Source: Candidatus Saccharimonadia bacterium (GTDB taxonomy: Bacteria > Patescibacteriota > Saccharimonadia > Saccharimonadales > JALRHH01). Taken from it: a stretch of 64,000 nt of DNA. The stretch covers positions 172,020 through 236,019 of the forward strand of contig JALRHH010000001.1 of NCBI GenBank assembly GCA_023253175.1, written 5' to 3'. Every line of letters starts with the position of its first letter. Positions within the stretch are counted from its first letter, which is position 1. Under the pieces are notes generated by a model. The model made no database searches. It saw nothing but the letters and a program-made list of their open reading frames with translations, and was not told where the DNA came from. Of this stretch, positions 1 through 64,000 are shown one piece after another. The translations under genes and the position numbers were made by a program.

Positions 1-1
1 T

Positions 2-712
2 GGCAGCGGCAACTTTATTCCAGGATTTGAAGAAAACGTTGTAGGCATGAAGGCCAAGGAAGAGAAGACATTTGATGTTACATTCCCGGCTGACTACCAT
101 GCAAAAGCGCTTGCTAAGAAAAAGGTTAGCTTCACTGTTACCGCTAACAAGGTTCAGGAAGTTGTGGCTCCAAAACTGGACGATGCATTCGCTGCTACGG
201 TGGGTCCATTTGAATCTCTGAAGCAGCTTAAGGATGATATTAAAAAGCAGCTAACGACGGAGCGTCAGAATGAAGCTGATCGTCAGTTCGAAGCTGATTT
301 GATCGGTGAGATTGTCGAAAAGACCAAAGTTGCACTTCCGAAGGCGCTTGTTGAAGAGCAGATTGACAAGATTGAGGCTCAAGAAAAGCAGAGTCTTATG
401 TACCGTGGTCAAACATGGGAAGAGCACCTCACGGAAGAAGGTGTTACTGCCGAAGAGCACCGTGAACAGAAGCGTGCAGAAGCAGAGAAGAGTATTCGCG
501 CTAGCTTGATGCTTGCTGAAGTTGCGGAGAAAGAAAAGCTTGATTTCACAACCGAAGAAGTTGTTGCTCGTATCGAAAGCCTTAAGCAGCAGTACAATGA
601 TCCTGGGATGCAGGCAGAACTCGACAAACCAGAGAATCAGCGTGACATTGCATCCCGCATCTTAACCGAAAAAACTGTTGCGAAACTTGTCAGTTACGCA
701 ACTAAGAAGTAG
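2..712 (+). CDS. tig: Trigger factor, C-terminal part (N-terminus lies upstream of the window)
   Basis: Frame is open from base 2 (GSGNFIPGFEENVVGMKAKEEKTF...), matching the end of the trigger-factor PPIase domain plus the C-terminal arm. Stop at 710-712. Confidence 0.85.
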   Translation, partial: GSGNFIPGFEENVVGMKAKEEKTFDVTFPADYHAKALAKKKVSFTVTANKVQEVVAPKLDDAFAATVGPFESLKQLKDDIKKQLTTERQNEADRQFEADLIGEIVEKTKVALPKALVEEQIDKIEAQEKQSLMYRGQTWEEHLTEEGVTAEEHREQKRAEAEKSIRASLMLAEVAEKEKLDFTTEEVVARIESLKQQYNDPGMQAELDKPENQRDIASRILTEKTVAKLVSYATKK

Positions 713-1319
713 GACTACTTCCTCTTCGTAGTAGCTCGTTATTGACGGCCATTTTTATTCCTAAATACAGTGTTTGTACATCATAAGAGAGACTGGCGTT
801 GACATGGTCCTCTATATCCATTGATAAGCGTTGTTCGACTGGGTTGCCGTATCCGCCTGTATGACACAGTAGCCCATAGCGGGAGAAGAGGCCTCGTTTG
901 GCTGGCATGACTATATCGTCATGCTGTGCTAGAAGATTTCTTCCCTCTAGGGTTTTGCTTGCTTGCGTTCGTAAGTCTTCATATTCTTCGGGGATAAGGG
1001 GTCTTGAGCCAAAAAAACTCATCTGACCATTTCTTATGGCTGCGAGCTGTGAAAGTTCATCAATACCTTTATCGCGGAACCACTGCGCGAGGCCACCAAG
1101 AATGATGCCGTTATCATCCAGTGTGCGGATTTTCTTCATAGTGAAGGTTTCGGCGTTTTTGCCTGTTCGTTCCTGGTGAAAGTAGAGTTTACCTGGTTCT
1201 GCAAATGATAGTTCGGCAACTACAGAGGCACCCAGATCAAGGGGCGAGAGCAGTGAGCCAAGGGTAATATCTACCGCACGCTTTTGTTTTGAATGTAAAT
1301 ACTCTGCACCAGATTTCAT
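702..1319 (-). CDS. Bacterial sugar transferase family protein (polyprenyl-phosphate glycosyl-1-phosphate transferase type)
   Basis: 205-aa ORF with KRAVDI..., FHQERTGKN, KIRT and G.MSFFGSRP motifs typical of WbaP/WcaJ C-terminal-domain transferases. Convergent with tig, 11-nt overlap. Confidence 0.7.
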   Translation of the reverse strand: MKSGAEYLHSKQKRAVDITLGSLLSPLDLGASVVAELSFAEPGKLYFHQERTGKNAETFTMKKIRTLDDNGIILGGLAQWFRDKGIDELSQLAAIRNGQMSFFGSRPLIPEEYEDLRTQASKTLEGRNLLAQHDDIVMPAKRGLFSRYGLLCHTGGYGNPVEQRLSMDIEDHVNASLSYDVQTLYLGIKMAVNNELLRRGSSPTS

Positions 1320-1379
1320 TACGCGTAATTTTACAATATAAAATATATTATTTCAAATAGTACGTGTTATACTTCACGC

Positions 1380-1586
1380 ATGAAGTCAATAATGTCTGAT
1401 AATCTAAGCGAGATTGAGCGTGACCCAATGGTGCTTGTGGTAGGTGCCGTCAATAGCGTTATAAATTTGGGTCGTATTGCGAATGGCATCATACATTTTG
1501 ATCCTCATCCTGATGCAGAGGGTCCTACGTTATTGCCAGGTATGTCACAAGCAATTCAGGAAATTCGTATACGAAGGCGTGGATAA
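1380..1586 (+). CDS. Hypothetical small protein (68 aa)
   Basis: ORF preceded by TGtTATACT (1365-1373) 6 nt before the ATG. No SD and no recognisable domain. Confidence 0.4.
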   Translation: MKSIMSDNLSEIERDPMVLVVGAVNSVINLGRIANGIIHFDPHPDAEGPTLLPGMSQAIQEIRIRRRG

Positions 1587-1712
1587 TCTCAATCTAAAAA
1601 AATCTGGTTGCTGGCACTGTACGATTATCAGATAACCGAAGTGTGTTATTGAAGTAGCTTGCTTACCCAAAATCTGTGTATTCCATAATAATATTGTAAT
1701 ATACAAGAAAAG

Positions 1713-2057
1713 TTGTATAATATGTTTGAAATGAGCGAAGGAAATGAACTGTACTGGATGATGCCGCGCGGCGAAGCGCAGCTACTGTTAAACACGCATA
1801 CCATTGATTTTGGCAATATTGCTCATAAAGCACTACTAAAGCGGGCCATTAGCAACTCGCTTCGCCTTAATCAGGCAAGTAAACGGCACGGCGTTGATAC
1901 GGAAGTGCTTGTAAGTGTTAGTAACGACCTAATGCATAATATTGTAAGTAGTCTTGAAGATGCAGACATCTATGATACGCCAAGTGTCTTTCAGTATGGC
2001 GAAGAGGTATTAGAAATTGTTGACACGTGGAAGCTTGCGCAGCTGCCTAGGCTTTAA
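1713..2057 (+). CDS. Hypothetical protein (up to 114 aa; real start probably ATG 1722 or 1731)
   Basis: The ORF-track start is TTG. TATAAT lies at 1716-1721 inside the 5' end, so ATG 1731 is a plausible leaderless start. No recognisable domain. Confidence 0.4.
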   Translation: MYNMFEMSEGNELYWMMPRGEAQLLLNTHTIDFGNIAHKALLKRAISNSLRLNQASKRHGVDTEVLVSVSNDLMHNIVSSLEDADIYDTPSVFQYGEEVLEIVDTWKLAQLPRL

Positions 2058-2068
2058 GGATTACGGTC

Positions 2069-2518
2069 ATGGAAGCAACTAGTGGACACGAGAAATATCT
2101 AAAATACACTCAATCAACACTGGCTGCAGCTTTTCTTCTAGGTATTATTCTTAATAATATACCTGACCCTACAATTGAGTGGGCACCTTCTCCTGTGCCG
2201 AGTAAACCTCCTGCAGCATCCGAGCCAGTGCTATATTGTTCGATTCTGCCCAAGCCCTTTCATATAGACTTCACTTCCAAGCTTACAACTGTTGAAGTAC
2301 GTAGGGTCGATGGAGTTTCAAGTGAACTTGTAATTCACTCGGATGGCAATATGGTTATGGCCGCAAGAAACCCAGATAATCTTCCAGTTGATGAGTTGTC
2401 ATTTACGGAGCCTGAAACTTTTGATCAGGACACAGTCACTATTCAAATGCTAACTGGCGGGGCGGATTGGATTATAAAAGCTTCGCCTTCTGGTATGGAT
2501 CTTGAAGGCTACTGCTAG
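2069..2518 (+). CDS. Hypothetical membrane-anchored protein (149 aa)
   Basis: ORF with one N-terminal hydrophobic segment (LAAAFLLGIILNNI) followed by a Pro-rich linker. No recognisable domain. Confidence 0.45.
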   Translation: MEATSGHEKYLKYTQSTLAAAFLLGIILNNIPDPTIEWAPSPVPSKPPAASEPVLYCSILPKPFHIDFTSKLTTVEVRRVDGVSSELVIHSDGNMVMAARNPDNLPVDELSFTEPETFDQDTVTIQMLTGGADWIIKASPSGMDLEGYC

Positions 2519-2534
2519 CTTAGTATATTAATAA

Positions 2535-2570
2535 TTAGCACTCGGCATTGACGAGTGCTAATTTTATTTC
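2535..2570 (+). terminator. Intrinsic terminator-like hairpin after the 149-aa ORF
   Basis: 10-bp perfect stem TTAGCACTCG (2535-44) / CGAGTGCTAA (2552-61), followed by TTTTATTT. Confidence 0.6.
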
Positions 2571-2576
2571 TATACT
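2548..2576 (+). promoter_or_regulatory. Candidate sigma70-type promoter of clpP, overlapping the hairpin
   Basis: TTGACG (2548-53), 17 nt spacer, TATACT (2571-76). SD AAGGAG lies upstream of ATG 2604. Confidence 0.5.
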
Positions 2577-2603
2577 GGTTGTAGTTAAGGAGAAAAAACT
2601 ACA

Positions 2604-3197
2604 ATGCCTTTAGTCCCAACCGTTATTGAATCCGATGGCCGCATGGAGCGCGCTTATGATATTTACTCTCGTTTATTAAAAGACCGAATCATCTTCCTGG
2701 GTGATGGTGTCAACGAGCACACTGCTAACCTTATCGTTGCGCAGCTCTTATTCCTAGACAACCAGGACTCGAAGAAAGACATTTATCTATATATCAACAG
2801 TCCTGGTGGTAGCGTGTATGACGCACTAGCAATTTATGACACGATGAACTTCGTTAAGGCTGATGTGCAAACGGTTGGTATCGGTGTGCAGGCATCTGCA
2901 GCTGCGTTCCTGTTAAGTAGTGGTGCGAAGGGTAAGCGATTCTTACTTCCTAACTCAACAGTGATGATTCACCAGCCAAGTTCTGGTACTCGTGGTAAGG
3001 TCACGGACCAAGAAATCGATCTCAAGGAATCGCTCCGTATCAAGGGGCTCCTTGAAGACATAATGGTCAAGAATACCGGCCAGAAGAAATCACAGATTCA
3101 CGAAGACATGGAGCGTGACCGCTGGATGACCGCCGACGAAGCCAAAAAGTACGGTATCGTTGATGAAATCATTAAGACACTACCGAAGGAAAAATAA
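2604..3197 (+). CDS. clpP: ATP-dependent Clp protease proteolytic subunit
   Basis: 197 aa. [22 protein letters not shown], active-site Ser context ([11 protein letters not shown]) and MIHQP His motif. Confidence 0.95.
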
Positions 3198-3199
3198 TC

Positions 3200-3442
3200 A
3201 TGCAACCCGGAAATATTGACCTGAACTACCTCGTGCCAACGGTTGCTGCTGACGGCAATGCAGTGTTCATTAACGAGCATGGCGTGCCAACGCTGGTATT
3301 TTTTGAGGGCAGACGTCAGGACGAATCTGGCCTGAAGGCAGATGTTGTAGCTTCGATCCGCATTGCCAGCATAGAGGATCTGAAGGCATTCCAGAATGCG
3401 ATTTCAGATACCATCAAACAGCACGAAACCCGCGAAAAATAA
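3200..3442 (+). CDS. Hypothetical protein (80 aa) translationally coupled to clpP
   Basis: ATG lies 2 nt after the clpP stop. It occupies the position where clpX usually sits. No recognisable domain. Confidence 0.45.
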   Translation: MQPGNIDLNYLVPTVAADGNAVFINEHGVPTLVFFEGRRQDESGLKADVVASIRIASIEDLKAFQNAISDTIKQHETREK

Positions 3443-4144
3443 TTAATAGTCTGACGGATCGTAGAAGTATTTCTTTTCCATAAAGGCATCTGCTTCGCCT
3501 TTGGCTAGGCGGGTAATTGCTGGTACTGACTGAAACACCTTATCTTTGGTAGATAGTTCTTCAAGTGACATCCATTCGTTATGATGGCCCTCGTCATCTA
3601 CAATCAGTGTGCCTTTGGGGTTGGTTCCGTACACGATACAGAAAAGCTTATCTTCTAGCATGTCGCCGTCAGTGGTGTAATCCATTTTGTGATAGAACCC
3701 GGCGACTTTTAGATCTGCAGTGAGGCCGGTTTCTTCCATAAGTTCACGGGCGGCGCCTTCAACGAAGGTTTCGCCCCACTTGAGTTTACCGGTCGGACGA
3801 CCCCAGTATCCAAAGTAAGGTTGCTTTAAACGTTGCTGCGTAAGGAATTTGCCGTCCTCGTTTTCAACGATCAGCCCAACGGATAGCTTGGGCTGTTTTT
3901 CCATGGTGTGGGTGTCTGTATCGAGCTTATTTGAGTGTTCTTTACCCCTAATAGTAAGCGTATACTTACCGCTTTCTGTTTTCTCTACGTAACCCAGCTC
4001 AACTAAGCGACCAATATGAAATTTGAAATGGTCGCTATCGAGGCTTGTCGGCTTTTGTAGTTCTGCGAACCCGGCCTCCGGGTGAAATAGTAATTCCCGT
4101 AGTATTTTGGTTTGTGCTTCGTGGATGTTTACTTCGTGGCTCAT
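3443..4144 (-). CDS. Winged-helix (MarR/ArsR-like) N-terminal domain fused to a Nudix hydrolase
   Basis: Intact Nudix box GKLKWGETFVEGAARELMEETGL (GX5EX7REUXEEXGU). N-terminal segment TKILRELLF...HIGRLVELGYVEK is wHTH-like. Start moved to ATG 4144 (MSHEVNIHEA), which has GGAGA 5 nt upstream; the ORF track extends to 4198. Confidence 0.75.
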   Translation of the reverse strand: MSHEVNIHEAQTKILRELLFHPEAGFAELQKPTSLDSDHFKFHIGRLVELGYVEKTESGKYTLTIRGKEHSNKLDTDTHTMEKQPKLSVGLIVENEDGKFLTQQRLKQPYFGYWGRPTGKLKWGETFVEGAARELMEETGLTADLKVAGFYHKMDYTTDGDMLEDKLFCIVYGTNPKGTLIVDDEGHHNEWMSLEELSTKDKVFQSVPAITRLAKGEADAFMEKKYFYDPSDY

Positions 4145-4237
4145 ATGATCTCCGTCTTTCATTAGTTTGACAGGAGCATAGCAATATAAAAAGCCCATTT
4201 CTAGGGAAGCCTACTTCCGCTGATATACAATAGTTAT

Positions 4238-4516
4238 ATGGGAAAGACGCTTGAAGAACAACAGCTGCTAAAGCAAGAGCTTGAACAGGCTGAACAACAT
4301 ATTGAAGTAGGTGCACAGTATCGTCACTATAAGGCAGCACATAAGATATACAAGGTGCTGCATTTGGCATTTCAAGAAGAAGATAATGAGTTAAGCGTCA
4401 TCTACCAAGCGGAATATGACGAACGTCTTATATTTATTAGGCCAGTGCTATCATGGTTAGAGGACGTCGAGTGGGAAGGCGAGACAGTGCCGAGATTTAG
4501 CAGGCTCGAATCATAG
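4238..4516 (+). CDS. DUF1653-like small protein (92 aa)
   Basis: YRHYK...YKVL.LA..EE..ELSVIYQAEY....IFIRP pattern resembles the DUF1653 family. TGaTATACAAT lies 6-8 nt before the ATG. Confidence 0.6.
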   Translation: MGKTLEEQQLLKQELEQAEQHIEVGAQYRHYKAAHKIYKVLHLAFQEEDNELSVIYQAEYDERLIFIRPVLSWLEDVEWEGETVPRFSRLES

Positions 4517-4537
4517 AAATAACAGTTATAAAAGGTA

Positions 4538-4566
4538 TTGACTCGTTGTAGTTTTTGCCCCATACT
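4538..4566 (+). promoter_or_regulatory. Candidate promoter for rpoBC
   Basis: TTGACT (4538-43), 17 nt spacer, CATACT (4561-66). Implies a leader of about 180 nt. Confidence 0.4.
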
Positions 4567-4681
4567 AGTGGATAAGAAGTAGGGTACTGGGATTCGATGT
4601 GTCATCAAACAGATATAAATCGAATCGTCATGTAGAAATCTTCGCGCGAAAAACCATTCTAAATAAAAACCACTTGTGATG

Positions 4682-4706
4682 ATCCAGCGGTAATTGCTGG
4701 ATTTTG
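4682..4706 (+). promoter_or_regulatory. Terminator-like hairpin in the rpoB leader (possible attenuator)
   Basis: ATCCAGC (4682-88) / GCTGGAT (4696-4702) with a 7-nt loop, followed by TTTT, 47 nt before the rpoB ATG. Confidence 0.35.
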
Positions 4707-4752
4707 CTCGTAAAAAACCATCATCAATCCATAACGTGGGAGTATTGTCTCT

Positions 4753-8160
<3,408 letters not shown>

Positions 8161-8161
8161 T

Positions 8162-11100
8162 ATGCGACGATACTCATACGGAACTAACATTGCTGACTTT
8201 GACGCGGTCCGTTTGGCCGTTGCCAGCCCAGAAGACATCCTCGACTGGAGCTACGGTGAAGTCACCAAGCCAGAAACGATTAACTATCGTACACAGAAGC
8301 CAGAACGTGATGGTCTCTTCTGTGAGCGTATCTTTGGTCCAGTAAAGGACATCAACCCACATGATGCGAAGTACAAGGGTGTTCGTTCACGCGAAGCTGC
8401 TGTTGATAAGAACGGCGAAATCGTAACGAAGTCTATCGTACGTCGTGAGCGCATGGGTCACATTACACTTGCAAGTCCTGTTGCACACATTTGGTTCCTC
8501 CGCGGTACGCCATCAGCCGTAGGTCTACTACTCGGCATGACCGTGAAGAGCCTCGAGCGTGTTGCGTACTTTGCGAGCTACATCATCAAGAGCGTAGACG
8601 TAGATAAGCGCGACCAGATGCTTGCCGACAAGGAAGCTGAATTTGCAGCTGCTAAGGAAGCAATCAAGGCTCGCTACGAAAAAGAAGCAGAAGCTGAAGA
8701 CGCTAACATGAAGGCTTTGGCCGAAATGCAGGCTAAGGAACTTGAGGAAGTTGAAGAGAACTTCACACTTCTCAAGGAACAGCTCAACAGCCTTGTTAAG
8801 CTCAGCCTGATCTCTGAAGGTGACTACCGCGCGCTTCCAGACGACCTTGCTGACATGATTACGGTTGGTATGGGTGGAGCTGCTCTAAAGGACATGCTTG
8901 AGGAAATTGACCTCGGCCAACTCATTGCTGAATTAACCGAAGAAGCTGAAGAAGCTAAGGGTCAGCGTAAGAAGAAGCTCCTAAAGCGCCTTCGTTTGCT
9001 CGAATCTATGCACCGTGCTGGCATCAAGCCATCAAGCATGTGTGTATCAGTTCTACCGGTAATTCCTCCAGATCTTCGTCCAATGGTACAGCTTACCGGT
9101 GGTCGTTTCGCGACCTCTGATCTTAACGACCTCTACCGCCGTGTGATCAACCGTAACAACCGTCTTAAGAAGCTTATCGAGCTTAACGCCCCAGAAGTTA
9201 TCCGCCGCAACGAGCAGCGTATGCTTCAGGAAGCAGTTGATGCTTTGATTGACAACAATAACGCCCGTTCTGGCCGTGCAGTTGCTGCAACTGGTCAACG
9301 CCGCCGCCTTAAGAGCCTGTCTGACATGCTCAAGGGTAAGCAGGGTCGTTTCCGCCAGAACCTTCTTGGTAAGCGTGTTGACTACTCTGGTCGTTCAGTT
9401 ATCGTGGCTGGTCCAGAGCTCAAGATCAACGAGTGTGGTCTTCCAAAGATGATGGCTCTTGAACTTTTCAAGCCATTCGTTATTGGTTGGCTGATCGCTA
9501 ACGAGCACGCACACAACATCCGTTCTGCAACTCGTATGATCGAAATGAACGAAACTGCTGTTTGGGATGGACTCGACGAAGTGATCAAGGGCAAGTACGT
9601 ACTTCTTAACCGTGCGCCTTCACTTCACCGTCTTTCAATCCAGGCATTCCAGCCTCGTTTGATCGAAGGTAAAGCTATCCAGCTGCACCCGCTCGTTTGT
9701 AAGGGATTCAACGCTGACTTCGATGGTGACCAGATGGCTGTTCACTTGCCACTCTCTGACGAAGCTCAGGCAGAGGCACGTGAGATCATGGCTAGCAACA
9801 AGAACCTCTTGAAGCCAGCTGATGGTACGCCAATCCTCCACATCGAGCAGGACATCGTGCTTGGCTGTTACTACCTCACATACGACCGATTTGCTGGCCA
9901 AAAGGCTAAGCCATACATGAGCGTTGCAGAAGCGATCATGGCGTTTGATGCACAGGTAATTAAGCTCCAGAGCCCGATCCGTGTACCATTCCGCGGTGAA
10001 ATCCGCGAAACAACACTCGGTAAGGTTATCTTCAACGAAATGTTCCCAGAAGATTTCCCATTCCAGTCTGACGCAATGACCAAGAAGAAGCTCAACCAGG
10101 TTATGGCACTTGCATACATCAAGTACGGCCAGGAAAAGACCGCCGAGATCGCCGACGAACTCAAGGATACCGGTTTCGAATACGCAACCAAGTCTGGTCT
10201 TTCAATGGGTATGGGTGACTTCAACAAGGTTGAAGGCATGGACGACGTTATTACCGAGGGTGAAGCTAAGACTGCGGCAATTGCTGATCAGTTCGACCAA
10301 GGATTCATCACCGAAGAAGAGCGCTTCCGTCTAACTGTAGACAACTGGACCAAGGTTGAAAACAAGGTTCAGGATCTTTTGGCCGAACAGCTGAAGGACG
10401 AAGACACTGCAACTGCGATCGCGATCACTTCTGGTGCTCGTGGTAACATCTCTCAGATGAAGAACGCAGTTGGTATGCTTGGAGTACTCCAGGATGCGGC
10501 TGGTAACCTTATCGAGCTTCCAATTAAGTCAGGTTACGTAAAGGGCCTCGAGCCACTCGAATACTTCACCGGTACTCGTGGTACTCGTAAGGCACTTATC
10601 GACATCGCACTTAAGACCGCGGATGCTGGTTACCTAACTCGTCGTCTAGTCGATGTGTCTCAGGACGTATTTACAATTGATGACGACATGAGCGACCCAG
10701 GATTTGCAATGCTCCGTGAAGACGCTGAATACATCGGTGTTTCATACGGTGCACGTCTTGTCGGCCGTTACGCTGCAGAAGACGTAAAGGGCTACATCAA
10801 GAAGCACGAAGTCTTTACGCACGAAATTGCACAGAAGATCGAAGATGACGCATCTATCGATGGTATCCGTATCATGAGCGCCCTCTCTGCGACATCTGTT
10901 CGCGGTGTGCCACAGCAGTCATACGGTGTTGATCCAGCGACTGGTAACTTGGTTGCGGGACACCACCCAATTGGTGTTATTGCGGCTCAGTCCATCGGTG
11001 AGCCTGGTACGCAGCTTTCACTTGACTCTAAGCACCGTTCAGGTGGTGCACTTGCAGATGACACTGCCCAAGGGTTGAACCGTATTGAAGAGCTTTTCGA

Positions 11101-12007
11101 AGCTCGTCAACCAAAGGGTCTCGCATTCCTTACTGACATCGCAGGTACTGCAAATGTTTGGGAAGAAGGCGACCACTACGTTGTTCAGATCAACGCGAGC
11201 GACACTGATCAGGTTGAACTCGAAATTGGTAACCGCAAGGCACACATTGCTTCTGGTTCAGAAGTAGCTATTGGTGATGTACTTGCAGCTGATGAGGGTG
11301 GTGACAATCCTGTTATCTCTCCAATGGCTGGTAAGGCTGAAATCAAGGGCGACACAGTTATCATCGTGCCAACCGCTAAGAGCGTTGTTAAGTACGAAAT
11401 CCCTGGCTACAAGCAATTGTTCGTCAAGGATGGTGACAAAGTTGTTGCTGGTCAGCGTTTGACCAACGGTTCTATCAACCTCCAGGACCTTATGGCCCTC
11501 CAGGGTGTTGAGCCAACTCAGCGCTACATCATGAACGAAATCCTTCGTATGTTCGCATCACAGGGTCAGGACGTGGCTGCTAAGCACCTTGAAATCATCG
11601 TGCGCCAGATGTTCAGCCGTGTTCAGATCGAAGATGCTGGTGACAGCGAATTCGTTACTGGTGACGTAGTATCTAAGCTTGCTGCTGTTGAAGCTAACGA
11701 GCGTCTTGCCGAAGAAGGCAAGCAGCCTGCTAAGTTCACCCAGCTGCTCCTTGGTATCACCAAGTCTTCACTATCAACTGACTCATTCTTGTCAGCTGCA
11801 TCATTCCAGGACACAACCCGCGTCTTGATCGCTGCTGCAACAAGTGGTAAGGTTGATAACCTCATCGGTCTTAAGGAAAACGTTATCCTTGGCCGTCGTA
11901 TCCCTGTCGGAACTGGCTACTTGCCAGACAGCGACGGCGATGGCTTCAGCGACACAGACGTTGCGTTTGCTGAAGAAGAGGTCCTCGAAGAAGGCCTCGC
12001 CGCGTAA
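8162..12007 (+). CDS. rpoC: DNA-directed RNA polymerase subunit beta'
   Basis: NADFDGDQM catalytic motif and full-length RpoC similarity. Start set to ATG 8162, 1 nt after the rpoB stop, with GGAGAGGAGG upstream. The 8135 ORF-track start lies inside rpoB. Confidence 0.97.
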   Translation: MRRYSYGTNIADFDAVRLAVASPEDILDWSYGEVTKPETINYRTQKPERDGLFCERIFGPVKDINPHDAKYKGVRSREAAVDKNGEIVTKSIVRRERMGHITLASPVAHIWFLRGTPSAVGLLLGMTVKSLERVAYFASYIIKSVDVDKRDQMLADKEAEFAAAKEAIKARYEKEAEAEDANMKALAEMQAKELEEVEENFTLLKEQLNSLVKLSLISEGDYRALPDDLADMITVGMGGAALKDMLEEIDLGQLIAELTEEAEEAKGQRKKKLLKRLRLLESMHRAGIKPSSMCVSVLPVIPPDLRPMVQLTGGRFATSDLNDLYRRVINRNNRLKKLIELNAPEVIRRNEQRMLQEAVDALIDNNNARSGRAVAATGQRRRLKSLSDMLKGKQGRFRQNLLGKRVDYSGRSVIVAGPELKINECGLPKMMALELFKPFVIGWLIANEHAHNIRSATRMIEMNETAVWDGLDEVIKGKYVLLNRAPSLHRLSIQAFQPRLIEGKAIQLHPLVCKGFNADFDGDQMAVHLPLSDEAQAEAREIMASNKNLLKPADGTPILHIEQDIVLGCYYLTYDRFAGQKAKPYMSVAEAIMAFDAQVIKLQSPIRVPFRGEIRETTLGKVIFNEMFPEDFPFQSDAMTKKKLNQVMALAYIKYGQEKTAEIADELKDTGFEYATKSGLSMGMGDFNKVEGMDDVITEGEAKTAAIADQFDQGFITEEERFRLTVDNWTKVENKVQDLLAEQLKDEDTATAIAITSGARGNISQMKNAVGMLGVLQDAAGNLIELPIKSGYVKGLEPLEYFTGTRGTRKALIDIALKTADAGYLTRRLVDVSQDVFTIDDDMSDPGFAMLREDAEYIGVSYGARLVGRYAAEDVKGYIKKHEVFTHEIAQKIEDDASIDGIRIMSALSATSVRGVPQQSYGVDPATGNLVAGHHPIGVIAAQSIGEPGTQLSLDSKHRSGGALADDTAQGLNRIEELFEARQPKGLAFLTDIAGTANVWEEGDHYVVQINASDTDQVELEIGNRKAHIASGSEVAIGDVLAADEGGDNPVISPMAGKAEIKGDTVIIVPTAKSVVKYEIPGYKQLFVKDGDKVVAGQRLTNGSINLQDLMALQGVEPTQRYIMNEILRMFASQGQDVAAKHLEIIVRQMFSRVQIEDAGDSEFVTGDVVSKLAAVEANERLAEEGKQPAKFTQLLLGITKSSLSTDSFLSAASFQDTTRVLIAAATSGKVDNLIGLKENVILGRRIPVGTGYLPDSDGDGFSDTDVAFAEEEVLEEGLAA

Positions 12008-12030
12008 CGTAAACGATACGCTGCAAATTC

Positions 12031-12066
12031 AAAACCCGCTTCATAACAGAGGCGGGTTTTGTTTGT
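12031..12066 (+). terminator. Intrinsic terminator after rpoC
   Basis: AAAACCCGC (12031-39) / GCGGGTTTT (12052-60) stem, then a T-rich tract. Confidence 0.7.
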
Positions 12067-12118
12067 GTTGTTAGGGCATAGCATGGCATTAATTGACATA
12101 GTATGGTATAATATAAGG

Positions 12119-13162
12119 ATGAAATCTCTACAAGAATCACTTGAGATTGCACAAAATGACGCAGGCTATCTGCTGGTCGCTGATTTACTTGATTCAGAAC
12201 GTAACATACCAATGCGCGCAACAAGCCATACCGACCTATGGCCGGGTGATCGATGGGCAGAGGCCTACCTCGCAATTGATGAGCCACAAATCGCAGAAAG
12301 TGTCATGAGGACGGCCGTACGTAGTATCCGTCCAGATGGTTCTGTACCTCATCTTATGCAAGGAAGTCATATTCGCGGTGGTATTGAGACACGGTGGATC
12401 GATCGACAGATATATCGCCTTCAGGGCAACGGTGCGCTAAAACTTCCTAACGGCGAATGGGTTACAAAAGGTTACGGCATGCCGACACTTGCTCTTGGTG
12501 CGTTAGCTCTTGCGGAACGCGGACTAAGCTACCCGAGCCCAGAAATACTGCATAATTCGATTACGGCACTATACGAGGCGCGTGCCAATGACCAAGGTCT
12601 GATCGTGGCCCGTAAGGTAGATGAGCTTACGAATAGTTCCGGAAAGCTATCTAACAAGTTGCACGAAGAGGGTAAGGTGATTGATCCTGCAGTAAATGCA
12701 CTTGCTGCACTGAATTTTGATGCCCTAAAAACACTTGATCCCACGGCCCCAAATATTAGTACGGCAGACAGTACACGCCGAAGCCTCTTGGATAGTCTGG
12801 ATACTATACGAAACTACCGCCCATTAGAAGGCGAAGAAGTGCTTGCAATTGCACGGCTTGGATACGAGCTTACCGAGGAAGAGCTAGAGGGCGTATGCGC
12901 TTCGCCTGAAGGCATTGAGCACCCAGAGCGTACTCATTTAACCATGGCGGAGTGCCTTGAGATTGCTCGTCTTACTCCTGAATCAGAAGCTTCAAAGTCA
13001 TACCTACAGAGGATCTTGCCAAAGATAGCGGCACTTGGTGCGGCGGGTATAACACGATTTGAAGGTGCGCAGCCTGGGTCTAATGCTGCGGCGAATAAAT
13101 ACGGTCGCAAGCAAATTTGGCTCCCGACTGCAGCTGAGCTTGTTCAGATCAAAAGCATCTAG
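12119..13162 (+). CDS. Hypothetical protein (348 aa from ATG 12119); weak resemblance to (alpha/alpha)6-barrel glycosidase-like proteins
   Basis: Long ORF. Perfect extended -10 TGgTATAAT (12104-12) lies 6 nt before ATG 12119. Functional call is low confidence (the DLWPGDRW...PDGS.PH segment is only suggestive). Confidence 0.5.
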   Translation: MKSLQESLEIAQNDAGYLLVADLLDSERNIPMRATSHTDLWPGDRWAEAYLAIDEPQIAESVMRTAVRSIRPDGSVPHLMQGSHIRGGIETRWIDRQIYRLQGNGALKLPNGEWVTKGYGMPTLALGALALAERGLSYPSPEILHNSITALYEARANDQGLIVARKVDELTNSSGKLSNKLHEEGKVIDPAVNALAALNFDALKTLDPTAPNISTADSTRRSLLDSLDTIRNYRPLEGEEVLAIARLGYELTEEELEGVCASPEGIEHPERTHLTMAECLEIARLTPESEASKSYLQRILPKIAALGAAGITRFEGAQPGSNAAANKYGRKQIWLPTAAELVQIKSI

Positions 13163-13191
13163 TTGCAAACAGATACGACATCTGTTAAAAT
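13163..13191 (+). promoter_or_regulatory. Candidate promoter of rpsL-rpsG
   Basis: TTGCAA (13163-68), 17 nt spacer, TAAAAT (13186-91). The 83-nt leader ends in GAAGGAG before ATG 13275. Confidence 0.5.
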
Positions 13192-13274
13192 ACCCTAGTT
13201 ATTAAAGCACCTCGAGCCGGGAACTTAGGCATGAGACCTGTAGCAGATAGGGTGCGACCGTAGAAGGAGATTAA

Positions 13275-13688
13275 ATGCCAACAATTAATCAATTGGTGCG
13301 TAAGCCACGTACCAGTAAGACCAAGAAGTCAGGTGCTCCGCACCTTCAGCGCGTGGTCAACAACCTAAAGACCAAGAACTACGAAAAGGCTGCGCCATTC
13401 AAGCGCGGTGTTTGTATCAAGGTCACAACTAAGACACCAAAGAAGCCTAACTCAGCGCTTCGTAAGGTTGCTCGTGTTCGTCTAACCAATGGTTACGAAG
13501 TATGGGCGTACATTGGTGGTGAAGGTCACAACCTCCAGGAGCACGCCGTTGTTATGGTGCGTGGTGGACGTGTAAAGGACCTTCCAGGTGTTCGTTATCA
13601 CATTGTTCGTGGTACGCTCGACCTCCAGGGTGTAAACAACCGTAAGCAAGGCCGTTCTAAGTACGGTGCAAAGAAGGAGTCTAAGTAA
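13275..13688 (+). CDS. rpsL: 30S ribosomal protein S12
   Basis: [12 protein letters not shown]...[10 protein letters not shown]...[13 protein letters not shown]. Confidence 0.97.
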
Positions 13689-14167
13689 TGCCACGTAAGA
13701 AAACCGCATCACTACTCCGTGATATTCAGCCAGACCGCCAGTACAACTCTGTAATGGTACAAAAGATGATCAACCGCGTCATGCTTAACGGTAAGAAGCA
13801 GGTTGCAGAGCGCCTCGTATACGGTGGTATGCAGAAGGCTGCTGACAAGCTTAAGGTTCAGAATCCACTTGAGGTTTTTGACCAGGCTATTAAGAATGCA
13901 CAGCCACACATGGAGACTCGTTCTCGTCGTGTTGGTGGTGCTAACTACCAGATCCCATTTGAAGTTAAGGGCCAGCGCCAGACGCACCTTACGCTTATGT
14001 GGTTCGTTGCAGCTGCACGTTCACGCAAGGGTATGAGCATGGAAGACCGTCTCGCACTCGAACTTGTAGATGCATACAACAACACTGGTACCGCAGTAAA
14101 GAAAAAGGAAGACACACACAAGATGGCAGAGGCCAACCGAGCCTTTGCGCACTTTGCGCGATTCTAG
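13688..14167 (+). CDS. rpsG: 30S ribosomal protein S7
   Basis: TAATG overlap with rpsL. S7 blocks (KMINRVMLNGKK, VGGANYQIP, EL.DA....G.AVKKKED.HKMAEANRAFAHF). Confidence 0.97.
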   Translation: MPRKKTASLLRDIQPDRQYNSVMVQKMINRVMLNGKKQVAERLVYGGMQKAADKLKVQNPLEVFDQAIKNAQPHMETRSRRVGGANYQIPFEVKGQRQTHLTLMWFVAAARSRKGMSMEDRLALELVDAYNNTGTAVKKKEDTHKMAEANRAFAHFARF

Positions 14168-14172
14168 CAATA

Positions 14173-14203
14173 AAGCGCCTGGGCAACCGGGCGCTTTTGC
14201 TTT
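14173..14203 (+). terminator. Intrinsic terminator after rpsG
   Basis: AGCGCCTGG (14174-82) / CCGGGCGCT (14187-95) stem with one G-U pair and a GCAA loop, followed by TTTTGCTTT. Confidence 0.7.
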
Positions 14204-14212
14204 AAGAGACTT

Positions 14213-14527
14213 ATGATGAGAAATATACTTACGAAATTGAGCGATATGCCACCCTTGGAGTCAGATCAAGAGGCCTTTCTTGTCTATGCAGCGCATCAAT
14301 TTGAAGGTGGCAGAATCAATAGCGCACCTCAATTGAAGGTCGCCAACAATCCAGACGCACACGACACAATTAAAGAATGGTTGTTTGATGATGATAAGGT
14401 CGTAGACTATAACATTCGTCCGGTGAGTAAGGGGTACTACAACGCGGTCCGTATTGAGCGCGCAAAGAGGGAGCTGATTGGCACATTTTTATCTCACACG
14501 ATGCTGCTCCGAGGTCGGGATAACTAG
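14213..14527 (+). CDS. Hypothetical protein (104 aa) between rpsG and fusA
   Basis: ORF only. No recognisable domain. Confidence 0.4.
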   Translation: MMRNILTKLSDMPPLESDQEAFLVYAAHQFEGGRINSAPQLKVANNPDAHDTIKEWLFDDDKVVDYNIRPVSKGYYNAVRIERAKRELIGTFLSHTMLLRGRDN

Positions 14528-14538
14528 GATCAAAGACG

Positions 14539-14865
14539 ATGCTTGGCGTTAATCCGGAAGAACCAAGTAGCTCGGCCCAGATTGGTGGCGTGCAGGATAT
14601 GATGGCACATGAAGATATGACGCGTGCGTCACATGCTTTTAACTGTGTGGTTAGGGCTCGGGATATTAGTGATCGAATATCTCCATCAGACATGTATCAA
14701 AAGTGTGATGGTGTAAATCCAGTGGCAGATCTTGGCAAGGTTATGGGCAACATGATGTTACTGGGCGTCAACCAAGTTCGCATGTATCGTGCAGAACGGT
14801 TACTTATGAGGGCTGAATCCCTGCTTGGTATAAGCTTTGCTGATATGCTCCAAAAAGATGAGTAA
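14539..14865 (+). CDS. Hypothetical protein (108 aa) between rpsG and fusA
   Basis: ORF only. Sits 11 nt after the preceding ORF. No recognisable domain. Confidence 0.4.
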   Translation: MLGVNPEEPSSSAQIGGVQDMMAHEDMTRASHAFNCVVRARDISDRISPSDMYQKCDGVNPVADLGKVMGNMMLLGVNQVRMYRAERLLMRAESLLGISFADMLQKDE

Positions 14866-14995
14866 ACTGCTGACAAACAGTGGTTTATCTGATATGATAA
14901 AGCGGAACGTTTAGTGCGTGGATTTTTTATTTGCGCGTAAAACTTACAAAGTATTAATTAAACTATAAGGAATTCAAGAGGTATAGGCACACATT

Positions 14996-17086
14996 ATGGC
15001 TGACAAGAAACCCGACATTAAAAACATTCGTAACCTTGGTATTATCGCGCACATTGACGCTGGTAAGACTACTACCACAGAAGGTATCCTGTACCGAACT
15101 GGTCTTTCACACAAGATTGGTGCTGTGCACGAAGGTGAAACCACTACTGACTGGATGGCCCAGGAACGTGAGCGTGGTATCACTATCGTTGCCGCATCTG
15201 TAACCTGCTTCTGGAAGGGTAACCAGATCAACATTATCGATACACCAGGACACATCGACTTTACTGTTGAGGTAGAGCGTTCACTTCGTGTGCTTGACGG
15301 TGCTTGTGTTGTGTTCGACGGTAAGATGGGTGTTGAATCACAGTCTGAAACTGTATGGCGCCAGGCTGACAAGTACGGTGTGCCTCGTATTTGTTTCATC
15401 AACAAGATTAACCAAACTGGTGGTGACTTCTACAAATCTCTTGAATCTATTCACCAGCGTCTTTCAAAGCGTGCGTTCCCTGTACACCTCCCAATCGGAT
15501 TTGAGCAGTCAATCAACGGTATCGTTGACCTCGTTGAAATGAAGTCATACACCTACACTGACTTCCACGACAAGGAGCTTGTAGTTGGTGAAGTTCCAGC
15601 TGATATGCTCGACCAGGCTAAGAAGTACCGAAGCCTCCTTATTGAAAACGCAGTTGCAGAAGACGAAGCAATGCTCGAAAAGTACTTCGAGGTTGGTGAA
15701 GAAGGTCTTTCAGTTGACGAAATCAAGCAGGCAATTCGTACTGCAGTGCTTTCAGGCCGCTTCTTTGCAGTTACCGGTGGTGATGGCCGTGGTGTGATTG
15801 TAGAAAAAGTTCTCGATATGGTGAATGACTACCTACCAAGTCCACTCGACATCGGTTCTAACTGGGGTACTCACCCGAAGACTGGTGACGAAATCGAGCG
15901 CAAGCCAGATGACTCAGAGCCATTTGCGGCGCTTGCATTTAAGATTACCTCTGACCCATTTGTCGGTAAGCTTGCATACTTCCGCGTGTACTCAGGTAAG
16001 ATTACAGCTGGTTCATACGTACTGAACAGTTCTACGGGTGATAAAGAGCGCGTCGGTCGTATCGTGCGTCTCCACGCAGACAAGCGTGACGAAGTACAAG
16101 AAGTCGGTGCGGGTGATATTGCTGCTATCGTTGGTCTTAAGGGTACGACAACTGGTCACACCCTCTCTGATGTAACAAACCCAATCGTACTTGAATCAAT
16201 TGAATTCCCAGAACCACCTGTATCGATTGCTATCGAGCCTAAGACCAAGTCTGACCAGGAAAAGATGTCTATCGCACTGCAGCGTCTTGCAGAAGAAGAC
16301 CCAACTTTCCGTGTTCGCGTTGACGACGAAACAGGACAGACCGTTATCTCTGGTATGGGTGAGCTTCACCTTGAAATCCTCGTTGATCGTATGAAGCGTG
16401 AATTTAACGTTGAAGCTAACATCGGTCAGCCACAGGTTGCATACCGTGAAACAATCCGTAAGGATGGTGTTGAAGCTGAAGGTAAGTTCGTTCGCCAGTC
16501 TGGTGGACGTGGTCAGTATGGCCACGTATGGCTTCGCCTTTCACAGAACGAAAAGGGCGCTGGCTTCGAATTCATCAACTCTATCAAGGGTGGTGTCGTT
16601 CCAAGTGAATATATTCCAGCTGTCCGTAAGGGTATCGAAGAATCCCTTAACGGCGGTATTATCGCTGGTTATCCTGTAGTAGACATTAAAGTAGAGTTGT
16701 ACGACGGTAGCTTCCACGAAGTTGACTCTAACGAAATGGCATTCTCTATCGCAGGTAGCATGGGTATCCAGGCCGGTGTTAAAGCTGCTAATCCAACGCT
16801 TCTTGAGCCTGTCATGAAGGTCGTTGTCGTAACTCCTGAAGAATTCATGGGTGACGTTATCGGTGACCTGAACAGTAAGCGTGGCCGTATCGAGGCTATG
16901 GAAGACCTTCCAAACGGTATCAAGCAGATTACAAGCTTCGTACCACTTGGTGAAATGTTTGGTTACACGACTAACCTTCGTTCAACAACTCAAGGCCGTG
17001 CATCAAGCTCTATGGAGCTTGACCACTATGCTGATGTTCCTGGTCACGTTGCTGACGCGATTATCGCCAAGAACTCACAATCATAG
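14996..17086 (+). CDS. fusA: Elongation factor G
   Basis: 696 aa. NLGIIAHIDAGKTTTTE, DTPGHIDF and full-length EF-G architecture. Confidence 0.97.
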   Translation: MADKKPDIKNIRNLGIIAHIDAGKTTTTEGILYRTGLSHKIGAVHEGETTTDWMAQERERGITIVAASVTCFWKGNQINIIDTPGHIDFTVEVERSLRVLDGACVVFDGKMGVESQSETVWRQADKYGVPRICFINKINQTGGDFYKSLESIHQRLSKRAFPVHLPIGFEQSINGIVDLVEMKSYTYTDFHDKELVVGEVPADMLDQAKKYRSLLIENAVAEDEAMLEKYFEVGEEGLSVDEIKQAIRTAVLSGRFFAVTGGDGRGVIVEKVLDMVNDYLPSPLDIGSNWGTHPKTGDEIERKPDDSEPFAALAFKITSDPFVGKLAYFRVYSGKITAGSYVLNSSTGDKERVGRIVRLHADKRDEVQEVGAGDIAAIVGLKGTTTGHTLSDVTNPIVLESIEFPEPPVSIAIEPKTKSDQEKMSIALQRLAEEDPTFRVRVDDETGQTVISGMGELHLEILVDRMKREFNVEANIGQPQVAYRETIRKDGVEAEGKFVRQSGGRGQYGHVWLRLSQNEKGAGFEFINSIKGGVVPSEYIPAVRKGIEESLNGGIIAGYPVVDIKVELYDGSFHEVDSNEMAFSIAGSMGIQAGVKAANPTLLEPVMKVVVVTPEEFMGDVIGDLNSKRGRIEAMEDLPNGIKQITSFVPLGEMFGYTTNLRSTTQGRASSSMELDHYADVPGHVADAIIAKNSQS

Positions 17087-17106
17087 AAATATTTGATCTA
17101 TGCATA

Positions 17107-17135
17107 AAATAGCGCCAATCCTGGCGCTATTTTTC
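17107..17135 (+). terminator. Intrinsic terminator after fusA
   Basis: Perfect 9-bp stem ATAGCGCCA (17109-17) / TGGCGCTAT (17122-30), ATCC loop, T-run. Confidence 0.75.
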
Positions 17136-17176
17136 TTATGTTTGCAAAACAGTTTTTTTAGCTGTATAAGTGCATT

Positions 17177-17467
17177 ATGGACAAGCCATTACCAAATGAT
17201 GCTCAAAATGATTCTCGGGAGCGAGAGCGAGATCTAGAGATAGAAACAGGTATTCAGATAGCCTTCATGTTGGGACAATGGTTGGAGCATCCCGGTAATC
17301 TCGTAGATTTACAGATAGCAGACAAACAGCGAGAACTTCAAGCCGCAGTGGCAGAGGGCATAGATGGCGATGTCATAGGACGATTGGAGGCCGAGTTAAA
17401 GCAACTCAGGCTCATAAGGATCGAAGCTATAGGTGTACACGATAATGCACATCCTGAGGATGTATAG
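17177..17467 (+). CDS. Hypothetical acidic protein (96 aa) between fusA and tuf
   Basis: ORF with TGTATAAG (17163-70) 6 nt before the ATG and no SD. No recognisable domain. Confidence 0.4.
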   Translation: MDKPLPNDAQNDSRERERDLEIETGIQIAFMLGQWLEHPGNLVDLQIADKQRELQAAVAEGIDGDVIGRLEAELKQLRLIRIEAIGVHDNAHPEDV

Positions 17468-17520
17468 AATACGCATGTTTTTATAGCTTGGCCTTATCTG
17501 ATACTTTGTGAAGATATCAC

Positions 17521-17549
17521 TTTACAAACTGGGGTGGATTTTCTATACT
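17521..17549 (+). promoter_or_regulatory. Candidate promoter of tuf
   Basis: TTTACA (17521-26), 17 nt spacer, TATACT (17544-49). Implies a leader of about 155 nt ending in AGGAG. Confidence 0.5.
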
Positions 17550-17712
17550 ATCCAGGTATCTCGCATGGGAGTCTATTCTCGCATGTCGAACTTATCCATC
17601 AACCATAATCTAGAAGATCTTTATGATCGTGTCGATTAACAGGGAATGGTGAGTAAGCACGAACTGCGAGAATACATACATGTAAATCAATTAATAATAG
17701 GAGTCCATACAT

Positions 17713-18897
17713 ATGGCAGATTCATTTGACCGAACCAAGCCACACGTAAACGTTGGTACTATGGGTCACGTTGACCACGGTAAGACTACTCTTACTGCAG
17801 CTATCACGCACGTGCTTGCAAAGCGCCTTCCAAGCGCAGTAAACCAACCTCGTAACTACGACGAAATCGACAACGCTCCAGAAGAAAAGGCTCGTGGTAT
17901 TACCATTGCTACTTCTCACCAGGAATACGAGTCAGAGGCTCGTCACTACGCACACGTCGACATGCCAGGTCACGCTGACTACGTTAAGAACATGATCACC
18001 GGTGCTGCACAGATCGATGGAGCTATCCTCGTTGTGGGTGCTAACGATGGTCCACTTCCACAGACTCGTGAGCACGTACTACTTGCTAAGCAGGTTGGTG
18101 TGCCTAAGATTCTCGTATTCATGAACAAGATGGACCTCGCAGATCCAGAGCTCGTAGAACTCGTTGAAATGGACATCCGCGAACTTCTTGCTAAGAACGG
18201 CTTCGACGAAGACGCTCCTATCATCAAGGGTTCAGCTACTAAGGCTCTCGAAGGCGACGCAGCCAGCGAAGACGCTATCATGGAACTCGTTGCAGCTCTT
18301 GACTCATACGTTCCAGAGCCAGCTCGTGACCTCGACAAGCCATTCCTAATGCCTATTGAGGACGTGTTCTCAATCAAGGGTCGTGGTACGGTTGCTACTG
18401 GTCGTATCGAGCAGGGTATCGTTAAGGTTAACGACGAAGTTGAAATCGTTGGTATCCGTGACACCAAGAAAACTGTTGTTACTGGTGTTGAAATGTTCAA
18501 GAAGTCACTTGACCAGGGTCAAGCTGGTGACAACGCTGGTCTACTCCTCCGTGGTGTAGAGCGCGATGACATCGAGCGTGGTCAGGTTCTCTGTAAGCCT
18601 GGTTCAATCACTCCTCACACCGAATTCGATGCTGAGGTGTATATCCTTACTAAGGAAGAAGGTGGTCGTCACACTCCTTTCTTCAAGGGTTACAAGCCAC
18701 AGTTCTACTTCCGTACTACGGACGTAACTGGTGAGGTTGAACTTCCAGCTGACAAGGAAATGGTCATGCCTGGTGACACAATCACCTTTAAGGTTAAGCT
18801 TCTTGCACCTATCGCTATGGAGCAGGGTCTAAACTTCGCGATTCGTGAAGGTGGACGTACTGTTGGTGCTGGTGTTGTTACTAAGATTACTAAGTAA
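17713..18897 (+). CDS. tuf: Elongation factor Tu
   Basis: 394 aa. [25 protein letters not shown], full-length EF-Tu. Confidence 0.98.
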
Positions 18898-18916
18898 TAC
18901 ATCCCTCCAAGCAATG

Positions 18917-18945
18917 AAAGACCTCGGTTATCCGGGGTCTTTTTG
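18917..18945 (+). terminator. Intrinsic terminator after tuf
   Basis: AAAGACCTCGG / CCGGGGTCTTT stem (one G-U pair) with a TTAT loop and a T-run. Confidence 0.7.
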
Positions 18946-18978
18946 TATGATGCAAAGGTGAGATATAATATAAACAAT

Positions 18979-19374
18979 ATGGCGTCGAAAGAGGAATTTG
19001 TTGATTACTACGCGCTACTAGATGTGGAGTATGGATCCGAGGGTGGTGATCTGAAGCGTGCCTATCTATTAAAGGCCAAAGAAACTCATCCCGATGCCGG
19101 TGGCTCCACTGAGGCCATGCAAGAACTCAATTTGGCCTATCGTACACTTACGGACGAGGCCAAGCGTGCGGCCTATGACAAAGTATATGGCCTATACAAT
19201 CATACGGGCCTAGATGATCTTGAATTAAAAGAAGATGATTACGATATTCCTGTAGCATCAGGCGATTTAGACGACGATACAGGGCTGGAAGATTTCTTTG
19301 TAGATCAGTTATACGCTGAATACTACGATCCAAAAAAGAAACCGAAATGGAAGGGTAAGTTTAAGCGAAAATAG
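18979..19374 (+). CDS. J-domain (DnaJ-like) protein, 131 aa from ATG 18979
   Basis: DYYALLDV...LKRAYLLKAKETHPD...AYRTLTDEAKRAAYD is a J domain with the HPD motif. No Zn-finger or C-terminal DnaJ domains. TATAAT (18964-69) lies 9 nt before the ATG. Confidence 0.75.
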   Translation: MASKEEFVDYYALLDVEYGSEGGDLKRAYLLKAKETHPDAGGSTEAMQELNLAYRTLTDEAKRAAYDKVYGLYNHTGLDDLELKEDDYDIPVASGDLDDDTGLEDFFVDQLYAEYYDPKKKPKWKGKFKRK

Positions 19375-19534
19375 CCGTGGTTATGCCGCTTATGGTATAA
19401 GTGGGCTAACTGGGCAATATAAGTCGCAATATATCTTAATACGATGGTGCATTATATGGTATGGTGAATGTACTATTTGCGTGAGGGTAATGGCACCGAT
19501 AGTTAATAGATAATCATTACCAGGAGAAAACAAA

Positions 19535-19723
19535 ATGAGCACATTTGGAATCGATACCGGCGCTCTTGCATCCGCTGAAGATGCACAAGGAGATTTTGAA
19601 TATAAAACCCCCCGTCACTTGCAGGTTGTAGGTGGTATTGCATCAGTTGCGGTTGCAGCAGAATATGTACCTGATTATTTTAATGGTCTTTCCGGGGATG
19701 AACAGATTCCTTGCGGGGACTGA
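19535..19723 (+). CDS. Hypothetical small protein (62 aa)
   Basis: ORF with a good SD (CAGGAGAAAACAAAATG). No recognisable domain. Confidence 0.45.
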   Translation: MSTFGIDTGALASAEDAQGDFEYKTPRHLQVVGGIASVAVAAEYVPDYFNGLSGDEQIPCGD

Positions 19724-19746
19724 TACCCCCAATCAATGAACATTCC

Positions 19747-19776
19747 GTGCCAGTACATAACTGGCACTTTTCTTTT
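19747..19776 (+). terminator. Intrinsic terminator
   Basis: GTGCCAG (19747-53) / CTGGCAC (19761-67) followed by TTTTCTTTT. Confidence 0.6.
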
Positions 19777-19881
19777 ACGGCAAAATGTTATATTATCTCT
19801 TGGTAAAACTAATCGTGTTGGTTACTCGTTCGGCTCATCACTCATTGATTCCGAAAGAGATTGCAACACAAGGAGACATCC

Positions 19882-20214
19882 ATGGCTGACGCTAAACCAG
19901 CTGCTCCTTCACAGCAGCGTATCCGTATTCGCCTTAAGGCATACGACCACAAAGTAATTGACCAGTCTGCAAAGCAGATCGTTGACACCGCTATTCGTAC
20001 TGGTGCATCTGTTGCCGGTCCAATCCCACTACCAACCAAGAAAACTCTTTACACAGTTGTGAAGTCACCACACGTGTATAAGAAGGGCCGCGAACAGTTT
20101 GAGATGCGCGTTCACAAGCGTCTTATTGATGTGCTTAACCCTACTCCAAAGACCATCGATAGCCTTATGAACCTCAGCCTTCCAGCTGGCTGTGACGCTG
20201 AAATTAAGATGTAA
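19882..20214 (+). CDS. rpsJ: 30S ribosomal protein S10
   Basis: [23 protein letters not shown]...GA.V.GPIPLPT. Start set to ATG 19882 with AAGGAG upstream (the ORF-track start 19861 is a TTG). Confidence 0.95.
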
Positions 20215-20232
20215 TTTCTGTCCTAGGATATA

Positions 20233-20260
20233 AAAGCCCCGTTTTATTACGGGGCTTTTT
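20233..20260 (+). terminator. Intrinsic terminator directly after rpsJ
   Basis: AAAGCCCCG (20233-41) / CGGGGCTTT (20250-58) stem plus T-run. Confidence 0.75.
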
Positions 20261-20266
20261 GATTTA

Positions 20267-20295
20267 TTGACAACTTATATTCTGGGGCGTATTGT
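20267..20295 (+). promoter_or_regulatory. Candidate promoter of the accessory block
   Basis: TTGACA (20267-72), 17 nt spacer, TATTGT (20290-95). Confidence 0.4.
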
Positions 20296-20325
20296 CAGAA
20301 TTATTGGACTAATGAGGAAACAAAC

Positions 20326-20754
20326 ATGTATCCAAATGGTGAACAATTAGGTGTAGTTATTAACCAGGACGAAGCATTGCTCGTAGCACATATCTATCAG
20401 GTAGCAAAAAGCTGGTTGCCAGAACTAAAGCAAGGTACGTCAGAAGTATCCCTGCCGGAGCCAAATGAGAGAGGGGAGTTTCATTTGAGTCTCGATCAGA
20501 CCGATAAATTCGCGTCATATGGATCGATTGCCCTCGATCAGTTACAACGACAAATAAGACTTGATAGTTCTGAGTATGAAAATTGTATTGGTATGCATAC
20601 TCCAGAAGGAAATGCACTGGCAATGAATATCGATGCTAGGTTGGACGAGGAACTTCAAGACGCTGGACGTATTAAAAGCTTTACTTGTGGTCTTAGGACA
20701 GCAGGCGAGCAATCACGCGCACGTATTGCCAGATCAGCTAACTCTTTAGCCTAG
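20326..20754 (+). CDS. Hypothetical protein (142 aa)
   Basis: ORF with SD (TGAGGAAACAAACATG). No recognisable domain. Confidence 0.45.
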   Translation: MYPNGEQLGVVINQDEALLVAHIYQVAKSWLPELKQGTSEVSLPEPNERGEFHLSLDQTDKFASYGSIALDQLQRQIRLDSSEYENCIGMHTPEGNALAMNIDARLDEELQDAGRIKSFTCGLRTAGEQSRARIARSANSLA

Positions 20755-20822
20755 TTGTACTGCTGGACAATTATGCTTGCATGGTTTATAACCATAAGCA
20801 GTAATTACAACAAGGAATAAAC

Positions 20823-21014
20823 ATGGCTAAATCTAAGGTAACAAAACGTTCGTTTTCGGGCTACGAAACACAGCGTATTATTCTAGGTGTGCTTTTGCTC
20901 GCCCTAATCGTTGCATCAATTGTATTCGGATACCAAATCCGTCGTGAAAATGGGGATCTTACATCAGAAGTTATATACGAAGAGTCGACTCAATCCCAGG
21001 AAGGGGCACAGTAG
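20823..21014 (+). CDS. Small single-pass membrane protein (63 aa)
   Basis: SD AAGGAA. One TM segment (IILGVLLLALIVASIVFGY). Stop lies 2 nt before the next ATG. Confidence 0.5.
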   Translation: MAKSKVTKRSFSGYETQRIILGVLLLALIVASIVFGYQIRRENGDLTSEVIYEESTQSQEGAQ

Positions 21015-21016
21015 CC

Positions 21017-22405
21017 ATGTCGAAAATATTTAATCCAGGTAGTTTAAATAAACTGAGGCTTTTAAATTTTGCACTCGCGTTTGCACTTGTTGGTATGGTT
21101 GCACTTATCATCTCTCATGCTGCTATACCGGCTGGGTTTATTGGAAGTTATGAGCAGGATATTGTTGATAAGACTAACGCCGCTCGGGCTCAGCAGGGGC
21201 TAGGTAAAGTTCAGCATATTGAATGTCTCAATACTGTTGCGGAAAATTGGGCTAAGCAGATGGCGCGGGCAGGAACGATGTATCACAATCCAGAGGGTGG
21301 AGCTGATATTACCGCGGCATGTGGAGGTGCATGGGCATCGAGGGGTGAAAATGTTGCAGCAGGTTGGTCTTCGACTGATTCTGTATTTAGGGCATGGATG
21401 GCAAGCCCAGCCCACTACGCTAATATAGCCGGTAAGTATGCCTATAAGTTTAACAAAACCGGTGTGGGCGCCTATCGTGACGCTAACGGTAAGCTGTGGT
21501 GGACACAGGTGTTTGCTCGCTGCGGCACTTGCACGACGGCATGGAGTACCAATGCAACGCTCCCTAGTGACAACCTTGTGACCTACTATAAGGATAGTAT
21601 TTACTCGAGGCCAATTGGTGTTAGTACCGCTGATGTCACTACCTATAACTACCAATTCGAAACAGTACCTAACGGTGACGTCTTTTCTCTCAAACGTAAA
21701 AGTACTAGCAGTGGCATGGTAGAAATCAACAGCGTGACTGCTGCGTCTGGCCACAAGACATGGACCGGCAACAAGGCGACCTTAATACCAACCGCAGATA
21801 TTGCTAAATATGATGCGCAGCTCCAGGTAGCCCCGAACGGCGACCTTGATATCATTCGCCGCAAAAACACAGGCAGCGGCATGGTCGAGGTGGGACGATT
21901 GACTGCTGCGTCTGGCTATAAGACATGGGCCTTTGATAAGGCCACGATCATACCAGTAGCCGACCTTGTGACCTACAGGGCACAGCTTCAGGTAGCTACC
22001 GGTGGAGATTTGTTCTATATCAGGACACAGGGCACCAGTGGTAGTGTTGTTCAGGTTTACCGGCTTTTGCTTGCTTCAGACTACAAGACCTGGGGGTACC
22101 AGAAATCTACGAGTGTGACCGTCGCAGATGTGACGAAATATAATTACTATATACAGGTGATGGGGAATGCAGATCTATTCTTTATCCGACGCCAAAATAC
22201 GGCGAGCGGGACGATTGAAGCTGGACGTTTAACTGATGCTTCAGGTCTTAAGAGCTGGGCATTTATGAAGCAATCAACTATGGCCCTCAGTTATTACGCT
22301 AATAATGTGAAGGAAATAAGCGCGTCACAGGACAGTGACTTGTTCAGTGTATCCCTTATCAGTACATATGGGGTTTATGCACAGCGTCTTGGCCCTGCGC
22401 TCTAA
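21017..22405 (+). CDS. Secreted/anchored CAP (SCP/PR-1, YkwD-like) domain protein with about five C-terminal tandem repeats of about 56 aa
   Basis: N-terminal TM/signal (LLNFALAFALVGMVALIISHA). CAP motifs (NAARAQQGL, WMASPAHYANI, GVGAY). Repeats share ...(N)GD(L/V)f.I.R.nT.SG.vEv.rLTAASGyKTW... Confidence 0.7.
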   Translation: MSKIFNPGSLNKLRLLNFALAFALVGMVALIISHAAIPAGFIGSYEQDIVDKTNAARAQQGLGKVQHIECLNTVAENWAKQMARAGTMYHNPEGGADITAACGGAWASRGENVAAGWSSTDSVFRAWMASPAHYANIAGKYAYKFNKTGVGAYRDANGKLWWTQVFARCGTCTTAWSTNATLPSDNLVTYYKDSIYSRPIGVSTADVTTYNYQFETVPNGDVFSLKRKSTSSGMVEINSVTAASGHKTWTGNKATLIPTADIAKYDAQLQVAPNGDLDIIRRKNTGSGMVEVGRLTAASGYKTWAFDKATIIPVADLVTYRAQLQVATGGDLFYIRTQGTSGSVVQVYRLLLASDYKTWGYQKSTSVTVADVTKYNYYIQVMGNADLFFIRRQNTASGTIEAGRLTDASGLKSWAFMKQSTMALSYYANNVKEISASQDSDLFSVSLISTYGVYAQRLGPAL

Positions 22406-22423
22406 TAGCCAATTTAATGAGAG

Positions 22424-22525
22424 CTAACTGCTTAAGACCTGCTTCTTACCCGAAATAAAGCTGTAATCCAAGCACCACAGTTCATTAGTTTCACTATCGC
22501 GTACGTAATACCGTTCTGCTTTCAT
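22424..22525 (-). CDS. Possible 33-aa micro-ORF (MKAERYYVRDSETNELWCLDYSFISGKKQVLSS)
   Basis: Not in the ORF track (under 60 aa). GGAGGG lies 3 nt upstream of the ATG on the minus strand. Convergent with the CAP gene. Confidence 0.2.
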   Translation of the reverse strand: MKAERYYVRDSETNELWCLDYSFISGKKQVLSS

Positions 22526-22628
22526 ATACCCTCCAGCTAATGGTATTTATACCGTATATGGTTTATACCGATGTGAATATGATATTTTTCACACTTTAGC
22601 CGAACTAGGGTGTACAATACCCTCCAAT

Positions 22629-23072
22629 ATGAGCCTGGAAATAGAATCATCAAGCCTACAATTGTCTCCAGAGGATGCAGCTGTAGTAATGGAAGCATAC
22701 GATATACGTGGATATCGAGTTGTTGGACTTGCGTATGAAGGTGCCTACAACCCAAAGCCTGAAAGCGATGGCAGACTTGTGCTTAATGAGGCTGGTGTGA
22801 TCGCTCTTAAGTCCTGTGTTTCAGAAGACATTAAGTGCCGGTTGGGTTTTTTGTATGGTAAGTGGGTTAATCGACCTGATGGTATGGAATTTAATCCGGG
22901 ATACATTGCCGCAAATCTAAAAGATCAAAATATCATACCTTCTCCTGAGCGCCTGGATCGCATGCGTGCAGTGGTGGCTCGGGCAAAACGCAAGTTACGG
23001 GATGATATGCGCGTCAATGCGGTATTTATAGAATTTTTAGAACAAAAAGATTCCGGAAAGGCTGCTGCCTAG
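22629..23072 (+). CDS. Hypothetical protein (147 aa)
   Basis: ORF with TGTACAAT (22611-18) 10 nt upstream and no SD. No recognisable domain. Confidence 0.45.
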   Translation: MSLEIESSSLQLSPEDAAVVMEAYDIRGYRVVGLAYEGAYNPKPESDGRLVLNEAGVIALKSCVSEDIKCRLGFLYGKWVNRPDGMEFNPGYIAANLKDQNIIPSPERLDRMRAVVARAKRKLRDDMRVNAVFIEFLEQKDSGKAAA

Positions 23073-23093
23073 CTCGGTAGCATTTACGATCTG

Positions 23094-23705
23094 ATGAAGG
23101 AGCAAGCACTTAGCGCAGAAATTTACTGTGATGCAGCTGCCCCAGATCTATCTATCGAACCCGCATTGCATGGTATCAATATCGTAAAGACTATAGCACC
23201 ATGGATAAAAGTTTTAGATGACTGTGTGACGATACTGGACATTGAAGCTGAGCCTAATTCTATTCATGTTGATGAAGTAGTTTGGCCCCACGCGCAGTCA
23301 GACATAGCAATTGTATTGACTAAGCGTAAGCTACTAGGTGTCAATGCTCCAGAGCAGCGTCGGAGCCAGACGGCTGAAGTGGATCTTCTTGGAGTCACAC
23401 TGACTTGGTATGAACCTAGATTTCGTCAGATAGTAGTGGCTGACACAAGCTCCATAAGGCGCCCAGAACATATTATTGCGCACGAGATAGGACACGTACT
23501 GGGCGTCGAGGGTAGCAGCGAGCACCCGGATGATCTGCACTGCAGGGACAGAAGATGTCTTATGTATCCGTTGCAGTATCGCACAGGTAAGTCTGATCGT
23601 AGTTTTTGTGAATGTTGCAGTCAGCAGATACATGACAATAGCTTGGCACTGCGAAGAGCGAAGACGCGGCGTTCTCGTGCGACGCATAGCGAAGCAAAAT
23701 TCTAG
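23094..23705 (+). CDS. Archaemetzincin-like (peptidase M54-like) zinc metalloprotease
   Basis: HEIGHVLG ... C-RDRR-C-L-M ... CECC corresponds to the archaemetzincin signature HExxHxxG...Cx4CxM...CxxC, with altered spacer lengths. Confidence 0.55.
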   Translation: MKEQALSAEIYCDAAAPDLSIEPALHGINIVKTIAPWIKVLDDCVTILDIEAEPNSIHVDEVVWPHAQSDIAIVLTKRKLLGVNAPEQRRSQTAEVDLLGVTLTWYEPRFRQIVVADTSSIRRPEHIIAHEIGHVLGVEGSSEHPDDLHCRDRRCLMYPLQYRTGKSDRSFCECCSQQIHDNSLALRRAKTRRSRATHSEAKF

Positions 23706-23732
23706 ATTCTTTCATGTAGAATTTGCAACATA

Positions 23733-23762
23733 TTGACAGGGGTAGGGGTTTCGTGCTAAGAT
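23733..23762 (+). promoter_or_regulatory. Candidate promoter of rplC and downstream genes
   Basis: TTGACA (23733-38), 18 nt spacer, TAAGAT (23757-62). Confidence 0.5.
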
Positions 23763-23899
23763 GTCTTGGTATATCAAATTGTTTTGGTACTTGGTGAACT
23801 GGTAAGTCCTTCTGTAACAGGGGTGAAACTGCCATGGCACCAAGCATTTTTGTGTGATAACCAAGTCCAAGGCGTAAGTAAATAAGGGTCAAATATTCT

Positions 23900-24526
23900 A
23901 TGAAAGCATTGATCGCAAGAAAGGTCGGCATGACAAGCACCATCGCAGAAGACGGTGTTGTTACTGCTGTAACCTTGCTTTCCGCTAGTCCCTGTGTGAT
24001 TACACAGGTGAAGACCGCTGAGACAGATGGCTATACGGCTGTTCAGATTGGTGCTGAAGAAGCACGTGAGAACAACGTGGCGAAGCCTCAGCAAGGTCAC
24101 TTTAAGGCTGCAGGTGTGCTCCCGAAGATTGTTCGTGAGCTCCGTGTAGACGAAATTACCGAAGACCTCAAGGTTGGTGAAAAAATCAATCCAGAGGTCT
24201 TTTCAGTTGGTGACGTCATTAACGTGACGGCTACCAGCAAGGGTAAGGGTTGGGCCGGAACCATCAAGCGACACAACTTCCACCGCCAGCGCAAGACGCA
24301 CGGTGGTAAGGGAAACACTCGTAAGGTTGGTTCAATCGGTTCGATGTACCCACAACACATTTTCAAGGGCAAGAAAATGGCAGGCCAGATGGGTGCTGAG
24401 CAGGTAACTGTGAAGAACCTAAAGATTGCACTCGTTGACACTGAGCTTGGTGTTATCGGTGTAACTGGTGCTGTACCAGGCCCACGTAAGGGGATCGTAC
24501 TGATCCGTGGAAAGGACACTAAATAA
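23900..24526 (+). CDS. rplC: 50S ribosomal protein L3
   Basis: MKALIARKVGMTS...TSKGKGWAG.IKRHNF....KTHG. Confidence 0.97.
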   Translation: MKALIARKVGMTSTIAEDGVVTAVTLLSASPCVITQVKTAETDGYTAVQIGAEEARENNVAKPQQGHFKAAGVLPKIVRELRVDEITEDLKVGEKINPEVFSVGDVINVTATSKGKGWAGTIKRHNFHRQRKTHGGKGNTRKVGSIGSMYPQHIFKGKKMAGQMGAEQVTVKNLKIALVDTELGVIGVTGAVPGPRKGIVLIRGKDTK

Positions 24527-25161
24527 TGGCTGTCCCTACTTTTACTAAGAGTGGTGCTAAGGCAACTACTGCTGCAAAGCTCGACAAGGGCGTATTCGGC
24601 GTAGCTGTACAGAATCACGAACTATTAAAGCAAGCCTACGTTGCATACCTTGCAAACGGCCGTGAGAATTTGGCTAAGACCAAGACTCGTGGTGAAGTTT
24701 CAGGTGGTGGCCGTAAGCCTTGGAAGCAAAAGGGTACTGGCCGTGCTCGTTTTGGTTCTTCTCGTGTGCCAATTTGGCGCGGTGGTGGTATCACCTTCGG
24801 TCCAACTGGTAACGAAAACTATTCGCACAAGCTCCCAACAGCTACTAAGCGTGTGGCACTTCGCCAGGCACTTTCAGTCGCTGCAGAAGCTAACAAGTTC
24901 GTAGTTGTTGAAGACCTTAACTTCACCGGTAAGACTACTGATGCAGTCAAGCTACTCGACAAGATCGGCGCACACCGCAATATCCTTGTTGTTGTAGAAG
25001 CTAAGACCGTTGAGCAAGAGCGCAGCGTGAGCAACCTTTCAGAGGTCAAGCTCGTAACTGCTAACTACCTCAACGTATACGACATTCTGAACGCAGACAC
25101 TATTGTTCTTACGAACAAGGCGTTGGCTGTCGTTCACGAATGGCTTGGAGGTAAGGCGTAA
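24526..25161 (+). CDS. rplD: 50S ribosomal protein L4
   Basis: TAATG overlap. GGGRKPWKQKGTGRAR.GS.R.P.W.GGG..FGP. Confidence 0.96.
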   Translation: MAVPTFTKSGAKATTAAKLDKGVFGVAVQNHELLKQAYVAYLANGRENLAKTKTRGEVSGGGRKPWKQKGTGRARFGSSRVPIWRGGGITFGPTGNENYSHKLPTATKRVALRQALSVAAEANKFVVVEDLNFTGKTTDAVKLLDKIGAHRNILVVVEAKTVEQERSVSNLSEVKLVTANYLNVYDILNADTIVLTNKALAVVHEWLGGKA

Positions 25162-25499
25162 TGAGTAAAACTCTACTACTGAAGCCTCGTATTAGTGAAA
25201 AAGCATATGGTCAAAGCTTGACCAAGAACACCTACGTATTTGTTGTTCCTACCGACTCTAACCGTTCAGAGGTTGCGGAAGCAGTTGCAGCGCAGTTTGA
25301 CGTTACTGTTACCGATGTAAACATCCTGAATGTTAAAGGTAAAGTAAAGCGAACTGTACGTAAGGGTGGCAAGCAATCTATCGGTCGTGACAACGACATC
25401 AAGAAGGCTTACGTAACCCTTAAAGAAGGTGATTCAATTGCTGTCTTTGCTACCGAGGATGCAAACAATGAACCTAAAGGTAAGAAGGAGACCAAATAA
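25161..25499 (+). CDS. rplW: 50S ribosomal protein L23
   Basis: TAATG overlap. LLKPRISEKA...YVF.V....N..E...AV...F.V.V..VN. Confidence 0.93.
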   Translation: MSKTLLLKPRISEKAYGQSLTKNTYVFVVPTDSNRSEVAEAVAAQFDVTVTDVNILNVKGKVKRTVRKGGKQSIGRDNDIKKAYVTLKEGDSIAVFATEDANNEPKGKKETK

Positions 25500-26341
25500 T
25501 GGCAGTTAAAGCTTATAAGCCAACAACACCTGGTCTCCGTGGTATGACTTCGCAGGATTTCTCTGCGATCACTACCAAGAAGCCTTTGAAGTCACTAACC
25601 GTTATTAAGAAGAAGCACTCAGGCCGCAACAACATGGGTCGTATTACGACTCGTCACCGCGGTGGTGGTAACCGTTCTTTCTACCGTATTATGAACTTCA
25701 ACTTGGCAGCAGGTACAACTGCTACTATCGAGCACATCGAATATGACCCGAACCGATCTGCTCGTATCGCACGTATCTTGGACCAAAACAATCAGTACCA
25801 CTACATCCTTGCAAGTCAGGGTATGAAAGTTGGTCAGACTATTACAAGCGGTGAAGAAGCTCCAATCGAAGCTGGTAACCGTCTTGCGCTTAAGAACATT
25901 CCTGTAGGTTCTGTGATCCACGCTGTTGAACTACAGCCTGGCCGCGGTGCTCAGATTGTTCGTTCAGCTGGTGCATCTGCACAGCTTATGGCGAAGGAAG
26001 GCGATTACGCACAGCTTCGCCTCCCATCAGGCGAAGTACGTAAAGTACACATCGAGTGTACTGCGAGCCTTGGCGTTGTCGGTAACGAACAGCACCAGAA
26101 CGTAAAGATCGGTAAAGCTGGTCGCTCACGCCGCATGGGCCGTCGTCCGACGGTCCGTGGTGTTGTGATGAACGCTGTTGATCACCCACACGGTGGTGGT
26201 GATGGTGGTCGTCACCGTATGGCACGTGCACCGGTAACTCCATGGGGTCAGAAGACTCTTGGATTCAAGACCCGTCGTCGTAAGAGTACTAACAAATTTA
26301 TCGTCCGCAGTCGTCACGCGGCTAAGCGAAAGAAAGGGTAA
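25499..26341 (+). CDS. rplB: 50S ribosomal protein L2
   Basis: GRNN.GRIT.RHRGGG...YR, VRG..MN..DHPHGGG. Confidence 0.97.
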   Translation: MAVKAYKPTTPGLRGMTSQDFSAITTKKPLKSLTVIKKKHSGRNNMGRITTRHRGGGNRSFYRIMNFNLAAGTTATIEHIEYDPNRSARIARILDQNNQYHYILASQGMKVGQTITSGEEAPIEAGNRLALKNIPVGSVIHAVELQPGRGAQIVRSAGASAQLMAKEGDYAQLRLPSGEVRKVHIECTASLGVVGNEQHQNVKIGKAGRSRRMGRRPTVRGVVMNAVDHPHGGGDGGRHRMARAPVTPWGQKTLGFKTRRRKSTNKFIVRSRHAAKRKKG

Positions 26342-26344
26342 TAA

Positions 26345-26620
26345 ATGAGTCGTTCACTTAAGAAAGGTCCATTTATCGATCCGAAGCTCGCCAAGAAAGT
26401 GGCGGCTCTCGGTAACGATGACCGAACAATCATCAAGACTTGGGCACGTAGCTCAACGATTTCACCAGAATTTGTTGGCCGCACAATCGCTGTTCACAAC
26501 GGTAAAGTCCATGTTCCAGTGTTTGTTACAGAAAACATGGTTGGTCACAAGCTCGGTGAGTTTAGCCCAACCCGTAAGTTCCGCTCTCACGGTGGTAAGC
26601 TCGCGAAAGGTAAGAAGTAA
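26345..26620 (+). CDS. rpsS: 30S ribosomal protein S19
   Basis: [15 protein letters not shown]...[23 protein letters not shown]. Confidence 0.97.
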
Positions 26621-27003
26621 TGGCAGTTAAAGCAGTTGCTAAAGGTGTTCGCATGAGCCCTCGCAAGGTTGGCGTTGTAGCTAGTCTTGTCCGTGGCCGC
26701 AGCGTAGCCGATGCTCTTACAATTCTAGAGCACACCCCGCGCCGTAGTGCATTGCCTGTTAAGAAGGTAATCGAGAGCGCACGCGCAAACGCAGATCACA
26801 ACCACAACTACAAGCCTGATACGCTTCAGATTGTAAGTATTAGTGTTACTCCAGGTGCTCGCCTCAAGCGATACCGTCCAGCAGCACACGGTCGTGCTCT
26901 TCCGTTCCAGCGCAAAACTTCACACATCCACGTTGTTGTCGATGGTGAACAGCGTGCAGCTAAGAAGCCAGTCAAAGCTGCCGAGAAGAAGGAGGCAAAG
27001 TAA
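26620..27003 (+). CDS. rplV: 50S ribosomal protein L22
   Basis: Overlapping start. A.GVRMSPRK...VA.LVRG..V.DAL.IL. Confidence 0.95.
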   Translation: MAVKAVAKGVRMSPRKVGVVASLVRGRSVADALTILEHTPRRSALPVKKVIESARANADHNHNYKPDTLQIVSISVTPGARLKRYRPAAHGRALPFQRKTSHIHVVVDGEQRAAKKPVKAAEKKEAK

Positions 27004-27632
27004 TGGGACAAAAAGTAAACCCAATTAGCATGCGCCTGCAGCTCAACAAGGACTGGCGATCGAAGTGGTTCGCAAACAAGCGTGATTACGCAAAGTTCCT
27101 AACTCAGGATCTTGAAGTGCGCCGCATGATTACCAATAAGCTTGGCTCACGCGCAGCTATTAACAAAGTAGACATCGAGCGCTCACCAAACCTCGTAACC
27201 GTTACAATCACGACTGCTAAGGCAGGTGTTGTAATCGGTCGTGGTGGTTCAGGTGCTCAGGAGCTCAAGGCAGCTATCGAGAAAATCTATGACACCCCAG
27301 CTCGTGTTAACATCGAAGAAATCAAGAAGCCAGAGCTATACGCTAAGCTTGTTGCGGAAAACATTGCGCACCAGCTAGAGCGCCGTATCGCGTTCCGCCG
27401 TGCAATGAAATCAGCAGCAGGTGCAGCAATGCGCTCAGGTGCTCAAGGTATTCGTATCGAGATCGCTGGTCGTCTCGGTGGTGCAGAAATGTCACGCCGT
27501 GAAAAGACTGTGGAAGGCTCAGTGCCACTTCACACGATCCGTGCAAACGTTGATTACCACGCTGCACGTGCCAAGTACCCAGGTTCTGGTATCATCGGTA
27601 TCAAAGTTTGGATCTACAAGGGGGACGCGTAA
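27003..27632 (+). CDS. rpsC: 30S ribosomal protein S3
   Basis: [10 protein letters not shown]...DW.S.WFA; KH domain; [10 protein letters not shown]. Confidence 0.97.
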
Positions 27633-28045
27633 TGTTGATTCCTAATAGAACCAAGCACCGCCGCGTGTTCAAAGGCAAGGTCCGCGGACCTGCTACATCC
27701 GGCAATTACATCGCTCACGGTGACTTCGCCCTTCAGGCGCAAGGTCACGAGCGAATCACCAGTCGTCAGATCGAGTCAGCTCGTCAGGCGATGACCCGTT
27801 ACATCAAGCGTGGTGGTAAGATTTGGATTCGAATCTTCCCTCACACTCCAGTGACCCGCAAGGCCCTTGGAACAAAGATGGGTAGCGGTAAGGGTAGTCC
27901 TGAATTCTTCGTTGCTAAGGTTCGTCCCGGCACGATTATGTTCGAGATGCAGGGGGTTTCAGAGGAAGTTGCGCGTGAGGCTATGCGTCTTGCAGCACAT
28001 AAACTACCTGTTAAGACCAAGTTCTTGGTGAAGGAGGAGGCGTAA
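27632..28045 (+). CDS. rplP: 50S ribosomal protein L16
   Basis: Start set to ATG 27632 (TAATG overlap with the rpsC stop): [14 protein letters not shown]; IWIRIFP..P.T.KA...MGSGKG. Confidence 0.96.
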
Positions 28046-28245
28046 TGAAAGTCGCTGATATCCGTAAGTTGTCTACTACTGACCTTACAACTGAGAGCAC
28101 AAAGCTCCGTGAAGAAATAACTGATTTGAAGCGCCGCGTGCACATGGGCGAAGTCCAGAATGTGCGTAGCCTTCGTAACAAGCGTAAAGACCTAGCACGA
28201 ATGCTAACCGTTCTCGGCGAGCAGCTAGCGAAGGAGAACATGTAA
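28045..28245 (+). CDS. rpmC: 50S ribosomal protein L29
   Basis: 66 aa in the canonical position. ...LR.LS..DL..E...LREE...LK pattern. Confidence 0.9.
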
Positions 28246-28508
28246 TGGCTAAGACCCTAACTGGTGTAGTCTCGTCTGACAAAGGCGACAAGACAATTGT
28301 CGTTACTGTTACTACTCGCAAGACGCACCCAATTTATAAAAAGAAGTACAGCTTCTCTAAGAAGTTCATTGCTCACGACGAAAAGAACGAAGCAAACAGT
28401 GGTGACACTGTCGTAATCGCAGAAACTCGTCCGCTCTCAGCTCGCAAGCGTCACACGCTTGTAAAGATCGTTGAGCGCGCAGGTGTTGAGCACAAGGAGG
28501 AGGCGTAA
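28245..28508 (+). CDS. rpsQ: 30S ribosomal protein S17
   Basis: L.GVV.SDKGDKT.VV.V......HP.Y.K......K..AHDE.N....GD.V.I.E.RPLS. Confidence 0.95.
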
Positions 28509-28876
28509 TGATCCAACAAGAATCACGTCTTACTGTTTGTGACAACAGTGGAGCAAAGGAAATTCTTTGTATTCGTGTCCTTGGTGGAACTCGCAAGCGC
28601 TACGCTCGTGTTGGTGACGTTATCGTTGCTACCGTAAAGCAGGCGAGTCCAACCGGAAACGTTAAGAAGAAGACTGTTGTACGTGCTGTGGTTGTTCGCA
28701 CCCGCGACGCAATCAAGCGTAAGGACGGTTCAACGATCAAGTTTGACGATAACGCAGCTGTTATCATCAACGACGACAAGAACCCGAAGGCTACTCGTAT
28801 TTTCGGACCAGTGCCACGTGAACTACGTGACCTTGGCTACCAGAAGATCATTAGCCTTGCACCGGAGGTACTATAA
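28508..28876 (+). CDS. rplN: 50S ribosomal protein L14
   Basis: [23 protein letters not shown]; 122 aa. Confidence 0.97.
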
Positions 28877-29208
28877 TGGCTGACCAAGTATTTAAGATTC
28901 GTCTGAAGAAGGGTGACACTGTTGTCGTTCGCTCTGGTAAGTACAAGGGACAGAGCGGCAAGATTGTTGCAACTCACCCACTACTAAACAAGGTAACTGT
29001 CGAAGGTATTAACATCGTTAAAAAGCATGTTAAGCCTAACCGCCAGCACCCACAAGGTGGCATCATTGAGATCACCAAGCCGATTGCAGTTAGCAAGGTT
29101 GGTATCCAGGAGCCAACAAGCAAATCAGCATCACGTATTAGCTACACATTCGACAAGGATGGTAACAAGACTCGTGTATTCACTAAGACTAAGAAGGAGA
29201 TCAAGTAA
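28876..29208 (+). CDS. rplX: 50S ribosomal protein L24
   Basis: KKGDTV.V.SGK.KG..GKI (KOW motif) in the canonical position. Confidence 0.93.
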   Translation: MADQVFKIRLKKGDTVVVRSGKYKGQSGKIVATHPLLNKVTVEGINIVKKHVKPNRQHPQGGIIEITKPIAVSKVGIQEPTSKSASRISYTFDKDGNKTRVFTKTKKEIK

Positions 29209-29786
29209 TGGCTACTGCTAAAACATCAGCACCAGTTACAGCTCGTCTAAAGTCTGAATACCAGGACAAGTACGCTGCTGAACTCATCAAGGAACTCGGT
29301 CTTGCAAACGCAATGCAGGTTCCAAAGCTTGAAAAGATTGTCCTAAACATCGGTCTTGGCCGCGCCAAGGACGACAAGAAGATGATCGAAGTCGCAACTA
29401 ACACACTTACAAAGATCACTGGCCAGAAGCCACTTGAGACATTTGCTAAGCAATCAATTGCAGGCTTCAAGCTTCGTGAAGGTAACAAAATTGGTCTGAA
29501 GGTAACCCTCCGTGGTGACCAGATGTACGAATTTATGGATCGCCTCATTAACATCGTCTTGCCACGTCTTCGTGACTTCCACGGTGTTTCTGGCAAGGCT
29601 TTCGATAAGTCTGGTAACTACAGCCTTGGTCTCGTTGACCAATCTGTATTCCCAGAACTTACGTTTGAAGAAACAACAACCGCTCATGGCATGCAGGCAG
29701 TATTTGTCGTCAAGTGTCAGGAGCAGGCACACAGCCGAGCTCTCCTAGAGAAGTTCGGCATGCCGTTTGAAAAGGAGGCTAAATAA
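29208..29786 (+). CDS. rplE: 50S ribosomal protein L5
   Basis: RLK..Y........L..EL...N.MQVP.L.KIV.N.G.G; DF.G....FD..GNY..G. Confidence 0.96.
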
Positions 29787-29787
29787 T

Positions 29788-30057
29788 ATGGCCAAGAAGT
29801 CAATGATCGCTCGTGATGCTAAGCGTCAGAAAATGATTGCTAAGTACGCTGCAAAGCGTGAAGAGCTCAAGAAGCTTGGTGACCTCGAAGGTCTCCACAA
29901 GCTTCCTCGTAACAGCTCTCCAACTCGTTGGAAGAACCGCTGCGTTGAAACCGGTCGTCCACGCGGCTACATGCGCCAGTTTGGCTTGAGCCGTTTGAGC
30001 TTCCGCGAACACGCAAGCAAGGGAGAAATCCCTGGTATAACAAAGAGTAGTTGGTAG
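29788..30057 (+). CDS. rpsN: 30S ribosomal protein S14, long Cys-less (C-) form, 89 aa
   Basis: Start set to ATG 29788 ([15 protein letters not shown]...). C-terminus [24 protein letters not shown]...G.IPG..K.SW. No CxxC pairs. Confidence 0.94.
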
Positions 30058-30070
30058 GAAAGGAGTATCG

Positions 30071-30472
30071 ATGTCGAAGACTACAACAGATCCAATCGCA
30101 GACATGCTGACTCGTATTCGTAACGCAATCGCAGTACGAAAGACAGAAGTATCCCTGCCTCACAGCAATGTGAAAGAAGCAGTAGCTAAGCTACTCAAAG
30201 ACAGCGGTTTTATCGACAGCGTAGCTGTTGAAAAAGCAACCGTTGGCAAGACACTGACCATCACCATTAACGCCGAGGGCACTAACGCACGTATTACCGA
30301 GATTACTCGTCTGAGTAAGCCTGGTCGTCGTGAGTATGCTGGCAGCGACAAGATCCCAACCGTTAAGCGCGGTCGTGGACTCGTGATCGTTTCAACCAGC
30401 AAGGGTCTCCTCAGTGGCGCCGATGCTAAAAAACAGGGCGTTGGTGGTGAGCTAATTTGTAAGGTTTATTAA
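30071..30472 (+). CDS. rpsH: 30S ribosomal protein S8
   Basis: DPIADMLTRIRNA; 133 aa in the canonical position. Confidence 0.96.
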   Translation: MSKTTTDPIADMLTRIRNAIAVRKTEVSLPHSNVKEAVAKLLKDSGFIDSVAVEKATVGKTLTITINAEGTNARITEITRLSKPGRREYAGSDKIPTVKRGRGLVIVSTSKGLLSGADAKKQGVGGELICKVY

Positions 30473-30544
30473 TAAGTATTTAGAGCTTTTAGGCAAGCTG
30501 CCTCGAACTTGGCAATGTTGCTAAAAGGTTAAGCGTGAGTAGAT

Positions 30545-30673
30545 ATGGACTCAGATCTTAATGCAGAACGTGCTGGTAACGTAGTCGGAAGGTTATTGGT
30601 TTACGCAGCAATCATTGCCCTCATCGTTTACTTGGTGAGACGAGCTAAAAAAAGGAATAAGAAAGATAAGTAA
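30545..30673 (+). CDS. Candidate 42-aa tail-charged membrane micro-protein (MDSDLNAERAGNVVGRLLVYAAIIALIVYLVRRAKKRNKKDK)
   Basis: Not in the ORF track (under 60 aa). It fills the only large gap (210 nt) in the otherwise overlapping spc operon. One clear TM helix followed by a Lys/Arg tail. SD is weak. Confidence 0.4.
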   Translation: MDSDLNAERAGNVVGRLLVYAAIIALIVYLVRRAKKRNKKDK

Positions 30674-30682
30674 GGAAATAAT

Positions 30683-31222
30683 ATGAGTCGTATAGGAAAA
30701 CTACCGATCGCTGTCCCAGCAGGTGTGACAATCACTATCGACCCTGACACCATCACGGTTACAGGTTCGAAGGGAACATTGTCTCAGTTCACCATGCCAG
30801 GTGTAACTGTAGCCCAAGAAGGTGATCAGATCGTCGTCACTCGTGAGAATGACGAACCAAAGAATCGCGCTAAGCATGGTCTGATGCGCGCTTTGGTCGC
30901 TAACATGGTTACTGGTGTATCTACTGGATTCACCAAGCAGCTCGAAATCAACGGTGTTGGTTTCCGTGTTGCATTAGCTGGCAACCAGCTTAAGATGAAC
31001 CTTGGCTTCTCTCACGAGGTTGTGTACACACTTCCGCAAGGGATAACCGCAAAGGTTGAAGGTAATGTTATTACCATCGAAGGTCACGATAAGCAGCAGG
31101 TCGGACAGACCGCAGCTGAAATCCGTGCACTTAAGAAGCCTGAACCATACAAGGGTAAAGGTATTAAGTACGTAGGCGAGCGCATTATCCGCAAGTCTGG
31201 TAAGTCAGGTAAGGACAAGTAA
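30683..31222 (+). CDS. rplF: 50S ribosomal protein L6
   Basis: MSRIGK.PI..P.GV....D.....V.G.KG; 179 aa. Confidence 0.96.
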
Positions 31223-31224
31223 TC

Positions 31225-31581
31225 ATGAGTAATGTTTCAACTAAGGCTAAGAACCTGATTCGCCGTAAGTACCGCATTCGTAACTCGATTTCTGGTACTA
31301 CAGAGCGTCCACGTCTCAGTGTGTTCGTGAGTAACAAGCACATTGCTGCTCAGCTCATCGATGACACAAAGCACCACACTATCGCAGCTGTTACAACTGT
31401 TGGTCAAAAGGCCGCTACAGGCACAATGACCGAAAAGGCTGCATGGGTTGGTTCTGAAATAGCAAAGCAGGCTAAGACAGCTAAAGTTAAGGCCGTTGTA
31501 TTCGACCGTAACGGTAAGTTGTATCACGGCCGTGTTAAGGCGCTAGCAGATGCTGCTCGCGCAGGAGGCTTGGAGTTCTAA
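31225..31581 (+). CDS. rplR: 50S ribosomal protein L18
   Basis: R.R.R....[21 protein letters not shown]; [15 protein letters not shown]. Confidence 0.95.
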
Positions 31582-31582
31582 T

Positions 31583-32206
31583 ATGGCAGAATTTGGAAAT
31601 AACTCACACGGGCCAGCTGGTCAGGGACCACAGGGTCCTCGCGGTCCTCAAGGTGGACGTGGTCCTCGCGGCCCACGTAACGACCGTGGTCCACGTGTCG
31701 AAGAAGAAAAGCAATTTGACGAGCGCGTTATTAACATCGACCGTGTTGCGCGTGTTGTAAAGGGCGGACGCCGTTTCCGCTTCCGTGCACTTGTTGTCGT
31801 TGGTGACAAAAAGGGCAAGGTTGGTATCGGTATCTCAAAGGGTGCTGACGTGACAACTGCAGTCGCTAAGGCCGTAGAAGTCGCAAAGAAGAACTTCATT
31901 AGCGTAAAGCTTTATAAGGGCACATTGCCTCACGAAGCTGAAGCTAAAGTTGGTGGCGCCAAGATCCTGATCAAGCCAGCTGCTGCTGGTACTGGTCTAA
32001 TCGCTGGTGGTACAGTCCGTACTGTTCTTGAAGTTGCTGGTGTATCTAACGTACTTTCAAAGTCACTCGGATCAAGCAACAAGATCAATACTGCATATGC
32101 AACAATTGCTGCACTTGAATCACTTGTACCTGCTAAGCAGTGGGTTACCGTCAAGGAATCAAAGAAGCCAGCTGCAAAGAAGGCTGAAAAGGTGGAGGCT
32201 AAATAA
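31583..32206 (+). CDS. rpsE: 30S ribosomal protein S5 with a Gly/Pro/Arg-rich N-terminal extension
   Basis: Start set to ATG 31583, 1 nt after the rplR stop. ERVI.I.RVA.VVKGGRRF.F.ALVVVGD..G.VG.G. Confidence 0.95.
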   Translation: MAEFGNNSHGPAGQGPQGPRGPQGGRGPRGPRNDRGPRVEEEKQFDERVINIDRVARVVKGGRRFRFRALVVVGDKKGKVGIGISKGADVTTAVAKAVEVAKKNFISVKLYKGTLPHEAEAKVGGAKILIKPAAAGTGLIAGGTVRTVLEVAGVSNVLSKSLGSSNKINTAYATIAALESLVPAKQWVTVKESKKPAAKKAEKVEAK

Positions 32207-32709
32207 TGAAGTACCACGAATTACAAACAATTTCTAAGGGTTCACCAAAGCGCGTTGGTCGCGGTATCTCAGCCGGTCAGGGTAAGACTGCTGGTCGTGG
32301 TACCAAAGGTCAGCGTTCACGAACTGGTTCATCAAAGAAGCCAGGCTTTAGTGGTGGTCAGCTGCCACTTATGCAGCGCCTTCCAAAGCTTCCTGGTTTC
32401 CGTAGCATTCGCGTTCCTGCTGAAAACGTTTACACGGGTCAGCTCGACGCTATCAAGGGTATCGTAGATAACTTTACGGTATTCGATGCTGGTCTTACGT
32501 CAAGCCCATACGTTCGCGTAAAGCTTGTGGTTAAAGGTGATGTAACCAAGAAAGCTGAAATCAAGCTCCAACATGCATCTGAGGCTGCAATTGCTGCAGT
32601 TCAGAAGGCAGGCGGTTCTTTCGAGGCTGTTCCTCAGGTTAAGCGCCAAAAGCTTGAAAAGAACGAGAACAAGAATACTCAGAAGTCAGCAAAAGCTGCC
32701 AAGAAGTAA
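32206..32709 (+). CDS. rplO: 50S ribosomal protein L15
   Basis: Overlaps the rpsE stop, with no rpmD in between. KRVGRGI.AG.GKTAGRG.KGQ..R.G. Confidence 0.95.
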   Translation: MKYHELQTISKGSPKRVGRGISAGQGKTAGRGTKGQRSRTGSSKKPGFSGGQLPLMQRLPKLPGFRSIRVPAENVYTGQLDAIKGIVDNFTVFDAGLTSSPYVRVKLVVKGDVTKKAEIKLQHASEAAIAAVQKAGGSFEAVPQVKRQKLEKNENKNTQKSAKAAKK

Positions 32710-32729
32710 TCAATCCTCGATTCAAATAA

Positions 32730-32758
32730 AAAACCGGTCAGAAATGGCCGGTTATTTT
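32730..32758 (+). terminator. Intrinsic terminator after rplO; copy 1 of a duplicated 23-nt hairpin
   Basis: AAAACCGGTCAGAAATGGCCGGT (32730-52), stem ACCGGTC/GGCCGGT, followed by TATTTTA. Confidence 0.7.
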
Positions 32759-32768
32759 AATGCATATA

Positions 32769-32797
32769 TTGATAAATACCGACAAAAATGTTCTAAT
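32769..32797 (+). promoter_or_regulatory. Candidate promoter of the 527-aa ORF (leaderless geometry)
   Basis: TTGATA (32769-74), 17 nt spacer, TCTAAT (32792-97, preceded by TGt). ATG 32806 is 8 nt downstream with no SD. Confidence 0.45.
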
Positions 32798-32805
32798 AGT
32801 AAGAT

Positions 32806-34389
32806 ATGGAATTTCCTATAAAAGATGAATCATTGGCGCTTGAAATGGCGTACGCCGAAAAGCCTTACAGGGACATGGCCCGGATCGCGCTTCAGTATGG
32901 AGACCCAGCGCTCCAAAGTGAAGGTTTACGACTAGCGCGTCTAGCGGTAACAGCCAGTGACGATATGTATGATGCCGCCATGGAACTACATCGCACCAAG
33001 GCACAAAGGGCGGCAGACCAGCGTAAGATCGAAAATATTGCTTTGTATACTGAAGTGACGAGGCCACAAAGATATATCAGCGATCTACGAAAATTCAGTA
33101 TAGAAAATAGAAGCTTGATGAGTGGCGTGCGAGGTTCTTTTATTGATGAGGCAGTGTCTGTCGCGAAGACACTGGTACTGTCACGTGAGGATGATTTCAA
33201 ACATATTGAGCAACAGGCCTTAGGTGTTCAAGAAGGTCACTTTATCGGGACCGAAGGACTCTCTACCAAACTCCGTGGGATAGAGGACCGGGATAACTGG
33301 AAGCGAATTGAAAATAAAGAAGGCAGCTTACTGTTATCGTACACTCGTCATATTTTGGGCTTTCGTACTGCTGCGGCGCGTGCATCCAAGCGGTTATCAG
33401 GAAATATTCCATTCTTTGATGATCTACCGGAACGGTACAGGCAGGAGGCCTATGATGCTATAACGGATGAATGGCTAGCATACGTACAGCTGGTTATAGA
33501 TTTCAAGGCGGGATCTAAAATTTCTGGTAAAAACAGACCACTTTTGTATAACAGTCTGGGTGTACTCACAGAGGCCTTGACCGAAGAACGAGATTTCTAC
33601 GGTGCTATGAGCGACAGTGAGATCATTGATACCTTTGAGAATTCTATTGATTTTTATGATCAGTGTAACTGGATCAAGATGCAGAAGGAGCAAAAACAGC
33701 AATGCGAACTGGAACGACAAAGACTAGCTCAACTTCCAAAGCCAGAGCCTAAGACAAAAGCTCAAATGCGTTTAGACAATGAGTTACACCAAGAACTGGA
33801 AAATGAAGAGCAGCAAAATTTTGCAAACTCAACTAATATCGAAACATTCTTACCAATAACTGATTTAGATGACATTAGCGTGGTACTTAAGGCTATTGCC
33901 AGAAAGTACGCCATAGAAATGGGTGAAGAGCACGGTAAATATCTCGGCGGACTTGAGTTATTTGCTGGATTTAAAACAGTTGATTTTACTGAAGGTATAC
34001 GTCCTCGTGGCTTTCATGGTCGAGTTGAAAATACGAGGATGAGGTATCTGCCGCTTACGGATGATTTTGTCGATGCATTCATTAAGAAGAGAAAGCTTGA
34101 ACATCTTGAGGATTTCCGAATCTTAGCGCGTATCGGGGTATTTTCGGACTTACGTTCGACGGGCCGTGGAAAGATCGGTGAATCTATGCAAGAATATGTC
34201 CTTCAGGCAAGAAATGCTCGGAATCCGCAGAGTCGTAATATTCGCATAAGTAAGCTCAAGAATCTGAGTGGTGACAAACTGGTGGAGTACCTGAACCAAG
34301 AATCAGACAAAGTAGCTTTTGCAGTAGAGCGCAAAAACATGCTTAACCCCATAGGTGGAGGTCTCCCGGGTCTTGGAAAGCAGCGCTAG
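32806..34389 (+). CDS. Hypothetical protein (527 aa), orphan, inserted between rplO and secY
   Basis: Long uninterrupted ORF with a Gln/Glu-rich coiled-coil-like centre. No recognisable domain and no signal peptide. Confidence 0.55.
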   Translation: MEFPIKDESLALEMAYAEKPYRDMARIALQYGDPALQSEGLRLARLAVTASDDMYDAAMELHRTKAQRAADQRKIENIALYTEVTRPQRYISDLRKFSIENRSLMSGVRGSFIDEAVSVAKTLVLSREDDFKHIEQQALGVQEGHFIGTEGLSTKLRGIEDRDNWKRIENKEGSLLLSYTRHILGFRTAAARASKRLSGNIPFFDDLPERYRQEAYDAITDEWLAYVQLVIDFKAGSKISGKNRPLLYNSLGVLTEALTEERDFYGAMSDSEIIDTFENSIDFYDQCNWIKMQKEQKQQCELERQRLAQLPKPEPKTKAQMRLDNELHQELENEEQQNFANSTNIETFLPITDLDDISVVLKAIARKYAIEMGEEHGKYLGGLELFAGFKTVDFTEGIRPRGFHGRVENTRMRYLPLTDDFVDAFIKKRKLEHLEDFRILARIGVFSDLRSTGRGKIGESMQEYVLQARNARNPQSRNIRISKLKNLSGDKLVEYLNQESDKVAFAVERKNMLNPIGGGLPGLGKQR

Positions 34390-34413
34390 ATTTATAAATA
34401 CAAAACTTAGTGT

Positions 34414-34445
34414 AAAACCGGTCAGAAATGGCCGGTCTATTTATT
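34414..34445. terminator. Copy 2 of the 23-nt hairpin; bidirectional terminator between convergent genes
   Basis: AAAACCGGTCAGAAATGGCCGGT (34414-36) is identical to 32730-52. It abuts the stop of the minus-strand gene. Confidence 0.65.
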
Positions 34446-35042
34446 AATACGAAAACTTTTTACAAGATTGCTAAAGTCGTTTGTGTATTTCCTATTATCA
34501 TAAGGTTTTATGAGACCGTCATAGGAGACATTACTATATTCGCTAAAAGATATCACGAAAAGCGTATTGCCGTCCTTTACTGCGTATGATCTGTCTGTTG
34601 TTGATTCACTTTTTTCCGGATACCGTGTTGTCTTGATGATGTAAAAGCCCTCTCTGTCGGCTATTGTTACTTCGCCTTGTTCGTTTATCGTTGTATTGGG
34701 TGTATTCTCAAGAGTTGTCATAGCATCTTTTGCGGTCCGGTTTGAACTACGCATAGCGATGCCAATTAGGTGAGCACCAGCTTCATCTACAAAACTTACG
34801 CCCTGTAGTAGGTCGGGGCTCTTTGGATAGTCAAACTTCGTTGACCAGGTCGATGGGTAGTCAACACTGAAGTCCCCGCCATTACTGGTATAGGTCTTCA
34901 GATCTAGTTTGCTTTCTATATTATTTGATTTTGGGGGTGCTTCATTTGAGTGACTATATACAAATAACTTACTCCACATGCAGCCGTAACTACGAGAACG
35001 ATAATTGTGTAGAGGATCTTCTTCATGACTTGAATATATCAT
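34437..35042 (-). pseudogene. Secreted/lipoprotein-like protein, apparently frameshifted near its 5' end (or a homopolymer sequencing error)
   Basis: The body ORF (201 aa) lacks a signal peptide. ATG 35026 in another frame encodes MKKILYTIIVLVVTAACGVSYLYIV..., which stops at TAG just after a C5 run (plus-strand G5 at 34933-37). One extra C would fuse the two frames. Confidence 0.5.
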
Positions 35043-35147
35043 AGGTAACTTTTACAGCAGGGCTGTAATTTTCGTATCAGTACGCTAGATGTGGTGTATA
35101 CTGGATGAGAATATAGTAGAAACTAAAGAGGGAAATTCCGTAATTCT

Positions 35148-36653
35148 ATGAACTGGCGTCTGATTTTGAAGTCACTAAAAAGTAGCGACATGCGCAACCG
35201 AATCTTGGCTGTGCTTGGAATGCTGCTCATATTCCGTGTGTTGGCTCACGTGCCGGTGCCACTCAGTAACCCAGAAACACTGAAGCAAGTCCTAACAAAC
35301 CTTTTTAACTCTGATACCTCTCAGTTGCTCAATTTTGTAAATATCCTATCTGGTGGGGCACTTGAAAACTTCTCTATCGTGCTCGTTGGGCTTGGGCCAT
35401 ACATTAATGCATCTATTATTATGCAGCTACTCACCAAGGCTATTCCTAAACTAGAGACCATGAACAAGGAAGGTGAGTTTGGCCGAAAGAAGATCAATCA
35501 GTATACCCGTATGCTGACATTCCCGCTCGCTATCGTGCAGTCGATCGGTATGATTTACCTTGTTCGCCAGCAAGCATCACAGGTCGCTGGTATCGGTGAT
35601 ATTACGGCCAATACCTCACTTATGCAGTGGGTGCTTATGATTGCGGCACTAACTGGTGGTGCAATGCTCCTTATGTGGATGGGTGAAATCATCACTGAAA
35701 AGGGCGTCGGTAATGGTATTTCACTGCTGATTACCGTAGGTATTGTCAGTGGTCTTCCGGGTATGATTTCAAACATCGTAACTGGTGTCTTTGATGATGC
35801 CAGCAAGATGAAAGTATTTGGCTGGGAATTGCCAATCAACCAACAGCAATTTATTTTTGCAATGATATTACTGGTCGTAACCTTAGTTGTGACGGTTCTG
35901 GTCGTACGGCTTAACGAAGCGCGTCGCCGCGTAACCATCAACTACGCGAAGCGTGTGCAGGGCAACCGCGCATATGGCGGCGTCACTACAGAATTACCAG
36001 TGAAGCTTATTACGGCTGGTGTGGTTCCAATTATCTTCGCCGTAGCTTTCCTGAGTGTACCGAGCTTTGTTGGCCAGCTACTTGCAAGTAACAGCAGCGA
36101 ACGACTCCGTGAAATTGGTGCGAACCTCACACTGTGGTTCCAGACGCCAACTTCTCAGACATTCCAGACTGGCGGCTGGGAACCTTACATCTACCCGGTA
36201 ATCTACTTCCTACTCGTGTTTATGTTTACCTTCTTCTATACGGGAATTACCTTTAACTCTCGTGATATTGCCGAGAACCTCCAGAAGCAAGGCGGCTTTA
36301 TCGAGGGCGTACGTGGCGGCAGCGCAACGGAACGATATCTTGGTAAGCTTGTGACTCGTCTGACATTCTTTGGTGCACTGGCACTTTCACTACTGGCGAT
36401 CATGCCGATCCTTGGCCAGATATTCCTTAGCACCGATATTGCGATTGGTGGAACCAGTATCTTGATCTTGGTAGCCGTATCACTTGAAACACTGCGTGCA
36501 ATTGAATCACGTGCACTTATGGTTACGTACGACCAGTACGACCAGCCTGATTACTTCTATGAAACTGACGTGCCCGGCACCGGCAGTAGCCGTCTCGCAT
36601 TCGCAAAGAAGTCATTTGCAAAATTAAAGAAATCTAAGAAGAAAGACAGTTAA
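35148..36653 (+). CDS. secY: Preprotein translocase subunit SecY
   Basis: 501 aa. [13 protein letters not shown]...P.P, GPYI.ASII.QLL, 10-TM pattern. C-terminal extension of about 60 aa. Confidence 0.96.
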
Positions 36654-36660
36654 ATTACTC

Positions 36661-36690
36661 TTTACAATTTGTTGTAATTAGTAGTATAAT
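36661..36690 (+). promoter_or_regulatory. Candidate promoter of infA
   Basis: TTTACA (36661-66), 18 nt spacer, TATAAT (36685-90). Confidence 0.55.
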
Positions 36691-36709
36691 TGACGGAAGT
36701 TATACATTT

Positions 36710-36931
36710 ATGGCCAAAAATAAGGAAGTTATCGAGTTACAGGGAGTTGTTGTGGAGGCATTGCCTGGCACACAGTTCAAGGTTGAGCTCGAAAATGGCC
36801 ACAAGATTATAGCTCATGTTGCTGGGAAGATGCGCAAGCATTACATTCGTCTTGTTCCCGGTGACGGCGTGACGGTCGAGTTGACCCCTTACGATCTTAC
36901 TAAGGGAAGAATCACCTATCGCAAATCGTAG
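36710..36931 (+). CDS. infA: Translation initiation factor IF-1
   Basis: 73 aa. E..G.V.EALP...F.VELENGH...AH..GKMR...IR..PGD.V.VE..PYDL.KGRI.YR. Confidence 0.96.
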
Positions 36932-36936
36932 GGTTT

Positions 36937-36983
36937 TCACAGAAGGGTATGGACGGGCTTCCTCCGGCCGCGCCATTCTGTGA
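36937..36983 (+). promoter_or_regulatory. Extended imperfect hairpin between infA and rpmJ (no U-tract)
   Basis: Outer stem TCACAGAA (36937-44) / TTCTGTGA (36976-83). Inner pairs ATGG/CCAT plus a GC-rich segment. Confidence 0.35.
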
Positions 36984-37051
36984 CGACCCTACACCAATAT
37001 TAAATCTTAAGCAGTGCGTCATTGCCCAACAAGAAAGGAACAATGATCCGT

Positions 37052-37168
37052 ATGAAAGTACGTGCAAGTGTCAAAAAGATCAGCCCTGACGATAAGTTAG
37101 TTCGTCGTAAGGGCCGTTTGTACGTTATTAACAAGCTTAAGCCTAAGCACAAGCAGAGGCAGGGATAG
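37052..37168 (+). CDS. rpmJ: 50S ribosomal protein L36, Cys-less (C-) form, 38 aa
   Basis: Not in the ORF track. [38 protein letters not shown]. Canonical position between infA and rpsM. The Zn ligands of the C+ form are replaced. Confidence 0.9.
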
Positions 37169-37170
37169 AT

Positions 37171-37557
37171 ATGGCTCGTATATCAGGTGTAACTATTCCA
37201 GATGGCAAGCAGCTACACGTAGCGCTTACCTACGTCTACGGTATTGGACCAAAGACAGCTTCTGACATCGTTTCGGCTGCGAAGGTAGAACCAACAGTTC
37301 GTGTCAAAGACCTTACTGATGCAGAAATCTCTCGCATACAAGAAGTTATTAACGACAATTACACCGTTGAAGGTGAACTTCAGCGTGTTGTAGCAACTAA
37401 TATTAAGCGTCTAAAAGATATCAATGCTTATCGTGGTCTCCGCCACAAGCAGAACCTACCAAGCCGTGGCCAGCGTACTCGTACGAATGCGCGAACTCGT
37501 CGTGGTAAGCGATCAGCAGTTGGTGGTGCACAGCCTAAAGCGGCTTCTAAGACTTAA
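37171..37557 (+). CDS. rpsM: 30S ribosomal protein S13
   Basis: MARI.GV.IP..K.....LTY.YGIG...A; YRG.RH...LP.RGQRT.TNART. Confidence 0.96.
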   Translation: MARISGVTIPDGKQLHVALTYVYGIGPKTASDIVSAAKVEPTVRVKDLTDAEISRIQEVINDNYTVEGELQRVVATNIKRLKDINAYRGLRHKQNLPSRGQRTRTNARTRRGKRSAVGGAQPKAASKT

Positions 37558-37572
37558 GGAAAGGTATAAGAG

Positions 37573-37968
37573 ATGGCAGAATTATCTACAGCAGCTCGCA
37601 AGAAGAAGTCAAAGCGCTCTGTACCTTTTGGTCAGGTGCATATTCTTGCAACGTTTAACAACACAATCATTACCTTTACAGACAGTAAGGGTGGTGCATT
37701 AACTCAGGCTAGCGCTGGTGGTTGTGGATTCCGTGGTTCTAAAAAGGGCACGGCATATGCAGCACAGATCGCAGCTGAACGCGCAGGCCAGGCTGCTAAG
37801 CAGCTCCATGGTTTTGCAAAAGCAGACGTGTTTATCAAGGGTGTTGGACTCGGTCGTGAGGCTGCAGTTCGTGCACTATCTGGACTCGACATTGCTGTTG
37901 AATCAATCAAGGATGTAACTGGCGTGCCACACGGCGGAACTCGTCCTAAGAAAGCAAGGAGGGTCTAG
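37573..37968 (+). CDS. rpsK: 30S ribosomal protein S11
   Basis: G..HI.ATFNNTIIT.TD..G......S.G..GF.GS.K.T.YAAQ; D.T.VPHNG.RP.K.RR. Confidence 0.96.
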   Translation: MAELSTAARKKKSKRSVPFGQVHILATFNNTIITFTDSKGGALTQASAGGCGFRGSKKGTAYAAQIAAERAGQAAKQLHGFAKADVFIKGVGLGREAAVRALSGLDIAVESIKDVTGVPHGGTRPKKARRV

Positions 37969-37971
37969 TTC

Positions 37972-38589
37972 ATGGCACGTGATACTCGATCTATCGTTAA
38001 GATGAGCCGTCGTGAAGGCTATGCACTTCACCCGAAGGCTCACAAGGCTCTTGTTAAGCGCCCTACAGTTCCAGGTGAAGCTGGTACTCGTAACATGCGC
38101 AACAAGCCAAGCCAGTACAACATCCAGCTGCGTGAAAAGCAGAAGGTAAAGCGCCTTTATGGTCTGCTCGAGAAGCAGTTCAGCAACCTTATGGTTGAGG
38201 CAAGCAAGAAGCAAGGTCAATCAGGCGCAACATTGCTGCAGTTCCTAGAACAGCGTGCAGACAACGCAGTCTACCGTGCAGGTTTCGCGACATCACGCCG
38301 CGCCGCACGCCAGCTGATGAGCCATGGCCACTTCATGCTTAACGGCCGCCGCGTTGACATTCCATCAATCCGCCTTAAGGCTGGTGATGTGCTTGTGCTC
38401 CGCGCAAAGAGCCAAAACAACGAATACTTCAAGAAACTTGATGACGTAAGCCCAGCGCCAAGCGACTACCCAGGTTGGCTCAAGGTTAATCGCAAGAAGT
38501 TTGAAGTTACCGTTACTGGCGTTCCTACTCGTGAGGAAGCTGAACCAGATATTAATGAACAACTAATCGTGGAATACTACTCACGTTAA
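37972..38589 (+). CDS. rpsD: 30S ribosomal protein S4
   Basis: 205 aa. YGLLEKQF, RADN.VYR.GFA.SR..ARQL..HGH...NG.RV.IPS (S4 domain). Confidence 0.96.
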   Translation: MARDTRSIVKMSRREGYALHPKAHKALVKRPTVPGEAGTRNMRNKPSQYNIQLREKQKVKRLYGLLEKQFSNLMVEASKKQGQSGATLLQFLEQRADNAVYRAGFATSRRAARQLMSHGHFMLNGRRVDIPSIRLKAGDVLVLRAKSQNNEYFKKLDDVSPAPSDYPGWLKVNRKKFEVTVTGVPTREEAEPDINEQLIVEYYSR

Positions 38590-38606
38590 CGGAGGCAAGA
38601 AGGAAT

Positions 38607-39545
38607 ATGTCAAAAATGATTCATACCCCAGGAGTTGTCAACGTTGATGAGCACTCAAGCACAAGTGCAACATTCACCGTCGAACCACTACACACCGGTT
38701 ACGGAATGACACTTGGTAACTCACTCCGCCGCGTATTGCTCAGCAGCATTGCTGGTGCAGCAATCACAGCGTTTAAGGTCGAGGGTGCTACCCACGAGTT
38801 CACAACACTTCCAGGCGTTAAGGAAGATGTCGTTGACATCATGCTTAACCTCAAGGGTGTACGCTTCCGCGTATTTGGTGGTGAAACTCAGACTCTTCGC
38901 ATTGTAAAGAAGGGCAAGGGCACTGTTACTGCTAAGGACATCCAGGTTAACGCTGATGTTGAAATCGTAAACCCAGACCACGTCATCGCAACTATTGATG
39001 AGGCATCGGCAAACTTTGTCATGGACCTCACTGTTGAGGCTGGTCGTGGCTACCGCACTATCGAAGAAGGTACCGCTAAGAAGGCAAGTGACATGATCGC
39101 TGTTGATGCAGCGTTTGGTCCAGTCCAGCGTGTCCGTTATAAGGTTGAAAACACTCGTGTTGGTCAGATGACTAACCTCGACAAGCTTCACCTTACTGTC
39201 GATACTGACGGTTCAATCACTCCAAGCGAGGCGTTTGAAGAAGCTGCTGCTATCCTTGTTAACCAGTACACTGCGCTTGCGGGTCAGACTCGTGTTGAGT
39301 CAGCTGCACACGTAACTGCTGGTGACGCAGATGCAGGCGAAGCAAGCGACGAGCCAGCAGAGCTTTTGACTTCAATCGAAGATCTAAACCTCAGTGCTCG
39401 TACAACCAACGCTTTGATCAACAACGAAATTCACACACTTAAGGACTTGTTCTCACTAAGTGATGGCGAACTTCGTGAGCTCAAAGGTTTCGGTAGCAAG
39501 GCTCTCGACGAAGTTAAGGAAAAATTAGCGGAGTTGGAGCTGTAG
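38607..39545 (+). CDS. rpoA: DNA-directed RNA polymerase subunit alpha
   Basis: 312 aa. EPL..GYG.TLGNSLRR.LLSS..GAA, C-terminal domain LNLS.RT.N.L....I.T..DL. Confidence 0.96.
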   Translation: MSKMIHTPGVVNVDEHSSTSATFTVEPLHTGYGMTLGNSLRRVLLSSIAGAAITAFKVEGATHEFTTLPGVKEDVVDIMLNLKGVRFRVFGGETQTLRIVKKGKGTVTAKDIQVNADVEIVNPDHVIATIDEASANFVMDLTVEAGRGYRTIEEGTAKKASDMIAVDAAFGPVQRVRYKVENTRVGQMTNLDKLHLTVDTDGSITPSEAFEEAAAILVNQYTALAGQTRVESAAHVTAGDADAGEASDEPAELLTSIEDLNLSARTTNALINNEIHTLKDLFSLSDGELRELKGFGSKALDEVKEKLAELEL

Positions 39546-39546
39546 A

Positions 39547-40011
39547 ATGCATCGTCACGGATATCAAGGTAGGAAGTTCCATCGGGAACGCGATCAGCGT
39601 CGAGCCCTTCTAAAGGGTCTCGCTGATTCACTCGTCAAGTACGAGTCGATCGAAACGACACTGCCAAAAGCAAAAGAAGTCGTTCCATATGTAGAAAAGT
39701 TGATTACCAAAGCTAAGAAGGGTGATCTTCACAACCGTCGTCAGGTTATTGCGAGCCTGCAGACTGTCGCAAGCGCGCACAAGTTGGTTGATGAAATCGC
39801 TCCAAAGCTCGGTGGTCGTAATAGTGGTCACCTCCGCATCGAGCGCACACGTACTCGTCGTGGTGACAACGCTCAGCTCGCACGCATCAGCTTTGTTGAT
39901 GAACTCGGTGAAGCCCCAGTAGCAGCTCCTGCAAAGGCAGCTAAGACTGAGGCAAAGCCAGCTCCAGCAACCAAGAAGCCTGCAGCTAAGAAGGTCGAGG
40001 AGAAGAAATAA
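39547..40011 (+). CDS. rplQ: 50S ribosomal protein L17 with an Ala/Lys/Pro-rich C-terminal tail
   Basis: MHRHGY.GRK..R....R.ALLK.LA.SL...E.I.TT..KAKE. Confidence 0.95.
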   Translation: MHRHGYQGRKFHRERDQRRALLKGLADSLVKYESIETTLPKAKEVVPYVEKLITKAKKGDLHNRRQVIASLQTVASAHKLVDEIAPKLGGRNSGHLRIERTRTRRGDNAQLARISFVDELGEAPVAAPAKAAKTEAKPAPATKKPAAKKVEEKK

Positions 40012-40457
40012 TGGCTCAAAAGACATTTAGCGCCAAGCCTACAGATGTAGAGCGAAAGTGGTACGTCATTGATGCCGCTGAAGCTCCACTTGGCCGTGTT
40101 GCTACTCAGGTTGCAACACTCCTTACCGGTAAAGGTAAGACCCAGTTCACAAAGCACATCGATTGTGGTGACTATGTGATTGTTATCAACGCTGACAACC
40201 TCGTTGTTACTGGTGACAAGATGGAAAAGAAGATGTACTACCACCACTCTGGATTCCCAGGTGGTCTAAAGGAAGCTCAGCTTAAGGAAAAGATGGCTAA
40301 GGATTCAACTGAACCTATTTTCAAGGCTGTGCGCGGTATGCTTCCAGTTAACAAGCTCCGTGATGGTCGTCTCGCACGCCTGAAGATCTATTCAGGTACA
40401 GAGCACAACCACGAAGCTCAGAAACCACAGAAGCTATCACTGAAGGAAGGTAAATAA
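40011..40457 (+). CDS. rplM: 50S ribosomal protein L13
   Basis: Overlapping start. W.VIDA....LGR.A..VA..L.GK....FT.H.D.GD.V.V.NA. Confidence 0.95.
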   Translation: MAQKTFSAKPTDVERKWYVIDAAEAPLGRVATQVATLLTGKGKTQFTKHIDCGDYVIVINADNLVVTGDKMEKKMYYHHSGFPGGLKEAQLKEKMAKDSTEPIFKAVRGMLPVNKLRDGRLARLKIYSGTEHNHEAQKPQKLSLKEGK

Positions 40458-40858
40458 TGGCTGCGAGTAACTATTTCTACGCACTCGGACGCCGCAAAAG
40501 TGCAACCGCACGTGTTCGCCTCCAGTCTGGCAAGGGCAACGTTGTAATCAACGGTAAGCCAGCTAGCGACTACTTCGAAAACAGCAAGACGCTCCTTTTG
40601 GAGCTTACTCGTCCATTTGGCGTACTCGAAATCGAGCCTACTAAGTTTGACGTTAGTGTTGTTGTTTCAGGTGGTGGCCACGCTGGTCAGGCTGATGCAA
40701 TCCGTCTTGGTATTGCTAAGTCACTCGTACTGCTTAACGAAGACTACAAGTCTACGCTTCGCCGTGCAGATCTGCTTGGACGCGACCCACGTGAGAAAGA
40801 ACGTAAGAAGTTCGGTCTCAAGGGTGCACGTAAGCAGCGCCAGTTCACCAAGCGTTAA
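40457..40858 (+). CDS. rpsI: 30S ribosomal protein S9
   Basis: Overlapping start. GRRK.A.ARV.L..G.G...INGK; GGG..GQA.A.R.GI...L; ends KKFGLKGARKQRQFTKR. Confidence 0.96.
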   Translation: MAASNYFYALGRRKSATARVRLQSGKGNVVINGKPASDYFENSKTLLLELTRPFGVLEIEPTKFDVSVVVSGGGHAGQADAIRLGIAKSLVLLNEDYKSTLRRADLLGRDPREKERKKFGLKGARKQRQFTKR

Positions 40859-40875
40859 TTTCGCCTGGTACTTAC

Positions 40876-40907
40876 AAAAACGACCTCTTCATGGGGTCGT
40901 TTTTTTA
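40876..40907 (+). terminator. Intrinsic terminator after rpsI
   Basis: ACGACC / GGTCGT stem followed by T7. Confidence 0.7.
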
Positions 40908-40963
40908 TGGAACTAGAAAGTACGATTTGTTTACCAAGTATACAATCATGATAGACTGGAATA

Positions 40964-41356
40964 ATGAGCGATTACTATACACCTGGCGTATGCAACATTA
41001 ACGAGAAGGAAGTGGCTTATCGTAAGAAAGCCTTTTACCTGGGGCTTGGCATCGGCGTACCGCTGTTGGCTGTATTGGTGGCAACAAAGGCAAATCCAAT
41101 ACTCGGTCTTGCCATGTTTGTGCCGGCCTGGATTGGTGCGATTGGATACCTGCAGGCAAAATATAAGTTTTGCATAGGATATGCCGCGGGCGGTATACAT
41201 AGCTCTTCTGATGAATATGGCGATACCCGCGAAGTTGTAGAAGCTGCTAGCAGAAAGCTAGACGCCAAACGCGCACGCAAAATAAATCTACAGTCATTAA
41301 CGGTAGGTGCTGTAGTTGCGGTAACTTCTGTGCTTCTTTTGATAGTCTTCAGTTAA
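40964..41356 (+). CDS. Hypothetical membrane protein (130 aa, about 3 TM segments)
   Basis: ORF with hydrophobic segments (LGLGIGVPLLAVLVA, ILGLAMFVPAWIGAIGYL, VGAVVAVTSVLLLIVF). Stop lies within an (AAGCGT)3 repeat. Confidence 0.5.
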   Translation: MSDYYTPGVCNINEKEVAYRKKAFYLGLGIGVPLLAVLVATKANPILGLAMFVPAWIGAIGYLQAKYKFCIGYAAGGIHSSSDEYGDTREVVEAASRKLDAKRARKINLQSLTVGAVVAVTSVLLLIVFS

Positions 41357-41406
41357 GCGTAAGCGTAAGCGTTGCGGCGCAGCTGGGTATATGGTAACTT
41401 ACACCC

Positions 41407-42291
41407 ATGAAGTTTATAAAAACAAAAAGGCAAAAGCTTTCCACTAACCAACACGGTCTCATTAATAAATCTTTGATCTTGGTGCTTGTGGGCTCTCTTA
41501 TAACCGGTAGCCTAGGATACGCGTACACGAGATATTCTGGAGCAACTTCAGCTCCAACCTATATCAACGCTGCAACCTATAACATCCGCGGACAACGCTG
41601 GGACGGATTTAATAGCACATACGCAAACTGGTCGACGCGCGCACCAAGGGTAAAGGCGATGATTGCTAATAACCCCGCTGGGATTATTGGGATGCAAGAA
41701 GTATTTAAGCAAAATCCTGATACTGGCCAGTATATTACGCAGCGTAATGATGTCATTAATTTTATGACTGGCATGAACTACGGATATTTCGTTGGATCAG
41801 TCGACAATACATCACCTATTTTCTGGAAAAAGGATAATTTTACAAAGCTCACTACCGGCGAAACAAAGGTCTATGACATCAGTTGGGGCGCCGGTTCACG
41901 GCCACCAGCAACGAGGTATCTCAGCTTTGTACGCCTCCGGCAGATACATCATGATAAAGAGATACTCGTTTTTAATTATCATTTCAACAGTGATAACGGT
42001 CCGGCCATGGATGACAGACAAGCAACAGTAATTGCGGGACGAGTTAAAAATATTCGTGACTCATTCCCAAATGATGACATCTTCTTTTTGGGTGATTTTA
42101 ATAATCGGCATACAAAGATCGTGAGTGCGCTTGCCGCACGGTCTATCTACCTTGGTCAGGCAGATGAATTCTCTGGCGTAGATCATGTACTGAAGTCACG
42201 TGGCGTGTACGTGCGCGGCTGGACTAACACTGGTAGAGGCAGCCCTTACGCATCTGACCACTCTATGATCATTGGTCGGTTGACCATTTAA
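41407..42291 (+). CDS. Endonuclease/exonuclease/phosphatase (EEP) family protein with an N-terminal membrane anchor
   Basis: 294 aa. AATYNIRG, GMQEV, FLGDFN, C-terminal ASDHSMI motifs of the EEP fold. TGgTAACTT lies 6 nt before the ATG. Confidence 0.7.
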   Translation: MKFIKTKRQKLSTNQHGLINKSLILVLVGSLITGSLGYAYTRYSGATSAPTYINAATYNIRGQRWDGFNSTYANWSTRAPRVKAMIANNPAGIIGMQEVFKQNPDTGQYITQRNDVINFMTGMNYGYFVGSVDNTSPIFWKKDNFTKLTTGETKVYDISWGAGSRPPATRYLSFVRLRQIHHDKEILVFNYHFNSDNGPAMDDRQATVIAGRVKNIRDSFPNDDIFFLGDFNNRHTKIVSALAARSIYLGQADEFSGVDHVLKSRGVYVRGWTNTGRGSPYASDHSMIIGRLTI

Positions 42292-42292
42292 T

Positions 42293-43279
42293 TTGCTAAA
42301 ATACGACCAATATATGGTCAAAAAGGCAATAGATAAGACAGAAAAGAAGCGGCAGCAGTGGATTGATAGAACTGCTGAGCTATTACATGTTTCCGAGGAA
42401 ACTACTGTACACCTACTTCAAATAGGTAGACAGCAAAGTATACGCGTAAACACGTTGAAAACTTCTATGCAGGATGTTGTGCCTCAGCTTGTATCGCTTG
42501 GCTGGAAAGGGCAGCCATTTACATGGTGTCCAGATGGACTAACGATGGAAGCTGGACTACAGGAAATAAAGAATAGTGAGCTTTCTAGTGACGGCAGTAT
42601 TTATATTCAAAACGCCGCTAGTTGGTTGCCTGTTTTAGCGCTCGACCCGCAGGCCGGTGAAGCGATTTTAGACATATGTGCTGCCCCCGGCGGCAAAACG
42701 AGCCACATCGCCGCCTTATCTAACAACGAGGCGTATATTACGGCTAATGATAACTCACGTCCTCGACTTGCAAAACTACAGTCAAACCTTAATAGGCTTG
42801 GCGTGCAAGGAATAGATTACACTTTATTTGATGCGACGCAGCTATCCTATAAGCTGGAAGGCCGTCAGTTCGACAAAATACTACTTGATGCGCCCTGTAG
42901 TGGTGAGGGCATGATGACATTAGATAGTAATAAAGATTTCGCATCGTGGTCTGTTGCGCATATTAAACGCCTCCAGCAGCTTCAGAGGAAGCTCATTGTA
43001 CAGGCCTGGCATTTACTGAAACCCGGCGGAACGCTGGTTTATAGCACCTGCACAATGGCTCCGGAAGAAAACGAAGCGGTGGTGGACTATTTGCTCAGGC
43101 ATAATCAAGATGCACAAGTACGTCAGCTCAACTTCAGCCTGGGTAATCGTGTAGCTGCTGTGAGTGAATGGAATGGCCGTCAGTTTGACGATCAACTAAA
43201 GTTTTCCATGCGTCTTGTTCCAAGCCCCGAAATAGAAGCTTTCTTTGTCTGCAAACTAACAAAGAAAGTTGATTTATAA
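42293..43279 (+). CDS. RsmB/NOL1/NOP2/Sun-family RNA m5C methyltransferase
   Basis: DICAAPGGKTSHIA, DAPCSGEG and YSTCT motifs. The ORF-track start is TTG 42293; ATG 42314 is an alternative. Confidence 0.85.
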   Translation: MLKYDQYMVKKAIDKTEKKRQQWIDRTAELLHVSEETTVHLLQIGRQQSIRVNTLKTSMQDVVPQLVSLGWKGQPFTWCPDGLTMEAGLQEIKNSELSSDGSIYIQNAASWLPVLALDPQAGEAILDICAAPGGKTSHIAALSNNEAYITANDNSRPRLAKLQSNLNRLGVQGIDYTLFDATQLSYKLEGRQFDKILLDAPCSGEGMMTLDSNKDFASWSVAHIKRLQQLQRKLIVQAWHLLKPGGTLVYSTCTMAPEENEAVVDYLLRHNQDAQVRQLNFSLGNRVAAVSEWNGRQFDDQLKFSMRLVPSPEIEAFFVCKLTKKVDL

Positions 43280-43299
43280 GGTATACTATCCAGTAACTT

Positions 43300-44088
43300 A
43301 TGATTAAAAGTGTTGCGATAGTTGGTTTTGGTAGTTTTGGTACGCTTTTGGCCGAGATATTGGCTCCCCACGTAGAAGTACGTGCATTTAGTAGGCGGTC
43401 TATCAATGCAGAAGATATCCCAAGTGGGGTAAGCATGTGTTCTATATCTGAGGCAGCTGCGTGCGATCTGATTATACTTGCTAATGACCTGGCGGGACTT
43501 AAGGCTTCCTGCGAGGCAATAGCACCCTACGTAACATCAAAGACGGTTGTGATGGACGTATGTTCGGTTAAGACAAAGCCAGCAAGAATACTTGAGGCTG
43601 TGCTTAGTGATAAATGCAAACTGCTCTTAACTCATCCACTCTTTGGGCCGCAGTCATATGCTAACAATGGTGGAACAGAGGGTCTTAGGATAGTTTGGCA
43701 TGACCAGATTGGTGGCCCATTTCCTGAGATTGAGGATTTGTTTAGCGAGGTACTTGGTCTTAAAATTTTGAAGATATCCCCGGATGATCATGACAAGGAC
43801 ATGGCCTGGGTGCATGCTCTGACATTCTTTGTGGGCAGAGGGCTCCTAAACTTGGATCCCCCCGAGACTCCACTTGCAACACACTATTATAAGGAGCTAA
43901 TGGACCTTGTGAGCCAAGAAAAGCAGCACAGTTATGAACTTTTCATGACCGTTCAGCAGGGTAATCCATATGCAGATCAGATACGCAAACGTTTTGTTGA
44001 TAGTCTTGAGGCCCTAGAATCTAAAATAGTCACAGGTTCTATATCTGTTAATGATATTGACAAATCTCATCAAACTGCTATAATATAA
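43300..44088 (+). CDS. Prephenate/arogenate dehydrogenase-family protein
   Basis: N-terminal Rossmann VAIVGFGSFG. THPLFGP and HDKDMAWVHALTFFV resemble the TyrA-family HPMFGP / H..A..SHLPH blocks. Confidence 0.6.
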   Translation: MIKSVAIVGFGSFGTLLAEILAPHVEVRAFSRRSINAEDIPSGVSMCSISEAAACDLIILANDLAGLKASCEAIAPYVTSKTVVMDVCSVKTKPARILEAVLSDKCKLLLTHPLFGPQSYANNGGTEGLRIVWHDQIGGPFPEIEDLFSEVLGLKILKISPDDHDKDMAWVHALTFFVGRGLLNLDPPETPLATHYYKELMDLVSQEKQHSYELFMTVQQGNPYADQIRKRFVDSLEALESKIVTGSISVNDIDKSHQTAII

Positions 44089-44092
44089 TTAA

Positions 44093-44377
44093 ATGACAAT
44101 GGAACTATTACAGTGCGGTTCATGTGAAGTCTCACTAAACCCTAATGCCAAAGCAGCAACTGATCGAATGTGCCCAGTTGTTGCCAATAAGACGCTGTCT
44201 GGTCTTGGAAAGCTTGGCATTGACCCAGGGCCACTTACCTCCCGCGGTGAAAGACTTTTTGTCCTAGCTCAGTCTATGGAAGACCCAGCTGTGACCGAAC
44301 TCGCTGAAGAGGCATGTAGTGATCGCCGTATGCAGCTTGCAAATACGAGTAGCGGTTTCAGCTCCGTCGTGTACTAA
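44093..44377 (+). CDS. Hypothetical protein (94 aa)
   Basis: ORF only. No recognisable domain. Confidence 0.4.
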   Translation: MTMELLQCGSCEVSLNPNAKAATDRMCPVVANKTLSGLGKLGIDPGPLTSRGERLFVLAQSMEDPAVTELAEEACSDRRMQLANTSSGFSSVVY

Positions 44378-44403
44378 GTTAAAACTCTCTTTATTACAAT
44401 GGC

Positions 44404-44432
44404 TTGACAACGCTATATATGGTGTGTAATTC
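44404..44432 (+). promoter_or_regulatory. Sigma70-type promoter driving micro-ORF P1
   Basis: TTGACA (44404-09), 17 nt spacer, TAATTC (44427-32). ATG 44441 is 8 nt downstream. Confidence 0.5.
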
Positions 44433-44440
44433 TTAAAACT

Positions 44441-44536
44441 ATGCAACAAATCGCACAAAACATTATTTGCCAAATGCGCTGGTTTTACGTCAAGCACCCT
44501 GCTGTGGCGGTTTGTTCTGTGCATTTGAAGAAATAA
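44441..44536 (+). CDS. Micro-ORF P1, 31 codons (MQQIAQNIICQMRWFYVKHPAVAVCSVHLKK); candidate leader peptide
   Basis: Leaderless geometry. Paralogous to P2 at the peptide N-terminus and in a 17-nt core. Followed by terminator T1. Confidence 0.4.
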   Translation: MQQIAQNIICQMRWFYVKHPAVAVCSVHLKK

Positions 44537-44558
44537 TACATACACCTCGAATTCATTG

Positions 44559-44596
44559 AAAAAACCGCTACCGAAAGACAAGGGAGCGGTTTTTTA
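44559..44596 (+). terminator. Intrinsic terminator T1 (candidate attenuator)
   Basis: AACCGCT (44563-69) / AGCGGTT (44585-91), T6, then AAAT. Confidence 0.7.
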
Positions 44597-44623
44597 AATC
44601 AAAGTAAGAGTAAAGAGAAGGAA

Positions 44624-44836
44624 ATGGAAACTACAACAGAAGAATTAGAAGATTTATCACTATTGATACTGAGATCAAACAACCTACCACTTAGTGAGCT
44701 TGCGTCTGAAAACCTATTCACTGCAGTAACAGAAGGTTTGCTTGTCATTGAGCCAGAGAGTGAAAAGGAAAAGCACGTAGATCAGAGCATCATCGCGGGG
44801 CGAAAAGTGTTGCAGCTTGCAGGAGTTGCGGCATGA
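44624..44836 (+). CDS. Hypothetical acidic protein (70 aa)
   Basis: SD AGAAGGAA. No recognisable domain. Confidence 0.45.
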   Translation: METTTEELEDLSLLILRSNNLPLSELASENLFTAVTEGLLVIEPESEKEKHVDQSIIAGRKVLQLAGVAA

Positions 44837-44919
44837 AACACATTACACAAACCCGTATAGACTATTGGTTTAGCCGACATGTGTGTGGCGGTCTGTTCTG
44901 TATGTTTTTCAATAAGTGA
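44833..44919 (+). CDS. Micro-ORF P2, 28 codons (MKHITQTRIDYWFSRHVCGGLFCMFFNK)
   Basis: ATGA overlap with the preceding stop. AGGAG (44821-25) lies 7 nt upstream. Followed by terminator T2. Confidence 0.45.
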   Translation: MKHITQTRIDYWFSRHVCGGLFCMFFNK

Positions 44920-44937
44920 AAATAATTAACGAAACAA

Positions 44938-44968
44938 TAAACCCGCCACTTAGGAGGCGGGTTTTTTA
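44938..44968 (+). terminator. Intrinsic terminator T2 (candidate attenuator)
   Basis: ACCCGCC (44941-47) / GGCGGGT (44956-62), T6, then AAAT. Confidence 0.7.
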
Positions 44969-44982
44969 AATGTAAGGAGTAC

Positions 44983-45228
44983 ATGATGGAAAGTAATCCA
45001 GGAACAATTTTACAAAGAATGGGCATAGAAATGAGCCCAGATGACCCACGATCAGCAGAGCAAGTGCTCAACGAGATAAATCGAAAACGCATAGAAACAA
45101 ACATTCTAATGGAGCCTGATCCGAGCGTTAGGTCACGAATGGCTGAATTTGCTCTAAGAAACTACCCACTTACATCAGATCAAGGTATAGCTGACGCTTA
45201 CGACAATGTACTCGAAAAGTGTAAGTAA
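44983..45228 (+). CDS. Hypothetical protein (81 aa)
   Basis: SD AAGGAG immediately after the T2 U-tract. No recognisable domain. Confidence 0.45.
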   Translation: MMESNPGTILQRMGIEMSPDDPRSAEQVLNEINRKRIETNILMEPDPSVRSRMAEFALRNYPLTSDQGIADAYDNVLEKCK

Positions 45229-45262
45229 ACTCCCACTTTTCTCCGTTCATCTTGTATAATTC

Positions 45263-46297
45263 ATGATAATGAGTAAACAAGTAATTCTAACAGGCCTGCG
45301 CGCCAATAATGACCTCCATATTGGTAATTACCTGGGGGCAATTATGCCTACGGTTGATATGGCGCGCCAAAAGGCTGACGAGTTCCAGGTTAATCTGTTT
45401 GTACCTGACTTACACAGCTTTACGACACCAATTGACCATTCGCAGCTCCAGGCTGCAATTATGAACAATGTGCGCGTCTATGCTGCAGCCGGACTGCCAA
45501 TAGAGAATAGTAACGTTAATGTATACCGTCAGAGCTATGTATCAGCGCACAGTGAGCTAACATGGATTCTTGATTGTTTTACGGGATTCGGCGAAATGAA
45601 CCGCATGACACAGTTCAAGGACAAATCTGCAAAGCTGAATGAAGACCGCATTAGCCTCGGGCTATTCAATTATCCGGTATTAATGGCTGCTGATATTTTG
45701 TTGTATGATGCTCGTTACGTTCCAGTAGGCGATGATCAGACGCAGCATCTTGAGTTTACGCGTGATATTGCAGTTCGTATGAATAATCAGTTCGGCGAGT
45801 TATTTACTGTACCGAAGGCTGTAAAAGAACAGCATGCTTTCTTCGGCAAGGACCAGGGGCTTCGTATTAAGGACCTGCAGGATCCAAGCAAGAAAATGAG
45901 CAAGTCAGATGAAACCGGTAAAGGTGTTATATTCCTCAGCGGTTCGCCAGATGTTGCCCGTAAAAAGATTATGAGTGCCGTCACCGATGATCTTGCGCTT
46001 GTAAATTATGATCACAAGTCGCAGCCTGGTATTAGCAACCTACTAGATCTGTTAGCACTTACAAGCGGTGTCTCAATCGAAGAAGTAAACACCAAATATA
46101 GCGGTCAGACCATGTACGGGCCACTTAAAAAAGATGTGGCTGATAGTGTCTGCTCATTTCTAGAAGACTTCCAGTCAAAGCTCGCAAAGATCGATGATAA
46201 GGCCTTGATTGCTAAGCTTGAAAGCAGCGAAGCGGCTATGAACACTCAAGCCAACGAAACGCTTTTAAAAGTACAAAAGGCCGTCGGCCTCCGCTAA
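45263..46297 (+). CDS. trpS: Tryptophan--tRNA ligase
   Basis: TG.R....LHIGNYLGA (HIGH-class motif, TrpRS type) and KMSKS. TATAAT at 45255-60 suggests the real start is the in-frame ATG 45269. Confidence 0.93.
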   Translation: MIMSKQVILTGLRANNDLHIGNYLGAIMPTVDMARQKADEFQVNLFVPDLHSFTTPIDHSQLQAAIMNNVRVYAAAGLPIENSNVNVYRQSYVSAHSELTWILDCFTGFGEMNRMTQFKDKSAKLNEDRISLGLFNYPVLMAADILLYDARYVPVGDDQTQHLEFTRDIAVRMNNQFGELFTVPKAVKEQHAFFGKDQGLRIKDLQDPSKKMSKSDETGKGVIFLSGSPDVARKKIMSAVTDDLALVNYDHKSQPGISNLLDLLALTSGVSIEEVNTKYSGQTMYGPLKKDVADSVCSFLEDFQSKLAKIDDKALIAKLESSEAAMNTQANETLLKVQKAVGLR

Positions 46298-46300
46298 AGC

Positions 46301-47209
46301 ATGGCTAATTTGAATATTTCTCGGGCAGAGCGGCTGGATATGCGTTTGATCGCAATGTATCCAGATTTGACGCGTAGTGTATCGGCTCGTTTGATTGAGC
46401 AGGGTAAGGTTACCGTTAATGGCAAAGTTATAGAAAAAGCTGGCTACAAGATGAAGCCTGGTGACGAAGTTGTTGCGGAGTATAATTACGAGCTTATGAC
46501 AGCTATCCCATCTATTGATATTCCTGTTTTGTACGAGGACGATGACTGCGTAGTGGTTGAAAAACCAGTCGGTATTTTGTCACACAGTAAGGGCGAATTT
46601 AACCCTGAGGCTACGGTGGCCTCATGGCTTGCTGAGCATCTTGTTAAAAAGGGCCAGCAGCCACAGTGGATATTAGAGCAGGACGTAGAGCGGGGCAGCC
46701 CCCATAACCCGAGGGCAGGCATTGTACACCGTCTAGACCGCGCTACATCTGGTGTAATGATTTGCGCCAAGACACCAGCCGCACTTGTGCACCTGCAGAA
46801 ACAGTTCAGCCAACGCAAGACCAAGAAAACCTATATGGCGGTTGTCTCAGGTCATTTAAAGCCGGAACATGCGATCATTGATATGCCGATTGGCCGCAAT
46901 AGTAAGAATCCAAAGACCTTTACGGTGACTAATGATGGTAAATCAGCTGTCACTGAATATAAAGTAGTGGGATCTAGCGCGAAATATGATTTAGTAGAGC
47001 TAAAACCTGTAACTGGTCGCACCCACCAGCTCCGTGTCCATTTGCACTACCAGGGTCATCCGATCGTCGGCGATCTGTTTTATAACGGAAAACCTGCCGA
47101 TCGACTGTTCTTGCATGCACTTTCTCTGGAAATAACGATTCCAAGTGGTGAACGGAAGGTTTTTGAGACTAAATTGCCACCAGAATTTGAAGCTTTGTTA
47201 CAATCGTAG
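46301..47209 (+). CDS. RluA-family 23S rRNA pseudouridine synthase (RluD-like) with an N-terminal S4 domain
   Basis: HRLDRATSGVMICAKT catalytic-Asp motif. S4-like segment RLD..L........S.....I..G.V.VNGK. Confidence 0.88.
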   Translation: MANLNISRAERLDMRLIAMYPDLTRSVSARLIEQGKVTVNGKVIEKAGYKMKPGDEVVAEYNYELMTAIPSIDIPVLYEDDDCVVVEKPVGILSHSKGEFNPEATVASWLAEHLVKKGQQPQWILEQDVERGSPHNPRAGIVHRLDRATSGVMICAKTPAALVHLQKQFSQRKTKKTYMAVVSGHLKPEHAIIDMPIGRNSKNPKTFTVTNDGKSAVTEYKVVGSSAKYDLVELKPVTGRTHQLRVHLHYQGHPIVGDLFYNGKPADRLFLHALSLEITIPSGERKVFETKLPPEFEALLQS

Positions 47210-48073
47210 GTGATGAAGGGGCTTTTATTACATCCGCGAACGCGGCAGCAATTTGATCAGTTCACGAAAACTGGCAATCATGCGCTACTCATAACGGGCC
47301 AACCTGGCGCAGGCAAGGAAACGACAGCGCTGCTATTTGCACAGGAGTTACTGGGCGGTAAGTCGTTGGATCTGCAGCCGTATTTTAAGCATGTAATTCC
47401 CGAGAGTAATTCAGTCAGTATCGAGCAAATCAGGCAGCTACATAGCTTTGTGCAGCTTAAAACAACGGGCCAAGAGACTATCCGGCGGGTTGTCGTAATA
47501 TCGCAGGCAGATACAATGGCAGATGAGGCTCAGAATGCACTCCTAAAGCTACTGGAGGAGCCACCCGTTGATACGGTACTTATCCTGACTGCAATTGATG
47601 CAGGTAAGATGAGGCAAACGATACTATCGCGCGTACAAACCGTGTCAATCGATAGAATTGCGGCTTCTGACGCTACGGAGTACTTCATTGCCAAGCATGA
47701 TGCCAAAGACATAGCTTGGGCGCACGCCCTCAGTGATGGGCAAGTAGGGCTCATGACGGCACTACTGTCTGGTAAGAGTGAACACGCGGTGGCCCAGCAG
47801 ATAGAAATTGCCAAACAGATATTAGCTGCGTCTGTCTTTGATAGGCTGTGTAGGGTTGACGAAATAGGCAAATCAAAAGATTTGTTGCCCGATTTTATGT
47901 ATGCCTGCAAACGAATTTGTATCAGCGCACTTGAATCCGCCGCCAAAAAAGGGGCTTCCCAACAAGTTACGGCATGGCACAAGCGCTTATCTGTAGTGGT
48001 GGACGCGGAGGACGGTCTTCGTACCAATGTGAGCCCAAAGTTACTACTAACCGACCTCTTCGTGCGTCTATAA
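47210..48073 (+). CDS. holB: DNA polymerase III subunit delta'
   Basis: GQPGAGKETTA (P-loop), NALLKLLEEPP, SRVQ. Confidence 0.8.
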   Translation: MMKGLLLHPRTRQQFDQFTKTGNHALLITGQPGAGKETTALLFAQELLGGKSLDLQPYFKHVIPESNSVSIEQIRQLHSFVQLKTTGQETIRRVVVISQADTMADEAQNALLKLLEEPPVDTVLILTAIDAGKMRQTILSRVQTVSIDRIAASDATEYFIAKHDAKDIAWAHALSDGQVGLMTALLSGKSEHAVAQQIEIAKQILAASVFDRLCRVDEIGKSKDLLPDFMYACKRICISALESAAKKGASQQVTAWHKRLSVVVDAEDGLRTNVSPKLLLTDLFVRL

Positions 48074-48099
48074 GGTACTTATGGTACAATTAGTCTAAT

Positions 48100-48756
48100 A
48101 TGTATGAACTTGCCTTAGTGGTGGGATTTGGGTTCTTAGCTTATCGTGCAACGAATATGAAGCACGATGAGCTTGATGATATACCTCGAAAAGTCGGCGA
48201 TAAGATCGGTAAACTTTGGGATATAGCACACCAGGGTATGCGTGAGAATCGTTTCCTCCGTGCCGAAAAAGCGCTACTAACGATCCTTAAGATTGACCAG
48301 AAGAATGCTGCAGCATACAACCGTCTGGGTATTTTGTACGCCAAACAGAAGGAATACAAAGACGCGATTGATTGTTTCGAGATTGCATCGAGTATTGAAC
48401 CTACTGCATCCAGTCTCCACAACCTGGGCCTCATTTACTACGAGACAGAGAATTACCAGAAAGCCGCAACGGCATTTGAGCAAGCATTGAAGCTCGAGGA
48501 AGAATTGGCTGCCCGTCACATTGCCTACGCAAAGGTCCAAGAGAAGCTTGGCAATACCAAGTTGATGCTCCAGGGCCTAGAGCGGGCTGTTGAGCTTGAG
48601 CCTAACAAGGAAAGTTATGCACTCCTTAAGATGGCATACGATCAGGCTGGTCATGAAGAAAAGGCGCTTGAGATTGAGCAAAAGGTAGAAAAGCTCGTTA
48701 TTCCAGCAGGTAAGCCAAAACGTATTCAGCGACCCAAACGCCGCGTCGTTATCTAA
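48100..48756 (+). CDS. TPR-repeat protein with an N-terminal membrane anchor
   Basis: AAAYNRLGILYAKQKEYKDAIDCFE.A / LHNLGLIYYETENYQKAA.AFEQALKL TPR units. TGgTACAAT lies 9 nt before the ATG. Confidence 0.7.
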   Translation: MYELALVVGFGFLAYRATNMKHDELDDIPRKVGDKIGKLWDIAHQGMRENRFLRAEKALLTILKIDQKNAAAYNRLGILYAKQKEYKDAIDCFEIASSIEPTASSLHNLGLIYYETENYQKAATAFEQALKLEEELAARHIAYAKVQEKLGNTKLMLQGLERAVELEPNKESYALLKMAYDQAGHEEKALEIEQKVEKLVIPAGKPKRIQRPKRRVVI

Positions 48757-48807
48757 ACATTAGCAAAATATTACTTATACAAATGAATAGTTTGTTATAG
48801 TAGCTGT

Positions 48808-49551
48808 ATGACTACAGCAGCTTTAGAGCCATATCAGCTTATCGATCGTGATATTTTCTTGGATACAACATCTGATCAGTACGTTATGCGCGTGCGTGAT
48901 ATGGACATCACGCAAAAGCCACGTGAGAAGATGCAAAGCTTTGGTCCGGAAACACTCAGTCAGTCTGAACTGCTTGCAGTGCTACTGGGCGTCGGCACGA
49001 AGCGAGAAGAGGTAATGGCTATGTCCGATCGCATTCTCAAAGAGTATGGAGAGCGAGCGCTACTGCACGAAAAGAACCCAAATCGCCTGAGCGAGACGCT
49101 ACAAATTCCGTTTGGTAAAGCCTGTCAGATTATTGCAGCACTGGAGCTAGGGCGTCGTTTCTACGAGAAGCGAAGTGGCAAGCCAAGAGTCGTACGTACG
49201 CCCGAACAAGCCTTTGAGTACTTCAAGAACATGGCAGACCTTCAGAAAGAGCAGTTACGAGGTCTATATCTCAATAGCCGATTCCAGGTTATTCGTGAAG
49301 AAGTGATTTCTACCGGTAGTCTTACTGCAAGTATCATTCATCCAAGAGAAGTATTCCAGCCAGCAATTGAGCACGGTGCGGCGGCGATTATTATCGCACA
49401 CAACCATCCTTCGGGAAGCGTTCGCCCAACCTCATCAGATAACCTTGTGACGCAGCAGCTTATAAACGCGAGTGAAATACTTGGCATAGATTTGCTTGAC
49501 CATATTATAATTTCAGGTAATCACTACAAAAGCATTATTGGGGGAGAATAA
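48808..49551 (+). CDS. radC: RadC-family (UPF0758) JAB/MPN-domain protein
   Basis: N-terminal HhH-like LS..ELLA.LLG.G; HNHPSG JAMM motif. TGtTATAGT lies 6 nt before the ATG. Confidence 0.88.
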   Translation: MTTAALEPYQLIDRDIFLDTTSDQYVMRVRDMDITQKPREKMQSFGPETLSQSELLAVLLGVGTKREEVMAMSDRILKEYGERALLHEKNPNRLSETLQIPFGKACQIIAALELGRRFYEKRSGKPRVVRTPEQAFEYFKNMADLQKEQLRGLYLNSRFQVIREEVISTGSLTASIIHPREVFQPAIEHGAAAIIIAHNHPSGSVRPTSSDNLVTQQLINASEILGIDLLDHIIISGNHYKSIIGGE

Positions 49552-49553
49552 AT

Positions 49554-49820
49554 ATGTCGACATACACAATGCATTATTTGACTGGACTGTTCGGTCATAC
49601 GGCAACAGTTCCAAAGGTTGTACAAGATGGAATAGATGGTGAAAATATTGAGTTTCAGGCACGGGTTCAATCTGGTGATTACTTTGTAACGCTGGCAACA
49701 GAGATAGATAAGGTGGTCAACCTCCTGAGGCAAGCAGACATGCTTGAGGCCGAAGTACTTGAAACACACGTGAACGAGCTACTCTACATAGATAAACACT
49801 ACAAGATTATTAAGAAATAG
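49554..49820 (+). CDS. Hypothetical protein (88 aa)
   Basis: ATG lies 2 nt after the radC stop. No recognisable domain. Confidence 0.4.
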   Translation: MSTYTMHYLTGLFGHTATVPKVVQDGIDGENIEFQARVQSGDYFVTLATEIDKVVNLLRQADMLEAEVLETHVNELLYIDKHYKIIKK

Positions 49821-49837
49821 CCACTTCTCGAATATTA

Positions 49838-49860
49838 TTGGTGCAGGGAGAGGGATTCGA
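49838..49860 (-). repeat. 23-nt perfect copy of the 3' end of tRNA-Tyr (T-loop through CCA plus 1 nt)
   Basis: TTGGTGCAGGGAGAGGGATTCGA is identical to 50023-50045. No matching 5' acceptor strand upstream, so this is not a tRNA. Confidence 0.9.
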
Positions 49861-50023
49861 GTCGCATCCTGCGACCCTGTAACTACATCTATGAAAACAA
49901 GTTTTCATGAGTAGACTGCCTTGAAAAGTGCCACTGGCACTTTTCACCCCAAAGGCTTCCATCGCGTGTTCAATTCTTATTCCGTACCAAACAAAAAGCC
50001 CACCTGATGGTGGGGCTTTTGTT

Positions 50024-50108
50024 TGGTGCAGGGAGAGGGATTCGAACCCCCGAAGGCGTAGCCATCTGATTTACAGTCAGACCTCGTTGACCGCTTGAGT
50101 ATCCCTGC
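50024..50108 (-). tRNA. tRNA-Tyr (anticodon GTA), type II with long variable arm, CCA encoded
   Basis: Hand-folded. Acceptor GCAGGGA/TCCCTGC, anticodon stem TCTGA/TCAGA with loop CTGTAAA, variable arm with GGC/GCC stem, T-arm GGGGG-TTCGAAT-CCCTC, ACCA end. 85 nt. Confidence 0.9.
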
Positions 50109-50200
50109 GCATCAGCTACCACTCCTAGTAGCTGTAGAAACACCTCCCTGGACTACATCCCGGGATGATTGTTTTAGCATTCTCGCTGTACGCTAAAACA

Positions 50201-50221
50201 TTTGGAGCCACCTGTCGGGTT
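50201..50221 (-). repeat. 21-nt perfect copy of the 3' end of tRNA-Thr(TGT)
   Basis: TTTGGAGCCACCTGTCGGGTT is identical to 50325-50345. On the minus strand this reads AACCCGACAGGTGGCTCCAAA. Confidence 0.9.
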
Positions 50222-50326
50222 ACTCTGTATAAACTACATTCATGCTCGGAATAAATTCCTGTGCGTGACTTTGTTTATCGAACCGCAGCTTGCGCTGTGT
50301 TCGGTTCTCACCCGCCATTTGGCTTT

Positions 50327-50403
50327 TGGAGCCACCTGTCGGGTTCGAACCGACGACCCTCGGTTTACAAAACCGATGCTCTGACCAGCTGAGCTAAGGT
50401 GGC
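50327..50403 (-). tRNA. tRNA-Thr (anticodon TGT), CCA encoded
   Basis: Hand-folded. Acceptor GCCACCT/AGGTGGC, D-arm GCTC..GAGC, anticodon stem TCGGT/ACCGA with loop TTTGTAA, T-arm GTCGG-TTCGAAC-CCGAC. 77 nt. Confidence 0.9.
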
Positions 50404-50472
50404 ACGTTATATAACTACTAAAGTACCGACAAAGTGTACCAAAAACAATGCACTCATTCAACACTTATAGTA

Positions 50473-50748
50473 TTAATTCGTACGCTCCAAAATAGTAACT
50501 TCTACAAGATCACCGTCATCTTTATTGATTGCATTACGAACCTCGGCTTTTACTGGGAGCATATGTGTGCCATCACCCAACGCCATAAAGGAGCTTTCTA
50601 TAGGATACCCATTAATAGTGCCCTTTATTTTGACGAGCCCACGTGTACCAAAAAAATCCGCCGAACCGGGCATAGACACGGTTGTCCATGCGCCTTTCGC
50701 GGTACCTTTGGTTAACTTTGCTTTAAAAGTGACTGGGAGTTGGCTCAT
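50473..50748 (-). CDS. DUF1905-family small protein (91 aa)
   Basis: F.A.L.......W..V.MP......FG.RG.V.V.GTING......S.M..GDG.H.LPV....R........GD.V.V pattern typical of DUF1905. Confidence 0.6.
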   Translation of the reverse strand: MSQLPVTFKAKLTKGTAKGAWTTVSMPGSADFFGTRGLVKIKGTINGYPIESSFMALGDGTHMLPVKAEVRNAINKDDGDLVEVTILERTN

Positions 50749-50808
50749 AGTAACCTCGCTTTCGGATTGTACTCTTATGGTAACATGCTTGGCATTATCT
50801 CTGTTATT

Positions 50809-50817
50809 TGGTACAAT
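50809..50817 (+). promoter_or_regulatory. Extended -10 element upstream of tRNA-Thr(GGT)
   Basis: TGgTACAAT, 24 nt before the tRNA 5' end. Confidence 0.4.
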
Positions 50818-50841
50818 CTACCGGTACTTTTGTCATAAAGT

Positions 50842-50916
<75 letters not shown>

Positions 50917-50977
50917 GTTGAAATTATTAGCGTAATCTGTTAAGATTATTTGGATATCATCATAAAAGGTAGGAATA

Positions 50978-51184
50978 ATGGCTAAAAAAGGCGACAAGCG
51001 AAAGCTAGTAGGATTGGTTTCTGAAGAAAGTGGTGCACGTCACTACTACACCAAAAAGAACACCATGAATACTCCAGAGAAGCTAGAACTTCGTAAATAC
51101 GACCCAATTCTTCGCAAGCACGTACTATACGTTGAGACAAAGAAGAGCCTCGGACGAAACGAAGTTAAGGCACGCAAGAAATAG
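50978..51184 (+). CDS. rpmG: 50S ribosomal protein L33, Cys-less (C-) form
   Basis: MAKKGDKRKLVGLVSEESGARHYYTKKNTMNTPEKLELRKYDPILRKHVLY.ETK. This is the L33 pattern with all four Zn-ribbon Cys replaced. Confidence 0.85.
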   Translation: MAKKGDKRKLVGLVSEESGARHYYTKKNTMNTPEKLELRKYDPILRKHVLYVETKKSLGRNEVKARKK

Positions 51185-51202
51185 CACTTTTGGTGCAAGA
51201 AG

Positions 51203-51229
51203 AATCCCGGGATATCCGGGATTTTTTTA
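51203..51229. terminator. Bidirectional intrinsic terminator between rpmG and the GH15 gene
   Basis: AATCCCGG (51203-10) / CCGGGATT (51216-23), T-run after it and A-rich tract before it. Confidence 0.7.
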
Positions 51230-51252
51230 TTTGATGTAGCAAGAACTGAGTG

Positions 51253-53187
51253 CTAGCCCAGCTTCATAACATCCAGGATTGTATTGGCAAGTTCTGCATG
51301 ACTCCATACAAGTGGGGTAACCGATAGTGGCGCCCCAGTTTCAGGGTGAACCTGCTCTGGGAGTACTCCGCTGGGCAGACTCTTCTGAATTGACCAGTTG
51401 ATCAGTTCACGGCCTTTGTCTTGTTGGCCAGTACGGATATAGTACTGCGCAAGCCATAGTCCAGTAATAATCCATGGATTTCCCTGATACGCTGGTTCTG
51501 ATTTAAAGTAATTATCATGTTCGTATCGGGGCGATCCGCCAATCGGGCTCGAGCCAAGTAGATTCTGTTCGATTAGCCGTACGGTCTGGTCAAGCCACCC
51601 GTTGCTTGTGGAGTAACCAAACATCATAACCCCGTAAAATGAAGATAAATCCAGAGTGTTATCGTACTGCAGCGACTTGTCCTCTTGTAATAGGAAGCCT
51701 TTACGGTATGCTTGCCGTTCAGGATCAAAGAATGCACCGGCGCTTGCTAGTAGGCTCTCTGCCGCCCTTTGCCACTTATCGGCATCATCTGGGTGCTCGA
51801 ACTGCTTTGCAAGGTCGCTGGCAACTAATAATGCTTGATAGGTAAGGGCGGTAGTGTAGGTGTTAGTTAGAAACTTTTCCTCCCAAAGATCATAGCTTGC
51901 ATGCGGGAGGCCAGTTGCGTCATCAACAAAATGACTCATAAAATTAGCTGCAGGCTGCACGAATGTTAAATATAGACTTTTAACAAAATCTGAGTCCTTG
52001 CTGTATTCCATATACTCACCCAGCATATACACAACCGACGCTGTCTCATCTTCTTGGATCGGGAGTTCTTTGCGGTTTCCGTGGAGCCACGGGTGCCAGG
52101 TACTGCCGATAGCACGGTCAGGCTGATATTTATGCATGAGGTAGCCGTCTGGGGTTATGATATCGCGGCAAAATTCAAAGAAACGCTTTGGCTCCTCAGT
52201 ATACCCAAGCCTAATAAGCGGCCAGAGCGCAAACGCGCCATCTCTCGGCCAGACGTAGCTGTAATAGTCACGTCCGTAGTTGTATATAGAAGAGTCCCCG
52301 GAGGCTATGATACCTCCCCGGCGGTCGGCATGCGCCTTGATTATCATTAATGATTTTTTCAGCGGCACAACATATTCTTTGTCAACAGCGTGAATACTGT
52401 TTCCTCCAATAGCCAGCCATTCTTGCCAATACTGTCTAACGGCCTGTAGTCGAGCTGGGATTCCTTCTTTGGCAATTTCATTATGGATTTTCTCTGCGGC
52501 GTACTGAGAGTCTGCTGCCGCAATCCAGTACTCGACTTGGCCCGATGAATCAGCCTCGAGCTGTAGCGTGAACCTAATAACGGAGTCAACGCCGCCATGT
52601 TCAACTGCGCTACCTGAAAGCTCACCGTCTTCAGCGTCTCTGAAAGTACCCTCTTTACCCTCGATACCGTAGCTACCGACTGCATATTGATCAAAAGGTG
52701 TGCCATCCATTTGCCGCCCATGTATCAGAAGGGAGCAGCGCCCTTTGTAATCCAGAATATAGTTATCGTCTGGCACAAATAGCGCGGTGTCTGCCCGGCC
52801 GGCCCTAGAAATCTCAAAGACTTGGTGCATGAAGATTCTAATTTCACGAGCTTCACCTCGGATATTCTTTACATCCACTAACCTACAAAATAGGTTTAAT
52901 TCATTGTCTACGAAATCCGTAAAAGTTAATTCAATAGCCAGTTTTTCTGAATACATTGAAATATGGCTAACCAATGCATCTGACTCGAAGTCTACGCTGA
53001 TGTTCCAACTATCGTCGTCTACCCAAGAAAACGTACCGTCTACCCAAACACCGACTTTGTGGTGAACGCTCCTGGCTGTCGTTAAGTTATCAAGTCCAAC
53101 ATACGGGTAATAAAAATCATGCACAAGACCGTGTTCATTAAGACCCACCATAAGCTTACCGTTACTAAGAACTACGGGGCGTGCCAT
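51253..53187 (-). CDS. Glycoside hydrolase family 15 (glucoamylase / glucodextranase-like)
   Basis: 644 aa. SIYNYGRDYYSYVWPRDGAF, (alpha/alpha)6 catalytic-domain blocks and LPEQV....G...S..PL.WSHA. Confidence 0.85.
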   Translation of the reverse strand: MARPVVLSNGKLMVGLNEHGLVHDFYYPYVGLDNLTTARSVHHKVGVWVDGTFSWVDDDSWNISVDFESDALVSHISMYSEKLAIELTFTDFVDNELNLFCRLVDVKNIRGEAREIRIFMHQVFEISRAGRADTALFVPDDNYILDYKGRCSLLIHGRQMDGTPFDQYAVGSYGIEGKEGTFRDAEDGELSGSAVEHGGVDSVIRFTLQLEADSSGQVEYWIAAADSQYAAEKIHNEIAKEGIPARLQAVRQYWQEWLAIGGNSIHAVDKEYVVPLKKSLMIIKAHADRRGGIIASGDSSIYNYGRDYYSYVWPRDGAFALWPLIRLGYTEEPKRFFEFCRDIITPDGYLMHKYQPDRAIGSTWHPWLHGNRKELPIQEDETASVVYMLGEYMEYSKDSDFVKSLYLTFVQPAANFMSHFVDDATGLPHASYDLWEEKFLTNTYTTALTYQALLVASDLAKQFEHPDDADKWQRAAESLLASAGAFFDPERQAYRKGFLLQEDKSLQYDNTLDLSSFYGVMMFGYSTSNGWLDQTVRLIEQNLLGSSPIGGSPRYEHDNYFKSEPAYQGNPWIITGLWLAQYYIRTGQQDKGRELINWSIQKSLPSGVLPEQVHPETGAPLSVTPLVWSHAELANTILDVMKLG

Positions 53188-54395
53188 TACAGATTCACTC
53201 CTCGCTCAAGTAGCCTGAGCCTTAAATCGTGCCAAGCGTTCATGAATGTTATATATGCTTGATAGGGTGTTTCATAAGGGCTGAAATACGCATGGATGTC
53301 GCCATCACTAAACCACTTGGTGCACATGTAGTAGAAGTGATCGGAAGTCGTGAGTTTACGCCAATCATCAATAATAGCTAGATCACCCAGTTTCATAACT
53401 GCAGTCTGTAAGCTATAGAGTGCATTAATGGCCTCCTGCTGCATTGGATTGCCGAGCCACGCTGATAGATCGCGTTCTGTGTCGGCCCAGGTGGTTGTAT
53501 AGGGCGTGTCGACAACGTCACTTGGCTCGAACGTATCAGCGGCCTCTGACACAGTCATAAAGGTATGACCTTCGCCGGCAAGCCATTTTTCGGGCAAATG
53601 CTGTAGGAAGTCAAAAATACCAGACTCGCTCCACTGGTGCTCACCGAATGTTTCGTAATCCATGAACAGGTTAAAATTAGTCGCATCATCGGTCTCGCTG
53701 AGCCAATGAGTAAACTTGTCAGCTGTGAGGGGCCATTCTGCCCATCCGCGATCCCCGAACCTAAATGCGATGTCGTCTGACAGCTTATAGTTTTTCATGA
53801 GGAGTTTAATGTTGTCTGTATATGATGGCTTATAAATATAGTTGGGGCTTCGCCAGCCCAGGATTGGATCCCAGCCTTCGGCAAGAACTGCCTTATAACC
53901 TACCCGGTCCGCCCAAACAGCGAGGTCATTGTTGTAACTCAGCTCTGTATTCCTAAAAGCAGTTGGGGTCTGTCCAAACAAACGCTCAACGAGCTCTCGG
54001 TGCATCGTAACCTGGGCGTCAAACTCTGCAAGGGAATAAAAGAAGGCGAGGCTGTGGTGGTAGGTTTCTCCTACAATTTCGACGCGTCCAGTTTGGGTTA
54101 ACTCCTGGAATGAGGCAAGCACCTCTGGCGCCCAAGCCTCGAGCTGCTCTAGGATTGTGCCGGTGATAGAAAGGCTTAGCTTAAATTCAGGGTGTGTGTT
54201 TAGTAGTTGAAGAAGCTTTTTATTGGTAGGGAGGTATGATTTTTCGGCTACTTTGCGAAGAATACGTTGGTTGTTCGTCCGTGAATCATAATCTGCGTCA
54301 AAGTAGTCATGTCGACTCCCCGCATCAAAAACCGAATATTCACCAACGCGGTATGGCTGGTGAACATGCAGATACAATACAATTGCTTTTGTCAT
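53187..54395 (-). CDS. Glycoside hydrolase family 57 protein (alpha-amylase / alpha-glucan-branching type)
   Basis: 402 aa. N-terminal LYLHVHQPYR, ...E.....YHH.... and ...MDYETFGEH... blocks typical of GH57. Confidence 0.8.
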   Translation of the reverse strand: MTKAIVLYLHVHQPYRVGEYSVFDAGSRHDYFDADYDSRTNNQRILRKVAEKSYLPTNKKLLQLLNTHPEFKLSLSITGTILEQLEAWAPEVLASFQELTQTGRVEIVGETYHHSLAFFYSLAEFDAQVTMHRELVERLFGQTPTAFRNTELSYNNDLAVWADRVGYKAVLAEGWDPILGWRSPNYIYKPSYTDNIKLLMKNYKLSDDIAFRFGDRGWAEWPLTADKFTHWLSETDDATNFNLFMDYETFGEHQWSESGIFDFLQHLPEKWLAGEGHTFMTVSEAADTFEPSDVVDTPYTTTWADTERDLSAWLGNPMQQEAINALYSLQTAVMKLGDLAIIDDWRKLTTSDHFYYMCTKWFSDGDIHAYFSPYETPYQAYITFMNAWHDLRLRLLERGVNL

Positions 54396-55603
54396 AGAGC
54401 AGCCGCCTTTTGTGTGTGTCTGCGGTAAACGTCAAGCATCTTGTCGGCGGTTTTGTCCCAGCTGAGTCTAGTGTATTCCTGGAGTGAGTTTCTGTGTAGC
54501 TCATCACGGAGTGCATTGCTACGAACCACGGCTACAATCTGGTTTGCCATTTCTCTTTCGTCCCAAAAATCAACTTTCAAACAATTCTTGAGTACCTCGC
54601 TGACGCCTGACTGCTTGCTAATAAGGGTAGGCGTGCCGTAGCCGATGGCTTCAAGAGGAGTTAGGCCAAATGGTTCTGATACCGATGGCATCACAAATAA
54701 ATCTGCAATCGCATAAGCATCACGGTATTTCTTGCCGCGCTGAAATTCGGTAAAGACAATATTCTTGGCTATCCCAAGTTCTGCGGATAATTCGAGCAGT
54801 TCATGATACTGATCGCCAGATCCTACGACCATTAGAAGCGTCTTTGGTTCCTGCTCCACTACTAATTTAAAGGAGCGGAGAAGGTGGGTAAGACCCTTTT
54901 GGATAGTAAGACGGCCAATGCTTGCGACAACTTTGTAGCCTTGCTGTTTCATCTTAGATAGGTACGTATATGCGTTATCACCTGAACTTTCCACCAGCAT
55001 GTCATCGCTAATACTATTGTGCACGACCTCAATCTTGTCGGCCGGAATATCATATTCACGAATAATGGCACGCTTGGTGTGCTCACTAACAGCAATGATT
55101 TTGTCGGCAATGAGCATTGCGAGTGATTCTATTTCACGCACCAGCGGATTACCGCCCCTATGCTTACCTGATCGGTCAGCTTCTACTGAATGGATATGAA
55201 GTATGAGCGGCTTTCCGGATAAGTGCTTGGCCCGTAGTGCGGCCCTACATGTGAGCCAGTCGTGGGCGTGTATAACGTCAAATTCTGCAAGTTGCACAAT
55301 TCGCTCAATGGATTTCTCGTAGATCAGGCTTTGTTCAAAGAGATCAGCGTAGGCAGTCTCCCCATTTGTCTTGATGTACTTGAAGCTATCGTATGCAATT
55401 CCAGCCTTCAATACTTCGCTGACGTCTTGGGGGTGGGCGGCATGTATTTTCATGAAGGAGGCATCATGTGAGGCTGTATATGGAAGGACGAACTGAATAT
55501 CCGCGCCCTGATTATTGAGGGCTTTGCAGAGCTGATAGCACGCCACGCCGAGTCCACCACTGTTATGAGGGGGTAGCTCCCACCCCAGCATTAATACCTT
55601 CAT
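54392..55603 (-). CDS. Glycosyltransferase (GT4/GT5-type glycogen/alpha-glucan synthase-like)
   Basis: 403 aa. MKVLMLGWELPPHNSGGLGVAC N-terminus and the C-terminal PS..EPFGLT.LEA GT-B motif. 4-nt overlap with the GH57 gene. Confidence 0.8.
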   Translation of the reverse strand: MKVLMLGWELPPHNSGGLGVACYQLCKALNNQGADIQFVLPYTASHDASFMKIHAAHPQDVSEVLKAGIAYDSFKYIKTNGETAYADLFEQSLIYEKSIERIVQLAEFDVIHAHDWLTCRAALRAKHLSGKPLILHIHSVEADRSGKHRGGNPLVREIESLAMLIADKIIAVSEHTKRAIIREYDIPADKIEVVHNSISDDMLVESSGDNAYTYLSKMKQQGYKVVASIGRLTIQKGLTHLLRSFKLVVEQEPKTLLMVVGSGDQYHELLELSAELGIAKNIVFTEFQRGKKYRDAYAIADLFVMPSVSEPFGLTPLEAIGYGTPTLISKQSGVSEVLKNCLKVDFWDEREMANQIVAVVRSNALRDELHRNSLQEYTRLSWDKTADKMLDVYRRHTQKAAAL

Positions 55604-55735
55604 AACCCTCTAACGAACATTTTAGTTAACTTAAGCATTATTATAGAGATGAAGTGTGTACGTAACAAGCACTTTTAATACTTGAAATTAACATAATTTA
55701 CAGATACTGACTTGTGCCAGAATCTACGTTACAAT

Positions 55736-56677
55736 ATGTCAAATATGGAAGACAATAGTTCACGGGTTCAAGAAGAGTTGCAAGCATTTTTTGGGGAAGC
55801 AAATGCTATGCGGTCGCTGCTTATTTTGCTGCTTTCGATAGCTGCGGCATTTCTACTCAGTAAGATTGTGGCATTCATTATTGTTAAGATTGCTCGTTTT
55901 GTAGCTACAATCTCCGATAGCTCCCCAGATACCGAGAAGCAAGTGAGATTGCGCAGGATAGAGACTTATTTGAGTGTTACGATCGCTGCAGTTCGTGCAG
56001 TAATTGTGGGCGTATTTGCATTCTATGCGTGGAATTTGCTGAGCGAAGGCGCAACCGTTGGGGCTGCAGCAATCGGTGCCAGTGCATTTTTTGTAGTATT
56101 GGCTGGTGGTACCGTCGGTATGATTCTGCGTGATATTACCGCTGGTGCGGCTATGATTATCGAGGGCTGGTTTAATGTTGGCGACTATATTGATGTAGAG
56201 CCATTTGATAAGCTTTCTGGTGTCGTCGAGCGCATGACTCTAAGGTCAACCAAGATCAGGAGCTTGAGCGGTGAGGTGATCTGGATTCATAATCAGTATA
56301 TGCAGTCCGTACGGGTGACGCCGACTGGTCATAGGACTATTGCCGTAGACATCTTTGTGAATAATCAGGCGGTCGGAAAAACGCTTATTGAAAAGGTGAT
56401 TGCAACGATTCCCGTCGGGACACTTAAGGTGATTAAAAAACCAGAAATTGCCACCAAGGAAAAATGGGGTGATTATTTATGGTTATTTACTGTCGTTGCA
56501 GAAACTGCACCTGGCCGCGAGTGGCTTATGGAAGATTACTTCATAGACTCCCTTAAGGAACTAAACGAGCGACGGCGTGGACCGCAGACAATCGTGCGGC
56601 CGCCTATCGCAAGGTATGCTGATCCTGCTGCCGAGCGCAGCTTTAAACGTGCCGTCCGAATGGCCAACAAGAAATAG
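55736..56677 (+). CDS. Mechanosensitive ion channel (MscS family)
   Basis: TM helices followed by ...FNVGDYI.V....GVVE.M.LRSTKIR...GE...I.N MscS beta-domain motif. ORF-track start is TTG 55712; ATG 55736 or 55745 is more likely (TACAAT at 55730-35). Confidence 0.8.
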   Translation: MSNMEDNSSRVQEELQAFFGEANAMRSLLILLLSIAAAFLLSKIVAFIIVKIARFVATISDSSPDTEKQVRLRRIETYLSVTIAAVRAVIVGVFAFYAWNLLSEGATVGAAAIGASAFFVVLAGGTVGMILRDITAGAAMIIEGWFNVGDYIDVEPFDKLSGVVERMTLRSTKIRSLSGEVIWIHNQYMQSVRVTPTGHRTIAVDIFVNNQAVGKTLIEKVIATIPVGTLKVIKKPEIATKEKWGDYLWLFTVVAETAPGREWLMEDYFIDSLKELNERRRGPQTIVRPPIARYADPAAERSFKRAVRMANKK

Positions 56678-56679
56678 TT

Positions 56680-57456
56680 GTGGCTACCGGGCAATATATT
56701 ATCGATCGTTGGATGGTGGGTATCATCCAAGAAATATGCCAGAAGCATGGCATAGTATTTCGAACTTATTCAGATGACTGGGTGATTGAGTTAGAAAGAC
56801 AGAAGGTCGTTCAACGCATTTTTGGTTACAAGTTTGATGTAAATAGTAGCGCTGCGAGTAGCATAGCCGGTGACAAGGTTGCTGCCTATCAAATCATGCA
56901 CCAAAAGGGTGTTGCTGCAGTAGAACATCGTCTTGTACAAACGAAAGCCGGACAATACAGCGCGTGGTCAGATGGACTTGATAAAGTTGTAGTAAAGCCA
57001 CTTGATGGTACGAGTGGACACGCAGTAAAGCTTCTTGATACTGCAATTGGCGTACGTGATTATATTAGCGCGCATCCACATATTGCAGCATGGGCTGTCT
57101 CGCCGTATCAGATAATCAACTCAGAGAGACGTTTTATCATGCTTGATGGGGAAGTCTTATGCCAGTACGAAAAGATACCTGTAGAAAATGGTGATCTTAA
57201 AATGTTTAACCTCGGCCTTGGCGCAAAGCCTATTATGACAGAGGCATCATCTGCTGAGACGGCTTTAGCGAAAGACGCACTGAATGCAACTGGGCTCAGG
57301 CTTGCAGCTATTGATGTGGTTTCAGTCGACGACAGTTATAAAATACTCGAAGTAAATGATGGAATGATGATGGAAAATTTTATGCGTCAGTCACAAGCAC
57401 ATAAACACACTGGTTATGAAATTTATCAACGTATCATCGCTGCAATGTTTGCATAA
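56680..57456 (+). CDS. ATP-grasp fold ligase (RimK-like size, substrate unknown)
   Basis: GDKVAAYQIM, VVVKPLDGTSGHAV, RFIMLDGEV, AAIDVV....YKILEVN. GTG start. Confidence 0.65.
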   Translation: MATGQYIIDRWMVGIIQEICQKHGIVFRTYSDDWVIELERQKVVQRIFGYKFDVNSSAASSIAGDKVAAYQIMHQKGVAAVEHRLVQTKAGQYSAWSDGLDKVVVKPLDGTSGHAVKLLDTAIGVRDYISAHPHIAAWAVSPYQIINSERRFIMLDGEVLCQYEKIPVENGDLKMFNLGLGAKPIMTEASSAETALAKDALNATGLRLAAIDVVSVDDSYKILEVNDGMMMENFMRQSQAHKHTGYEIYQRIIAAMFA

Positions 57457-57527
57457 ACATCCTCTGCATGTACAATATAAGCATTAGTGGCATCCACTAG
57501 GTGGTTAAAATAAACAGGTGATATAAA

Positions 57528-60500
57528 ATGAGCATCAAAAGCTTTAGAGAGCTTGATGTCTTTGGGCATTTTGGATTGATTAGAAATATTGCTGCGTGCA
57601 TAGCTATTCTGGCTGTCGTATTTACGCAAAGCGTAATGGTTGGTGCAGCGCCATTTGTAACTGATACATTCACTGGTACGGCTGGAACTGCGCTTGAATC
57701 CCATACTGGAGAGACGGGGGCGACTTGGGCTAAAAATGCCGCGGTGCCGGGGTCAAGTCTCCAGATTGATAGTGCTAACCGACTACGTTCTGCGATTGCT
57801 GGAACTAGCGTTTATTATTCCAGTGGTGTCCCAGCAACAAACGAGTACGACGTGGAAGCAGATATAGTCTATATCTCAACTCCAGGAACGAGAATAATTG
57901 TTGGTGTTAATGGTAGGTATAGTACGACAGCTAATACTGGATATACCACATGGTACGACACATCTACAGGTAGATGGCATCTCTATGTTACGACTGGTGC
58001 TGGTACGGTTGAACTTGGCAACTACGCCCAGGCGCTAACCCCCGGAACAAGTTATCATATAAAGCTTGAGCTTCGTACAGCAACCAAAAAAGTTTTTATT
58101 GATGGCGTAGAGCGGATATCTTCAACTGATAATTCCAATACAACGCTCGGACGTGCCGGTGTAGTCACTGGATTTACTACGGCAAGTGGTACAGGTCTTG
58201 CGCTGGACAATTTTAGCGCAACTGACGCTCCCGTGACTCCTGCGACGGCATACTCACTTTCTGGTTCTAATGCGGGAATCGTAGGAAAAACGTATACTTA
58301 CACCATAACTCCGAATGCCAGCTATACGGGTACAATCACGCCAACGACAAATGGCTCAGGGACATTTTCACCAACATCAGTGTCGTTTAGTAATGAGAGC
58401 ACCGCTAAAACATTTACATATACACCTACAAGCGCCGCGGGATCACCGCATGTAATCAGTGTTTCCAGTAGCCCTGCCTTAAGTAATCCAGCAGCCATTT
58501 CAATGGTCGTGAGGGCCCAAGGAAGCCAATTTGTCCAAGATACATTTACGGGTAGCGCCGCGGTTAATATGACTGCGCACACTGGGGAAGTCGGTGCATC
58601 ATGGACGCGTCATCCGGCTGCGAGCGGAAATCTCGTACTCGACAATAATAACCGTGTATATGGATCAGATGCAGTGCCAACTAATTACTATGCCTCAGGT
58701 TTGCCAGCCAGTCCTGATTACATTGTGCAGGCTGATGTGACACTTGTTTCTAACGCGGCTGATTACATTAGTGTCGTAGGGCGTGAAGATCCTACTGCAA
58801 ATACCTCATACTTCTTCAATTACAGCAATACGCGGGCGCGCTGGGAGCTGTGGAAATTAGTTGGTGGTACTTTAACTAATATTGGTACCAACTCTACGTC
58901 ATTCGGAAGTGTAGGCACCACAAGAAACATAGCTTTATCAATGATAGGTACATCGATACAAGGCTACGTAGACGGCATTTTAATGATCTCTGTAACAGAT
59001 TCGTCTATTACTGCTGCGGGTCGGGCGGCAATTGGCTCGTTCGGAGCGGTTACAGCAACGACTGGGCAACACATGGATAACTTTGCCGCTTACGATTTAG
59101 CTGGACCGGCAAGTAGCTATACTTTGACAGGACCAACCCATGGCAGTGTGAATACAGCATCAGCAACATTTACCGTTAGGCCAAACGGCAGCTACACAGG
59201 AACCATCACGCCAGCGACAAATGGTTCAGGGACATTTTCACCAACCTCACTTTCATTTAGTAATGAAAGTGGCGCCAAGACATTTACCTACACTCCAAAT
59301 AGTACAAATGGGTCACCGCATGTTATCAGCGCTTCAAGTAGCCCAGGCATATCAAATCCCGCCTCCCTCAACTATGTTGTTACAAGTGGTATTACAAACT
59401 TTGGCGTTACGGCAGCCAATTGGTTCTGGAGTCCATACAATACATACTTTAATGGTTCTGCGTCGGCAACTATGTTAACAATGGGTGCCTACAGCAAATT
59501 GAATTTTACTGGTACCTCTGCAATTCTTTCGCTTGATGTATCAGCGCTTGTAAACGCTTCTACGCCAGCCAGTAATTATCCTAAAATTGCATATAGCATC
59601 GACGGGGCAGCAAGGACTGAGTATCAACTCACTCCTACGACCACAACGCTCGTGCTAGCTTCTGGATTGCCTGCGGGCACTCACTCGCTTTATTTTAATA
59701 TGATCTCTGACAGTGTATTTGTTGATCACTGGAATGTACCGGTTAGTCCTGTAAAAGTAACTGGACTTTCTCTTGATGGGGGTGCGTCGATAACAGCACC
59801 GACGCTCAAGCCGGCCAGGGCACTGTTCTTTGGCGATTCTGGCACTGCTGCCTATGATGTGAACTCAGGCGATAATAGTGTCTCTGCAAATGACGCATCA
59901 AAGGGCTGGGTGCCTCATCTCGCATCATTCTTTAACGCTGAGTTCTCTCAGATTGGATACGGAGGCCAAGGCTTCTCGCAGGGCGCAGCAGACGGCACGA
60001 CGCCAGCATTTCCCTCTACGTGGCACAGTTATTACTCAGGCCAATCCAGATTGACGAGTGGTAAGTTCAGCCCCGTGCCAGATTATATTGTGCTTGCACA
60101 AGGCGGCAATGGTGGGGTCTCAAACGACAGTTTAATAGTCACAGCAATAACTAATATGCGCAGTGCTTCGAGCACTAACACAAAAATATTTGTCATGGTG
60201 CCTATCACTGGTGCTGGCAGGTCAAACATAGTACTTGGGTATAACAACTATAAGGCAGCAAACCCATCTGACACTAAGGTGTATCTTCTTGATGCCGGTA
60301 ATCTGACGTATCCATCAACCGATGGCGTTCATCCAACTGAACAGGGCCACCAAATAGTTGCAGATGCGGTAATGAGTACTGTTCGGTCTACGGCGAGTCC
60401 GAGTATGTCCGCTTCTGTAAGTACTGCAGCAAAGGGATCAGCATCGAATATTGTTCAATTAAACGGCATAGATACATATTGGCAGCCTGGCGCGCCCGGA

Positions 60501-61007
60501 AGTCCTGTATTTACAATTAGCGGTGGAGAAGGGGCAACCATTACAAGTCAAACAATTATTGATTCTAGCACCGCTCAAATCACTCTATCTGCAGGCAGCA
60601 AGTCAGGTACGGTGACAATTACTGATCCTATCGCCAACGTTTCGACAACGATTCAAATTGCCGAGCCATACGTGCCGCCTACTTCTGGTAGTAGCACAAC
60701 AACGAATAGCGGAGGAAAGAAGAAAGGTGTCCGGACTGCCTCAGCCTCATCGAGTGCTAGCGCTCAGGAAGCACCAGTAGAGCCAGTTACCGAGCGGACG
60801 GATACAGTTGAAGACCAAGTGCAAGCTCCTGCCGTTAGCCAGAGTAACAGTGGATCCGATAGGGACTCAGGTCTACCTCTTAAAGAGGCAAGGAGTATTA
60901 ATTTTATCCCTTGGATTATAGGAGCAGCAGTAACGTTTATGAGTCTTTTTGCAGCTGGCTTGTCCGCAAAGATCTTACTCGCAAGTGGCAGAAGAAGCCA
61001 CTATTAG
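57528..61007 (+). CDS. Large surface protein: signal/anchor, two [ConA/LamG-like + Ig-like] units, SGNH/GDSL hydrolase domain, Ig-like domain, Ser/Thr/Pro linker, C-terminal TM anchor
   Basis: 1159 aa. Internal duplication (FV.DTFTG...DNF.A.D twice; YTGTITP.TNGSGTFSPTS.SFSNES.AKTFTYTP...GSPHVIS.SSSP twice). SGNH blocks FFGDSGT, GGNG and DGVHPT..GH. C-terminal IPWIIGAAVTFMSLFAAGL. Confidence 0.75.
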   Translation: MSIKSFRELDVFGHFGLIRNIAACIAILAVVFTQSVMVGAAPFVTDTFTGTAGTALESHTGETGATWAKNAAVPGSSLQIDSANRLRSAIAGTSVYYSSGVPATNEYDVEADIVYISTPGTRIIVGVNGRYSTTANTGYTTWYDTSTGRWHLYVTTGAGTVELGNYAQALTPGTSYHIKLELRTATKKVFIDGVERISSTDNSNTTLGRAGVVTGFTTASGTGLALDNFSATDAPVTPATAYSLSGSNAGIVGKTYTYTITPNASYTGTITPTTNGSGTFSPTSVSFSNESTAKTFTYTPTSAAGSPHVISVSSSPALSNPAAISMVVRAQGSQFVQDTFTGSAAVNMTAHTGEVGASWTRHPAASGNLVLDNNNRVYGSDAVPTNYYASGLPASPDYIVQADVTLVSNAADYISVVGREDPTANTSYFFNYSNTRARWELWKLVGGTLTNIGTNSTSFGSVGTTRNIALSMIGTSIQGYVDGILMISVTDSSITAAGRAAIGSFGAVTATTGQHMDNFAAYDLAGPASSYTLTGPTHGSVNTASATFTVRPNGSYTGTITPATNGSGTFSPTSLSFSNESGAKTFTYTPNSTNGSPHVISASSSPGISNPASLNYVVTSGITNFGVTAANWFWSPYNTYFNGSASATMLTMGAYSKLNFTGTSAILSLDVSALVNASTPASNYPKIAYSIDGAARTEYQLTPTTTTLVLASGLPAGTHSLYFNMISDSVFVDHWNVPVSPVKVTGLSLDGGASITAPTLKPARALFFGDSGTAAYDVNSGDNSVSANDASKGWVPHLASFFNAEFSQIGYGGQGFSQGAADGTTPAFPSTWHSYYSGQSRLTSGKFSPVPDYIVLAQGGNGGVSNDSLIVTAITNMRSASSTNTKIFVMVPITGAGRSNIVLGYNNYKAANPSDTKVYLLDAGNLTYPSTDGVHPTEQGHQIVADAVMSTVRSTASPSMSASVSTAAKGSASNIVQLNGIDTYWQPGAPGSPVFTISGGEGATITSQTIIDSSTAQITLSAGSKSGTVTITDPIANVSTTIQIAEPYVPPTSGSSTTTNSGGKKKGVRTASASSSASAQEAPVEPVTERTDTVEDQVQAPAVSQSNSGSDRDSGLPLKEARSINFIPWIIGAAVTFMSLFAAGLSAKILLASGRRSHY

Positions 61008-61666
61008 GCTAGGCGTTTTCCCAGGTCTGAATCTGAAAAGTGGTTCAAAAGCTCTAGCAACTCTTTCTTGGTAGGGTTTGCCCCGAATAGATTGCTGCCA
61101 GGCTGCAATCTAATTCCTTCCTGCAAGGCACCTATATACACTGGATCAAAGCCAAACTTATCAATGAATTCTTCGACGAGCGCAACATCATCTCTGTTAT
61201 CTCCTGCCAAGGCTATCGCTTTGCGGTCACTACTATTGGCAGGCCTACTGCCATCAAGTAGGTCATGATAGCCCATGTGGCTAAAAGCCTTCACCACTCT
61301 GTTGGTAGGTAGAAAGTCACGAATAATTTCACTCGTAGATTTATGGACATCGTCTAAGTCTGGTCGTATTCCATCGACCTCCCACCAGTAATTCATTGCA
61401 TCTATAACGAGTTTATCGTCCAGGCCATCGACGGCAATTGTTTTATATTTACCAAGCGGCAGGGCAAGTATTATGACGTCAGATTGCTTGATTACATCAG
61501 CCTGGGTCATCGCAACTGCGCCAGGGGCCAGTACGCTCATTGACAAGGAGATCTCGTCAGGACTACCAGAGCCAGCGATATTTACTTTGAAGCCAGCTTT
61601 TAGTGCCAACCTCGCAAGCACGAGCCCAAGCTTACCAGCTCCCAAAATACCCACAGATTCTATCAC
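61004..61666 (-). CDS. NAD(P)-binding oxidoreductase of the F420_oxidored / COG2085 family (NADPH-dependent F420 reductase-like)
   Basis: 220 aa. N-terminal GILGAGKLGLVLARLALKAGF Rossmann motif; size and layout match the Npd-like family. 4-nt convergent overlap with the surface-protein gene. Confidence 0.6.
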   Translation of the reverse strand: MIESVGILGAGKLGLVLARLALKAGFKVNIAGSGSPDEISLSMSVLAPGAVAMTQADVIKQSDVIILALPLGKYKTIAVDGLDDKLVIDAMNYWWEVDGIRPDLDDVHKSTSEIIRDFLPTNRVVKAFSHMGYHDLLDGSRPANSSDRKAIALAGDNRDDVALVEEFIDKFGFDPVYIGALQEGIRLQPGSNLFGANPTKKELLELLNHFSDSDLGKRLA

Positions 61667-62713
61667 TTATTTTTCTCCAAGTAGTTCTTTGACACGCGGT
61701 ATGACTTCGTTGGCGTACAGTTCAATCATTTTTTTACGGGCCGAAACTTCCATAGGCCCAAAGCCGTACACCATATCAAATCGCTCCGCACCAACCACTT
61801 TCATGGCACGGGCTATTTTATGCGCAACCGTTTCCGGGGAGCCTACATACAAGGAGCCACTCTGAACTTCATTATCAAAGTGTTCTGGTGTCCAAGGAGC
61901 CCAGCCGCGTGTTCGGCCGATTTTATCAAAGCTTTGCTTGAATAACGGCCAGGCCATTTTGAAAGCGGCTTCATTTGTTTCGGCAATGAGTCCTGGGGAG
62001 TGGATGCCGATAGGATGTGGAGTATTACCAAACTCTTCTGAAGCTCGCTTATATAGCTCGGCATAACCTGCAAAGCGCGCTGGATCACCACCAATGATCG
62101 CGAGCATTAATGGGAAGTTATACCTTGCAGCACGAATCACTGATTTAGGGGAACCTCCAACGCCGACCATTGTTTCAAGCCGGCCTGATTCTGTTTTCGG
62201 AAATATATCTGCATCTTTTAGCGCTGCCCTCGTGCGGCCACTCCAGGTAACAGGCTTTTCTTCCAGGATCTTGGCGAACAGCTCGATCTTTTCTTCGAAT
62301 AATATCTCATAGTCCTCCAGGTCATACCCAAAGAGTGGGAATGACTCGGTGAATGAACCACGACCAAGAATGACTTGCGCACGGCCGCCAGATAAGGCGT
62401 CCAGGGTGGAGAAGCGTTCAAATACTCGTACAGGGTCATCAGAGCTCAGTACTGTCACGCCAGATGCGAGCTTGATATTTTTAGTGCGGGTTGCGATGCC
62501 TGCTAGAACCATTTCTGGGCTTGAAATTGCAAATTCCTCGCGGTGATGTTCGCCAAGGCTAATTGCATTGATGCCAAGCTTGTCAGCGAGCACAGCCTCT
62601 TCAGTAACAAGTCGTATTGCTTCAGCGTAGCTTGTAAGCTTGCCGTCCTCTTTTGTGGCAAGATCGCCGAACGAATCAATGCCAAATGTATACTTTGATG
62701 TCTTCTTTATCAT
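61667..62713 (-). CDS. LLM-class (luciferase-like) flavin/F420-dependent oxidoreductase
   Basis: 348 aa. ...LG....SLGEHH......SSPE..LA.IA..T..I.L.S.V..L...DP.RV.E....LD.LS.GR....LGRG... pattern of luciferase-like monooxygenases. Abuts the reductase-like gene. Confidence 0.75.
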   Translation of the reverse strand: MIKKTSKYTFGIDSFGDLATKEDGKLTSYAEAIRLVTEEAVLADKLGINAISLGEHHREEFAISSPEMVLAGIATRTKNIKLASGVTVLSSDDPVRVFERFSTLDALSGGRAQVILGRGSFTESFPLFGYDLEDYEILFEEKIELFAKILEEKPVTWSGRTRAALKDADIFPKTESGRLETMVGVGGSPKSVIRAARYNFPLMLAIIGGDPARFAGYAELYKRASEEFGNTPHPIGIHSPGLIAETNEAAFKMAWPLFKQSFDKIGRTRGWAPWTPEHFDNEVQSGSLYVGSPETVAHKIARAMKVVGAERFDMVYGFGPMEVSARKKMIELYANEVIPRVKELLGEK

Positions 62714-62811
62714 GTCAGCAGTATATCACTATACAAAGTATAGTGTAAAGATATATTGCTGGTGAAAATGTTTTCACTGCTTCTAATTCTCAATGAGAGC
62801 ATCATAGGGGC

Positions 62812-63558
62812 ATGAACAAATTACCATTTACACATTTTGATTTACCAAGACAACACCTGAGCGAGCAGGGCCACTATATCCCAGCAAGGGCTCGCGATGT
62901 AGACGAAATCGAGCGTCGCCGTAGGATACCTGCCGGCACTGTACTGGCAGAGCAACAAGCGAAGGGCTTCAGAGCTGCTCGACATATCCTGGCCACCGTC
63001 GATGGCGAAAGTCTGGCATATAGTAGCAATTTAATAAGCCTTGCAGCGCTTAACAGCGGTTGGTACACCTTTGCCCAGGGCGCACCAGATGTAATGCGCC
63101 GTCGGTTGTATCTTCCAAAACTTGCAGATCATGAGTCTGATTGGCGCCAAGATCTTTCTGGTCTTCGTGCAGAGGCCATCACAAATATTGATACACTTGC
63201 ATCAATAGCAGGAGGTCTTGCGCTTCGTAGTGAGGCCGCACGGCCCAGTAAGCGCGTCAATGCTCAGTTCGGTCGGATGGCAGGCTCCACGGCTTTGCAG
63301 CTCGCTGTACTGCAGCACGGATCACTACCTGCTGGTAATGCATTTGAGATACAGAAGCAGGCAAGGGATACCGCACTGCAGGCATTAGACGAGTCACGAA
63401 GGTACGGATCAATAAATGGTTCTCATATTTCAATTGCTCAGCTCGCTGACCCCGACAGCCCACTCTCAGTTGAATGGCGACGTAGTGCACCAGACCAGGC
63501 TTATCAGGCACTTAAGGAAGCTCACGAAATACTTGATTTCAGGATCTTCTCGAAATAG
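62812..63558 (+). CDS. Hypothetical protein (248 aa)
   Basis: ORF only. No recognisable domain. Confidence 0.45.
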   Translation: MNKLPFTHFDLPRQHLSEQGHYIPARARDVDEIERRRRIPAGTVLAEQQAKGFRAARHILATVDGESLAYSSNLISLAALNSGWYTFAQGAPDVMRRRLYLPKLADHESDWRQDLSGLRAEAITNIDTLASIAGGLALRSEAARPSKRVNAQFGRMAGSTALQLAVLQHGSLPAGNAFEIQKQARDTALQALDESRRYGSINGSHISIAQLADPDSPLSVEWRRSAPDQAYQALKEAHEILDFRIFSK

Positions 63559-64000
63559 AACAGACCAGGCTGTTCCAGGGCGTCAACAAAATACGGTATG
63601 CTTGGCAACAGGTCAGGATCTGATAGATCAACCTTATCCTGCCAATAGTACTCTGACAGTGCGTCGAGCTGCGACAGCTCCCCAGTAGCGTCTTTTGATT
63701 CAAGGAGCGTAAAATGTGTGAAACTTTCCATGTTTTCGCCCTCGTATACGCGAAGATAGCCGGATCCTCGTACGCTAAATGTTGCCCTTAGGCCTGCCTT
63801 CTCAAGGGCAGCGGCCGTAGCGCTTTCTACTGCTGTTTGCTCAAGAGATGGGACAGCATGCATAAAACCAACCTTACCAAGTAGTGGATGAGCTTTACGA
63901 CGACAAAGCAGCCAGGCACCATCAGATTGCCTCCGTATGGCAATAAAAAGTACCGAGTAGACTCGGTTAATCAGATGGTCGGTCTTTTTGAGCGCATCTT
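63522..64000 (-). CDS. Nudix-like protein with a degenerate Nudix box, N-terminus beyond the window
   Basis: Frame is open upstream of the ORF-track ATG 63863 through to base 64000 (...DGAWLLCRRKAHPLLGKVGFMHAVPSLEQTAVESATAAALEKAGL...). Has Nudix-box geometry, but REUXEE is replaced by AALEKA. Confidence 0.45.
   Translation of the reverse strand, partial: DALKKTDHLINRVYSVLFIAIRRQSDGAWLLCRRKAHPLLGKVGFMHAVPSLEQTAVESATAAALEKAGLRATFSVRGSGYLRVYEGENMESFTHFTLLESKDATGELSQLDALSEYYWQDKVDLSDPDLLPSIPYFVDALEQPGLFYFEKILKSSIS

Follow-up and report, generated by a model that had tools for sequence, protein, structure and literature searches.

Probable tandem attenuators in a trpS leader, and the known systems closest to them

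In the E. coli trp leader (trpL), a short translated leader peptide with Trp codons is followed by mutually exclusive 1:2, 2:3 and 3:4 helices and an intrinsic terminator, and classical trp leaders carry two or more Trp codons. In Firmicutes, aminoacyl-tRNA synthetase (aaRS) genes are usually controlled by T-boxes, for which tandem arrangements are known. Attenuator products can be dual-function, as in the case of the rnTrpL sRNA and peTrpL peptide of Sinorhizobium. The E. coli leader peptide TnaC (tnaCAB) contains K-W-F. TnaC, for which residues W12, D16, I19 and P24 are required, arrests the ribosome at the stop codon and blocks Rho (PMC10941005). Among aaRS genes, pheST with its pheM leader is an example of attenuation in gamma-proteobacteria, and in Streptomyces the trpS and leuS genes are predicted to be preceded by classical attenuators (PMC1262725).

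The DNA analysed here (the window) is a 64-kb stretch from a Saccharibacteria-like bacterium (Saccharimonadales-like, CPR/Patescibacteria). The leader of its trpS gene is best read, with a probability of roughly 0.6, as a pair of paralogous transcription attenuators, arranged in series and of the classical type (ribosome-mediated, leader-peptide). The operon is ordered promoter, leader ORF 1, terminator 1, orf70, leader ORF 2, terminator 2, orf81 and trpS (Table 1). The elements reported in an initial annotation (the promoter, the 31-codon ORF, the hairpins with their T6 runs, the 70-aa ORF, the ATGA overlap, the Shine-Dalgarno (SD) sequences and trpS) were all found where it had placed them.

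As in E. coli trpL, each module combines a short translated leader bearing a Trp codon with mutually exclusive 1:2, 2:3 and 3:4 helices, and the presumed regulatory codon lies just upstream of segment 1, with an intrinsic terminator before the structural genes. Unlike trpL, each leader has one Trp codon rather than two or more, the presumed target is an aaRS gene and not a biosynthetic one, and the modules are duplicated in series with an ORF between them; moreover, leader 1 is apparently leaderless, leader 2 appears to be coupled to an upstream ORF, and there is no similarity in sequence or by covariance model. The Rfam families Trp_leader (RF00513; 18.0 bits versus a gathering threshold of 41) and Phe_leader (RF01859; 23.5 versus 55) gave alignments that were carried by the terminator only. 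With pheST and the Streptomyces trpS and leuS genes the locus shares a cognate-codon leader peptide, then a terminator, ahead of an aaRS gene. It differs from them in phylum, in its unrelated sequence, in the tandem arrangement with a single candidate regulatory codon per leader, and in the two extra small ORFs of the operon.

T-box leaders likewise lie upstream of aaRS genes and use competition between terminator and antiterminator in response to tRNA charging, the response that is proposed here. The modules are, however, too short for a T-box and lack the Stem I/specifier architecture, and the codon here lies in a translated ORF. Searches with the T-box model (RF00230) found nothing in the region up to E=10; the window as a whole gave no match above the gathering threshold, and five related loci gave no match either. 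At permissive thresholds the Rfam search returned terminator-driven noise and no family match.

Table 1. Features of the trpS leader region, in window coordinates
Feature	Position	Strand	Details
Promoter of leader 1	44404..44432	+	TTGACA 44404-09, 17-nt spacer, TAATTC 44427-32
Leader ORF 1, 31 codons, MQQIAQNIICQMRWFYVKHPAVAVCSVHLKK	44441..44536	+	Frame kept in 8 genomes
5'-proximal strand, AACAAAUCGC	44445..44454	+	Can pair with core 44507-44516 (RNAalifold consensus)
UGG-UUY (Trp-Phe) codons, leader 1	44480..44485	+	Proposed stall site; ORF nt 40-45 in 8/8
Local hairpin 1 (anti-antiterminator)	44485..44509	+	Predicted in 8/8 copies
Core 1, GTGGCGGTTTGTTCTGT plus GCATTTGA	44504..44528	+	5' strand of antiterminator 1
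Antiterminator 1, 3' strand, TCGAATTCATTGAAAAAACCGCTAC	44547..44571	+	Pairing with core 1; overlaps terminator 5' arm
Terminator 1	44559..44595	+	A-tract, interrupted 13-bp stem, T6; -15.4 kcal/mol; 8/8 copies
orf70 (70 aa)	44624..44836	+	SD-led (AAGGA); homologues at same position in 10 loci
Leader ORF 2, 28 codons, MKHITQTRIDYWFSRHVCGGLFCMFFNK	44833..44919	+	ATGA overlap with orf70 stop
UGG-UUU (Trp-Phe) codons, leader 2	44866..44871	+	Invariant in frame, 11/11 copies
Local hairpin 2 (GCCGaCAU/GUGgCGGU)	44873..44892	+	Predicted to sequester 5' part of core 2
Core 2, GTGGCGGTCTGTTCTGT	44885..44901	+	Read as ..GGLFC..
Terminator 2, AAACCCGCC / GGCGGGTTT plus T-run	44939..44967	+	Hairpin 44939-44964, T6
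orf81 (81 aa)	44983..45228	+	Likely start 44986; AAGGAG upstream; helical
trpS (tryptophanyl-tRNA synthetase)	45269..46297	+	PF00579, E 7e-58; syntenic in all loci

Organization of the locus in the window and in related genomes

The comparison set comprised eight copies of module 1 and 11 module-2-type copies, of which ten module-2-type copies come from tandem loci and the remaining one from L041 (L numbers denote related loci). Conservation, the signature of translation, constraint at the RNA level and the alternative pairings with their geometry were computed. Both modules are syntenic wherever a related contig extends far enough, lying between the last upstream gene and orf81-trpS. In locus L041, which is without module 1 and orf70, orf81-trpS is immediately preceded by one module only, and this module has a TTGACA promoter of its own. 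Nine lineages show the complete stretch from leader to trpS; in eight of them trpS is preceded by two terminators, and in the ninth (L041) by one. From start to terminator the modules measure about 100–120 nt, with one copy of 144 nt. The genes around the locus are rsmB/F, trpS, rluD-like and holB-like, and no other aaRS gene able to carry an analogous leader was found within the window.

The two modules had been proposed to be paralogous, and a covariance model built from module-2 homologues only confirms this, since it recovers module 1 as the sole other significant match in the window (33 bits, E 2e-5). The shared 17-nt core, TGGCGGTYTGTTCTGT, occurs exactly twice in the 64 kb, where 0.22 occurrences would be expected even allowing three mismatches. 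As the modules are paralogues, features common to both are not independent evidence. Two further similarities that had been pointed out hold within the window but not beyond it: GGTTTTTTAAAT, which occurs exactly twice in the window, after both stems, is not identical in relatives, and the 'M..I.Q..I' motif common to the window peptides is not kept because the N-termini of module 2 are variable. A pattern fitted to both window copies (W-F, H, CGGLF) matches those two only, with no match among shuffles. In 185,579 species representatives it matched 15 loci from unrelated phyla, all by chance; the pattern is over-fitted, and true relatives would fail it too. These chance matches lie inside long ORFs or occur without a module. 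A metagenome scan with the orf81 profile returned one locus only, L029.

Two small ORFs accompany the leaders and trpS. The first, orf70, starts 27 nt past the T-run of terminator 1, has no Pfam match and always accompanies module 1. The second, orf81, follows module 2, with an inserted racemase gene between them in L042; its SD comes directly after terminator 2, and in relatives its start lies 9–22 nt past the T-run. The orf81 family is narrow (23 proteins in 5.8 billion; three clusters at E<=1e-10), and its AlphaFold2 model (pLDDT 80) has no fold match in the PDB and no recognisable RNA-binding fold. Profile comparison found no homology between orf70 and orf81, so a [leader + ORF] unit was not simply duplicated together with its ORF. 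The orf81 stop codon overlaps the trpS start in seven of nine loci, which suggests that trpS is translationally coupled to orf81 in most relatives.

The lack of a canonical -35/-10 pair before orf70 and orf81, remarked on previously, is seen again in a consensus scan of the + strand (44100-45260), which calls no sigma-70-like site and also misses the weak -10 of leader 1. A TATAAT/TATACT element 8 nt upstream of the trpS ATG in the window and in L027 could allow transcription of trpS independently of the attenuators.

Signs of translation in the leader ORFs and of constraint on the RNA

Because the promoter ends only 8 nt upstream of ATG 44441, the leader-1 mRNA is apparently leaderless or nearly so. 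In all nine promoter-bearing copies TTGACA lies 30–32 nt upstream of the ATG, and none of the nine has an SD. The length of leader ORF 1 is kept in the eight genomes along with its frame, which a 3-nt indel leaves intact, and third codon positions are less often invariant (10/30) than first and second positions (37/60). The peptide block C-x-MRWFY-x-K is invariant in 8/8 module-1 copies.

Leader ORF 2 is arranged differently. Its start overlaps, abuts or lies 1–4 nt past the orf70 stop codon in all ten tandem-locus copies, and the eleventh module-2-type copy (L041) is led by its own promoter instead; coupling of leader-2 translation to the 70-aa ORF is the best reading of this geometry. No sequence relationship is seen among the N-termini of module-2 leaders, and their lengths vary in steps of 3 nt, yet all are open and in frame, with the Trp codon at nt 27–78. 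Only the C-terminal ~16 residues are conserved, as YWFT(D/G)...GGLF..F.

Across the 8 + 11 copies, start position and frame are conserved, indels preserve the frame and third positions are the most variable, so that both micro-ORFs appear to behave as translated ORFs. In each of the 19 copies there is a single, invariant, in-frame UGG; the next residue is Phe in every case, with Tyr flanking, and W-F is all that the two leader peptides have in common. The distance from UGG to the core is 19 nt in module 2 and 21–24 nt in module 1, and the leader stop codons lie 23–35 nt past the core in all copies.

The core itself is constrained as RNA. Relatives are 68–91% identical to the window in module 1 and 50–70% in module 2, versus 24–47% at the fourfold sites of trpS, which are saturated among relatives. 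The core, with the consensus N-UGGCGGUYUGUUCUGU across modules, hardly varies among copies; in module 1, 15 of its 17 nt are invariant in eight genomes, both changes being confined to L039/L042. It is read as AVAVCSV in module 1 (8/8 genomes) and as GGLFC in module 2, and since the same nucleotides are used in different frames, conservation of the C-terminal leader parts probably reflects constraint on the RNA and not on the peptide.

Three mutually exclusive helices share the core. The local hairpin begins 2–3 nt past the Trp-Phe codons (given also as 5–6 nt past the U of UGG) in 19/19 copies. Judged against the textbook ribosome footprint, ~+12 nt from the A site, its 5' strand is predicted in all 19 to be within reach of a ribosome at the regulatory codon, as required of a 1:2 helix. 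In hairpin 1, the 3' strand covers the first 3–6 nt of the core, and 94% of cells are paired versus 26–60% in slid controls; a single pair is compensatory (GC->UA), and a further five show one-sided changes that are compatible with wobble. Hairpin 2 is 89.6% paired in 11 copies, and its innermost pair covaries (UA 5, CG 3, UG 1). A 5'-proximal helix, present in module 1 only, is 98.8% paired in eight copies with one-sided changes only, and can pair as a second helix sequestering core 1.

When the RNA is cut off ahead of the terminator 3' arm, the opposing antiterminator 1 is its minimum free energy (MFE) structure; this helix is 89% paired versus 31–45% in slid controls and includes two compensatory pairs. 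Pairing of each core with the 5' arm of its own terminator, as described previously for the window, is present in both copies: GUGGCGGUUU with AAACCGCUAC at 44562-71, and GUGGCGG with CCGCCAC at 44943-49. For the 5' arm of the terminator, the upstream stretch that pairs best begins -3 to +1 nt from the core in 19/19 copies, and predicted energies across these copies are -13 to -24 kcal/mol for the antiterminator versus -11 to -19.5 kcal/mol for the terminator. Shuffled sequences reached the observed core/arm energy in at most 2 of 300 cases for 12 copies, and in 4–19 of 300 for seven, all of module-2 type. In-register covariation is seen as GGUUU with AAACC (module 1, L041) and GGUCU with AGACC (module 2 of L029 and L039), and the change GUG->GUA in the L039/L042 core turns a G-U pair into A-U. 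In terminator 2 the outer stem pairs covary and the inner CCGCC is kept. All 19 terminators are GC-rich with T4–T7, and in shape they resemble operon-end terminators elsewhere in the window; the stems of the window's remaining terminators are unrelated to the modules. The covariation statistics are modest because they draw on only 8 and 11 sequences, which moreover are related.

Equilibrium folding of eight copies with a ribosome footprint masked at the Trp codon gave a flip of the MFE to the antiterminator only in module 1 of the window, the terminator staying lowest in seven. Since the terminator is mostly kept in these folds, the switch would have to be kinetic. The 5'-end helix of module 1 (nt 5–14 with the core) stays uncovered by a ribosome stalled at Trp and could compete with the antiterminator.

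A proposed two-stage switch and its alternatives

A two-stage, translation-coupled attenuator before trpS was suggested in the initial annotation, and synteny, conserved frames, core/arm pairing in 19/19 copies and the invariant UGG argue for it. Homologous modules and covariation had been named there as what relatives ought to have: the modules do recur syntenically, and some pairs covary. In the proposed scheme, segment 1 of each module is the stretch starting 2–3 nt past the in-frame UGG-UUY, segment 2 is the conserved core, segment 3 the terminator 5' arm with its 5' flank, and segment 4 the 3' arm with the U-run. When the ribosome reaches the stop codon, or when there is no translation, segments 1 and 2 would pair as the small hairpin, joined in module 1 by the extra helix between the core and the RNA 5' end; with the core occupied, segments 3 and 4 would fold and transcription would end. 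When charged tRNA-Trp is scarce, the ribosome would stall with UGG in the A site and cover segment 1. The core, then free some 19–24 nt downstream of the stalled ribosome, would pair with segment 3 once this is made, blocking the terminator, and RNA polymerase would continue into orf70 or into orf81-trpS. Leader 1 would be coupled to transcription by its start at, or within ~3 nt of, the transcript 5' end, and leader 2 by its start at the orf70 stop codon. The outcome would be homeostatic feedback on TrpRS activity in which the two stages multiply.

Termination and read-through would take place at both hairpins, and the ribosome is presumably the sensor. The signal would be tRNA-Trp; with a single Trp codon per leader, this specificity rests on one invariant codon and on the identity of the downstream gene.

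The module-1 peptide is conserved beyond the needs of a passive codon carrier, a counterpoint to the attenuator reading. The blocks C-x-MRWFY-x-K and YWFT(D/G) might be nascent-chain sensors, with stalling set off by a metabolite or by aromatic amino-acid status, and/or the leader-1 RNA and peptide might act in trans, for which the abundant terminated RNA of ~155 nt and its 30-aa peptide would be candidates by analogy with rnTrpL and peTrpL. Module 1 shows unusual conservation at the level of the RNA as well as of the peptide, and may play a role in trans; overall we regard such extensions as unlikely.

A narrower form, in which residues around W-F stall the ribosome on a small molecule such as free Trp and set the same switch, seems quite improbable. 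The parallel with TnaC extends to a short leader with Trp then Phe, W12 being essential in TnaC (PMC10941005), and to a ribosome position that is here proposed to decide read-through. In favour of this form, the module-1 block is invariant, and the combination of conserved C-terminus and free N-terminus in leader 2 is typical of arrest peptides. The residues D16, I19 and P24 that define TnaC are nevertheless absent from the modules, W+4 is not Asp, and the modules have intrinsic rather than Rho-dependent terminators. The spacing from W to the final residue is 13–17 versus 12 in TnaC. That residue differs among copies and in none of them is Pro; L041 alone has a Pro close to the end, two residues away from it. 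The C-terminal conservation is accounted for by the RNA, as the two frames show, and W-F is the only common element. Furthermore, hairpin 1:2 could still form if the ribosome stalled at the stop codon, and in this geometry no regulatory output would follow.

We give equally little credence to an RNA switch that is independent of translation, be it riboswitch-like or a protein- or tRNA-binding leader, with incidental ORFs. Variants of this idea are feedback exerted by TrpRS or by the product of orf70 or orf81, and a minimal T-box-like sensor of tRNA-Trp acting through UGG and UGGC. The strong nucleotide conservation, which includes third codon positions, and the three mutually exclusive helices on the core would suit it, as would the ties of orf70 to module 1 and of orf81 to module 2, illustrated by the joint lack of module 1 and orf70 in L041. 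The core UGGC is also complementary to the GCCA acceptor end, but it is fully paired in the antiterminator and not bulged. The size of the modules and the Rfam results at E=10 described above do not agree with a T-box, and the structural model of orf81 does not point to RNA binding. The conserved start context, the frame-preserving N-terminal indels, the in-frame UGG in 19/19 copies and the constant range of stop positions past the core are hard to explain without translation. The idea of a T-box-like element or tRNA mimic was also tried on the terminator loops, of which only 3/11 contain CCA, and it was set aside since the feature is not conserved.

The hairpins could also be partial terminators that act constitutively as insulators, each behind a small translated ORF, and the core/arm complementarity would then reflect descent from a duplicated unit; this too we consider quite improbable. 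Leaky termination is plausible because the T-runs are short (4–7 T), the shared features of paralogues are not independent, and equilibrium folds mostly retain the terminator. Passive insulation does not explain why core, post-W-F hairpin and terminator flank stay complementary despite saturated neutral sites. It also leaves unexplained the register-shifted and compensatory changes in L029, L039, L041 and L042, and an essential gene kept behind two terminators in nearly all lineages and behind one in L041.

Finally, independent genes for Cys-motif 'CGGLFC' micropeptides (bacteriocin/RiPP-like or toxin-like, copy 1 being frameshifted), suggested by PCCGGLFCAF in window copy 1 read in the copy-2 frame versus VCGGLFCMF in copy 2, are rejected as very improbable: the motif is seen in the window copies, but both Cys vary in module 2 of relatives (first C/R/H/N/D, second C/Y/R/A), module 1 of relatives reads RGGLFC in the other frame, its own ..AVAVCSV.. 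frame is kept in all eight genomes and so is not that of a frameshifted pseudogene, no modification, export or immunity genes lie near the locus, nucleotide conservation exceeds coding needs, and the degenerate peptide pattern gave chance matches only.

The genomes of Saccharibacteria and other members of CPR are tiny, with no amino acid synthesis and few recognisable regulators. To our knowledge, there is hardly any information on how these bacteria perceive the nutrient supply from their hosts, and classical leader-peptide attenuation has not yet been described in the Saccharibacteria-like group. If the attenuator reading is true, the trpS leader would be a concrete cis-regulatory device in CPR that reads charged tRNA-Trp through the ribosome. 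Its design would be unusual in that the attenuators come as a series of two, the first leader ORF is itself leaderless and the second is coupled to an ORF upstream of it. It would flag orf70 and orf81 as small conserved proteins co-regulated with TrpRS, and the alignment and covariance model of the modules could seed a new RNA family. Should the sensor or trans reading be true, the locus would be a compact multi-output sensor of host-supplied tryptophan in a genome-reduced episymbiont.

Layout of the locus and its relatives

The features ascribed to the two modules in the initial annotation were all recovered in place when the sequence was checked, and they are listed in the table together with the single-module locus L041 from another genome and the operon-end terminators of the window. 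Both the 17-nt core and GGTTTTTTAAAT occur exactly twice in the 64-kb window. When a covariance model built from module-2 homologues of other genomes only was run on the window, the sole significant match besides module 2 itself was module 1 (33 bits, E 2e-5). The units are thus paralogous, as had been proposed, and confined to this locus. The Rfam search returned no family match for the modules, with Trp_leader and Phe_leader giving weak scores far under threshold in alignments that rested on the terminator.

Features of the trpS leader locus, the single-module locus and the operon-end terminators
Feature	Position	Strand	Basis or detail
Module 1 promoter-like site	TTGACA-17-TAATTC, end 8 nt 5' of ATG 44441	+	sequence
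Leader ORF 1	start ATG 44441, 31 codons	+	sequence
Module 1 terminator (hairpin with T6)	44559-44595	+	sequence
70-aa ORF (orf70), SD-led	after module 1 hairpin	+	sequence
Leader ORF 2, 28 codons	start overlaps orf70 stop (ATGA)	+	sequence
Module 2 terminator (hairpin with T6)	44939-44967	+	sequence
81-aa ORF (orf81), SD-led, then trpS	3' of second hairpin	+	trpS by PF00579
L041 single-module locus	L041 2800-3000		TTGACA-17-TATCGT 7 nt 5' of leader encoding MKTMRSNQYWFTDTIRGGYFALPA
Operon-end terminators	window 12032-12059, 14172-14197, 17107-17132, 18917-18942, 20233-20258, 40878-40902, 49995-50019	both	

Module copies were collected from contigs encoding orf81-family proteins and from one metagenome locus. 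The family is very narrow (23 proteins among 5.8 billion; of 1.84 billion representatives, three clusters reach E<=1e-10), and one member bears the name Candidatus Saccharimonadales. This yielded 19 distinct copies, eight of them module 1 and 11 of the module-2 type, each in the identical position after the last upstream gene and before orf81-trpS. The sampled genomes are well diverged: their TrpRS proteins are 73–95% identical to that of the window, and the fourfold-degenerate sites of trpS just 24–47%, which is essentially saturated.

The L041 locus has one module only, immediately before orf81-trpS and without orf70, which combines a module-2-type peptide with a module-1-type promoter. Its core has diverged in the 3' half (GGCGGTTACTTTGCT) and still matches the terminator arm over 9 bp (AACCGCCAC). 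This arrangement favours a role of the unit as trpS leader and an origin of the tandem state in duplication or loss.

The end of orf81 and the start of trpS overlap by 8–14 nt in seven of nine loci, and the SD of orf81 lies a few nucleotides 3' of terminator 2, so that transcription of trpS in those seven must cross one or two terminators. Only in the window and in the related locus L027 is the orf81 product longer and followed by a 40-nt spacer to trpS, in which TATAAT (window 45255-45271) or TATACT (L027, about 715-735) is found 8 nt ahead of the trpS ATG. This element may serve as a second promoter of trpS, leaderless and independent of the putative attenuators.

The products of orf70 and orf81 are real small proteins, for which no Pfam match was found and between which homology is not detectable. 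The predicted structure of orf81 is a four-helix model, with which a PDB search gave no match. The first 35 or so residues of the orf81 profile (window 44983-45090) weakly match (E 1e-4 to 1e-6) repeated stretches in very large proteins, including ten in a 6679-aa protein and six in a 775-aa caspase-domain protein, which suggests that residues 1–35 form a short repeat-like helical motif. Another relative, L042, has an inserted gene of the Asp/Glu-racemase family (2249-2903) after its module-2 terminator and before orf81, which places the gene under a leader shared with orf81-trpS; it is split into overlapping ORF calls of 83 and 138 aa and may be frameshifted. The first ~200 nt of the metagenome contig L029 (1-200) are GC-rich and unrelated to the remainder; the contig is probably a chimeric assembly with its junction inside the orf70 homologue.

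Further upstream in the window, a perfect sigma-70 consensus (44057-44093; TTGACA, 16-nt spacer with TG, TATAAT, 12/12) sits within the 3' end of a tyrA-like gene and ends 8 nt 5' of ATG 44093, which opens a Cys-containing ORF of 94 aa that lacks a Pfam match, apparently a further leaderless gene. Both genes are missing from four related loci (L020, L021, L024 and L026), where rsmB/F lies directly 5' of module 1.

Translation and RNA-level constraint

Both micro-ORFs look translated. The ATG, frame and length (29–31 codons) of leader 1 are kept in 8/8 genomes, with a sole indel of 3 nt, and invariant positions number 10/30 at third and 37/60 at first and second codon positions. The closer relatives encode the peptide MQQIAQNIICxMRWFYGKxxAVAVCSVHLK, and the most distant MKQTVTNFVCAMRWFYIKQDVAVCYVRTQ; this conservation exceeds the need of a codon carrier and would allow for a role as nascent peptide or in trans. 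The N-terminal part of leader 2 has no sequence relationship between genomes; its length varies only by multiples of three, placing the Trp codon at nt 27–78. In all ten tandem loci its ATG lies at, or <=4 nt from, the orf70 stop and is preceded by an SD-like purine run, and in every copy the frame stays open until 23–35 nt beyond the core.

Judged from nucleotide conservation, the modules are constrained as RNA besides their coding. Module 1 is 68–91% identical, against saturated neutral sites, and its non-coding part is likewise constrained, with TCGAATTCATTGAAAAAACCGCTACC almost invariant in six genomes; module 2 is 50–70% identical from the Trp codon to the terminator. The core is read in different frames, module 1 giving ..AVAVCSV.. 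and module 2 ..GGLFC.., so that the paralogues share RNA and not peptide. This, with the conserved frame of module 1 and the variability of both Cys positions in module 2, rules out the earlier alternative of a CGGLFC micropeptide family with a frameshifted first copy.

Alternative pairings of the core

In all 19 copies the best partner of the terminator 5' arm in the upstream RNA is the core, beginning -3 to +1 nt from its first base. The duplex (-13 to -24 kcal/mol) is comparable to or better than the terminator (-11 to -19.5 kcal/mol), and was equalled by <=2/300 shuffles in 12 copies and by 4–19/300 in the other seven, all of module-2 type. Genuine terminators at other places in the window are built on unrelated stems, so that this complementarity is not a generic terminator property. 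At operon ends they take the form of symmetric AAA-stem-loop-stem-TTT hairpins, readable as terminators in both directions, and none has the CCGC(C/T) stem found in the two leader terminators.

The two strands change together, with GGUUU opposite AAACC in module 1 and L041 and GGUCU opposite AGACC in L029 and L039. A GUG-to-GUA change in L039 and L042 converts G-U to A-U, and the flank change to GCAAACC there gains a G-C pair. In L042 the core opens with ten bases (GUAGCGGUUU) identical to the terminator 3' arm, and 12/13 bases agree overall. Across the module-1 alignment of eight related copies, the extended antiterminator is 89% paired (slid controls, 31–45%) with two compensatory pairs, in a small sample of related sequences whose core hardly varies.

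In 19/19 copies the 5' part of the core is paired in a small hairpin that begins 2–3 nt past the Trp-Phe codons. In module 1 this sequestering hairpin has one compensatory GC-to-UA pair, and in module 2 one of its pairs covaries (UA/CG/UG). In the module 2 terminator stem the outer pairs covary and the inner CCGCC, needed for pairing with the core as well, is fixed. A core with several pairing partners is expected to freeze, and a frozen segment has been noted in known attenuators where several partners are needed (PMC1262725). Module 1 of the window was alone in switching to the antiterminator in equilibrium folds with a masked Trp site. An additional conserved helix of module 1, between nt 5–14 and the core (98.8% paired), is not accounted for by a simple attenuator model.

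Proposed switch and comparison with known attenuators

One invariant, in-frame UGG is present per leader in all copies, 19 nt upstream of the core in module 2 and 21–24 nt in module 1. If a ribosome waited with UGG in the A site, it would cover ~12 nt downstream, corresponding to the 5' strand of the sequestering hairpin, and the freed core would capture the terminator 5' arm and allow read-through. The leader stop codon lies 23–35 nt beyond the core start and 11–27 nt ahead of the terminator; for a ribosome that reaches it, the sequestering hairpin would re-form behind and the terminator would fold. We infer a switch of the classical 1:2 / 2:3 / 3:4 logic. Leader 1 has no SD, and TTGACA stands 30–32 nt ahead of the leader ATG in 9/9 promoter-bearing copies, which places the transcription start at the ATG or within ~3 nt of it; translation would begin once the transcript 5' end emerges. 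Leader 2 would be supplied by ribosomes completing orf70.

The modules are not T-boxes, are not sequence members of any Rfam leader family, and share with the defining residues of TnaC (W12, D16, I19, P24; PMC10941005) only W-F. As read from sequence alone, the proposed device would operate like the trp, pheST and Streptomyces trpS attenuators. It differs from classical attenuators in its single regulatory codon, its tandem arrangement with an intervening ORF, its apparently leaderless first leader, the coupling of the second leader to an ORF, and its lineage. Synteny, the translation signature, RNA constraint and alternative pairings in relatives support the two-stage reading of the initial annotation, in which the locus would comprise tandem leader-peptide attenuators before trpS.

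Follow-up and report, generated by a model that had tools for sequence, protein, structure and literature searches.

Two tRNA genes in a 64-kb stretch of Saccharibacterial DNA (the whole of it hereafter called the window), tRNA-Thr(UGU) and tRNA-Tyr(GUA), are each followed on the same strand by a structured unit that ends in a perfect copy of the 3' end of its own tRNA. We consider it probable, at roughly 60%, that these units are tRNA-linked repeats (TLRs): structured modules that derive from a tandem duplicate of the upstream tRNA, are co-transcribed with it and carry a tRNA-like end that directs processing. We refer to them as TLR-Thr and TLR-Tyr (Table 1).

Two tRNA genes and perfect copies of their 3' ends

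ARAGORN and Rfam agree with the initial annotation on the coordinates of both tRNA genes, and the perfect repeats of 21 and 23 nt that it described, separated from their tRNAs by spacers of 103 nt (Thr) and 162 nt (Tyr), were all reproduced from the sequence. The part that lies inside the tRNA is 19 nt of the Thr block and 22 nt of the Tyr block. Searching the 64-kb window with up to three mismatches allowed yielded no further copy of either repeat, and two matches were reached in none of 100 shuffles for either one. Contigs of at least nine independent assemblies show this arrangement with 100% identity over up to 1.9–2 kb, and it is therefore not an assembly artefact, a concern raised in the same annotation. 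Exact-protein look-ups (DUF1905, L33 and an 88-aa ORF) led either back to the same strain, at 100% identity, or to contigs of relatives that end inside tRNA genes. Among 80 Saccharibacterial loci surveyed for synteny at radC, none has Thr or Tyr tRNAs beside that gene.

TLR-Thr begins 1 nt after tRNA-Thr, upstream of tRNA-Tyr, and no terminator was detected between the two tRNA genes. A comparison with related loci, proposed earlier as a search for empty sites, did find them: in the closest relatives the Thr and Tyr genes lie 3–22 nt apart, have no copies and are missing the 92-nt spacer that separates TLR-Thr from tRNA-Tyr in the window. Given the absence of an intervening terminator and this close spacing, TLR-Thr should be co-transcribed with the Thr-Tyr tRNAs. 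Contigs of the same strain are all identical at the locus, and empty sites occur only between species. TLR-Tyr is preceded by a terminator; the scan after tRNA-Tyr identified a stem at 49999–50014 with a T-run.

Table 1. Features of the tRNA-Thr/tRNA-Tyr locus, in order along the minus strand (positions in the window)
Feature	Positions	Strand	Basis or remark
tRNA-Thr(UGU)	50327..50403	(-)	ARAGORN; Rfam tRNA model, 70.6 bits; parent of TLR-Thr
TLR-Thr, 124-nt unit between tRNA-Thr and tRNA-Tyr, ending at the copy's CCA	50203..50326	(-)	sequence, model R2, fold
5' strand of TLR-Thr closing helix (AGCCA..GGCGGGU), then linker GAGAAC	50304..50324	(-)	predicted pairing
TLR-Thr hairpin GAACCG...CGGUUCGA	50278..50307	(-)	part of the T-stem 5' strand, with TTCGA, retained on its 3' strand
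TLR-Thr 56-nt insert, splitting the T-loop at ~57/58	50222..50277	(-)	alignments A3 and A4 with L060, L027, L166
Perfect copy of tRNA-Thr 3' end (A58 to CCA, plus 2 nt)	50201..50221	(-)	21 nt, equal to 50325-50345
Spacer of 92 nt from TLR-Thr to tRNA-Tyr, with three hairpins	50109..50200	(-)	fold -35.9 kcal/mol, z -4.63
tRNA-Tyr(GUA)	50024..50108	(-)	ARAGORN and Rfam; parent of TLR-Tyr
Extended intrinsic-terminator hairpin after tRNA-Tyr, including the tRNA's ACCA and downstream UGGU	49986..50027	(-)	terminator scan; inverted repeat I6
TLR-Tyr, 149-nt unit ending at the copy's CCA	49839..49987	(-)	model R1, fold
GAUGGAAGCCUUUGGGGUG, remnant of tRNA-Tyr variable arm and T-stem 5' strand	49945..49963	(-)	aligns with the equivalent L189 segment
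TLR-Tyr insert hairpins H1 (49923-49945), H2 (49891-49908), H3 (49861-49875)	49861..49945	(-)	covariation, 6 sequences
Perfect copy of tRNA-Tyr 3' end (T-loop U55 to CCA, plus 1 nt)	49838..49860	(-)	23 nt, equal to 50023-50045

Folding, covariation and tRNA ancestry

Both units are predicted to close on themselves and to leave a tRNA-like 3' end free. In the fold of TLR-Thr (−40.6 kcal/mol, z −4.65) the two ends close on each other, with AGCCA (50320–50324) and GG.GGGU pairing with ACCCG.CA..UGGCU and the CCA remaining unpaired, and 3 of the 5 nt of its T-stem remnant pair with CCGAC of the copy. The insert of this unit includes a conserved core, CACGCACAGGAAUUUAUUCCGAGCAUG (50241–50267), and its central hairpin covaries. 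In TLR-Tyr, where the insertion point is T-loop 54/55, GUACGGA (49981–49987) makes six of seven acceptor pairs and ACCA is free. The distal copies had been judged not to be tRNA genes, which is correct, and to have no matching 5' acceptor strand, which is not upheld because a degenerate 5' strand pairs with the copy in both minimum-energy folds.

The spacers are hairpin-rich, as the initial annotation had stated, and the hairpins that it named are present (inverted repeat I7 at 49922–49946, and 49891–49908). Its further claim that the spacers are related in sequence did not survive comparison with controls: their local alignment is no better than that of shuffles, 172 of 500 of which reach the score, and the supposedly shared ACTACAT block (ATGTAGT) occurs nine times in the window against 8.4 expected, three of the nine falling within 360 nt at the locus. 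The two units are different sequence types, recognized by separate models (R1 at 49839–49963 in TLR-Tyr, 143.6 bits; R2 at 50203–50289 in TLR-Thr, 64.9 bits), and their kinship is one of architecture, not sequence.

Covariation was measured in alignments of six sequences each, fitted to the models. For the Tyr type, 95.6% of cells are paired and 11 of 24 pairs are compensatory; the observed number of paired cells, of pairs and cells changed on both sides, and the covariation score were each reached in 0 of 500 shuffles, and slid controls gave 30–55% paired. The Thr type is 85% paired, with compensatory changes in 7 of 15 pairs. Compensatory changes in near-perfect palindromes can also come from DNA template switching. 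Fold energy does not settle the strand, as the antisense folds are slightly better for both window units (−43.0 versus −40.6 and −47.1 versus −45.2 kcal/mol). Only two observations favour the tRNA-sense strand, namely that G.U pairs in the Tyr type occur on that strand only, and that the Arg and Ser units of L013 converge on one shared terminator, which fits sense transcription.

The tRNA ancestry of the units is visible in relatives. In L189 a tRNA-Tyr-like D arm and GUA anticodon arm lie directly 5' of the Tyr-type element found in the window, the variable arm is also kept, and the Rfam tRNA model matches positions 4912–4966 with the GUA anticodon arm included (27.2 bits, E 0.0024). Thr-type units keep the T-stem 5' strand and TTCG before the insert. 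Judged from the window sequence alone, the unit bodies show no significant similarity to their own tRNAs (p 0.41 and, for Tyr, about 0.08), and no tRNA is called on either unit by ARAGORN or, even at E up to 10, by the Rfam tRNA model; the window units have no anticodon arm and do not qualify as functional tRNA genes. On these comparisons of sequence, each unit looks like a duplicate of the tRNA upstream of it that has since been remodelled.

We propose that such a unit would begin as a tandem duplicate of the upstream tRNA gene whose D and anticodon arms disappeared or gave way to other sequence, with extra hairpins inserted in or beside the T-loop. Its 5' strand would pair with the retained 3' strand of the T-stem and acceptor, and this pairing, together with arm loss and the inserted hairpins, would yield a multi-hairpin RNA that is closed and has a tRNA-like end, a discriminator and CCA. 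TLR-Thr would be transcribed within the Thr-Tyr transcription unit, and TLR-Tyr may be made when transcripts run past the first terminator, by analogy with the 5S-linked TLRs of Escherichia coli. The tRNA-like end would most likely recruit the tRNA end-maturation machinery, and a discrete small RNA would be released. We infer this transcription and processing, and any function of the units.

Units in relatives and comparison with known systems

Among the tRNAs of relatives, 15 of 297 have a same-strand copy of at least 12 nt of their own 3' end no more than 500 nt downstream. As controls, the opposite strand gave 2 of 297 and the upstream side 2 of 305, and copies of the 5' end were seen in 0 of 297. 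Eight isoacceptors are represented (Tyr, Thr-UGU, Thr-GGU, Arg, Ser-CGA, Ser-GGA, Met and Trp), and the copies start 18–24 nt from the tRNA 3' end, which corresponds to the T-loop, with lengths of 18–19 nt being common. The Saccharibacterial units, in which copies reach 24 nt or more, comprise at least four sequence types (here labelled A to D, the Tyr type being A) and a short hairpin type (E). In the window, tRNA-Thr and tRNA-Tyr have one unit each, two for the locus; in L013, L102, L218 and L166 units are arranged in tandem and the copy is followed by a second terminator. The tRNA-like end is not always maintained, since L139, L140 and L189 still have the hairpins but a shortened or eroded 3' copy.

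In the searchable literature, TLRs are found only in E. coli and its relatives. Earlier work on them is reportedly that of Egan and Landy in 1978 and of Rudd in 1999. A TLR is defined by a unit 3' end that is identical over 18–19 bp to the 3' end of the upstream tRNA, and in E. coli, where they have been known since 1978, a TLR locus holds one to five such units, which follow immediately downstream of a tRNA or rRNA gene, share its orientation and sit inside its operon or at the operon's end (Stenum et al., 2021, PMC8144298). Members include rtT/RttR in the tyrT-tyrV operon and RrA, RrB and RrF after 5S rRNA; transcription (by read-through) and processing have been shown experimentally for the 5S-linked members, of which RrB ends 3 nt past its repeat and binds Hfq and CsrA, and the tRNA-operon members are without assigned function (Stenum et al., 2021, PMC8144298).

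The window units resemble these TLRs in several respects. They too lie directly downstream of their tRNA gene and share its strand, TLR-Thr immediately after tRNA-Thr and between two tRNA genes, as in the tyrT-tyrV spacer, and TLR-Tyr past the first terminator, as at rrB. The identity with the tRNA 3' end, 18–19 nt in E. coli, is 19 and 22 nt here (within the 21- and 23-nt blocks), the copies start in the T-loop, and units are repeated, two in the locus and in tandem in the four relatives named above. A lineage-specific tRNA-linked RNA element had been offered earlier as the second choice of interpretation; it was essentially right, since the defining feature is that of the E. coli TLRs, and for the same reason 'lineage-specific' has to be dropped.

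The likeness of TLR-Thr to the rtT units extends to its interior. In E. coli, the spacer between tyrT and tyrV and the three units that follow tyrV read GGGGAAGG(A/G)U, GAGAA(C/G), a hairpin ending GGUUCGA, an insert and AAUCC..ACCA, and the annotated RttR 3' end lies exactly at the copy's CCA. TLR-Thr reads GGCGGGU, GAGAAC, a hairpin ending GGUUCGA, an insert and AACCC..CCA; the order shared by the two is closing helix, GAGAAC/G, hairpin, insert and a tail from A58 to CCA. Homology to rtT cannot be claimed, however, because the Thr-type covariance model R2 finds no match in the E. coli tyrT region, scoring at most 2 bits on the rtT units. The RtT family (Rfam RF00391) likewise has no match in the window at E up to 10, nor in six relatives at E up to 1, and the common GAGAAC layout could be convergent or due to chance. 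A loose regular expression, GAGAAC...GGTTCG, was discarded as a test of layout for being too permissive (119 matches). Differences from the E. coli TLRs are the phylum (Saccharibacteria/Patescibacteria), the insertion point of the Tyr type, which is not 57/58, and the number of sequence types and the upper copy length given above.

Other known systems resemble the units in part. Like tandem tRNA duplicates and pseudogenes, the units trace back to a duplicated copy of the neighbouring tRNA, and L189 keeps D, GUA anticodon and variable arms. Unlike pseudogenes, those of the window are not recognized as tRNAs by ARAGORN or Rfam, their 3' end is perfect while the rest is remodelled, and extra covarying hairpins split the T-loop, so that the tRNA elbow cannot form. 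A non-tRNA body, an acceptor-like helix and a free NCCA are also found in tmRNA, YrlA and mascRNA, which we regard as functional analogues only; an acceptor-like end with NCCA is the part of a tRNA that end-processing enzymes read. In contrast to those RNAs, each unit copies its own neighbouring tRNA, and there is no family match here. Candidate identities as tmRNA, SRP RNA, a group I intron or a functional tRNA with a T-loop intron were rejected, there being no model matches and no anticodon arm in the window units. Rfam at permissive thresholds returned tRNAs only, in the window and in relatives.

Competing readings and meaning for TLR biology

The initial annotation took the repeats for attL/attR footprints of miniature, integrase-less elements. 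By that account they would be the cores of tyrosine-integrase elements inserted in T-loops, and the spacers would be CIME-like remnants that can be mobilised in trans. The T-loop is a classic sublocation for integrase crossover in tRNA genes, and the direct repeats indeed start there, run just past the CCA and, as at tRNA att sites, flank an insert that is absent in relatives. The 'empty' sites of most relatives, the tandem arrays, which resemble accretion, and the occurrence of one internal sequence type beside different tRNAs point the same way. We nevertheless regard this origin as quite improbable. Unlike CIME-type remnants, the inserts are only 103–162 nt long, and the window contains neither an integrase nor a remnant of one: a box-II motif search for tyrosine recombinases was negative in all 60 window reading frames of at least 150 aa, and Pfam for integrase was negative on the 19 window ORFs tested. 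No full-length element was recovered in the searches made. None of 120 related tRNA-Tyr loci has an island between two copies, because in none does a second copy lie more than 137 nt away. In the viral contigs and proviruses scanned, no attP with either 3'-end repeat turned up: the Tyr repeat had no match at all, and the single match to the Thr repeat in viral contigs lies inside a complete phage tRNA-Thr gene. Viral matches to two element-core patterns were set aside as chance; neither model finds a unit in them. Moreover, the DNA between the repeats is not foreign but contains remnants of the same tRNA (T-stem 5' strand with TTCG, variable-arm remnant, degenerate acceptor 5' strand) and conserved hairpins with compensatory changes. 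The T-stem strand kept in the distal copy of L119, CCGAC, cannot have been a pairing partner of the present tRNA's 5' T-stem strand, which contradicts a simple T-loop crossover. Finally, E. coli units with this layout carry the annotation of an sRNA whose end is the CCA of the copy, and their 5S-linked counterparts are experimentally transcribed and processed.

It is also unlikely, if less far-fetched, that the units are neutral debris, that is, decaying tRNA pseudogene duplicates with random insertions, whose palindromes self-correct at the DNA level and which have no function as RNA. Such decay would account for clear tRNA ancestry with uneven erosion, in which the 5' parts have degenerated and the anticodon arm has been lost, for the 3' copies that are themselves damaged in three relatives, for the rarity of units (about 5% of tRNAs, most relatives having none) and for folds that are equally good on both strands. 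It would not readily account for the Tyr copy, which is kept at 22 of 22 positions between the window and L208 despite 26% divergence of the unit body (at 74% identity, a chance of 0.74^22 = 0.001). Nor does it anticipate compensatory changes in three separate hairpins with G.U tolerated on one strand only, or the recurrence of one layout at eight isoacceptors and in E. coli, and non-functional inserts of 125–190 nt would be unexpected in a genome of the ~1 Mb class (a size inferred from related complete genomes). A functional opposite strand, on which the 18–23-nt complement of the tRNA 3' end would serve, in an RNA or as a DNA site, as a primer-binding-like site or as an antisense regulator of the tRNA, is very improbable. 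The slightly more stable antisense folds of both window units and the bidirectional appearance of the terminator after tRNA-Tyr are in keeping with it, and retroviral primer-binding sites are 18–19 nt long, the common copy length. Against it stand the sense-only G.U pairs, the shared terminator in L013, the position of TLR-Thr inside a sense transcription unit and the lack of a reverse transcriptase among the window ORFs tested.

Reading the two units as TLRs places the defining feature of these repeats, and the internal layout of the Thr unit, in a reduced-genome Patescibacterium very distant from E. coli. Their appearance there, with eight isoacceptors represented among relatives and with covarying hairpins, argues that the layout is selected or made by a general mechanism. 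A more speculative and on present evidence doubtful extension is that TLRs are not an enterobacterial oddity but widespread RNAs, ancient or repeatedly re-invented, that amount to a 'refolded tRNA top-half'. Each would have arisen from a duplicated tRNA that was split in the T-loop at ~57/58 and gained hairpins there as well as a 5' strand that closes on the tail from A58 to CCA. The hint for this is the internal order that the rtT units and the Saccharibacterial Thr unit have in common, of which the GAGAAC-hairpin part is also found in Ser and Arg units of relatives. If this were true, there would be a common function, in tRNA end-processing or the output of tRNA operons, or a common mechanism that copies 18–24 nt of tRNA 3' ends. 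In practice, a duplicated tRNA 3' end beside a tRNA gene should not be taken for an integration scar as a matter of course, and the Saccharibacterial units would offer a second system, very distant from the first, for asking what TLR RNAs do.

Layout of the locus and authenticity of the repeats

The perfect direct repeats that the initial annotation described after two minus-strand tRNA genes, 21 nt for tRNA-Thr(UGU) and 23 nt for tRNA-Tyr(GUA), are real. Each closes a unit, TLR-Thr or TLR-Tyr (TLR, tRNA-linked repeat), with a copy of the tRNA 3' end. Neither repeat has a further copy in the window at up to 3 mismatches, and no shuffle yielded two repeat matches. Nine or more independent assemblies contain contigs that match the window at 100% identity, each over its share of 49000-51300 (at most 1.9-2 kb), which rules out an assembly artefact.

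Several same-strain contigs from other samples, identical to the window in all sequence present, end inside units rather than tRNAs, at 49965-49973 (L083, L087, L088 and L091), 50178 (L086 and L099) and 50218 (L089), which may hint at population variants at these points.

Features of the tRNA cluster in window coordinates
Feature	Position	Strand	Identified by
tRNA-Thr(UGU)	50403-50327	minus	ARAGORN and Rfam
TLR-Thr, 124 nt, closing with the tRNA-Thr tail copy	ends 50203	minus	
Spacer between TLR-Thr and tRNA-Tyr, 92 nt, three hairpins	50109-50200	minus	
tRNA-Tyr(GUA)	50108-50024	minus	ARAGORN and Rfam
Intrinsic terminator, stem reaching across ACCA of tRNA-Tyr	50027-49986	minus	
TLR-Tyr, 149 nt, closing with the tRNA-Tyr tail copy	ends 49839	minus	
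tRNA-Thr(GGU), third tRNA	50842-50916	plus	ARAGORN and Rfam

The two spacers had also been called related; by sequence they are not, local alignment of the two being no better than shuffles. The ACTACAT/ATGTAGT block is not enriched window-wide (9 occurrences against 8.4 expected), although three of the nine do fall within 360 nt here. A second proposed block (GAAC-AC-GCG on the minus strand) lies within a segment that, in our reading, complements the T-loop region. The third ATGTAGT copy sits in one hairpin of the 92-nt spacer, whose fold is strong (-35.9 kcal/mol, z -4.63) and which has no counterpart in the closest relatives.

The neighboring genes are housekeeping in character: a class I Trp/Tyr-type tRNA synthetase, an RluD-type pseudouridine synthase, a DNA polymerase III delta'-like protein, a TPR protein, RadC, a DUF1905 protein, GH15 and GH57 glycosidases, and L33 (Pfam annotation taken from the identical contigs). 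The best relatives of RadC are Candidatus Saccharibacteria MAGs at no more than 62% identity, which places the organism in the Saccharibacteria (Patescibacteria/CPR), a close genome being absent from the collection. Synteny near the cluster is unstable (window 50748-51184; 1-700 of the related contig L093): radC lies beside these tRNAs in 0 of 80 related genomes, and one relative whose L33 protein is identical has a membrane-protein ORF in place of tRNA-Thr(GGU) and DUF1905 upstream of rpmG. An 88-aa ORF (49554-49820, plus), which has no Pfam match, converges on TLR-Tyr and stops 18 nt short of the copy. Farther away, 4.7-44 kb looks, from gene sizes, like an rpoBC and ribosomal-protein region. 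A 367-aa ORF without a Pfam match (12059-13159, plus) follows a 1290-aa ORF (8135-12004). Upstream of the divergent tRNA-Thr(UGU) and tRNA-Thr(GGU) is an inverted pair, TTTGGTACA...GGTACTTT (50417-50443 and 50807-50833), and the similar CTGTTTTGGTACACT precedes tRNA-Thr(UGU) in L202, L204, L119, L151 and L177. This type of sequence is probably a conserved extended -10-type tRNA-gene promoter of the lineage.

Copies of tRNA 3' ends in related loci

When every tRNA of the loci examined was surveyed, with same-strain contigs left out, 15 of 297 had a copy of their own 3' end (at least 12 nt) on the same strand within 500 nt downstream, compared with 2/297 on the opposite strand and 2/305 upstream; 5'-end copies were found for none of the 297. 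Every copy matches its own tRNA and starts 18-24 nt from the 3'-terminal A, i.e. within the T-loop, and the isoacceptors concerned are Tyr, Thr-UGU, Thr-GGU, Arg-GCG, Ser-CGA, Ser-GGA, Met and Trp. Downstream copying of the 3' end is a general, directional phenomenon. Units occur in tandem in L013, L102, L218 and L166, and after many units a second terminator is present. In L013 (7891-8648), tRNA-Arg(GCG) with two tandem units faces tRNA-Ser(CGA) with one, and only a shared bidirectional terminator hairpin separates the last Arg and Ser copies, an arrangement consistent with transcription of the units in the same direction as their tRNA.

Metagenome contigs matching the tRNA-Tyr tail provided at least 120 loci, most of which share the Thr(UGU)-Tyr(GUA) cluster, in many cases together with Thr(GGU). 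Where the tRNAs are most similar to those of the window, no more than 3-22 nt separate Thr from Tyr, and Tyr is followed by a terminator only; the 218-nt gap and the 186 nt after Tyr in the window are therefore derived. In only one locus among the matches listed did the 22-mer recur exactly, 137 nt from the first copy. In L177, L168 and L218, Thr and Tyr are separated by a different conserved element of ~90 nt (AGGGAAAAGAGCAGCCCG-hairpin-CCGGCGCGATGAGAAAAACC..GGTTTGTCTCA), which has no tRNA tail copy and is absent from the window. In L208 (1-240) the Tyr-type unit is complete and its 25-nt tail perfect; the contig has no tRNA-Tyr gene upstream of it, just the remnant GCACCA and then the usual terminator-like hairpin.

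Structure and ancestry of the units

A covariance model of Tyr-type units, R1, groups the window unit with those of L208, L189, L139, L140 and L166. Over these six sequences, 24 pairs (three hairpins and a three-pair T-stem remnant) have 95.6% of cells paired, with compensatory change at 11 pairs. None of 500 shuffles reached the observed cells paired, both-sides-changed pairs or cells, or covariation score, and in slid controls the paired share was just 30-55%. On the tRNA-sense strand there are seven G.U cells. The Thr-type alignment has 85% of its cells paired and compensatory change at 7 of 15 pairs. Both window units close on themselves in their minimum-energy folds: TLR-Thr pairs AGCCA..GG.GGGU with ACCCG.CA..UGGCU, leaving CCA free (z -4.65), and TLR-Tyr forms 6 of the 7 tRNA-Tyr acceptor pairs, leaving ACCA free (z -2.26). 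Antisense strands fold about equally well, and energy therefore leaves the strand undecided. The window and L208 are 74% identical over the body and show no difference in the 22-nt tail (0.74^22 ~0.001); the tail is truncated or decayed in L139, L140 and L189.

Thr-type units (window Thr, L060 Ser, L027 Met, L166 Trp and Tyr, L013 Arg and Ser) run from a T-stem 5' strand plus TTCG through an insert of ~50-115 nt to (A)AUCC... up to CCA, as in L027 (GGTCAGTGGTTCG|..|AATCCACTC) and the window (TGCGGTTCGA|..|AACCCGAC). The Tyr-type element of L189 extends 5' into tRNA-like sequence that includes a D arm and a GUA anticodon arm (Rfam tRNA model, 27.2 bits, E 0.0024). TLR-Tyr of the window keeps two remnants only, GAUGGAAGCCUUUGGGGUG (variable arm and T-stem 5' strand) and a degenerate acceptor 5' strand, GUACGGA. 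Unit-to-tRNA similarity is not significant from window data alone; it is the comparative series that indicates that the units are remodelled tRNA copies.

Origin of the units and relation to E. coli tRNA-linked repeats

The interpretation initially preferred, that the repeats are attL/attR scars of integrase crossover in the tRNA T-loop, would account for the repeat position and for the empty sites in relatives. However, no tyrosine recombinase was found by box-II motif search of all 60 window reading frames of at least 150 aa or by Pfam on 19 window ORFs, neither a larger element nor an attP was found in any collection searched, and no island lies between repeat copies among the at least 120 tRNA-Tyr loci listed. 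The interior is moreover tRNA-derived and its hairpins covary. In L119, the T-stem strand of the distal copy (CCGAC) mismatches the 5' T-stem strand of the present tRNA (CGGGG), and the two are therefore not halves of one gene split in the T-loop. Integrase scars are thus not supported, while the alternative offered alongside them, a tRNA-linked RNA element, is, although the class is not specific to this lineage. We suggest that a tandem tRNA-gene duplicate was remodelled into a closed multi-hairpin RNA retaining a tRNA-like end, by way of which tRNA end-maturation enzymes would release it. Neutral persistence of debris is a serious rival to this proposal.

E. coli has 22 tRNA-linked repeats over ten loci, units whose 3' end is identical over 18-19 bp to that of the upstream tRNA (PMC8144298). 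Those of tRNA operons have no assigned function. The 5S-linked units, flanked by a terminator on either side, are produced by read-through and bind Hfq and CsrA, and RNase E processing has been proposed to be guided by their repeat (PMC8144298). We read the K-12 tyrT-tyrV region directly. The unit in the tyrT-tyrV spacer and each of the three after tyrV start with GGGGAAGG(A/G)U, GAGAA(C/G) and a hairpin ending AAGGUUCGA, followed by a ~65-nt insert and AAUCCUUCCCCCACCACCA. The 3' end annotated for the RttR sRNA coincides with the CCA of its unit's tRNA-tail copy, and in the RttR fold GGGGAAGGAU closes on AUCCUUCCCC. TLR-Thr has like parts in the same order: GGCGGGU, GAGAAC, a hairpin ending CGGUUCGA, a 56-nt insert and AACCC..CCA. 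Rfam searches of the window (E up to 10) and of six relatives (E up to 1) gave no match to RtT, and R2, the Thr-type model, scores at most 2 bits on the E. coli units. Because sequence homology to RtT is not demonstrable, we assign the window units to the TLR class rather than to the RtT sequence family. They add a phylogenetically remote case to a kind that is known but poorly understood.
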